From assembly GCA_964016885.1 (NCBI GenBank), contig OZ024741.1, forward strand, positions 224,626,001 to 224,690,000: DNA of 64,000 nt. Direction: 5' to 3'. The notes beneath the pieces are model-generated. The model saw only the letters and a program-made list of their open reading frames with translations. It was not told the origin of the DNA and did no database searches. This stretch comes from Eledone cirrhosa (Eukaryota). How positions within the stretch are numbered: the first letter of the stretch is position 1; each line of letters opens with the position of its first letter. Both the position numbers and the translations under genes were made by a program. Positions 1-64,000 of this stretch are shown piece after piece.

Positions 1-12679: not shown

Positions 12680-15420
12680 TGGTGGTGGTGTCTTGGTGTG
12701 TTGGTTCTGGTGGTAGTGTTTGTTGTTGTTGTTAGTGATCGTAGTGGTGGTGGTAGTGGTGTTTGGTGTGTTGGTTCTGGTGTTAGTGTTTGTAGTTAGT
12801 GATGGTGGTGGTATTGGTGGAAGTAGTGGTGTTTTGGTGTGTTGGTTCTGGTTTTAGTGTTTGTTGTTAGTGATGGTGGTGGTATTGGTGGAAGTAGTGG
12901 TGTTTTGGTGTGTTGGTTCTGGTGTTAGTGTTTGTTGTTAGTGACGGTGGTGGTATTGGTGGAAGTAGTGATGTTTTGGTGTGTTGGTTCTGGTGTTAGT
13001 GTCTGTTGTTAGTGATGGTGGTGGTATTGGTGGAAGTAGTGGTGTTTTGGTGTGTTGGTTCTGGTGTTAGTGTTTGTTGTTAGTGATGGTGGTGGTATTG
13101 GTGGAAGTAGTGGTGTTTTGGTGTGTTGGTTCTGGTGTTAGTGTTTGTTGTTAGTGATGGTGGTGGTATTGGTGGAAGTAGTGGTGTTTTGGTGTGTTGG
13201 TTCTGGTGTTAGTGTTTGTTGTTAGTGATGGTGGTGGTATTGGTGGTAGTAGTGGTGTTTTGGTGTGTTGGTTCTGGTGTTAGTGTTTGTTGTTAGTGAT
13301 GGTGGTGGTATTGGTGGTAGTAGTGGTGTTTTGGTGTGTTGGTTCTGGTGTTAGTGTTTGTTGTTAGTGATGGTGGTGGTATTGGTGGAAGTAGTGGTGT
13401 TTTGGTGTGTTGGTTCTGGTTTTAGTGTTTGTTGTTAGTGATGGTGGTGGTATTGGTGGAAGTAGTGGTGTTTTGGTGTGTTGGTTCTGGTGTTAGTGTT
13501 TGTTGTTAGTGATGGTGGTGGTATTGGTGGAAGTAGTGGTGTTTTGGTGTGTTGGTTCTGGTTTTAGTGTTTGTTGTTAGTGATGGTGGTGGTATTGGTG
13601 GAAGTAGTGGTGTTTTGGTGTGTTGGTTCTGGTGCTAGTGTTTGTTGTTAGTGATGGTGGTGGTATTGGTGGAAGTAGTGGTGTTTTGGTGTGTTGGTTC
13701 TGGTGCTAGTGTTTGTTGTTAGTGATGGTGGTGGTATTGGTGGAAGTAGTGGTGTTTTGGTGTGTTGGTTCTGGTTTTAGTGTTTGTTGTTAGTGATGGT
13801 GGTGGTATTGGTGGAAGTAGTGGTGTTTTGGTGTGTTGGTTCTGGTTTTAGTGTTTGTTGTTAGTGATGGTGGTGGTATTGGTGGAAGTAGTGGTGTTTT
13901 GGTGTGTTGGTTCTGGTGCTAGTGTTTGTTGTTAGTGATGGTGGTGGTATTGGTGGAAGTAGTGGTGTTTTGGTGTGTTGGTTCTGGTGCTAGTGTTTGT
14001 TGTTAGTGATGGTGGTGGTATTGGTGGAAGTAGTGGTGTTTTGGTGTGTTGGTTCTGGTTTTAGTGTTTGTTGTTAGTGATGGTGGTGGTATTGGTGGAA
14101 GTAGTGGTGTTTTGGTGTGTTGGTTCTGGTGTTAGTGTTTGTTGTTAGTGACGGTGGTGGTATTGGTGGAAGTAGTGATGTTTTGGTGTGTTGGTTCTGG
14201 TGTTAGTGTCTGTTGTTAGTGATGGTGGTGGTATTGGTGGAAGTAGTGGTGTTTTGGTGTGTTGGTTCTGGTGTTAGTGTTTGTTGTTAGTGATGGTGGT
14301 GGTATTGGTGGAAGTAGTGGTGTTTTGGTGTGTTGGTTCTGGTGTTAGTGTTTGTTGTTAGTGATGGTGGTGGTATTGGTGGAAGTAGTGGTGTTTTGGT
14401 GTGTTGGTTCTGGTGTTAGTGTTTGTTGTTAGTGATGGTGGTGGTATTGGTGGAAGTAGTGGTGTTTTGGTGTGTTGGTTCTGGTGTTAGTGTTTGTTGT
14501 TAGTGATGGTGGTGGTATTGGTGGAAGTAGTGGTGTTTTGGTGTGTTGGTTCTGGTGTTAGTGTTTGTTGTTAGTGATGGTGGTGGTATTGGTGGAAGTA
14601 GTGGTGTTTTGGTATGTTGGTTCTGGTGTTAGTGTTTGTTGTTAGTGATGGTGGTGGTATTGGTGGTAGTAGTGGTGTTTTGGTGTGTTGGTTCTGGTGT
14701 TAGTGTTTATTGTTAGTGATGGTGGTGGTAGTGGTGGAAGTAGTGGTGTTTTGGTGTGTTGGTTCTGGTGCTAGTGTTTGTTGTTAGTGATGGTGGTGGT
14801 ATTGGTGGAAGTAGTGGTGTTTTGGTGTGTTGTTTCTGGTGTTAGTGTTTGTTGTTAGTGATGGTGGTGGTATTGGTGGAAGTTTTGGTGTGTTGGTTCT
14901 GGTGTTAGTGTTTGTTGTTAGTGATGGTGGTGGTATTGGTGGTAGTAGTGGTGTTTTGGTGTGATGGTTCTGGTGTTAGTGTTTGTTGTTAGTGATGGTG
15001 GTGGTATTGGTGGAAGTAGTGGTGTTTTGGTGTGTTGGTTCTGGTGCTAGTATTTGTTGTTAGTGATGGTGGTGGTATTGGTGGAAGTAGTGGTGTTTTG
15101 GTGTGTTGGTTCTGGTGTTAGTGTTTGTGGTTAGTGATGGTGGTGGTATTGGTGGTAGTAGTGGTGTTTTGGTGTGTTGGTTCTGGTGTTAGTGTTTGTT
15201 GTTAGTGATGGTGGTGGTATTGGTGGAAGTAGTGGTGTTTTGGTGTGTTGGTTCTGGTGCTAGTATTTGTTGTTAGTGATGGTGGTGGTATTGGTGGAAG
15301 TAGTGGTGTTTTGGTGTGTTGGTTCTGGTGTTAGTGTTTGTGGTTAGTGATGGTGGTGGTATTGGTGGAAGTAGTGGTGTTTTGGTGTGTTGGTGTGTTG
15401 GTGTTAGTGTTTGTTCTTGT
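12680..15420. repeat. 71-bp GT-rich minisatellite, about 38 copies, decaying out to ~15910
   Basis: Unit GTGGTGTTTTGGTGTGTTGGTTCTGGTGTTAGTGTTTGTTGTTAGTGATGGTGGTGGTATTGGTGGAAGTA. Period checked at 12844/12915. Confidence 0.95.
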
Positions 15421-15914
15421 AGTTGTTGTGGTATTGGTGGTGGTAGTGGCGGTGCTTTGTTGTGTTGGTTTTGGTGCTAGTGATTGTTGTTGTCGTTGTT
15501 AGTGATGGTAGTGGTATTGGTGGCAGTATTGGTGGTGGTATTGGTGGTGGTATTGGTGGTGGTAGTGGTGGTGTTTTGGTGTGATGGTTCCGGTGGTAGT
15601 GCTTGTTGTTGTTGTTAGTGATGGTAGTGGTACTGGTGGTGGTAGTGTTGGGATTTCGGTGTGTTGGTTCTGGTGCCAGTGTTTATTGTTAGTGATGGTA
15701 GTGATAGCAGTGGTATAGGTGGTAGTAGTGTTTTGTTGTATTGGTTCTGGTGCTAATGTTTTGTGTTGGTGTTGGTGGTAGTAGTGATAGTGGGACTGTT
15801 GTTGTTGGTGGTTTTAGTGTTAGTACTTATAGTGGTGTTATTGTTGTTGGTGGTGTTGATGCTGGTGATGATGATGATGGTAGTAATTGTGGTAGTGTTG
15901 GTGGTGGTGTTGGT

Positions 15915-16150
15915 GATATCTATGGTGAAGTTTATATTATTGTGCGATATCTGTGGTAAAGTCTGATCTGTTGTGTGATATCTGAAGTAAATTTTGTTGT
16001 AAAGTTTGATATCTGTGGTAAATTTTATTGTATTGTGTGATATCTGTATTAAAGTGTATTGCATTGCATGATAGCTGTGGTAAAGTCTGATCTATTGTGT
16101 GATATCTATGGTAAAGTCTATATTATTGAGCGATATCTATAATAATGTTT
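15915..16150. repeat. 31-bp diverged tandem repeat, 7-8 copies
   Basis: GATATCTGTGGTAAAGTCTGATCTGTTGTGT-like units. Confidence 0.8.
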
Positions 16151-16227
16151 ATCTATAGAGATATAAAGATATTGTTGAAGACTGTCCAAAATGGACTGTA
16201 CATTTGTATATTGTGCGAGAACCCTTT

Positions 16228-16562
16228 TGAAAAAACCCCTTCAGTCATGAATGACCATGTGATTTGCACCTAGAAAGTTTCCCTCCGAGGCACAAGTCTG
16301 TGCAAGGTTGTTTAAGGAAGACCAGTAGTTGCTTATGCATACCAGCCTCCCATCTCCACGCCACCATTGATGGCCAAGGGAAAGGCTATTTCCGATACAG
16401 CTTGGCACCAGTGGTGTCACAACTCATTTCTACAGCTGAGTAAACTGGAGCAACAGGAAATAAAATGTCTTGTTCAAGGACACAACGCATCACCCGGTCC
16501 GAGAATCGAACTCACAACCTTTTGATTGCAAGCCTAATGCTCTAACCACTAAGCCATGCACC
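16228..16562 (-). mobile_element. tRNA-derived SINE, second family
   Basis: A-box TGGCTTAGTGG, B-box GAGTTCGATTCTC, then TTGTGTCCTTGAACAAGACATTTTA (CORE/V-like domain). Confidence 0.75.
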
Positions 16563-16644
16563 TTCCCATAAACCCATAAACGTGGTAATAAGGGAAAACA
16601 GAAACTGTTACTATGGTAACGAGAAATACAAAGATATAGCTTAC

Positions 16645-17142
16645 CAACATTGCCAGTGTGTTGTGGTGACAATCCACCGTTTCCCAATGGATTTAGGTGA
16701 TCAACCTCAGCTCTAAACTCAGGAGTACTTGGTGTGGGAATAACTAGGACTCCAGCACCCATATTATTGATATTTGTTCTAAATATAGTAGTAGTAGACG
16801 TAGTAGTAGTAGCAGCAGTCGTTGTTGTAGTTACAGTTGTTGTTGAGGGTGACGTAGTTGATAATGGCGGCACCGTTCTTCTCCCTTCCTTATGAAATGG
16901 TCTCATAGTCAATGTTTCTTTCTTTCTGTATAATGGATCACGGTTCTTGGAATGTCTTCCTGAACCTCTACCTCTTCCTTCTCCTCTGCCACCATCGTAC
17001 TCCTCTTTAACTCTCGGCTCAATTGGTTGCTGATGTTGGTGGGGATGCTGATGAAGATGGTGATGGGGTTGCCGAGGTTGTGAGTTAATGTTTGTTTCTG
17101 GAAACTTTCTGCTCAATTCGTTCTTAAGTATACGTTTTGGTG
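16645..17142 (-). CDS. EVA1C: EVA1C-like exon encoding an extracellular His/Gln-, Gly/Arg- and Thr-rich stalk
   Basis: tttcaattcag|CA...GTTG|gtaagc, 498 nt, phase 1-1. Joins as C-APKRIL, compare C-VPK-x-IL after SUEL2 in EVA-1 proteins. Open throughout. Confidence 0.82.
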
Positions 17143-17369
17143 CTGAATTGAAATAAAGAGAAAAATTGCATGAAGAAAGCATTTGAAAAAGGTTAGGACA
17201 GATAAAAAGGAATCAACTCCATGCATATTGATAGATGGTTAGCTAACTAGTTAGTTAAATAAAGAGAAAGGTAGATATAGATTTAAAGATATAATAGAAA
17301 GACAGTCAGACTGATGGGCAACTCAAGAAGAGATACTTATACACACTCATATATATATGTATATGTGTA

Positions 17370-17438
<69 letters not shown>

Positions 17439-17440
<2 letters not shown>

Positions 17441-19054
17441 CATCATCATCATCATCATCACCGTTTTACGTCCGTTCTTCCACGCTAGCATGGGTTAGAC
17501 GGGTTGTCCTGTTGTGGGCAGTGTCTGGTCGGCTGACCATGCCTTGCTCATACAGGAACTGATCTGGCTTGATTTCTACAGCTGGATGCCCTTCCTAACA
17601 CCAACCTCATTTACAGTGAGTGCTGGGTGCTTTTTCGTGGCGCCTACACGTCCACTTTACAGTGTGGGCTGGGTGCTTTTTTTGCCGTGGCACCTCCACG
17701 ACCACCTTGCGGTGGGGGGGGGGGGCATATTGTTTATATGCTTCAGCATGTACCCATGGGAGGTCGGGTACCCTGTATTACTGCGTGACGCCAGAAGTCA
17801 CGGTCGTGTGTCATTGACTTTGAGAGGTGTAGTTGGGTAAGGTCGGCTTTTATCACCTCATCCCAAGTCATCTTGGGTCTCCCCACTCCGCGGTTTCCAT
17901 CAACTTCTAGTGCTCTGCACCTTTTTATGCAGCTGTCATCCTTCATACGCATCACATGTCCATACCAGCGTAACCGCCTCTCCTGCACGCAGCATTTGAT
18001 TCCTCTTATGCTCAGTCTCTCTCTCAATTCATTTATGCTTTGTCGTTCACGTATATTACTGTTACACATCCATCGGAGCATGCAGGCTTCGTTTCTCTCT
18101 AATCTACGTAAGTCTTCCACCTTCAGCGCCCAGGTCTCACTACCATGCAACATCGCTGTTCGGATACACGCATCATACAGTCTGCCTTTCATTCTGAGGG
18201 AGAAGCCTTTTGCAGCTAGCAGTGGTAGTAGTTCCCTAAACTTCTTCCATCCCGTTCTTACCCTAGTTATTGTACTTTCTGAGCACCCACCTCCGTTGCT
18301 AATTCGGTCACCTAGGTAGCAGAAGCTGTCTACTGTTTCTACAGGGCCCTCCCAGAGATTGGTGGTACTTGTTTCCTGTGGCTGTTTGCTTGCTGTTTCA
18401 GCACAGCTGCTGCATGTGAATCCTACATTCTTAATTAAGCTTCCTGAGATCCCGCTACATCTCTTGTGTACCCATTGTTTGCATTTGGGGCAAAGAATGG
18501 AGTTCCTACCTACACCTTTCCTACATACTGAGCAAGGCCATTTCCCTGAGGGGATCTGGGTTCTGTTTTCTCGTCTACTTATAAGGACCTTAGTCTTTGT
18601 CATGTTGACTTTGAGGCCCTTTCTCTCTAGTCCCTGCTTCCAGGTTTGGAATTTATTCTCTAGTTCTACCATAGATTCAGCTATGAGTGCGAGGTCATCA
18701 GCATACAGGAGTTCCCATGGGCATCCGGTCTTAAACTCCTCCGTTATTGCCTGCAGGACTATGATGAACAGGAGAGGGCTAAGAACAGAGCCCTGGTGGA
18801 CCCCAACCTGTACGCTAAATTCCTCGCTATACTCATTGCCAATCCTAACTTTGCTGACTGCTCCCCTATACATGGCTTGTACCGCTTTCACAAGCCATTC
18901 ATCTACTCCTAGTTTTCTAAGAGCCCACCAGATTACTGCACGTGGAACTCTGTCAAAGGCTTTCTCAAGGTCGACAAATGCCAAGTAGAGTGGCTTACTT
19001 TTAGCTAGGTACTTTTCCTGTAATTGCCTCACAAGGAAGAGCGCATCAGTGGTG

Positions 19055-19056
<2 letters not shown>
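17439..19056 (-). mobile_element. RTE LINE, 5'-truncated copy (subfamily A, like the 1-2740 copy)
   Basis: Uninterrupted ORF 17743-19032, (CAT)n tail at 17439-17461, long (TA)n on both flanks. Confidence 0.95.
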
Positions 19057-19150
<94 letters not shown>

Positions 19151-19275
19151 GGAGGTGAGTTTTATTGTAGTACAATAAAGCAATGCAGATATCGGATAAG
19201 AAGCACTCTACAGTTTGTAGGACTGGAGTATACATAATATATAAGAACAAAAGATGGTTAAAAGAGTTCCATGTA

Positions 19276-19342
19276 TTTTATTATGCGCATTTCAAAAACA
19301 AATATCATCATGCAATAATTTTTGTGCCTTCATCAGATAAAA
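19276..19342 (-). ncRNA. Type I hammerhead ribozyme motif (family A, inverted copy)
   Basis: Reverse complement reads ttttat-CTGATGA-helix II-GAAA-TGCGCA-TA-ataaaa. Confidence 0.82.
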
Positions 19343-19463
19343 CAGGAAGACATGACATGAAGGTTAAAAAACACCTGTGGATAGTGCAGTTCTAAGTTTC
19401 ATATGTTGATTTAGAACTGCACTATCCACAGGTGTTTTTTAACCTTCATGTCATGTCTTCCTG

Positions 19464-19530
19464 TTTTATCTGATGAAGGCACAAATATTATTGCATGATG
19501 ATATTTGTTTTTGAAATGCGCATAATAAAA
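19464..19530 (+). ncRNA. Type I hammerhead ribozyme motif (family A)
   Basis: Helix I ttttat/ataaaa, CTGATGA 19470-19476, helix II acaaatatta/tgatatttgt, GAAA 19513-19516, palindromic ATGCGCAT, UA cleavage doublet. Confidence 0.85.
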
Positions 19531-19593
19531 TACATATGTTGATTTAAAACTGCACTATCCACAAGTGTTTTTAACCTTCATATCATGTCTTCC

Positions 19594-19664
19594 TATTTTA
19601 TCTGATGAAAACACAAATATTATTGCATGATGATATTTGTTTTTGAAATGCGCATAATAAAATA
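19594..19664 (+). ncRNA. Type I hammerhead ribozyme motif (family A, tandem copy)
   Basis: tattttat-CTGATGA(19602)...GAAA(19645)-TGCGCA-TA-ataaaata. Confidence 0.85.
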
Positions 19665-19694
19665 CATGGAACTCTTTTAACCATCTTTTGATCT

Positions 19695-19741
<47 letters not shown>

Positions 19742-19820
19742 CATGTGTGTGTGTGTGTTTATATATATAATTGACAGGAGGCCAGATTGGTGAAATTCCT
19801 TTAAAGTTTTATTTTTGCAG

Positions 19821-19874
19821 ACACTATATATATATTTCAATGGCCTGTAGAATCCCAGCGACATCATCAGGTGT
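19821..19874 (-). ncRNA. Type I hammerhead ribozyme motif
   Basis: Reverse complement: acac-CTGATGA-tgtcgctgggattctacaggccatt-GAAA-TATATATA-TA-gtgt. Confidence 0.72.
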
Positions 19875-20673
19875 ATTGCATAACAGTTATAAAGGAATTA
19901 TGGTAAACACAAATTGAGAGGGTACAAGTAGAGAACACGTTGAAAATAAGAAATACTTGATTCAGGGACGGCCTCTGCCCATGTGTAGTCGGTTAGATTG
20001 GCCGCCTCTGAATAAATAGGTTTGTTAATGCAAGCAATGTCAGTTTGGTAAGTGGGAGTGGGCTTGTATACATTCCGTGTTTACAAATACTACGATGTCA
20101 TTTTATTCAATAATAATTAACTTCACTAGCAGAAAAACCACCCTTTGAGTGGTTTTCTGCTAGCATGTGTAGTGTGTATATTGATATTACACGCACATAT
20201 GTATGTAGATATGATACATCAAATAAAATTGTAATTGACAATATGCACAGAAATTGAAGAGAGACTGTGTTACACTGTCTTCTGTAATCAGTAAAGTAAT
20301 CCATGATACATTTATATATGATCAGTAAAGTAATATAATGATATATTCACAGAAATTGAAGAGAGACTGTGTTACACTATCTTCTGTAATCAGTAAAGTA
20401 ATCCATGATACATTTATATATAAACTGCATTACAGTGAAATGTAATGAAAACGAAAAAGGAGAAAATTAGCGACGGAAATATAAACGTTATGATATAACG
20501 ATGCAAATATATGAATGTTTATATAAGCGATATGTGATATAGCATACATTATATCATAACCATGAATCTTAAAATAAGCAATCATTATATATAAGAATAT
20601 TTATGCTTAATCAACAGTTACGAAATTTAGTAGATAAATTATGTAATATTCATTCATTATTTATTCAAAGTAA

Positions 20674-20860
20674 GGTGGATTGGCAGTATTGGTAGAGGGT
20701 CGGACGCCATGCTTTGACGCAAAGAGTTACGGCCCTTTCCATTCTGAGTTCAAATCCCGCCGAGGTTAACTTTGCCTTTCATCCTTACGGGGTCGATAAA
20801 ATAAAGTACCAGTAATACACTGGGTAATTGCTGGCCTTTTGCCAAAAGTAGAAACAATTA
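20674..20860 (+). mobile_element. tRNA-derived SINE (main family) with 18-bp target-site duplication
   Basis: Nearly identical to the 5184 copy. TSD ATTATTTATTCAAAGTAA at 20656-20673 and 20857-20874. Confidence 0.9.
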
Positions 20861-21771
20861 TTTATTCAAAGTAATCCAACTGATTTTACTAACGGGATAG
20901 AGAAATATATTCAGGACACAGTCCCACACTTCTCCCTTTATTATTAACTTCATTTCCACACCACCAACAGAATCTAACATCAAAGATGGATGAGCCGGGT
21001 TACGTTGAGTGCTTTTCCTACTATTGCATCATGGTTAACTATACAGAATGACCAGTGGTGAACCACCGAACTTCAATGAATATATATATATATATATATA
21101 TAGTGGAACTGAATTTCGTAATAGATATCTGAAGCTGGTTAGAGCACTCAATCTAAGGGAAGAGTTGTGTTATAGAGTTATTTATTACATCAACAAAACA
21201 TGCTTAGAGACACTCATGTTTCGTTGAACTTCATCAAGTTGGACTTTGTCGAATTGAACTTTGTCAAACTGAACTTCGTCAATTTAATGTAGTAAAATCC
21301 TCAGTCTGGCCATCTTCAATTAAAGAGAAAAGAACGAACACATCCATTCCTAGATAGTCAGACTGAGGATTTGACTGAGTTAAATTGATGAAGTTCAACT
21401 TGATGTAGTCCTTGAAATACGTATAGCATGTTTTGTTGACCAGCATATGTTCTATTTCACAAGATATTCCCAACATCTCACTGATTATTCCTGATATTCC
21501 AACTGTTTTGCTTGCTTCATCTCCTTAATGGTGACTTTGATCATATAGCTGTTAATTTAACTAGCTGGTCCACCACTTGGGACCCTCTCTCTTCCACAAA
21601 TCCTCCTCATTCAGCACACTTTCATAATAACATTTCCATTTCTTTTTTCTTTTTGGTCTTATGAACTGCACTTGATAAACACATGCACATATATTCATAT
21701 ATCTGATTACAGATGAGTTAGAAGGAAAAGAATAATAATATAGAAGAGAAAATAATGAATGAAGATCTTAC

Positions 21772-21915
21772 CACAGGTGTAAACAATTTCTAAATATTTC
21801 TGGGAGCTGGCAGGACAGTAATTCTCAAATGTACTACTATCCACTTGAATTGGACAGTGTTTCCGTCCCTGGCAGTCTTGTATGGCCTGTTCTGCTGCAT
21901 GTGGTGTATTGCAAT
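21772..21915 (-). CDS. EVA1C: EVA1C-like exon (C-half of SUEL domain 2)
   Basis: cctttcag|AT...TGTG|gtaag, 144 nt, phase 1-1. Reads NCNTPHAAEQAIQDCQGRKHCPIQVDSSTFENYCPASSQKYLEIVYTC. Absent from the ORF track. Confidence 0.9.
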
Positions 21916-22399
21916 CTGAAAGGTAACATGGAAGATTTCATAGATCAATACAACACATAGCTATGTAACACTGGTCATGTCAGGACTGGATTAAACCATT
22001 AAGTAAAATAAGCACATGCTTAGGGCATCAAAGAAAGAGAGCCACCATTTTATTCAAATTAATTGTATTTGTCATTCCCTGCCAAATGTTTTATACAGAC
22101 TTTATATATGGATGGCACCATAAAACTTTAAGTGCTTAGGGCCCCAAAAGGACTAAATCTGGCCATGTAAAGGTATTACTATAGTGTTACACTGATATAA
22201 ATAACACATCATAACAAGAGTGTCAGACTGTAACAAATCTAGACATACTGTATCTTAAAAGGAACAAGATAGTGATGGCTAGAATGATTGTGATCATAAA
22301 TATGTTTGATGAGGATGAATTAAAAACTACATCAACTCTTCACCACCTTCCTAAGTATATATGAGCAGTAACTGTCATAGTAATGGTAGAAGAGAAAGG

Positions 22400-23605
22400 G
22401 ATTACTGCAGTAACAGATTTCACTATAGTAACATCAGATGTCACTACTATAAGACTAGATGTTACTATTGTAACATCAGATGTAAGTATTGTAACACCAG
22501 ATGTAACAACAGTAACATCAAATGTCACTACAATAACACCAGATGTCACTACAGTAACACCAGATGTCACTACAGTAACACCAGATGTCACTACAGTAAC
22601 ACCAGATGTCACTACACTACACCAGATGTCACTATTGTAACACCAGATGTAACAACAGTAACACCAGATGTCACTACAGTAACACCAGATGTAACAGCAG
22701 TAACACTAGATGTAACAGCAGTAACACTAGATGTAACTACAGTAACACCAGATGTTGCTATAGTAACACTACAGTAACACCAGATGTCAATGCTGTAACA
22801 CCACAGTAACACCAGATGCCACTAAACTAACACCATATGTTACTATTGTAACATCAGATGTCACAACAGTAACACCAGATGTCACAACAGTAACACCAGA
22901 TGTCACAACAGTAACACCAGATGTCACTACAGTAACTAGAATAACACCAGATGTCACTACAGTAACTAGAATAACACCAGATGTCACTATAGGAACTAGA
23001 GTAACACCAGATGTCACTACAGTAACACCAGATTTTACTACAGTAATACCATATGTCATTACACTAACACCAGATTCACTACAGTAACACCAGATGTAAC
23101 TATAGTAACACCAGATGTCGCCACAATAATACCAGATGTCACAACAGTAACACCAGATGTCACCACAGTAACACCAGACTCACAACAGTAACACCAGATG
23201 TCACTACAATAACACCAGATGTAATAATAGTAACATCAGATGTCACAACGGTAACACCAGATGTCACTTCAGTAACACCAGATGTAACAACAGTAACACC
23301 AGCTGTAACAACAGTAACACCAGATGTCACAATAGTATCACCAGATGTTACTCCAGTAACACCAGATGTCACTAGAGTAACACCAGATGTAACTTCAGTA
23401 ACACCAGATGTAACAATAGTAACACCAGATGTAACAATAGTAACACCAGATGTAACAACAGTAACACTAGATGTAACAACAGTAACACTAGATGTACAAC
23501 CGTAACATCCGATGTCACTACAGTAACACCAGATGTAACAACAGTAACACCAGATGTAACTTCAGTAACACCAGATGTACCAATAGTACACCAGATGTCA
23601 CAACG
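22400..23605. repeat. 21-bp minisatellite (ACAGTAACACCAGATGTCACT), more than 50 copies
   Basis: Direct reading. Produces spurious TPDVTTV/TSGVTVV ORFs broken by indels. Confidence 0.95.
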
Positions 23606-23645
23606 GAAGTCTACAGAATAGTTTCCAATGAAACAGTATACTAAC

Positions 23646-23795
23646 TATGCAAAGAATCCGATTCCAATTTGGAACAGTTGGTTTTAAGAGATGGAAAATG
23701 CCGGAACATGGCGTAGTAGACAATAATTCTGCTGGAACGTCGACATGTTAGATTGATCTTCTCATCTTCACAGGCCAGATTACGGTGGAATTCAG
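23646..23795 (-). CDS. EVA1C: EVA1C-like exon (N-half of SUEL domain 2)
   Basis: ttttccag|CT...CATA|gttagt, 150 nt, phase 1-1. Reads TEFHRNLACEDEKINLTCRRSSRIIVYYAMFRHFPSLKTNCSKLESDSLH. Confidence 0.88.
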
Positions 23796-24849
23796 CTGGA
23801 AAATATAATGAGAGTACTATTTGAAACATGGCTTATATCACTCTCTTACCTATATAGTGTTTCATGTTCTATTGTAACACACACCGTCACACACACTGTT
23901 ACACACACACTGCCACACGCACACACGCCGTCACACACACACACACACTGTCACACGCACACACACTCCGTCACACACACGCTGTCACACACACACACAC
24001 ACCCCGTCACGCACACACACCGTCACACACCACACACACACACATCATCACACACCGCACACACACACACACCGTCACACACACACTGTTACACACACAC
24101 TGCCACACGCACACACCCCGTCACACACACACACACACACTGTCACACGCACACACACTCCGTCACACACACGCTGTCACACACACACACACACCCCGTC
24201 ACGCACACACACCGTCACACCACACACACACACATCATCATCACACACCGCATACACACACACCGTCACACACACACACTGTTACACACACCATCACATA
24301 CACACACACCGTCATATAACACTCTCTTTCTCACATGCACACATTCACATCCACACCCACACTGTCTCACTTTCTTCTGCCATACACACATATACACTCA
24401 CACACATACATACACATACACACACACATGTATAAACGCACAAGCATACACACACACACAGACACACAGACACACACAAAGTGTCTCACTTTCTCCACTC
24501 ATACACACACATATACACAGACACATAGATACATATATCCACTCACAGACACACAAATGCACACACACGGACACACATAAACTATCTTACTTTCTCCTGT
24601 CACACATATGTACACACTTAGATACACACACAGGCACACACACACATACACACTGACACACACACATACATACGTGCACATACATGCACAAATACACATA
24701 TCTGAGTTCAAAACCTGTAATGGTCAATTTTGTCTTTTGTCTTTTCTTACAGAAGATTTTGAGCTCCAATTCTGCTTATATTCTGATGGTCAGTGCTAAC
24801 CCCTTCAAAGTTGAGTACTTAGCACAAACAACATTATCTAGTTATTTAA

Positions 24850-25812
24850 GTGATAGCTGTTCTACAGGTTATGTCACAGCTAAGTAGTTAGTAATAAGTT
24901 ATGTCACAGTTGAGTAGATAGTAATAAGTTATGTTAACTTGTACAGGTTATGTCACAGTAGAGTAGTTAGTAATAATATATGTTAACCTGATCTTCTGGT
25001 TATGTCACAGTTGAGTTGTTAGTAATAATATATGTTAACCTGATCTTCTGGTTATGTCACAGTTGAGTTGTTAGTAATAATATATGTTAACCTATTTTAC
25101 TGGTTATGTCACAGTTAAGTAGTTAGTAATAAGTTATGTCACAGCTGAGTAGTTAGTAATAAGTTATGTCATAGTTGAGTAGTTAGTAATAAGTTATGTT
25201 AACCTGTTCTACTGGCTATGTCACAGTTGAGTAGTTAGCAATAACATATGTTAACTTGTTCTACTGGTTATGTCACAGTTGAGTAGTTAGCAATAACATA
25301 TGTTAACTTGTTCTACTGGTTATGTCACAGTTGAGTAGTTAGCAATAACATATGTTAACTTGTTCTACTGGTTATGTCACAGTTGAGTAGTTAGCAATAA
25401 CATATGTTAACTTGTTCTACTGGTTATGTCACAGTTGAGTAGTTAATAATAACATGTGTTAACCTGTTCTACTGGTTATGTCACAGTTGAGTAGTTAATA
25501 ATAACATGTGTTAACCTGTTCTACTGGTTATGTCACAGTTGAGTAGTTAATAATAACATGTGTTAACCTGTTGTACTGGTTATGTCACAGTTGAGTAGTT
25601 AATAATAAGTTATGTTCAACTGTTGTACTGTTTATGTCACAGTTGAGTAGTTAATAATAAGTTATGTTCAACTGTTGTACTGGTTATGTCACAGTTGAGT
25701 AGTTAGCAATAAGATATGTTAACCTCATCTTCTGGTTATGTCACAGTTGAGTAGTTAGTAATAACATATGTCAACTTGTTCAACTGGTTATGTCACAGTT
25801 GAGTAGTTAGCA
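24850..25812. repeat. 52-bp minisatellite with 30-bp variant units
   Basis: GGTTATGTCACAGTTGAGTAGTTAGCAATAACATATGTTAACTTGTTCTACT. Period checked at 25266/25318. Confidence 0.92.
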
Positions 25813-25982
25813 GTAGAAAGAGTACCTAGTTGTACAAATAAGTATTTCAATAAATAAGCAATCCTATCATAAAACAAACAAAACAAAACAACAACAACAA
25901 CAACAAAACATTGGAAAATAACTGTATAACAACAACACAAAAAATAATACACGTTGCTATGGCAATGAAATAAGTTACTTAC

Positions 25983-26112
25983 TGGGCCTGCATTGGTAAG
26001 CTACTTCAAGTAATTTTGTTCTGTTAGGGCAAGGATCTGATAGGTTGGTGAAGGTTTTCACCTTCACCCTTAGTTGACATCTCTGTTTGTCTTGGCATAT
26101 CTTTAATAAAAC
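25983..26112 (-). CDS. EVA1C: EVA1C-like exon (C-half of SUEL domain 1)
   Basis: tttggtag|GTT...CCCA|gtaagt, 130 nt, phase 0 to 1. Reads VLLKICQDKQRCQLRVKVKTFTNLSDPCPNRTKLLEVAYQCRP with the DPC and Y-x-CRP motifs. Absent from the ORF track. Confidence 0.9.
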
Positions 26113-26449
26113 CTACCAAACATAACAATGGGTTTTAACTTAAAAGAACACGAAAGAGCCTGAGAAGGATAGTTTACATTGAAATTATCTATTGATAATT
26201 GTTTCAAGAAAACAAAACAAAGCAATTACAATACTATAAACATGTAATGAAAACATGTAGTTAAGAAATTTGTTTTGTCACCATATGGCTTTGTGTTCAA
26301 TCTCTGATGAAGCACCATAGTTTTGGCTAGTATAGTGTTAGCTTGACCAACACATTATGAGTGAGGTTTGTAATTGAGTAACCCCTCAACTTGATGTATT
26401 GAGTACCTTACTTTAACTGTGGTCACTTTCTATTCTTTAACAGAAAACT

Positions 26450-26485
<36 letters not shown>

Positions 26486-26577
26486 GTATATATATATATA
26501 TAGTTAAATATTTTTTCTCTAGTTTTAACTATGCATTTATAAATTACGTTTTTGTCTAAGCAATTATTTTGTAAAGG

Positions 26578-26643
<66 letters not shown>

Positions 26644-27033
26644 CAATGCCCTTTACAAAATAATTGCTTAGACAAAAACGTAATTTATAAATGCATAGTT
26701 AAAACTAGAGAAAAAATATTTAACTATATAGGTGCCACTTCTACAAAATTCAAAGAACGCTGGTACAGTCACAAACATACATATAATAAGTCCGATAAAA
26801 AATCTTCCACTTCACTTTCACATCTAATTTGGAATTTAAAGGACAACAATATAGACTATTCAATATCTTGGGAACGATTTCGAAAGCACCTGCATACCGA
26901 AATATGGCTTTCTCAAGAATCTGTCATTTGTGTATCGAGGAATTTTTTTTATATAATTAACTGTCAAAACTCTATTAATTTAAAAACAGAATTATTTTCT
27001 TCTTGCAGACATCGCCAAAATCCCACTTTCTGA
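26644..27033 (+). mobile_element. Penelope-like element, GIY-YIG endonuclease fragment
   Basis: CPLQNNCLDKNVIYKC...YIGATSTKFKERWYSHK...STSLS.LIW.LK....Y.ISW...IN.KTELFSSCRH, the PLE C-terminal GIY-YIG pattern. Frameshifted in the 3' half and 5'-truncated at a (TA)n tract. Confidence 0.85.
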
Positions 27034-27890
27034 AGTATTTTTAATCTATGATATTCTTGACTATATCTTATACACCTTTAAAATGATCCTATTATTTACT
27101 GAGTTTTTCTTTAAAAATTTAAATTTTTAAAAATGATCTTCCTTCTTAAATTTAGTATTTTTACCACTTGATATTCTTTTCCTAATGATACTATTCTAAA
27201 TCTATTTTTTAGATGTAGATTGATAATCTTTAATTGACATTCTGAAAGATATCCTCTTTACGATAGTTCTTCGAAATGCACTCTTGACTTATCTAATAAT
27301 ACATTTTTCCTCTCTTTAATCTTCAAACTTTTCACACATCTTTCAACATAGATAATATATAATTGAAATTCTCATCCTTGAAAAACATATAATATAAAAT
27401 ACCTTATTATTTCATACAAAATAATATATCATCTCTCTACATACTTTCTGAGTAAATCATTCATCAAATTTAATGGTTAGCAAATAAGATTGGAGTTATC
27501 TTTTCCTTTTTTCCTTTACCATTGAGCAAACATAGACATGATAACTTGTATGATAAACTATATAACTTCACTAAATTATTCTGAAAATACTTTCAATGCT
27601 GGAACAAAATATTTGAATCTACAAATTGTTCTCCTCTTACAACTTGAACTACATCTTTTTCTTAAATTTTTTTTATGTAAAATGTAAAATCAACATCCTT
27701 CGTAACTCATAAGAGAAATGTAAACAACTAATAATTGTGGTTTATTTCTATAAAATCACCAATAATACTTATACTTGCACACTTTTTTTATCTATATAGA
27801 TATTTATATACTTACAACCTGTTGTAATGTAATAAGATAAAATGTACTTACAACCATAATATATTCTAATTGATTATATATACAATATTA

Positions 27891-30239
27891 TCTATATATT
27901 AATTTCAACAATGTCAGTATTCCGTGTGTCATAATTCTCGATTATCATTGGTTCATAGGTTTTAAACGACTCCGCCCACCTCAACGACGTCAAACTTAAA
28001 TTAATATGCATAATGCCAATGAGGGAGTGAGAGGGAAGAGTAAGAAACAGAGAGGAAAAGTGAACGCTGAGTTGGATACACTATGTATATGTGTCAGTGT
28101 AGAGACATGTGTGTGTGTGTGATGTATGTGGAAATAAGAGGGGAAGGAAAGCAATAACTATTAACATGTGTGCGTGTGTATGTACATGTGCGTATGTTTA
28201 TGTGTGTGTGCGTGCGTGCAGCGTTCCACAGAAAGTAAAAACTATCAACATGTGTGAGTGTGTGCGTGTGTGTAAGTGCACGGGTGCGTGTGTAAGTTTG
28301 CGTGCGTGTGCGCGTTTCCATGCGTGTATGTGTGTGTACGTGCGGCGTTCCACAATCGCCACGCAGTTTATCTGCCTGTGTGCCTGTCTGTTAGTCTAAC
28401 ATACACAGAGTTGTGAAGGGAGTAAATAGGGACCTTTGTTTTACATTGACGGACATCTTTTATATTTATTATTGTGTCATTTTTTGACAATTGCTCGAAA
28501 TGACTACTGATAATAAAAGCAATTCGACTTTATCAAACAGTGAACTACAGCGGCGACGGCGTGCAGCCAGGAATGAAGAAAAACGGGCCGAACAGCGCCA
28601 TCGGAACGCCGAAATTCAGAGGCCAGGAATGAAGAGGAGCTGGCTGAACAACGCCAACGAAACACTGGAGCCAAGCAGCGACGGCGTGCTGTGATGGTTG
28701 AAGACGAACTGGCTGAACATCATCAGCAAACGGCTGGAATTCAGCAGCAACGGCGTGCTGCGATGGTTGAAGAGGAGCTGGCTGAACAGCGCCAGCGCAA
28801 TACAAAAGTCCAGAGAATGTGTTGCCAAAGTGCTCCTCATTCCAATAAAGAGGCTAGAAGGCGAACGGATGATATTAAAAATGGATCATGGCAACCGTGT
28901 CATTTTCAGATTGGTGGACGAGTAGAGTGTCCACATTGTGGAGCATTGCTTTGGAGGCACGAAAAGACGTGGACCACAATGTGCTGTCATAAAGGAGCAG
29001 TTCAACTAGAACCCTTGCGAATGCCGGATGATGAGGAGTCACCGGAGTTTAAAATACTAAGTATGTGGGGTGATCAAGGAGACCGAGGTAGATTACTGCA
29101 CAGCCGATGGTTGATGCAGTTGGGAAACGATGAATTGCCACACGTTGGTGATAATCAGATTGTAAGAATCCCAGACCATTTGGTCATGCCATGACTATTC
29201 GACGTAAATGATTCAGACATTGGTGTCCTTTGATCAGTATTGTGAGCGTTGACAGAGTTATCATTTCTGTCGATAATGAGCAATAAAAACCAACAAGTAT
29301 TGGTATAAATTGCCTTCAAATTTATCGCTTCTGATTGCGGTGGTAATAAAACCTCATCATATGCTGAGTCTGGCAAAAAGTTTAGATCCTATGGCCGGCC
29401 AGGACTAGAGTAATATTGAAAAACGATTCTATTTTTGAAGTAGAAGGATCCGCCATTTGGAGTTCAAACCAAGCCACCTCCCCGAGTTGAACTCTGGGCA
29501 ACATTGACTGTCTATTACTCAGTGCCTAAGAGCCTGGAAATTACTGAATACATTTTTGTGTCATATAATTTGTTGTTTTATTATTATCGGTAGAGGGTCG
29601 GACGTCATGCTTTGACGCAGAGAGTTACAGCCCTTTCCATTCTGAGTTCAAATCCCGCCGAGGTTAACTTTGCCTTTCATCCTTACGGGGTCGATAAAAT
29701 AAAGTACCTGTAATACACTGGGTAATTGCTGGCCTTGTGCCAAAAGTAGAAACAATTATTATAGCTGACCACTTATAGATAAGCATGTTATCCATATCCA
29801 TATTAATTTGGCATTTGTATAAACCATTTCAAGTAAATAGGGACCTTTTTTTACATTGACGGACATCTTTTATATTTATCTATATTTATATCTACATATA
29901 ATATAAAAGATTGGAACTTCCATCATCCTTTTGAGAAACGTGGAACAACCACGTCTATGCAATGATACACGTTTTACAGTCAGGCAGAAGATGAACCATC
30001 TCCTAGAGGTCACTACTCTAGGTGGGAGCACCTAGAATTGTTCATATACTATGCACAAATGGTACAACGAAGAATCTGTTATATCTGGAAGATTTTTTTA
30101 CTGTTTTTTTTTGTATCACACAGACACTACGGACTCGCCTCATACTGTAACCAGACAAACATCCAATACAGTCATTTTCTCTTTTACCTGTCTTCTCTTA
30201 TCATCTGTTTACCCGGGCGAAGCTGGGTACGTCAGCTAG
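27891..30239 (+). mobile_element. Internally deleted, composite Helitron
   Basis: 5' A|TCTATATA. Rep N-terminal Zn motif CPHCGALLW..E.....CCHKGAVQL is fused to a Pif1-helicase piece SRWLMQLGND...RIPDHL. 3' hairpin TACCCGGGCGAAGCTGGGTA followed by CTAG at 30236-30239. A SINE is inserted at ~29585-29760. Confidence 0.78.
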
Positions 30240-30578
30240 AAACTCATAATATAGCTAAATAATTTCTAGAATCATATTCCACTATTCCTATAAACTGTTA
30301 ATTCTTTTTAAATTAACTTAAATACAAGCTCTTCTTTCTTTCTCTTTCTTCTTCCTACATATACATACATATATCCTAATAATTATTTAAATCTACTTTG
30401 CGTCTAAAAATAACGTTTTTTTCAGCCCTATACCTCAACCTCATTTGCATACTCATCTTAATAATTTGAAATATTTGACTTTTCTTCTCTTTCCCCCTTT
30501 TTCCTTTACTATCCAGGAAAAACTTGAACCGTTAAGATCTTCTTCCTGGTTATGTTAATATTTATAAAACAAACTTTG

Positions 30579-30639
30579 TATTTTATCTGATGAGAACGTA
30601 CCAAAGTTTTGGTACCCTTGAAATATATATAATAGAATA
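30579..30639 (+). ncRNA. Type I hammerhead ribozyme motif
   Basis: tattttat-CTGATGA-gaac-gtaccaaa-gt-tttggtac-cctt-GAAA-TATATA-TA-atagaata. Confidence 0.75.
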
Positions 30640-31132
30640 AATATGGTTTTATAAATATAGTTTCCATTTATTTAATATCTTTGAATATTATACTCCAGAA
30701 AACTGTCGAGTGCTTTGAATCAGTTATAAACATTTATATTTGTTGAATTACCAACAAATTAAATATCCCTTTTGCTTATATATATATATATATATATATA
30801 TATGCTTGAAGCCAAATCCTAATTCTATTCTATTATAAGTTGAGCCAACTTATGCAGCTTCATATGCAAATGAGATTAATCACTTCATTTACACAGACGA
30901 GAAAACTATACATTCTCGACTGTTTTCAAGTCTAGCAGTCGTAAGATGAGAGCCAGTCAAGTTCGAAATGCATCGACAACTGTCCCCCTTGCTTCTGTTG
31001 GACTCCACTAGAGGGCGATAGCTCCTCGCCCCCGTGTTTTCGCATAGCTACGGCTCTCTAAATGTTTATCTATAAGCATATCGTGTTTCTTTAGAAATAC
31101 GAAATTCCAATACATACATACATACATATATG

Positions 31133-31219
<87 letters not shown>

Positions 31220-31224
31220 GTATG

Positions 31225-31307
<83 letters not shown>

Positions 31308-31308
31308 G

Positions 31309-31470
<162 letters not shown>

Positions 31471-31954
31471 TATTTCAGGGATTTCGAGACTAGAAATAGG
31501 AAGCAACATAACCACTATCTGCTAGTCAATACATCGATCTGCCATGATCAATCAACCCTCTGAAACGATCGTAAAACAATGAACTAATCAACAACCTATC
31601 TTTGACATTTGTTTTATTTTCATTGTCCAATACACACATATACATATATATATAAATGACTCTGTAGTTTGAACAGAATTTTCGAGAAAACCTTACGTAA
31701 TGAGCACCTACCTCAAAAACTATAGCACTCACCACCTAATCTCCGCTGAAACCATGTCTTCGAGGTCACATCGAATTCTACCAACATTATCGCCCCCACC
31801 ACAAACAGATGGAAACACCAATACACCAATATATATATATAATATATGCACATGCACATGTATCTCCTGATGGAGTTGTAGAGACGCCATTGTGGCATAT
31901 AGTAGGTGGAAAATGTGCAGAGCCTGTTATATATATATCTTGAACATGTATGTG

Positions 31955-32052
<98 letters not shown>

Positions 32053-32516
32053 AGAGTATTGAAGTTTGCTTGAAGCATTGTGGAATAATAAATAAATATC
32101 TTTAAGTCGTTTGGAAGCCTCGACAATGCAAATGGGTAAATCTCCGGGTAACAAGATCCGGTGATGGAGAGAGAGATGTAAGTGGGTGTACGTTGAGATG
32201 CGTGGTGTGTATAAGATGTGTAAATGTGTAGAAGAAAGAAGGGAAGAGTATAAAAGATATAATAAAAATAACAACACAAGAGAGAGTTACCTTGGGAGAG
32301 ATTTAATAGTCCCTATATATTTCGGATTCACATCCATCAACTGGGGTTTTTTTCCGGGGGTAAAGGTTGTCTGTCGGACAGGTGCGAAACGCGTCCTCCG
32401 CTGTTTGTTGTTTTTGCATCTCAACGTACACCCACTTACATCTCTCTCTCTCTCCACCACCGGATCTTGTTACCCGGAGATTTACCCATTTGCATTGTCG
32501 AGCCTTCCAAACGACT

Positions 32517-32607
<91 letters not shown>

Positions 32608-32617
32608 GTGTGTGTGT

Positions 32618-32698
<81 letters not shown>

Positions 32699-32904
32699 TG
32701 TGTGTGTGTGAGTGTGTGTGTGTGTGTATATGTATATGTTTGTTTCATTCCCATAAACTTTGGTCATAGCCATGATTAAATTAATCATAGAGCACTCTCA
32801 GTGAATAAATGTATCGATTAGTTGAATTGAGATGCATGCTATATAGTTCATGTATGCCTAGTATCCATGAAAAATCACTCCTATGTAATTTAAGCATACT
32901 AATG

Positions 32905-33570
32905 TAGCATCATGCTGAACGGAGGAAGACTTGAAGAAGTGGACACCTTCAAGTACCTAGGATCCACTCTGACCAAAGATGGCAGATCTCAACAGGAAAT
33001 ACTGACAAGACTCGCCTTGGCCACTTCTACCATCAGAAAGCTGAATGTCATATGGAAAAACAACTCTATCAGTTTTCCAGTGAAGCTTAAATTGTACAAG
33101 TCCTTGGTGACTTTGATCCTTTTGTATGGGTGTGAGATTTGAACTTTCTCCCAGCTGACATGAAGCGAAAAATCCAGTCGTTTGAGCACAAGTGCTTCAG
33201 AGCTATGTTACACATCCAATACACGGAACACACAACAAACAGCTTTGTCAGACAGCAAGTTAATAAATATGCTGGCAGACAGAAACCACTCCTTGTGAGA
33301 GGGAAAAGACGGAAGCTTACTTGGCGTGGTCATATATCCAGCCACAACTCATTGTCTCAAACCATCCTTCATGGTACAGCTGAGGGAAGGCGAAAAAGAG
33401 GCAGACAAAGAAAATCCTGGCTGACAACATCAAAGACTGTACTGGTCACAACACCGAGAACCTTCTACGCATGACGGAGAATAGAAACCAATTGCGACGA
33501 TTGACTGTAAAGGTGCCTAGAGTGGCACCCCAAACGACTAGCTGCAATAATTACGGGAACATGATGAATG
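32905..33570 (+). mobile_element. Decayed 3' fragment of a different RTE-type LINE family
   Basis: LEEVDTFKYLGS...KLKLYKSLV..ILLYGCEI*T...RKLTWRGHI...RKRGRQRKSW with a stop and frameshifts. Confidence 0.85.
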
Positions 33571-34074
33571 TAACATCATTTCCCACAGTATTATTTTGGT
33601 TATGTATAAAAGCCTCACTTTGTTTCATTTATTTGTCTCAGGTCGTCATAATTGCCATAGTTTTTGCCTTCAATTTTTCATGCTGGCATAGGTTGGATGG
33701 GATGTTTTGGACAATGTTTTATAGCTGGGTGCCCATCCTAATTCCAACCCTCTTAGAAGCCTCATACGACGTGCAAGGATACATTGTATCTATTCTAAGA
33801 AAGCTGCAGAATAAACGATAGGCATTGAAACATCGTCATCTCTCCAAAGGTTACCTTTAGTTGAATATTTTAAATTATTTTATTGATGTCAGTCGTTGGA
33901 CTGCAGCCATGCTAGAGCACCGCCCTTAATGGTTTAGTTGATCATATCAACCCCAGTACTTATTCTTTAAAGCCTGGTACTTAAGTCATCGATCTCTGAT
34001 TGTTGAATTGCTAAGTTACGAGTTAAAAACAAACAACGCCAGTTGTTAAGTTGTCTAAATGTAACGACTGACAT

Positions 34075-34154
<80 letters not shown>

Positions 34155-34471
34155 CATATACATGTATATGAAGGGCTTCCATAAAGATTGCGTGGTTTCT
34201 CGAAATGCGAGAAATAGCAGTCAAATCTCTTTCAAATGACATTTTATTGTCTTAGAAAAGGACACACTGGATGATATAATCCTAAATGCAATATACCTGG
34301 GAAAAAATTAGATTAGTCCTGAAATGAGGCTGACAAGCCAACGAAGGCGACTATCTATCAAATCAAAATGCCAGCAATAGCAGTCGTGTGTGTGTGTGTG
34401 TGGAGTGATGTTTTCCACTCTTACAAGTCTAGCCAAACTCAAGTTAAAATTGCCTTATTTAAATCACTTAC

Positions 34472-34689
34472 GTCCAGTGCGGTAGAAAGATAGCAGTTCC
34501 TGTCACCATCGTCTTGTAAATGGTCTTCAAAAGATGTTTGCGTGGAACCACACATGTGTTGCTCTGATAGACTGTAACCATACTGAGAGAACTGGATGCT
34601 GATTAAAGAACCTTCTGGGCAATATATGTACAGCATCTTGCCATCACATAATGTCTCTCGGAATCGGAACAGGGAGCTTGCAAGTAGAC
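34472..34689 (-). CDS. EVA1C: EVA-1/EVA1C-like gene, first detected coding exon (N-half of SUEL domain 1)
   Basis: Acceptor ttttttaacag, donor GAC|gtaagt, 218 nt. Reads LLASSLFRFRETLCDGKMLYIYCPEGSLISIQFSQYG...MC...NCYLSTALD, the C-x8-CP-G-x2-I-x-I-x3-YG pattern of EVA-1 SUEL repeat 1. Confidence 0.88.
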
Positions 34690-34915
34690 CTGTTAAAAAA
34701 CACAGAAAAACATTTTAACGGAGATTACAAGTAGACCTGTTAAAAAACATAGAAATACATTTTAACAGGGAGATTATAAGTAGAACTGTTAAAAAACATA
34801 GAAAGGCATTTTAACGGAGATTGCGAGTAGAACTATTAAAACATACAGAAATACATTTTAACAGGGAGATTACAAATAGAACTGTTAAAAAATACAGAAA
34901 GACATTTGCGAGTAT
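34681..34915. repeat. 47/49-bp tandem repeat, 5 copies, overlapping the EVA1C splice acceptor
   Basis: CAAGTAGACCTGTTAAAAAACACAGAAAAACATTTTAACGGAGATTA and variants. Confidence 0.9.
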
Positions 34916-35157
34916 ATGTAAAAAAACAAGACTGTTAATTTTACGTTCTTCTCTTGTCATTACAATCCTACTAGGAGTAAGAGCTGATTACTGATTTAAA
35001 AGAAATGGGACTCATGAATTAAGAATCAGTTAAGATCAACTCAACTGTCTATAATTGCTGTCTGGCGTATTTTGTATATAGATTTACCGACGTACTGGAG
35101 TCGATTTAATCAATTTCTCGTTCCTTCAAAATGTTGGTCTTGAGCCTAAATCAGAAA

Positions 35158-35239
<82 letters not shown>

Positions 35240-35425
35240 ACGAGTAGGACCCGACGGCTGAGCTCAAGCCGTTTCGACGGCTAATTCTTGTCCAGAATTA
35301 GCCGTCGAAACGGCTTGACTTCAGCCGTCGGGGTCCTACTCGTTCCTATTACCCACTCTACTACTCTAAGTATTGAGTACTTTGGTGCGTTATGGTCCAT
35401 CTGGTTCCTTACCACATTTCCTTCG

Positions 35426-35461
<36 letters not shown>

Positions 35462-36037
35462 CAGTCCTTTCAAAGGGTCATGATCTCAACTAAAGTGTAT
35501 TACTTTTCATCTTAACACCATATGAAAAAAACAATTTGATTCGTTAGTTCTTCAACTACCTCCAAATAGGGACATGATGCTAACATATTACTATGAGTTC
35601 AAATCCCGCCGAGGTTAACTTTGCCTTTCATCCTTACGGGGTCGATAAAATAAAGTACCAGTAATGTACTGAGTAATTGCTGGCCTTGTGCCAATAGTAG
35701 AAACAATTATTATTGAATAAAATTATTATTGCTTTTGAAAACAACTGGTGATATGCATGTAAGTAAATATTCTCTTTATCTGATATTTTGTAACTAACCT
35801 TACATAGTTCAATAACGGAGTATAGCTACAATGTATTATCATCACCTAGAAACGATCGTAAAGCAATGAAGTATATCTCTAATGACTTGATTTTTTATTT
35901 CATTGTTTTAACTTATATCATGACTCTGTTTTCCTTTTAATGTTTTCTGAGATTTATCTTAACCTACAACATTTTCAACATATGGATTACATCGAGTTCT
36001 TCATGCAGAATAGACCCCACAACTTACTGTGGATACC

Positions 36038-36097
<60 letters not shown>

Positions 36098-36101
<4 letters not shown>

Positions 36102-38333
36102 ATGAAGTTCATCTATCCTCAATATAACTTTGTTTTATTGCATATCTTTCTTTTCTTACAAATATTATTGTTATATTTCTTCAAGACTAATTACTGTTTT
36201 TATATTCTAGACATTGAATAAAAGCTTGGAATTGGAGCTTTAGTTTTGCAATATTAGAACGCACAACAATTTTATTCAATATGATATTTGTTACAACTGT
36301 TTCGTTCCGAGACTAGACGTTTTGTGGTATTCGTTTCCACCCTTACTCTACCTTCAAAGCTTGCTACATTCTCAATACCAATGGCTCAATTAAAAATTCC
36401 ACATCCAACATTCCCAAATGACCCCACATCCGAGCAATGGCGATGGTGGCGGAAGTGTTTTGTGGATTCCCTACTCATAAACGGCATAGTAGAGGACAAC
36501 CATAAATTGACCTACCTTCGTTCACAAGCTGGGGCCGACCTATTTAGTTTACTCGAATCTGCAGAAAACTTCAACGAAGCACTAATCACCCTGGATACTC
36601 AATTCTTAGCCCCCAGTCGTATACTCTATGCCAGACATCAACTCCTAACATGCCGCCAAAAGCAAGAAGAAACCGTCCGAGAGTTTATTAAAAGACTCAA
36701 CCTTTTAGTGGAAAAATGTAACTGTAAAGCCATCACAGCTAAAGACCATAGAGATATGTTGATCCTGGATTCACTAGTAGCAGGAGTCCAATCAGACGCT
36801 ATACGAGCACGTCTCCTAGAGCTAGACGATACTCAAGCAAACCTAAAAGACTGCATAGCAATGGCAAATGCAATAGAACTATCTAGTGATTTTACTAAAT
36901 CATTCAACCTAGATGTCTCTCTGAATTCATCAACACTGTCAACTACATCCTCTCAAGAACCTACCGTAGCAGCTACACAATCAAAACAACTTCTTCTGAA
37001 ATACTTGAAAAATGCTAATTCCCAAAGTGAATTTAAATGCTTTTTTTGTGGACTTTCTAGGCATCCTAGAAATAAATGCCCAGCTAGAAAAGACATATGC
37101 TATTCTTGTGGGAAGATCGGCCACTGGCAATCAGTCTGTAAATCTGATTGCCAAAGCAGTAAGCAAGCAGCCTCACTTATATGTTCATTAAATACCGGCA
37201 AACAGTCTAAAGCTATTCTCTGCCCGATAACTATAAAAGACACCACACTAAAGGCCTTAATCGATCCTGGTTCCACAGATTCGTTTATACGTCATAGCAT
37301 AGCAACTGAATTAAACTTGAGCGTAAAACAAGAAAAACGGGCAATCACACTAGCCGACAATAAAATATTAATGACGACTGGTACTACATCCATACCAATA
37401 TGTATCTACAGCGAGGAATACTCTGTGAACCTAATCACTGCAAAAAGTCTTGTCGCAGACGTCATTATCGGAATGGATGTCCTCACCCAGCATAGCTCTA
37501 TTATTCTCCACCTTGGCGGTGCCCGGCCTCCCATGAAATTTTCAAATCAACTATGTTGTACCTTTCCGACAATAGGAGTTAATCCGCCTCTTGTCTTCCA
37601 CGATTTAGCCGAGACAAATATCAAGCCGATTGCCACTAAGGGACGTTTCATTAACAAGAGAGACGACAATTTTATTAAGTCCGAAATAACTCGCCTCCTA
37701 GAAGCCGGTATCATTGAGGAATCAATTTCACCTTGGCGAGCTCAGTGCTTCATAGTACACGGAAAGAAACCTCGACTCGTGGTAGACTACTCACAGACAA
37801 TTAATAAGTATACACAATTGGATGCCTATCCATCCCCCGACATTGAGGATGTTGTTAACAAAGTGGCACAGGATAAATATTTTTCAGAATTCGACCTCAA
37901 ATCAGCGTATCACCAAGTACCTTTAAGAAAAATCGACAAACCTCTAACGGCATTTCAGGCTAATCACAAACTCTACCAATTCTGCCGCTTACCCTTCGGC
38001 GTGACTAACGCTGTACCCGTTTTTCAGAGAATTATGGATCAAGTTATAGAGAAATATAACTTACTCAAAACCTATGCCTATATTGACAACGTCATAGTCA
38101 CGGGAAATACCAAAGCTGAACATGATAGAAATGTGGAAGCATTCTTAAACGCCGTGAAGACAGAAAACCTAACTCTTAACTCGGATAAGAGTAAAATCTG
38201 CCAAACGAGTATATCTATACTAGGTTATAACATTCAGAACGGAGTAAAGAAAACCGATAAGGAACGCATCAAAACCCTACTAGACTTCCCAATCCCAACA
38301 AACAAACAACAACTGAAACGATTCATTTGTTGA
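36098..38333 (+). mobile_element. Ty3/Gypsy LTR retrotransposon (Mag-like), 5' LTR + gag-protease-RT, truncated before RNase H
   Basis: 171-bp LTR TGTT...AACA at 36098-36268 containing AATAAA. The ORF (ATG 36381) has CFFCG..H....CPA....CYSCGKIGHWQSVC knuckles, protease ALIDPGST, and RT motifs SPWRAQ, RLVVDY, DLKSAYHQ, LPFG, YIDN, ILGY. No RNase H, integrase or second LTR seen. Confidence 0.93.
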
Positions 38334-52735: not shown

Positions 52736-53270
52736 TCATAAAGCTCTCCCTTCTCTATCTTGTATCTGCACATGTGTATATATGCAGTTATTACACATGT
52801 ACAGATACAACACGCAGAATGTTTGGAATGTTTTATATAATTTTACAGTTTTATTAATGGATTGTACTTGTAACTTTGTAACTAGTCGTATCCTTTCTGG
52901 TTCAGTGAAGCCCAGCTTCTCAAGATTTGTACTGAGGCAGTTACTAACATATTCCAGTGCCCCAATAATCACAGGCATAAATCTGAAGGTTTAGTCAGGG
53001 TGGAGTATCTGCAGATTCTTCATTAGTTCTGCATAGATTTTCTCTTTTTCTCTAATCTTTAATACAATATTAGCATCTACCGGGAAGCTGACTTTCACTG
53101 CTGTGCATGCCTTCTTTTCCCTGTCCCATATCATTATATCTGGTCTACTATGCTTGCAATTTATTGGGCTTTTGACTGGAACATTCCACCAATACTCTTT
53201 CATATTATGTATGTATATGTCCTCCACAGAAGTAATTTTTAAAAATTTAAGCCTGGTCGGCAAATGAGTT
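52736..53270 (-). mobile_element. Older RLE-type LINE 3' fragment
   Basis: KHSRPDIMIWD...VKVSFPVD...EKEKIY...PVIIGAL. Homologous to but diverged from the 49-50 kb copies, with one in-frame stop. Confidence 0.8.
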
Positions 53271-53589
53271 TCATCAGCTCATAAACATAAGCAGAAATCT
53301 ATAAGATTCAAGCTTACATTAGTTTAGCCTCAACAACAACAGGGAGATATGTAGACTCGATAAAAACCAATAACCGAGAAACGATTGCATCGTCGATTAC
53401 TGCCTCCTGTTTTTGCTGAGGCTGAGTGTGTGGCGTTGCGCACAGCCTTAAAAATTCATAGCAAAAGGCCTGCAAATGTTTTTCATAAACATCCCATATA
53501 TTATTCCATACGTACATTCATATGTATATCGCTATGTTGGAGCACCAATATAAATAATAATACAAGAAGAAAAAAGAGGTCCAAGTTAT

Positions 53590-53975
53590 CTATATTTCAA
53601 TCGCAGGGGATAGTAGAGTGAAGGTTAAAGAACATGTAAAGACGGAGAAGTATGAACCACTGAAAGAAGAGGTCGGAAAGTTGTGGGAGATGAAGGTTTT
53701 AGTGATTCCAGTGGTGATTGGAGAACTGGGATGCATATCAGACAGTTTTGAAGACTGTGTAAATAGAATCAGAGTTGATGCAAGGTTACATGTCATGCAG
53801 AAGACAGCACTTCTTGGCACAACAAGGATTTTAAGGAAAGTCTTGTCTATGTAAGGCACAGGAGATGATGCAGTGAGGGACCTTTGTCAACTTGTTGACT
53901 GCCTCCTAACTAAAATACCCAGATCGTTTCACATATAAGTGTCTGAGATTTATAAAAACAATCCATAGTAATAAT
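53590..53975 (+). mobile_element. R4/Dong-like LINE 3' fragment
   Basis: KTEKYEPLKEEVGKLW..KVLVIPVVIGELG...MQKTALLGTTRILRKVL, the typical R4/Dong C-terminus. Short (TAA)n downstream. Confidence 0.8.
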
Positions 53976-54344
53976 AATAAAAATTGTTTCTACTATAGGC
54001 ACAAGGCAGAGTAATGTGGGGGGGGGGGGGGGGGAGGGGAAAGTCGATTAATTCGACTCCAGTATGTTACTGGTACTTTATTTTATCGATCCCTTAAGGA
54101 TGAAAGACAAAGCTAACCTCGGCAGGATTTGAACTTAGAAAGGAAAGACTCGGAACACGTACTCATTTATTTGACACCCTCCCACCATACTAATTCTGTC
54201 ACCCAATATCCTCCTAAAAAAATTAGTAATCATTCCCCAAATAGTTAGAGGTGGTCACATGACGTGGGTCGCGTGTAGTCGCTTATATCGAACAAAAACA
54301 TGACTGCTATTTATTTTACGGACCACAAAATGAATTAAAGGCAA

Positions 54345-57300
54345 AGGTGGGGTTGTGGCGGAGGTGGTGGTGCTGGTGATGGTATTGGTAGCGGTGGTGG
54401 TGGTGGTGGTGGTGGTGGTGATAGTGGTGGTATGGTTGCTGTTGCAGCTGCAGATGCAGATGGTGATGATGGTGGCAATGTGAGTGTTGGAGTTGATGGT
54501 GGTGGGAGCGGTAGAGGTGGTGGTAGTAGTGTTGGTAGAGGTGCTGGTAGTAGTGGTGGTAGTAGTGGTGGTAGTTGTTGTGGTGGTGGTAGTGGTAGAG
54601 GTGGTGGTAGTAGTGTTGGTAGAGGTGCTGGTAGTAGTGGTGGTAGTAGTGGTGGTAGTTGTTGTGGTGGTGGTAGTGGTAGAGGTGGTGGTAGTAGTGT
54701 TGGTAGAGGTGCTGGTAGTAGTGGTGGTAGTAGTGGTGGTAGTTGTGGTGGTGGTGGTAGTGGTGGTAGTGGTAGAGGTGGTGGTAGTAGTGTTGGTAGA
54801 GGTGCTGGTAGTAGTGGTGGTAGTAGTGGTGGTAGTTGTGGTGGTGGTGGTAGTGGTAGAGGTGGTGGTAGTAGTAGTAGGTGGTAGTAGTGGTGGTAGT
54901 AGTGGTGGTAGTTGTGGTGGTGGTGGTAGTGGTAGAGGTGGTGGTAGTAGTAGTGGTAGTAGTAGTGGTGGTAGTAGTGGTGGTAGTTGTGGTGGAGGTG
55001 GTAGTAGTTGTGGTAGTGGTAGAGGTGGTGGTGGTAGTAGTAGTGGTGGTAGTAGTGGTGGTAGTTGTGGTGGTGGTGGTAGTGGTAGAGGTGGTGGTAG
55101 TAGTAGTGGTGGTAGTAGTGGTGGTAGTTGTGGTGGTGGTGGTAGTGGTAGAGGTGGTGGTAGTAGTAGTGGTGGTAGTAGTGGTGGTAGTTGTGGTGGT
55201 GGTGGTAGTGGTAGAATTGGTGGTGGTAGTAGTAGTAGGTGGTAGTAGTGGTGGTAGTAGTTGTGGTAGTGGTAGAGGTGGTGGTAGTAGTAGTGGTGGT
55301 AGTAGTGGTGGTAGTTGTGGTGGTGGTGGTAGTGGTAGAGGTGGTGGTAGTAGTAGTGGTAGTGGAGGCGGTGGTGGTGAACAACAGCAATATTAAACCA
55401 AGGATGTCCAGGTGTCAATACCAGATCAGATGAGACCTCCCCCTCCTCCGCCTGCCACCCCCCTACTTCCACAACAGCTGGCCGAGACAGGAAATTGAGG
55501 TGACTTGTATTGTTACAGCATCAGGGAATGGTGTCAGTTGTGGTGGTGGTTGTGGTGGGGGTGGAGGGTGGGGGGGGGGGGGGGGGGGGGATGGTGGTTG
55601 TGGTGGGGGTGGAGGGGGGGGGGGGGGGATGGTGGTTGTGGTGGGGGTGGAGGGGGGGGGGGGATGGTGGTTGTAGTGGTGGGGATGGTGGTGACAGCGG
55701 TGTCGGTGGTGGTGGTGGTGGTGGGGATGGTGGTGATAGTGGTGTTGGTGGTGGGGATGGTGGTGGTGGTGATGATGGTGACAGTGGTGTCGGTGGTTCT
55801 GGTGGTGGTGGGGATGGTGGTGACAGTGGTGGTGGGGATGGTGGTGACAGTGGTGGTGGGGATGGTGGTGACAGTGGTGTCGGTGGTTGTGGTGGTGGGG
55901 ATGGTGGTGACAGTGGTGTCGGTGGTTGTGGTGGTGGGGATGGTGGTGACAGTGGTGGTGGGGATGGTGGTGGTTGTGTTGTCGGTGGTTGTGGTGGTGG
56001 GAATGGTGGTGACAGTGGTGGTGGGGATGGTGGTGGTTGTGTTGTCGGTGGTTGTGGTGGTGGGGATGGTGGTGACAGTGGTGGTGGGGATGGTGGTGGT
56101 TGTGGTGTCGGTGGTTGTGGTGGTGGGAATGGTGGTGACAGTGGTGGTGGGGATGGTGGTGACAGTGGTGTCGGTGGTTGTGGTGGTGGGGATGGTGGTG
56201 ACAGTGGTGGTGGGGATGGTGGTGACAGTGGTGGTGGGGATGGTGGTGGTTGTGGTGTCGGTGGTTGTGGTGGTGGGAATGGTGGTGACAGTGGTGGTGG
56301 GGATGGTGGTGACAGTGGTGTCGGTGGTTGTGGTGGTGGGGATGGTGGTGACAGTGGTGGTGGGGATGGTGGTGACAGTGGTGTCGGTGGTTGTGGTGGG
56401 GTGGGGATGGTGATGGTGATGGTTGTGATGTGGTGATGGTGATGGTTGTGTTGTGGTGATGGTGATGGTTGTGTTGTAGTGATGGTGATGGTTGTGATGT
56501 GGTGTTGGTGATGGTTGTGTTGTGGTGATGGTGATGGTTGGGTTGTAGTGATGGTGATTGTTGTGATGTGGTGTTGGTGATGGTGATGGTTGTGTTGTAG
56601 TGATGGTGATGGTTGTGTTGTAGTGATGGTGATGGTTGTGATGTGGTGATGGTGATGGTTGTGTTGTGGTGATGGTGATGGTTGTGTTGTAGTGATGGTG
56701 ATGGTTGTGTTGTAGTGATGGTGATGGTTGTGATGTGGTGATGGTGATTGTTGTGTTGTAGTGATGGTGATTGTTGTGATGTGGTGTTGGTGATGGTAAT
56801 GGTTGTGTTGTAGTGATGGTGATGTTTGTGTTGTAGTGATGGTGATGGTTGTGATCTGGTGTCGGTGATGGTTGGGTTGTAGTGATGGTGATGGTTGTGA
56901 TGTGGTGTTGGTGATGGTTGGGTTGTATTGATGGTGATGGTTGTGATGTGGTGTTGGTGATGGTTGGGTTGTAGTGATAGTGACGGTTGTGATGTAGTGT
57001 TGGTGATGGTTGGGTTGTAGTGATGGTGATGGTTGTGATGTGGTGATGGTGATTGTTGGGTTGTAGTGATGGTGATTGTTGTGATGTGGTGTTGGTGATG
57101 GTAATGGTTGTGTTGTAGTGATGGTGATGGTTGTGTTGTAGTGATGGTGATGGTTGTGATCTGGTGTCGGTGATGGTTGGGTTGTAGTGATGGTGATGGT
57201 TGTGATGTGGTGTTGGTGATGGTTGGGTTGTATTGATGGTGATGGTTGTGATGTGGTGTTGGTGATGGTTGGGTTGTAGTGATAGTGACGGTTGTGATGT

Positions 57301-60300
57301 AGTGTTGGTGATGGTTGGGTTGTATTGATGGTGATGGTTGTGATGTGGTGTTGGTGATGGTTGGGTTGTAGTGATAGTGACGGTTGTGATGTAGTGTTGG
57401 TGATGGTTGGGTTGTAGTGATGGTGATGGTTGTGTTGTAGTGATGGTGATGGTTGTGATGTGGTGATGGTGATGGTTGTGATGTAGTGATGGGATTGTTG
57501 TGTTGTAGTGATGGTGATGGTTGTGATGTGTTGATGGTGATGGTAATTGTTGTGTTGTAGTGATGGTGATGGTTGTGATGTGGTGTTGGTGATGGTGATG
57601 GTTGTGTTGTAGTGATGGTGATGGTTGTGATGTGGTGATTGTGATGGTTGTGTTGTAGTGATGGTGATGGTTGTGATGTAGTGATGGGATTGTTGTGTTG
57701 TAGTGATGGTGATGGTTGTGATGTGTTGATGGTGATGGTAATTGTTGTGTTGTAGTGATGGTGATGGTTGTGATGTGGTGTTGGTGATGGTGATGGTTGT
57801 GTTGTAGTGATGGTGATGGTTGTGTTGTAGTGATGGTGATGGTCGTGATGTGGTGATGGTGATGGTTGTGTTGTGGTGATGGTGATGGTTGTGTTGTAGT
57901 GATGGTGATGGTTGTGTTGTAGTGATGGTGATGGTTGTGATGTGGTGATGGTGATTGTTGTGTTGTAGTGATGGTGATTGTTGTGATGTGGTGTTGGTGT
58001 TGGTAATGGTTGTGTTGTAGTGATGGTGATGGTTGTGTTGTAGTGATGGTGATGGTTGTGATGTGGTGATGGTGATGGTTGTGATGTAGTGATGGGATTG
58101 TTGTGTTGTAGTGATGGTGATGGTTGTGATGTGTTGATGGTGATGGTAATTGTTGTGTTGTAGTGATGGTGATGGTTGTGATGTGGTGTTGGTGATGGTG
58201 ATGGTTGTGTTGTAGTGATGGTGATGGTTGTGATGTGGTGATTGTGATGGTTGTGTTGTAGTGATGGTGATGGTTGTGATGTAGTGATGGGATTGTTGTG
58301 TTGTAGTGATGGTGATGGTTGTGATGTGTTGATGGTGATGGTAATTGTTGTGTTGTAGTGATGGTGATGGTTGTGATGTGGTGTTGGTGATGGTGATGGT
58401 TGTGTTGTAGTGATGGTGATGGTTGTGATGTGGTGATTGTGATGGTTGTGTTGTAGTGATGGTGATGGTTGTGATGTAGTGATGGGATTGTTGTGTTGTA
58501 GTGATGGTGATGGTTGTGATGTGTTGATGGTGATGGTAATTGTTGTGTTGTAGTGATGGTGATGGTTGTGATATGGTGATTGTGATGGTTGTGTTGTAGT
58601 GATGGTGATGGTTGTGATGTAGTGATGGGATTGTTGTGTTGTAGTGATGGTGATGGTTGTGATGTGGTGATGGTGATTGTTGTGTTGTAGTGATGGTGAT
58701 GGTTGTGATGTGGTGATGGTGATGGTTGTGATGTGGTGATGGTGATTGTTGTGTTGTGATGTTGGTGATGGTTGTGATGTGGTGATGATGATGGTTGTGT
58801 TGTGATGTTGGTGATGGTTGTGATGTGGTGATGGTGATGGTTGTGATGTGGTGATGGTGATGGTTGTGATGTGGTGAAGGTGATTGTTGTGTTGTAGTGA
58901 TGGTGATGGTTGTGATGTGGTGATGGTGATTGTTGTGTTGTGATGTTGGTGATGGTTGTGATGTGGTGATGGTGATGGTTGTGATATGGTGATGGTGATT
59001 GTTGTGTTGTAGTGATGGTGATGGTTGCGTTGTAGTGATGGTGATGGTTGTGATGTGGTGATGGTGATGGTTGTGATGTGATGTTAGTGATGGTTGTGTT
59101 GTAGTAGATGGTTGTGTTGTAGTGATGGTGATTGTTGTGTTGTAGTGATGGTAATGGTTGTGATGTGGTGATGGTGATTGTTGTGTTGTAGTGATGCTGA
59201 TGGTTGTGTAGTAGTGATGGTGATGCTTGTGATGTGGTGTTGGTGATTGTTGTGTTTTAGTGATGGTGATGGTTGTATAGTAGTGATGGTGATGCTTGTG
59301 ATGTGGTGTTGGTGATTGTTGTGTTTTAGTGATGGTGATGGTTGTGATGTGATGTTGGTGATGGTTGTGTTGTAGTGATGGTGATGGTTGTGATGTGGTG
59401 ATGGTGATTGTTGTGTTGTAGTGATGGTGATGGTTGTGATGTGGTGATAGTGATGGTTGTGTTGTAGTGATGGTGATGGTTGTGTTGTAGTGATGGTGAT
59501 GGTTGGGTTGTAGTGATGGTGATGGTTGTGATGTGGTGTTGGTGATGGTTGTGTTGTAGTGATGGTGATGGTTGTGATGTGGTGATGGTGATGGTTGTGT
59601 TGTAGTGATGGTGATGGTTGTGTTGTAGTGATGGTGAAGGTTGTGTTGTGGTGATGGTGATGGTTGTGTTGTAGTGATGGTGATGGTTGTGTTGTAGTGA
59701 TGGTGATGGTTGTGTTGTAGTGATGGTGATGTTTGTGATGAGGTGATGGTGATTGTTGTGTTGTAGTGATGGTTATGGTTGTGATGTGGTGATGGTGATT
59801 GTTGTGTTGTAGTGATGGTGATCGTTGTGATGTGGTGTTGGGTGATGCGGATTGTTGTGTTGTAGTGATGGTGATGGTTGTGTTGTAGTGATGGTGGATT
59901 GTTGTGATGTGGTGAAGTGCGTGATGTTGTGTTGTAGTTGAATGGTGATGGTTGTGATGTGCGTGTTGGTGATGCTGATTGTTGTGGTAGTAGTGATGCG
60001 TGATGGTTGTGATGTGGTGGATGGTGATTGTTGTTGTTTGTAATGATGATGTGGTGATGGTCATTGTTGTGTTGTAGTGATGGTGATGGTTGTGATGTCG
60101 TGTTGGTGATGGTGATGGTTGTGTTGTAGTGATGGTGATGGTTGTGTTGTAGTGATGGTGATGGTTGTGATCTGGTGTCGGTGATGGTTGGGTTGTAGTG
60201 ATGGTGATGGTTGTGATGTGGTGTTGGTGATGGTTGGGTTGTAGTGATAGTGACGGTTGTGATGTAGTGTTGGTGATGGTTGGGTTGTAGTGATGGTGAT

Positions 60301-61400
60301 GGTTGTGATGTGGTGATGGTGATGGTTGTGATGTCGTGTTGGTGATGGTGATGGTTGTGTTGTAGTGATGGTGATGGTTGTGTTGTAGTGATGGTGATGG
60401 TTGTGATGTGGTGATGGTGATGGTTGTGTTGTAGTGATGGTGATGGTTGTGTTGTAGTGATGGTGATGTTTGTGATGAGGTGATGGTGATTGTTGTGTTG
60501 TAGTGATGGTTATGGTTGTGATGTGGTGATGGTGATTGTTGTGTTGTAGTGATGGTGATGGTTTGATGTCGTGTTGGTGATGGTGATGGTTGTGTTGTAG
60601 TGATGGTGATGGTTGTGTTGTAGTGATGGTGATGGTTGTGATCTGGTGTCGGTGATGGTTGGGTTGTAGTGATGGTGATGGTTGTGATGTGGTGTTGGTG
60701 ATGGTTGGGTTGTAGTGATGGTGATGGTTGTGATCTGGTGTTGGTGATGGTTGGGTTGTATTGATGGTGATGGTTGTGATGTGGTGTTGGTGATGGTTGG
60801 GTTGTAGTGATAGTGATGGTTGTGATGTAGTGTTGGTGATGGTTGGGTTGTAGTGATGGTGATGGTTGTGATGTGGTGATGGTGATGGTTGGGTTGTAGT
60901 GATGGTGATGGCTGTGATCTGGTGTCTGTGATGGTTGGGTTGTAGTGATTGTGATGGTTGTGATGTGGTGATGGTGATGGTTGTGTTGTAGTGATGGTGA
61001 TAGTTGTAATGTGGTATTGGTGATGATGACGGTTGGGTTGTAGTGATGGTGATGGTTGTGATGCGGTGTTGGTGATGATTGTAGTGAGGGTGGTTGTTGT
61101 GATATAGTGATGGTGATGGTCGTGATGTGGTGTTGGTGATGGTTGTAGTGATGGTGGTGGTTGTGATGTGGTGTTGGTGATGGTTGTAGTGATGGTGATG
61201 GTTGTAGTGATGGTGATGTTTGTGATGTGGTGTTGGTGATGGTTGTAGTGGTGTTGGTGTCGTGGTTAGTTGTACTGGTGGTGATGGTGGTAATATGGTG
61301 TTGGCGATGGTTGTAGTGGTGGTGGTTATGGTGATGATGATGTGGTGTCGGCGATAGTTGTAACGGTGCTATTGTCGTGGTTGGTTATAGTGGTGGTGTG
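54345..61400. repeat. GT-rich low-complexity satellite block in three motif zones
   Basis: (GGT/AGT) at 54345-55380, GGGGATGGTGGTGACAGT at 55535-56410, and GTTGTAGTGATGGTGATGGTTGT-type units at 56410-61400. Confidence 0.93.
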
Positions 61401-61935
61401 GTGTTTGTGATGGTGGTTATAGTGGTATCTGGATCGAGTGTTATGGCAGAGGTAAATACAATCTTCCTGGACCTGGCTGGTATATCAGTGTTCCTGGATG
61501 TGATCAGCAAGGAGAAGGACGATCATAACCGTCAGACTAGTAACCATGAACACACCCTAGCAGGAGATGAGGGGGTGCATTTCATTAAACCCCTTGAGAA
61601 ATTCCTTAGAACATCTCATTCATTTGTGTTAGATATCATTTAGAATATCGTCTAGAATGCACACAGCGATTGTGAGTATAGCAGATAGGAATGGGTGTGT
61701 AGAAGCCTTGCAAGCCTGCCCAGGCAGTTCGAACGCAGCCGATTTATTTCAAAGAAGGAGGAAGTAATAGAGGGTAAATGATATAGAAGAAGAATCGACC
61801 CCGGTACTGGGCTCTCGACAGGATTTGAACTCGAACCGGAACGTATAACGCAAAACGCTCTAACGACTCCGCCAATTTACTGCCATTTACATTCCCTTAA
61901 AACATCCAAACAACTACAGCACACACACATACACG

Positions 61936-61991
<56 letters not shown>

Positions 61992-62569
61992 TTAAAAGGA
62001 CCTCTGTCAGTTTCGAGGATGAGTGTTCTAGTTGTTCAATGGAAAAGCTTACTCATTAAATTAGCACGCGTGTCTGAGCATTCCGTAGACATGTGTACTC
62101 TTAACATAATTCCGAAGGAAATTCAGCGCGACACCGTGTAAAATGTTGGCTCTTTGAATTTCACCAAAAAGGCTTAGGTCAACCTGAGGCTATGGTAAAT
62201 GACACTTGTCCAAGATGTCACGCAGATGAAACGAACCTGAATCCCGATAAACATAATTATCTCTTTATTGGCCACAAACATGAAGGACGATACAAAATCA
62301 GGGACTGTGGGAGGTGGGGGGTTGGTCACATTAAATCGAGTAAGTAAGATAACAACAAAATACATGACATAACCCTCACAAGTATGATAAATACATTCAT
62401 AAACCATGTAACGCTAACATCCCGCCCCCATCACCACTACGGTAGCCACTACCACCTGTAGCACCCCAACTAACACCACCACCACTGCCAGCAACAACTG
62501 CTGCGACAGCACGACGACGATAGCACTACCACAACCACCACCACCACCACCACTACACCACACACACAC

Positions 62570-62611
<42 letters not shown>

Positions 62612-63832
62612 TGTGTGTGTGTTTGTAGTGAAACCTAAACATATTTTTCCCACAAAAGTTTTCTTGTCCTCCCACACAAGACCGCCAAAAGACTGACCTG
62701 TGACCTCAGAGCCCAAAACCTAGACAATATTTTCTTGTAGAAGACTAATGGCACCAGAGTGTCCGAAAAGACGACAGGCTATCTGTTTAATGTTTCTGTG
62801 CGACTTAAATCTTATATATTCAAGAGATTTCGACTCCCAGGTAGATTCTACTTTTCAACTCGGCAAAATACAGCCTTCCCCCCGACTCTGCAATAGATAC
62901 CTTTGTTTGGCCAGCATAGCAATACAGACACACACACTCGCTAGCCAGCCAAGCAGGAATCGGCACAAGTTGAGTTTTCTAACAGGTTAGTAAAATATAC
63001 TATGTATTCTGCACTGTACGCATAACACACTGTAATCTATACTTGCATCTTTTCCCCGCTGTTCATTGCTGCACATGATTTCGAAGTAAATCATGTTACA
63101 AATAAAAAACATTAAAATTAGCAGTGTCTTGTCATTTGTTAATTCTTATCCTTGTGATATGAGAAAATCATTTTCCCAATGGTAATATCACTTCACACCA
63201 CATGTGAGTACAACTATTTGTTTCCTCGAACATGGTAAAACCTCTCTCCACTTGCTGAGACATACTCACTTGCCATTACTTGACCAACAAGCTGCTCACT
63301 CATTCAACTACTTCGACAAACAAAAAAAAAACAAAAACAACCTTCTTAACCACGCTAAATATATACCATATTTGCTGGCGTATTTGACGCACTTGGAAAC
63401 AAACATATAAAAACCTTGCCTGCGTCCTATACGTCCGTATTACCGATGAGAGGTCGAACGGAGAGTGAGGACAATCGTGGTTTTAAAACTTCAGTTTGTA
63501 TTACTATAGTATTACTAATACCGTAATACAATACAATTTATATAAGAAAAATAATTTCGGAAAAACAATGAAATAGTTTTTAATAAATTTATGAAGAAAT
63601 GAACTAAAATTCTTTTTCTCAAAATGTCCTTGTAAAACCAGGGGCCGTCCATTTGTATAAGATTTGGGTTTAACAAGAACATTTTTGAGAAAAAAGAATT
63701 GTAGTACATTTCTTCACAAATTTATTTAAAATTATTTCGTATATATATATATATATACATATACATATCTCTATATATACATATACACATATATATATAC
63801 AGACATATGTATATATATATATATATATACAC

Positions 63833-63879
<47 letters not shown>

Positions 63880-63958
63880 CAGACATATGCATATATATAT
63901 ATGTATATGTCTGTGTGGGTGTACATATATATACATATATATATACACACAGACACAC

Positions 63959-64000
<42 letters not shown>

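What the first reader, a model, noticed from the sequence alone, without database searches (positions are those of the whole stretch)
19148..19705. Family A element: one inverted plus two tandem hammerhead units, with a second copy 23 kb away
Seen: (TA)n, a leader GTAGGAGGTGAGTTTTATTG..., an inverted unit (19234-19394), a 14-15 nt loop, two direct units 132 nt apart, then (TA)n. At 42348-42552 the same leader is joined to a single direct unit between TA tracts. There is no credible ORF. Known: tandem minimal hammerheads with a palindromic helix III (here ATGCGCAT) cleave as dimers, and retrozymes release unit-length and circular RNAs. Inference: cleavage at both + copies would release a ~132-nt monomer able to circularise.
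Basis: partly seen in the sequence, partly recalled or inferred. Interest (0 to 1): 0.75.

Follow-up and report, generated by a model that had tools for sequence, protein, structure and literature searches.

The report
Hammerhead-bearing ends of a Penelope-like retrotransposon
This locus is an ordinary compound insertion, one inverted and one direct copy, of the tail end of a very abundant Penelope-like jumping gene whose hammerhead motif is predicted to cut RNA only when two copies pair, and the two-unit tandem that suggested a small RNA circle occurs only once in the whole genome.

Summary
In detail: (TA)n, an 86-nt head, an inverted unit, a 15-nt turn, two direct units 132 nt apart, a tail, (TA)n, plus a 205-nt copy at 42348-42552.

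The retrozyme reading is only partly supported. The units are the last about 170 nt of an autonomous retroelement of about 3.45 kb. It encodes a 799-aa protein with a telomerase-like RT fold and the motif set published for the Hydra clade of Penelope-like elements (PLEs). The "leader" is the reverse complement of that element's 3'-terminal 84-86 nt.

An inverted 5'-truncated copy next to a direct copy, an extension at one end and (TA)n targeting are all published PLE hallmarks.

Genome counts at up to 3 mismatches:
- unit-tail junction: 29,032
- head junction (up to 2 mismatches): 11,728
- leader45-unit junction: 63
- unit-unit tandem junction: 1, this locus

The hammerhead has a complete core, an 8-bp helix I, a long helix II and an 8-nt palindromic helix III, the known dimer-type PLE form. 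Cleavage is untested and no RNA data were usable. It is a new member of a known kind.

Earlier notes on this genome describe other, scrambled hammerheads in PLE repeats; none covers this family.

The parts
19056..19147 (.). (TA)n microsatellite, left flank; the target of insertion
   Evidence: All 30 of 30 other 205-nt copies lie in TA tracts.
19148..19233 (-). Head: the reverse complement of the element's 3'-terminal 84-86 nt extension, i.e. the 3' end of the inverted copy. It contains a terminal hairpin.
   Evidence: In full-length copies the sense strand ends unit-tail-extension (L075, L047). The head junction has 11,728 genome hits. The hairpin carries one compensatory change in a sister family.
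19234..19395 (-). Inverted 5'-truncated copy: tail (19234-19270) and unit positions 132 to 9 (19271-19395). It holds a minus-strand hammerhead at 19274-19344.
   Evidence: It is 99% complementary to 19411-19535.
19396..19410 (.). Turn between the inverted and direct arms. It overlaps the CATATG palindrome at the unit's 5' boundary.
   Evidence: 15 nt between the arms. 8 of 25 inverted arms in other loci end within 8 nt of this boundary. 943 genome sites have a loop-less palindromic turn here.
19397..19535 (+). Direct copy 1, same subfamily as the inverted arm, ending without a tail. Hammerhead parts: helix I 19462-69 / 19525-32, CUGAUGA 19470-76, helix II 19477-19512, GAA 19513-15, helix III 19516-23, A17 19524. 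The predicted cut is after 19524.
19536..19667 (+). Direct unit 2, from another subfamily. Hammerhead at 19594-19664. The predicted cut is after 19656.
   Evidence: The junction 19535/19536 is unique in the genome.
19668..19704 (+). Tail, GGAACTC...CTTATATATTAT. It ends in a TA-rich tract that runs into the (TA)n; the 84-nt extension is absent at this end.
19705..19760 (.). (TA)n / (TG)n, right flank.
42348..42392 (-). Copy 2: the first 45 nt of the head, which are the reverse complement of the last 45 nt of the element. It is joined to the unit through the shared ATAT.
   Evidence: This junction occurs 63 times in the genome, on several subfamily backgrounds.
42391..42552 (+). Copy 2: one unit (42391-42522) and the tail. 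Hammerhead at 42450-42520. The predicted cut is after 42512.

Best explanation
The locus holds 5'-truncated copies of the 3' end of an autonomous Penelope-like retrotransposon of the Hydra type, lying in a (TA)n tract as one inverted and one direct arm, and its hammerhead motif is predicted to cleave only as a dimer.

Shown:
- Full-length copies read 5'UTR, a 799-aa ORF (reverse transcriptase plus a C-terminal GIY-YIG-type nuclease region), a 3'UTR of about 810 nt, the 132-nt unit with the hammerhead, a 37-nt tail, and an 84-86-nt terminal extension.
- Upstream partial copies form pseudo-LTRs.
- The inverted-plus-direct layout, with a constant 3' end and a variable 5' end, recurs thousands of times.

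Inferred:
- The nuclease nicks both strands of (TA)n.
- Reverse transcription is primed on both strands. One arm starts at the RNA's true end and so carries the extension. The other starts at the internal TA-rich tract of the tail.
- The two cDNAs often run off at a discrete RNA 5' end at CATATG, probably the pseudo-LTR transcription start, and anneal through that palindrome.
- At this locus a template switch to a second RNA of another subfamily added one extra unit.
- The hammerhead would cut pseudo-LTR-containing or paired transcripts through an intermolecular helix III. A 132-nt product is possible here only by accident of that extra unit.
For: Architecture:
- L075 shows [3'UTR-unit-tail-extension] followed directly by 5'UTR-ORF-3'UTR-unit-tail-extension.
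- L074 shows head(1-77) + 5'UTR-ORF...unit-tail-(TA)n.
- L047 carries the extension at both ends.

Copy counts in the genome:
- 29,032 unit-tail junctions.
- 17,546 unit 5' regions.
- 6,494 body-unit junctions.
- 11,728 head junctions.
- 63 leader45-unit junctions.
- 1 tandem junction.
- 943 palindromic turns.
- 68,031 first-look candidates for the ORF's C-terminal part, with open frames up to 809 aa.

The protein:
- AlphaFold model with mean pLDDT 73.3.
- The best Foldseek hits are telomerase TERT (E 6.6e-8), then retron, DRT, LINE-1 and group II intron RTs.
- It and its homologues carry RW(K/I), DKT, YRDDGL, CxCX5C, a GIY-YIG-like block without the inner CCHH, CxxC-E and CxH.
- These are the features listed for the Hydra clade, which also has canonical hammerheads and inserts into (TA)n (Craig et al. 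2021, PMC8557442, section 11 read).
- The same paper describes pseudo-LTRs, the adjacent inverted 5'-truncated copy and a one-sided tail (passages).

The hammerhead:
- Among 70 copies the minor-allele fraction is 0.004 in the core and 0.005 in helix III, against 0.039 outside the motif.
- Five other families in the held DNA have the same design, with helix III AUAUAUAU, AUAUGUAU, ACUAGU or AUGAUCAU.
- Pairing across 15 representatives is 88.2% against 73.8 +/- 1.5 in shuffles.
- The dimer fold is favoured.
- PLE hammerheads with a short palindromic helix III that act as dimers are published (PMC4209133 passages; PMC6765202 passages).
Against: - Rfam's hammerhead models do not match, even at E up to 10.
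- Cleavage was not tested. Published PLE hammerheads cleave poorly in vitro even as dimers.
- No RNA run was available.
- Pfam finds neither an RT nor a GIY-YIG domain in the ORF or in 5 homologues. A sequence profile finds nothing in the PDB.
- The GIY-YIG assignment rests on motifs and on Atlas neighbours. No phylogeny was made.
- The element is about 3.45 kb, whereas Hydra families are described as generally under 3 kb.
- The one-sided extension is 84-86 nt, not the 30-40 bp described.
- 29,032 of 29,507 copies that reach the post-cleavage window run through the cleavage site. There is therefore no genomic footprint of cleaved templates.
- The covariation rows were picked by a descriptor that demanded pairing, so one search is partly circular.
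- The twin-priming, transcription-start and template-switch steps are inference from junction sequences only.
Confidence: 0.8

Rival explanations
1. Retrozyme-like element: a non-autonomous tandem repeat whose transcripts self-cleave at successive hammerheads. This would release a 132-nt RNA that is circularised and copied back into DNA.
For: - Two + hammerheads lie 132 nt apart.
- The tandem's predicted fold contains the 8-bp inter-unit helix III and a full three-way junction.
- Animal non-LTR retrozymes are reported to derive from PLE pseudo-LTRs (bioRxiv 10.64898/2026.07.22.740005, abstract and section 14 read).
Against: - The tandem junction is unique in the genome.
- The units belong to different subfamilies.
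- 132 nt is below the 170-400 nt range reported (PMC7229834 passages).
- The would-be circle is not unusually self-paired (z = -0.83).
- The inverted arm would sequester unit 1.
- No back-joint was seen in the contigs laid.
Confidence: 0.06
2. Hairpin-RNA locus: read-through transcription of the inverted and direct arms gives a double-stranded RNA of about 160 bp. This would be processed into small RNAs that silence the PLE family, and the hammerhead plays no part at this locus.
For: - The fold of 19148-19705 is a near-perfect long hairpin (-296.5 kcal/mol).
- Rfam's weak hits here are all long miRNA-precursor-like hairpins.
- At least 943 such loop-less palindromes exist in the genome.
Against: - There are no expression or small-RNA data.
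- The structure is fully explained as an insertion by-product.
- This reading is compatible with the main explanation rather than exclusive of it.
Confidence: 0.1
3. Foldback or MITE-type DNA transposon with terminal inverted repeats and TA target duplication.
For: Inverted arms flanked by TA.
Against: - The arms have a fixed outer (3') end and variable inner ends.
- Many copies are single direct arms.
- The same sequence is the 3' end of an RT-encoding element with pseudo-LTR tandems.
Confidence: 0.02
4. The hammerhead-like motif is an inactive relic with no role in the element's life cycle.
For: - No Rfam match.
- 98% of copies that reach the site run through it.
- Published PLE hammerheads have low activity.
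- Craig et al. note that Naiads thrive without canonical hammerheads.
Against: - The core and helix III are about 8 times less variable than the rest of the unit, despite two CpGs in GCGC.
- The same design is kept in at least five other families with different helix sequences.
Confidence: 0.1

Closest known systems
Hydra clade of C-terminal-endonuclease Penelope-like elements (Craig, Yushenova, Rodriguez, Arkhipova 2021, PMC8557442; section 11 read)
   Same: - A single ORF with the RT followed by a C-terminal GIY-YIG-type nuclease.
- DKT in place of DKG, an RWK-type motif, and a CxCX5C linker.
- No inner CCHH, with CxxC and CxH near the C-terminus.
- A canonical-core hammerhead in the terminal repeat.
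- Insertion into (TA)n.
- Pseudo-LTR tandems, an inverted 5'-truncated copy and a one-sided extension.
   Different: - About 3.45 kb rather than generally under 3 kb.
- The one-sided extension is 84-86 nt rather than 30-40 bp.
- Copy number is in the tens of thousands.
- Clade placement by tree was not done here.
Minimal, dimer-type hammerheads of PLEs (Cervera and de la Pena 2014, PMC4209133, passages read; Lunse, Weinberg, Breaker 2017, seen only as cited in PMC6765202)
   Same: - Type I topology.
- A long helix II with an irregular base.
- A short palindromic helix III that can only form between two copies.
- Location in the PLE terminal repeat.
- Pairs on opposite strands 100-700 bp apart are described.
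   Different: - Helix III is an 8-nt palindrome, giving 8 intermolecular base pairs.
- Helix I is 8 bp, longer than the 4-5 bp of the Schistosoma min-HHRs.
- Helix II is about 15 bp.
Animal non-LTR retrozymes (Cervera and de la Pena 2020, PMC7229834, passages; Li, Clavereau, Pollet 2026 preprint)
   Same: - A type I hammerhead in a short AT-rich non-coding repeat related to PLE pseudo-LTRs.
- Some (the axolotl ones) need dimers to cleave.
   Different: [quoted passage not shown]
- Here there is one dimer in the genome, the unit is 132 nt, and the rest are dispersed single or inverted copies.
Double-hammerhead of newt satellite 2 and avocado sunblotch viroid (Forster et al. 1988; seen only as cited)
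   Same: An unstable helix III is rescued by pairing of two ribozyme copies.
   Different: Those are tandem satellite or viroid RNAs. This one is a retrotransposon terminus.
Twin priming in LINE-1 inversions (Ostertag and Kazazian 2001; recalled, not looked up)
   Same: There are two cDNAs primed on both nicked target strands. They are joined head to head at microhomology, with the 3' ends outward.
   Different: - Here the join is often at a defined palindrome (CATATG or ATAT).
- One arm carries an extra terminal extension.
- The enzyme is a GIY-YIG PLE nuclease, not an APE nuclease.

Membership tests
Hammerhead ribozyme, type I | Conserved core: C3 U4 G5 A6 N7 G8 A9, G12 A13 A14, the A15.1-U16.1 pair and H17 | tested here: met
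   CUGAUGA ... GAA A-UGCGCA-U A is present in all three + copies and in the inverted copy. The core columns are invariant in 15 representatives of 6 families.
Hammerhead ribozyme, type I | Three helices around the core, with helix I open | tested here: met
   - Helix I is 8 bp.
- Helix II is about 15 positions with one C/U mismatch.
- Helix III can form only between two copies.
- The dimer energy is -34.1 against 2 x -12.0 kcal/mol.
- 88.2% of pair cells are standard pairs, against 73.8% in shuffles. The rows were picked by a pairing descriptor.
Hammerhead ribozyme, type I | Match to the curated covariance models (Rfam hammerhead families) | tested here: not met
   There was no hammerhead hit at gathering scores or at E up to 10 on 19100-19760. 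This is expected for a motif without a helix III hairpin.
Hammerhead ribozyme, type I | Site-specific self-cleavage giving 2',3'-cyclic phosphate and 5'-OH ends | not testable with these tools
   This needs in vitro transcription. An indirect look found no excess of element 5' ends at the site (29,032 against 29,507).
Penelope-like elements (structural hallmarks) | Partial tandems forming pseudo-LTRs, an adjacent inverted 5'-truncated copy, and a one-sided terminal extension | tested here: met
   - L075 shows the tandem.
- 25 of 30 head loci carry an inverted arm.
- The extension is present at one end in the window locus and at both ends in L047.
- The definition is from PMC8557442.
Penelope-like elements | A telomerase-like reverse transcriptase | tested here: met
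   The AlphaFold model (pLDDT 73.3) has TERT chains as its best Foldseek hits, E 6.6e-8 to 2e-6. RT motifs FDI..YxSI, YRDDGL and FLDV are conserved. Pfam RVT_1 is not detected.
Penelope-like elements | A GIY-YIG endonuclease domain | tested here: inconclusive
   - The motif block (V/I)IY..x..Y(I/F)G..FK.R..H is conserved.
- Atlas neighbour clusters carry PF01541 in 26-50% of members.
- There is no Pfam hit.
- The fold of this domain was not searched separately.
Hydra clade of PLEs | DKT, RWK, a CxCX5C linker, absence of the inner CCHH, and CxxC and CxH motifs | tested here: met
   One search compared with section 11 of PMC8557442. The window family has RWI where its homologues have RWK.
Hydra clade of PLEs | Insertion into (TA)n and a canonical hammerhead | tested here: met
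   30 of 30 copies lie in TA tracts. The hammerhead is as described in the rows for the type I hammerhead ribozyme.
Hydra clade of PLEs | Placement inside the clade in an RT phylogeny, and length generally under 3 kb | not tested
   No reference PLE set was at hand, and the paper's supplements were not opened. The length here is about 3.45 kb (L074).
Animal non-LTR retrozymes | Tandem arrays (dimers to multimers) of a 170-400-nt repeat, each with a hammerhead | tested here: not met
   There is one tandem junction in 3.0 Gb, and the unit is 132 nt.
Animal non-LTR retrozymes | Expression as linear and circular unit-length RNAs | not testable with these tools
   No RNA run was listed, and the runs laid are contigs of unrecorded kind.

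The most novel reading that the evidence does not exclude
The junction statistics of this family expose how PLEs make their puzzling inverted and tandem insertions.

The proposed mechanism has three parts:
- Both nicked strands of (TA)n prime cDNA.
- The cDNAs run off at a discrete RNA 5' end, 122 nt upstream of the hammerhead site. This is a pseudo-LTR transcription start at an Inr-like TCATATG.
- The two ends anneal through the terminal palindrome.

This would account for 943 loop-less palindromes, for the recurrent 45-nt leader junction at ATAT, and for extra units added by template switching.

The hammerhead almost never cuts the RNAs that are copied: 98% of copies run through the site. 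It would therefore act on something other than the template's 5' end.
Probability: 0.3. Interest if true: 0.55.

Novelty: new member of a known kind. Interest (0 to 1): 0.3.

Why it matters
It removes a candidate small circular RNA. The tandem is a one-off scar, not a replicating family.

It adds a very abundant hammerhead-bearing, Hydra-type PLE, with about 29,000 3' ends. Intact-looking copies, pseudo-LTR tandems and thousands of inverted junctions are all available in one assembly.

That makes the family a convenient natural data set for two open questions named in the PLE literature. One is how the tandem and inverted structures and the microsatellite bias arise. The other is what the dimer-type hammerheads are for.

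Tried and rejected
- **RNA evidence.** The look-up of sequencing runs listed no RNA holder.
- **First read laying.** Contigs of four runs of unrecorded kind were laid on 42348-42552. No unit-to-unit back-joint was listed. This is uninformative on expression.
- **Second read laying.** Laying on 19470-19600 found no listed contig bridging 19535/19536. The contigs stop at the repeat branch points. The tandem junction therefore has no independent confirmation, and this is no evidence against it. Bins unique to this copy had depth 15-19, so these runs look like DNA.
- **Genome DNA search with the head.** It returned nothing because its words are masked as too common. An exact pattern search replaced it.
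- **Protein family searches.** Pfam found nothing in the nuclease part, the whole ORF or five homologues. A profile search of the PDB by sequence found nothing.
- **Literature.** Lunse et al. 2017 is not held.
- **Earlier notes.** A look-up by sequence found nothing for this family.
- **MITE or foldback reading.** I considered it and rejected it; see the rival explanations.
- **Single master for the 205-nt form.** I rejected this because its 28 sampled copies carry 13 haplotypes, several of them shared with the general population.

Full report
**Observation.**
- 19056-19147 is (TA)n.
- 19148-19233 is an 86-nt head. Only its first 45 nt recur, at 100% identity, at 42348-42392.
- 19234-19395 is an inverted tail plus unit, and 19396-19410 is a 15-nt turn.
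- Two direct units start at 19403 and 19536, spaced 132-133 nt and 95-96% identical. A 37-nt tail follows at 19668-19704, then (TA)n.
- The inverted repeats are long. Arms 19271-19395 and 19411-19535 are 125 nt and 99% complementary. Arms 19229-19370 and 19568-19709 are 142 nt and 95% complementary.
- Open frames are 57-70 aa and trivial.
- Rfam gives only a weak tRNA-like hit elsewhere in the window. On 19100-19760 at E up to 10 it gives 43 weak matches, none to a hammerhead family. The best are long miRNA-precursor models that merely see the hairpin.

**The hammerhead.** Read by hand, each unit has these parts:
- helix I: U(G/A)UUUUAU;
- the core CUGAUGA;
- a helix II of about 15 positions with one C/U mismatch;
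- GAA, then the palindrome AUGCGCAU, then A17;
- the other strand of helix I, AUAAAAUA.

Helix III cannot close on itself. Two isolated 78-nt hammerheads are predicted to dimerise: -34.1 kcal/mol against -12.0 for each monomer. The lowest-energy fold of the tandem 19403-19700 already contains the 8-bp inter-unit helix III and a complete three-way junction.

A descriptor for this design found 93 sites in the 321,893 bases I held. It found none in the reversed sequences or in three shuffles. About a dozen of the sites belong to five other families, whose helix III is AUAUAUAU, AUAUGUAU, ACUAGU or AUGAUCAU. One of these lies at window 30579-30639.

Across 15 representatives, 88.2% of pair cells are standard pairs, against 73.8 +/- 1.5 in shuffles. 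11 of 16 pairs change on both sides. These rows were chosen by a descriptor that demanded pairing, so the test is partly circular.

Among 70 copies of the family, the minor-allele fraction is 0.004 in the core and 0.005 in helix III, against 0.039 outside the motif.

**What the family is.** The 205-nt copy has many near-identical relatives: 662 first-look candidates, of which 40 were scored at 92-100% identity. All 30 loci fetched lie in TA tracts.

The head is far more common. Its internal junction occurs 11,728 times at up to 2 mismatches. In 30 such loci the head is followed by an inverted copy whose outer end is constant and whose inner end varies, often followed by a direct copy.

Longer arms run into a body that ends an ORF. 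Full-length copies show the whole element:
- a 5'UTR;
- a 799-aa ORF (P0001);
- a 3'UTR of about 810 nt;
- the 132-nt unit;
- the tail;
- in L075 and L047, a further 84-86 nt that is the exact reverse complement of the head.

In L075 a truncated copy ending in that extension directly precedes a full copy, which is a pseudo-LTR. In L074 an inverted 77-nt piece of the extension abuts the 5'UTR.

**The protein.** Pfam and a PDB sequence profile see nothing in the protein. Three other lines of evidence place it:
- An AlphaFold model (mean pLDDT 73.3) matches telomerase TERT best, then retron, DRT, LINE-1 and group II intron reverse transcriptases.
- The protein and its 13 homologues (33-38% identity) share RW(K/I), DKT, YRDDGL, FLDV, a CxCX5C linker, a GIY-YIG-like block without the inner CCHH, CxxC-E and CxH.
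- Atlas neighbours carry HTH_animal, DUF8422, GIY-YIG and RVT_1.

This is the published description of the Hydra clade of Penelope-like elements. That clade also has canonical hammerheads and inserts almost always into (TA)n (PMC8557442, section 11). The same paper describes pseudo-LTRs, the adjacent inverted 5'-truncated copy and a one-sided "tail".

Two things differ from that description. The element is about 3.45 kb rather than under 3 kb, and the extension is 84-86 nt rather than 30-40 bp. No tree was made.

**Genome counts.** The counts below allow up to 3 mismatches; the controls were 0.

| Feature | Count |
|---|---|
| Unit-tail junction | 29,032 |
| Window just after the predicted cut | 29,507 |
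| Unit 5' region | 17,546 |
| Body-unit junction | 6,494 |
| Leader45-unit junction | 63 |
| Perfect palindromic turn centred on CATATG | 943 sites |
| Unit-unit tandem junction | 1, this locus |

Three things follow.
- The tandem that motivated the retrozyme idea is unique.
- About 98% of copies that reach the cleavage site run through it. Cleaved RNAs were therefore rarely, if ever, the templates.
- Coverage jumps at the unit's 5' boundary. In the sample, 8 of 25 inverted arms end within 8 nt of it, and 4 of 14 direct arms start at -1 or +1.

The window's own turn lies in the same place: the inverted arm ends at unit +9 and the direct arm starts at -6.

**How the locus probably arose (inference).** Both strands of the (TA)n target are nicked, and each primes cDNA.
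- One arm starts at the RNA's true end and so carries the extension.
- The other starts at the TA-rich tract of the tail.

Many cDNAs stop at a discrete RNA 5' end at TCATATG. PLE pseudo-LTRs are reported to hold promoters (PMC6765202). Two such ends can anneal through the palindrome. This gives the 943 loop-less turns. With ATAT it also gives the recurrent leader45 junction, which sits on several subfamily backgrounds (13 haplotypes in 28 copies) and so probably formed repeatedly.

In the window, the inverted arm and unit 1 share all diagnostic bases and differ by one base. Unit 2 and its tail carry the other subfamily's bases. The junction ...ATACAT|ATGTTG... has only 2-3 nt of shared sequence. 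A template switch between two RNAs, or two successive insertions, fits this. Rolling-circle copying of a circle does not.

Double cleavage would give a 132-nt RNA, 19525-19656. Three things make this unlikely to matter:
- It is possible only at this locus.
- It requires that transcription does not include the inverted arm. The whole locus folds into a hairpin of -296.5 kcal/mol that buries unit 1.
- The would-be circle is not unusually structured (circular MFE -13.2 kcal/mol, z = -0.83).

Published PLE hammerheads of this kind cleave weakly, and only as dimers (PMC4209133; PMC6765202). Animal retrozymes are tandem arrays of 170-400 nt (PMC7229834) and are thought to derive from PLE pseudo-LTRs (preprint 10.64898/2026.07.22.740005). 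This locus is at most an accidental first step on that road.

**Limits.**
- No RNA data were available.
- The contigs laid were of unrecorded kind and broke at the repeat branch points.
- Cleavage, the transcription start and the priming model are untested.

**Verdict.** The locus is a new member of a known kind: a Hydra-type PLE with a dimer-type hammerhead. It is of modest interest, mainly for what the junction statistics say about PLE integration.

Noticed in passing
window 30579-30780 (+): This is a sister family's 3' end, running into (TA)n.
- It has a hammerhead with helix III AUAUAUAU and a different helix II.
- A terminal extension follows that shares TATACTCCAG..AAACTGTNGAGTGCTT with this family.
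- It also has a terminal hairpin with one compensatory change: A-U here against G-C there.
   Followed up: partly
window 38811-38870 (+): A classical minimal PLE-type hammerhead, CUGAUGA A GGAC UAGC GUCC GAA ACGU U AAGA. Helix I is 4 bp and helix III is a 4-nt palindrome. It lies about 70 nt before a (CA)n tract, so it probably belongs to another PLE family with a different microsatellite target.
   Followed up: no
window 26506-27042: A remnant of a Hydra-type nuclease region, 43% identical to P0001 residues 665-798 (tblastn E 9e-25).
   Followed up: no
window 42135-42325 and 35234-35429: Another abundant repeat with internal inverted arms abuts the (TA)n tract just left of copy 2. The same repeat flanks TA tracts in many fetched loci. 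(TA)n tracts seem to collect several element families.
   Followed up: partly
window 16499-16556 (-): A partial tRNA-like match: 30.5 bits against a gathering score of 29, covering model positions 8-63 only. It is possibly a tRNA-derived repeat.
   Followed up: no
L076 2136-2903 (-) and L075 6953-7945 (-): Next to full-length copies lie two other open frames. One is a different PLE-type ORF end with a canonical GIY-YIG and CCHH block (VVYSIRC...IVYIGET). The other is a 331-aa open frame with a P-loop helicase look (GTGKTF).
   Followed up: no
loci L031, L035, L036, L044: Four of 25 inverted arms end at unit -269 to -279. This is a second cluster of 5' ends besides the CATATG boundary.
   Followed up: no
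alignment A3, columns 19 and 48: The fourth position of helix II is a conserved mismatch (C against U or C) in families A, B and C, while the neighbouring pairs covary.
   Followed up: no

Follow-up and report, generated by a model that had tools for sequence, protein, structure and literature searches.

Our data indicate that a Ty3/gypsy LTR retrotransposon of Eledone cirrhosa very probably primes its reverse transcription with a 13-base arm of its own RNA and without a tRNA. Host exons found in a number of its copies, fused where the primer-binding site (PBS) ends, probably arose by splicing onto this arm. The pairing between arm and PBS is real and clade-wide. Taken together, a self-primed gypsy element whose exon tags derive from a primer made up of exon plus arm is the best explanation of the sequences compared, and we put its probability at roughly 80%. 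Experiments have shown self-priming for the fission yeast element Tf1; it is regarded as a hallmark of the Tf1/sushi chromoviruses, and further cases are predicted in plants.

The window, a 64,000-nucleotide stretch of contig OZ024741.1, carries on its plus strand the front 2.2 kb of the element (Table 1), surrounded by a TA microsatellite; this copy ends at 38327 and has no 3' LTR. The LTR ends were set from further copies that carry both LTRs between 5-bp target duplications; these bear out the LTR end at 36268 proposed in a first-pass annotation of the window. In the genome search for the family, which gave 41 matches among the 40 scored of 76 candidates, full copies measured about 4.07 kb, with 0 to 4 differences between their paired LTRs and exact 5-bp target duplications in 10 of 11. 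The family is young and of low copy number. In the window copy, the LTR has a GC content of 26%, and a leader of 112 nt separates it from the coding frame. Comparison with Rfam returned nothing at gathering score. Elsewhere in the window, positions 40117 to 40430 form a long inverted repeat with a hairpin center near 40200 and TA repeats on either side.

Table 1. Features of the element copy in the window
Feature	Position	Strand	Basis or remark
5' LTR, 171 bp, TG...ACA	36098..36268	+	LTR-only matches stop at query base 171; two-LTR copies
ACTAATT, resembling a branch point, some 20 nt ahead of the AG	36186..36192	+	Sequence
Pyrimidine tract and AG (putative 3' splice acceptor, AG at 36209-36210)	36196..36210	+	Score rank; tagged copies join here
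Candidate self-primer arm, 13 nt	36211..36223	+	11 paired in window copy (C at 36212)
AATAAA poly(A) signal within arm	36217..36222	+	Sequence
AAGCT/AGCTT small hairpin at and past the inferred cut (after 36223)	36221..36241	+	Predicted fold
Primer-binding site, one base past LTR, complementary to arm, no TGG	36270..36282	+	Sequence
gag-protease-RT part of single gag-pol frame	36381..38327	+	Two CCHC knuckles, SPWRAQ; copy breaks off at 38327

Directly behind the LTR, a single A (36269) is followed by TTTTATTCAAT at 36270-36280, whose complementary partner, ATTGAATAAAA, lies inside the LTR at 36213-36223. The partner stands where it had been reported; the 11-nt complement is likewise present, but one base to the left of the 36271-36281 originally assigned to it. 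That the window copy pairs over 11 nt is due to a private substitution at 36212, where it has C and all 29 other listed loci of the family have T, and the family pairs over 13 nt (36211-36223 with 36270-36282). The Tf1 self-primer also pairs over 11 nt; the proposed match to this length thus holds for the window copy but is an accident of that copy. Arm and PBS are separated by a loop of 46 nt. The AAGCT/AGCTT hairpin, described before at 36222-36240, is present and in the predicted fold takes up the last three A of the arm; the fold energies, with z scores from -0.5 to -1.95, are by themselves weak evidence. At two different loci (L021 and L022), the 5' LTRs share an identical 14-bp loss across this hairpin, possibly at a slippage hot spot, and the 3' LTR of the L022 locus (L156) keeps the hairpin. 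In another family copy (L138:2792-2931, oriented), the 5' LTR ends about four bases past the inferred cut and joins internal base 900, so that U5, the PBS and most of gag are missing.

A match of at least 11 nt occurred in only 7 of 5,000 dinucleotide shuffles of the LTR (p 0.0016). The low GC content of the LTR and the weak fold scores would suit a chance match in AT-rich DNA, or a quasi-palindrome corrected at the DNA level. Against this stand the shuffle result for the window copy, the fixed geometry and covariation in 21 families and, in one exon-tagged copy, a spliced intron that demands an RNA step and refutes such an origin unless the loci are artifacts; we regard its probability as next to negligible.

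The first-pass annotation was also right that no TGG follows the LTR end, the first being at 36325. A TGG near the LTR end is expected of tRNA-primed elements, and the control families described below carry such sites. The best match of the PBS to a host tRNA is 6 nt, in a comparison that covered just 19 tRNA-like genes of five amino acids, and, to our knowledge, mature tRNAs never end in AAAA, which likewise speaks against a tRNA. The restricted scope of this comparison leaves some room for a PBS that binds a host tRNA fragment or another small RNA, its match to the LTR being secondary. A loose common shape of the arm, with G ten bases from its end in 18 of 21 families and AAA closing it (commonly followed by R-C-C-T), would fit such a primer, and half-tRNA primers exist in copia lineages, as described in sections of PMC6317226. 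The PBS nevertheless varies by family and tracks each family's own LTR, and a small RNA would leave the exon tags unexplained, which makes this reading highly improbable.

The pairing was followed into related elements. A search with the reverse transcriptase (RT) gave 454 long proteins with E<=1e-40. Those listed, 120 in number, have the form of compact polyproteins, mostly of about 1,200 amino acids, nearly all with an SPWRAQ-type motif, and the named ones among them come from insects, an isopod, Trichuris and Ciona. The set used for the PBS test comprised 80 metagenome loci from animal hosts, 39 of them with a gag start and sufficient upstream DNA, together with two families of the E. cirrhosa genome. 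All 18 rows whose LTR ends were set by an LTR pair showed pairing at p<=0.007 (300 shuffles), in most of them with a one-base gap past the CA. None of 11 control copies, which represent about three other gypsy families of the same genome and were taken from 20 fetched loci, paired (p 0.15 to 0.99); they have TGG-type sites instead. The control test misplaced the LTR end of L171 and L172, both of which have GTGGTGAC sites by eye, and its window of 130 nt missed a 9-nt self-pairing in the chromovirus locus L177, whose arm falls outside.

The pairing score averaged 14.2 within families versus 6.9 for 90 cross-family swaps. Counted as sequence clusters, 21 of 25 families pair, so that the covariation between arm and PBS named in the first-pass annotation as a check has been found; the pairing was not significant in L107, L119 (where it is seen by eye only), L126 and L130. 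Positions 1 to 12 are Watson-Crick pairs in 20 to 21 of the 21 families, and as many as four kinds of pair occur at one position; positions 4 to 13, 15 and 16 exceed row shuffles (p<=0.002), and chance level is reached at position 17. A compensatory change is seen even within one family (L072 versus L071). The families are related and are not independent trials, and the shuffle p values therefore overstate the case.

Several further traits of these families concern the surroundings of the arm. Past its end, C stands at +2 in 19, C at +3 in 16 and T at +4 in 17 of the 21 families. In 13 of 21 (L059, L067, L079, L112, L122 and others), there is an AG at a distance of exactly 11 bases from the end of the arm, often as TTAGT or TCAGT, which we take to resemble the invertebrate initiator; the pairing nevertheless extends to 12 to 16 bases. 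The gag ATG begins about 0 to 12 bases past the PBS in many families (L137, L063, L071, L079 and others), which would place the primer duplex over the region of the start codon. L107 has an arm-like stretch upstream of gag and an LTR end followed by ATGGCG, with the complementary PBS missing, and represents either a deletion or a tRNA-type exception.

The position of the poly(A) signal bears on what the pairing is for. AATAAA lies within the arm in the window copy, and AATAAA or ATTAAA closes it in roughly half of these 21 families, as would be expected if pairing just hid the signal of the 5' LTR and prevented early polyadenylation while another RNA acted as primer. However, several families pair fully with no hexamer in the arm, the element would be left without a primer site, and neither the fixed one-base gap past the CA nor the fusion of antisense host exons to the exact end of the PBS would be explained. 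We therefore consider it very unlikely as the function of the pairing; hiding of the signal is likely a side effect.

The copies tagged with host exons provide a record of the primer itself. A pattern search found 31 LTR-end/PBS sites of the window family in the genome. At 22 of them, one being a second PBS inside a rearranged copy, the element goes on normally with G. The other nine (eight events, owing to two tandem duplicates) depart from the element exactly at 36282, with C as the next base. Among the tagged copies, four have exact target duplications, a fifth has a duplication with a one-base mismatch, another is embedded in a TA repeat, and for two the DNA examined contains no 3' LTR. 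Read as RNA, all eight foreign pieces end in G before the arm, seven of them in AG. Sources were sought for four of the eight. Three were traced, each to antisense host sequence that stops at a host GT donor, and the genome search found no source for the fourth (L037). The piece in L035 consists of two host exons from contig C5, 125 kb apart and joined exactly at canonical sites; on the host sense strand each has AG before and GT behind it, and the last ends AAAG|GTAGGT. The sources of the pieces in L036 (92% alike, ending AAAG|GTAGGT) and L154 (97% alike, a repeat family, ending GTAG|GTAAGT) stop in the same manner. Comparable events, two in 21 sites, occur in a second family of the same genome and fall at that family's own acceptor.

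Viewed from the opposite strand, a tagged copy presents exon, 13-base arm and antisense U5 in order, which, on this reading of the sequence, is what a primer RNA attached to minus-strand strong-stop DNA would look like. The spliced intron in the L035 tag requires an RNA step. Since the genomic antisense strand has no AG before the exon joint, the joint cannot be the splicing of an antisense transcript, and since a tRNA primer cannot carry host exons, the tags argue for a self-primer. Contigs from four public runs of one study cross both the exon-exon and the PBS-exon joint of L035, with fewer than 31 letters on one side, which is below the bridging limit; one public run has a loose end at 36282 that begins with C. 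The captured exons (G000:C5:91188957-91313780) have no long open frame and belong to an unannotated noncoding or 5' untranslated transcript with a 125-kb intron.

Directly before the arm lies a putative 3' splice acceptor, preceded by a branch-point-like ACTAATT. By an ad hoc score, its AG is joint first of the 225 AG sites in the element, and the counterpart in the second family ranks 2 of 201; the distance from acceptor to arm end differs between these two families. The transcription start near 36213 expected by the first-pass annotation found no support, as the pairing begins at 36211, immediately behind this acceptor. A start at 36209, considered on account of the C and T past the PBS, was dropped when tracing showed these bases to be the terminal AG of the exon, and an intron inside the LTR was ruled out, the U3 of either family having no GTRAG donor. 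The acceptor is not clade-wide: the pairing extends over the AG in the majority of the other families, and a YAG is missing at this place in several. Within the window family, the exon tags together with an acceptor directly before the arm suggest that host exons were likely spliced onto it.

The main rival to splicing implies self-priming as well. The RT would copy a self-primer of 13 to 15 nt to its 5' end and then jump onto the free 3' ends of packaged host exons, namely, splicing intermediates with a terminal AG; should the RNA start at A36209, a CT overhang would help. The C and T past the PBS do also match LTR bases 36210 and 36209. No mother copy lies near the C5 exons: the 200 kb downstream of the captured exon contain no element copy and that contig has none of the 31 PBS sites, so that a cis-spliced mother locus was not found. 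Jumps of the RT evidently occur, since several tagged copies continue into inverted element pieces, and template switching to mRNA is known (described in part of PMC5131818). Jumping does not predict, however, that a branch point, a pyrimidine tract and an AG stand exactly at the joint in both families of the genome, and all three traced pieces stop exactly at donors. Although we judge this alternative to be rather improbable, the missing mother copy means that the exons may have been acquired by any of three routes: cis-splicing from a copy that is lost or polymorphic, trans-splicing, or jumps of the RT onto free exons.

Considering these data, we propose a model for priming and exon capture in which splicing supplies the tags. 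By analogy with Tf1, the arm would fold onto the PBS, and the RNA would be cut after A36223, a site deduced from the start of the PBS, probably by the element's own RNase H. The arm would then prime minus-strand DNA, remain attached and be copied at the end of plus-strand strong-stop DNA, as in Tf1. Where the acceptor has received a host exon by splicing, as the tagged copies suggest, the primer would consist of exon(s) plus arm; plus-strand synthesis would pass through the arm into the exon and miss the normal second strand transfer, after which the RT would jump back onto the element and integrase would insert the chimera with a normal 5-bp duplication. Inverted element segments follow the foreign piece in L040, L154, L250 and L251, as they should if plus-strand synthesis had proceeded on element RNA before it returned. 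The RNA of normal copies may start near 36209-36211, or may be spliced and then lose its flap. As a side effect of the pairing, the poly(A) signal in the arm would be hidden in the 5' LTR. A bolder version, which we offer as doubtful, is that U3, instead of depending on its own promoter alone, ends in a splice acceptor that receives host transcripts by cis- or trans-splicing, so that the spliceosome would set the 5' side of the self-primer and self-priming would double as a route by which exons are written backwards into new copies in about a quarter of insertions.

With respect to classification, the SPWRAQ elements form one clade at 100/100 in trees of both RT-RH and RT-RH-IN (LG+G4 model). 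The RT-RH-IN tree places this clade with a Mag-like group versus the CsRN1-like, chromovirus and errantivirus-like rows (97/94), as a sister to one Mag-like group and not within it, in a data set without the named elements Mag, SURL and Cer4 and with long branches for both the SPWRAQ and the Mag-like stem; the labels Mag-like, CsRN1-like and errantivirus-like are our own assumption from motifs. A union of SPWRAQ elements with chromoviruses, which were represented by two loci (L177 and L178) without Tf1 and sushi, is rejected by the AU test on RT-RH-IN (p 0.032) but not on RT-RH alone (p 0.26), which leaves the deep placement undecided. The RT phylogeny proposed in the first-pass annotation thus puts the clade outside the chromoviruses on the longer alignment, while the shorter one does not settle the matter. 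A chromodomain and a Tf2-type SH3 module, both of which were found in L177 and L178, are absent from all 20 full-length relatives scanned; the family copy compared with L177 and L178 lacked about its last 75 residues. A chromodomain is usual, though not universal, in Tf1/sushi chromoviruses. Viral contigs yielded no SPWRAQ relatives; they gave two chromoviruses, three loci that we presume to be errantivirus-like and one that we presume to be caulimovirus-like. In its working, the SPWRAQ clade resembles Tf1, yet it does not belong to the Tf1/sushi group, and the earlier suggestion of self-priming outside that group is supported by the covariation across families and by the exon-tagged copies.

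The label Mag-like, given to the element in the first-pass annotation, fits the double CCHC knuckle and the side of the RT-RH-IN tree, both shared with the Mag lineage (A, B and C clades), but not the separate long branch of the SPWRAQ clade, and the characters of Cigr-1 fit better. Cigr-1 has two CCHC knuckles, an integrase after RNase H, a lost GPY/F and neither chromodomain nor env (GyDB and PMC2774666 supplement 3, each as far as excerpted), and the same row of characters is found here, the loss of GPY/F being judged by eye on six C termini. The excerpts place Cigr-1 in Ciona, molluscs and annelids (GyDB; PMC2774666 supplement 3; PMC6238403), and the SPWRAQ clade includes a Ciona intestinalis member (P0065); in Octopus bimaculoides, Cigr-1 is described in a section of PMC6238403 as the third gypsy clade, low in copy number, next to CsRN1 and Mag AB. 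These sources name no primer type for Cigr-1. GyDB gives TANG for the protease flap of Cigr-1, and the flap motifs counted in the 120 listed relatives do not include it. The SPWRAQ/WRAQ motif did not appear in the supplements searched, a scope that excluded three files of PMC8556966 and one of PMC6238403. Matched by character description, the clade is rather likely to be Cigr-1. Unlike this clade, a family of the same genome that we assume to be Mag-like (L157-L165 and L174) has a TGG-type site, eight bases past the LTR, and no self-pairing. That family is abundant, and its RT-RH is about 88% identical to gastropod proteins (Batillaria, Nucella), which may reflect horizontal transfer.

Self-priming is described, in the parts of the sources available to us, for Tf1 and Tf2 of Schizosaccharomyces pombe, Tj1, Tosmo1-3 and the Tf1/sushi group (PMC10085805, PMC4600332, PMC11042837), and is placed there in Tf1/sushi, Tcn1 and TAR copia elements (PMC6317226, PMC10085805, PMC4600332, PMC3601003). 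Like the Tf1/sushi elements, ours has no tRNA site, a PBS just past the CA that pairs with its own R region and extra helices inside the loop, and it apparently keeps the primer and copies it into the plus strand. Tf1 keeps its primer too, a copy of which is carried by about half of its cDNA according to a passage of PMC11042837. The differences are an RT clade of its own without chromodomain or Tf2-type SH3 module, 12 to 16 paired bases, a 171-bp LTR, a 46-nt loop, a poly(A) signal in the arm, and an acceptor at the arm start through which host exons may be carried in. Of the three-duplex "pretzel" of Tf1, the predicted folds give the central duplex, with a single hairpin past the arm, and the two flanking duplexes were not found consistently.

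For the plant chromovirus Tcn1 and the TAR copia elements, Houba and Osr-1 among them, self-priming has likewise been inferred from complementarity between PBS and LTR, and the TAR case indicates that it can arise outside Tf1/sushi; these are plant lineages, however, TAR belongs to copia, and exon tags do not figure as evidence in the relevant sections (PMC6317226). In LTR-mediated retroposition, as excerpted from PMC5131818, spliced host sequence is similarly captured between LTRs and integrated, with joints anywhere that microsimilarity allows. Here, in contrast, one joint is fixed at the PBS end, and the captured host sequence lies in antisense and stops at a splice donor.

We found no paper on self-priming in a nonchromoviral animal gypsy clade, although Repbase and GyDB, which lay outside the search, may remark on it, and the literature searched held no report of exon-tagged primers. 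Whether hairpin or tRNA priming came first is treated as an open question in a section of PMC3601003. A widespread nonchromoviral clade of animal gypsy elements carries the self-priming signature, which implies that self-priming either originated independently there or is much older. The exon-tagged copies are a genomic record of primer identity that goes beyond complementarity, and reading them needs the genome sequence alone, so that the same test is applicable to any suspected self-priming family. They also show a way of capturing exons in which the joint is fixed and the orientation antisense, and they predict that copies within introns would give rise to gene-trap transcripts.
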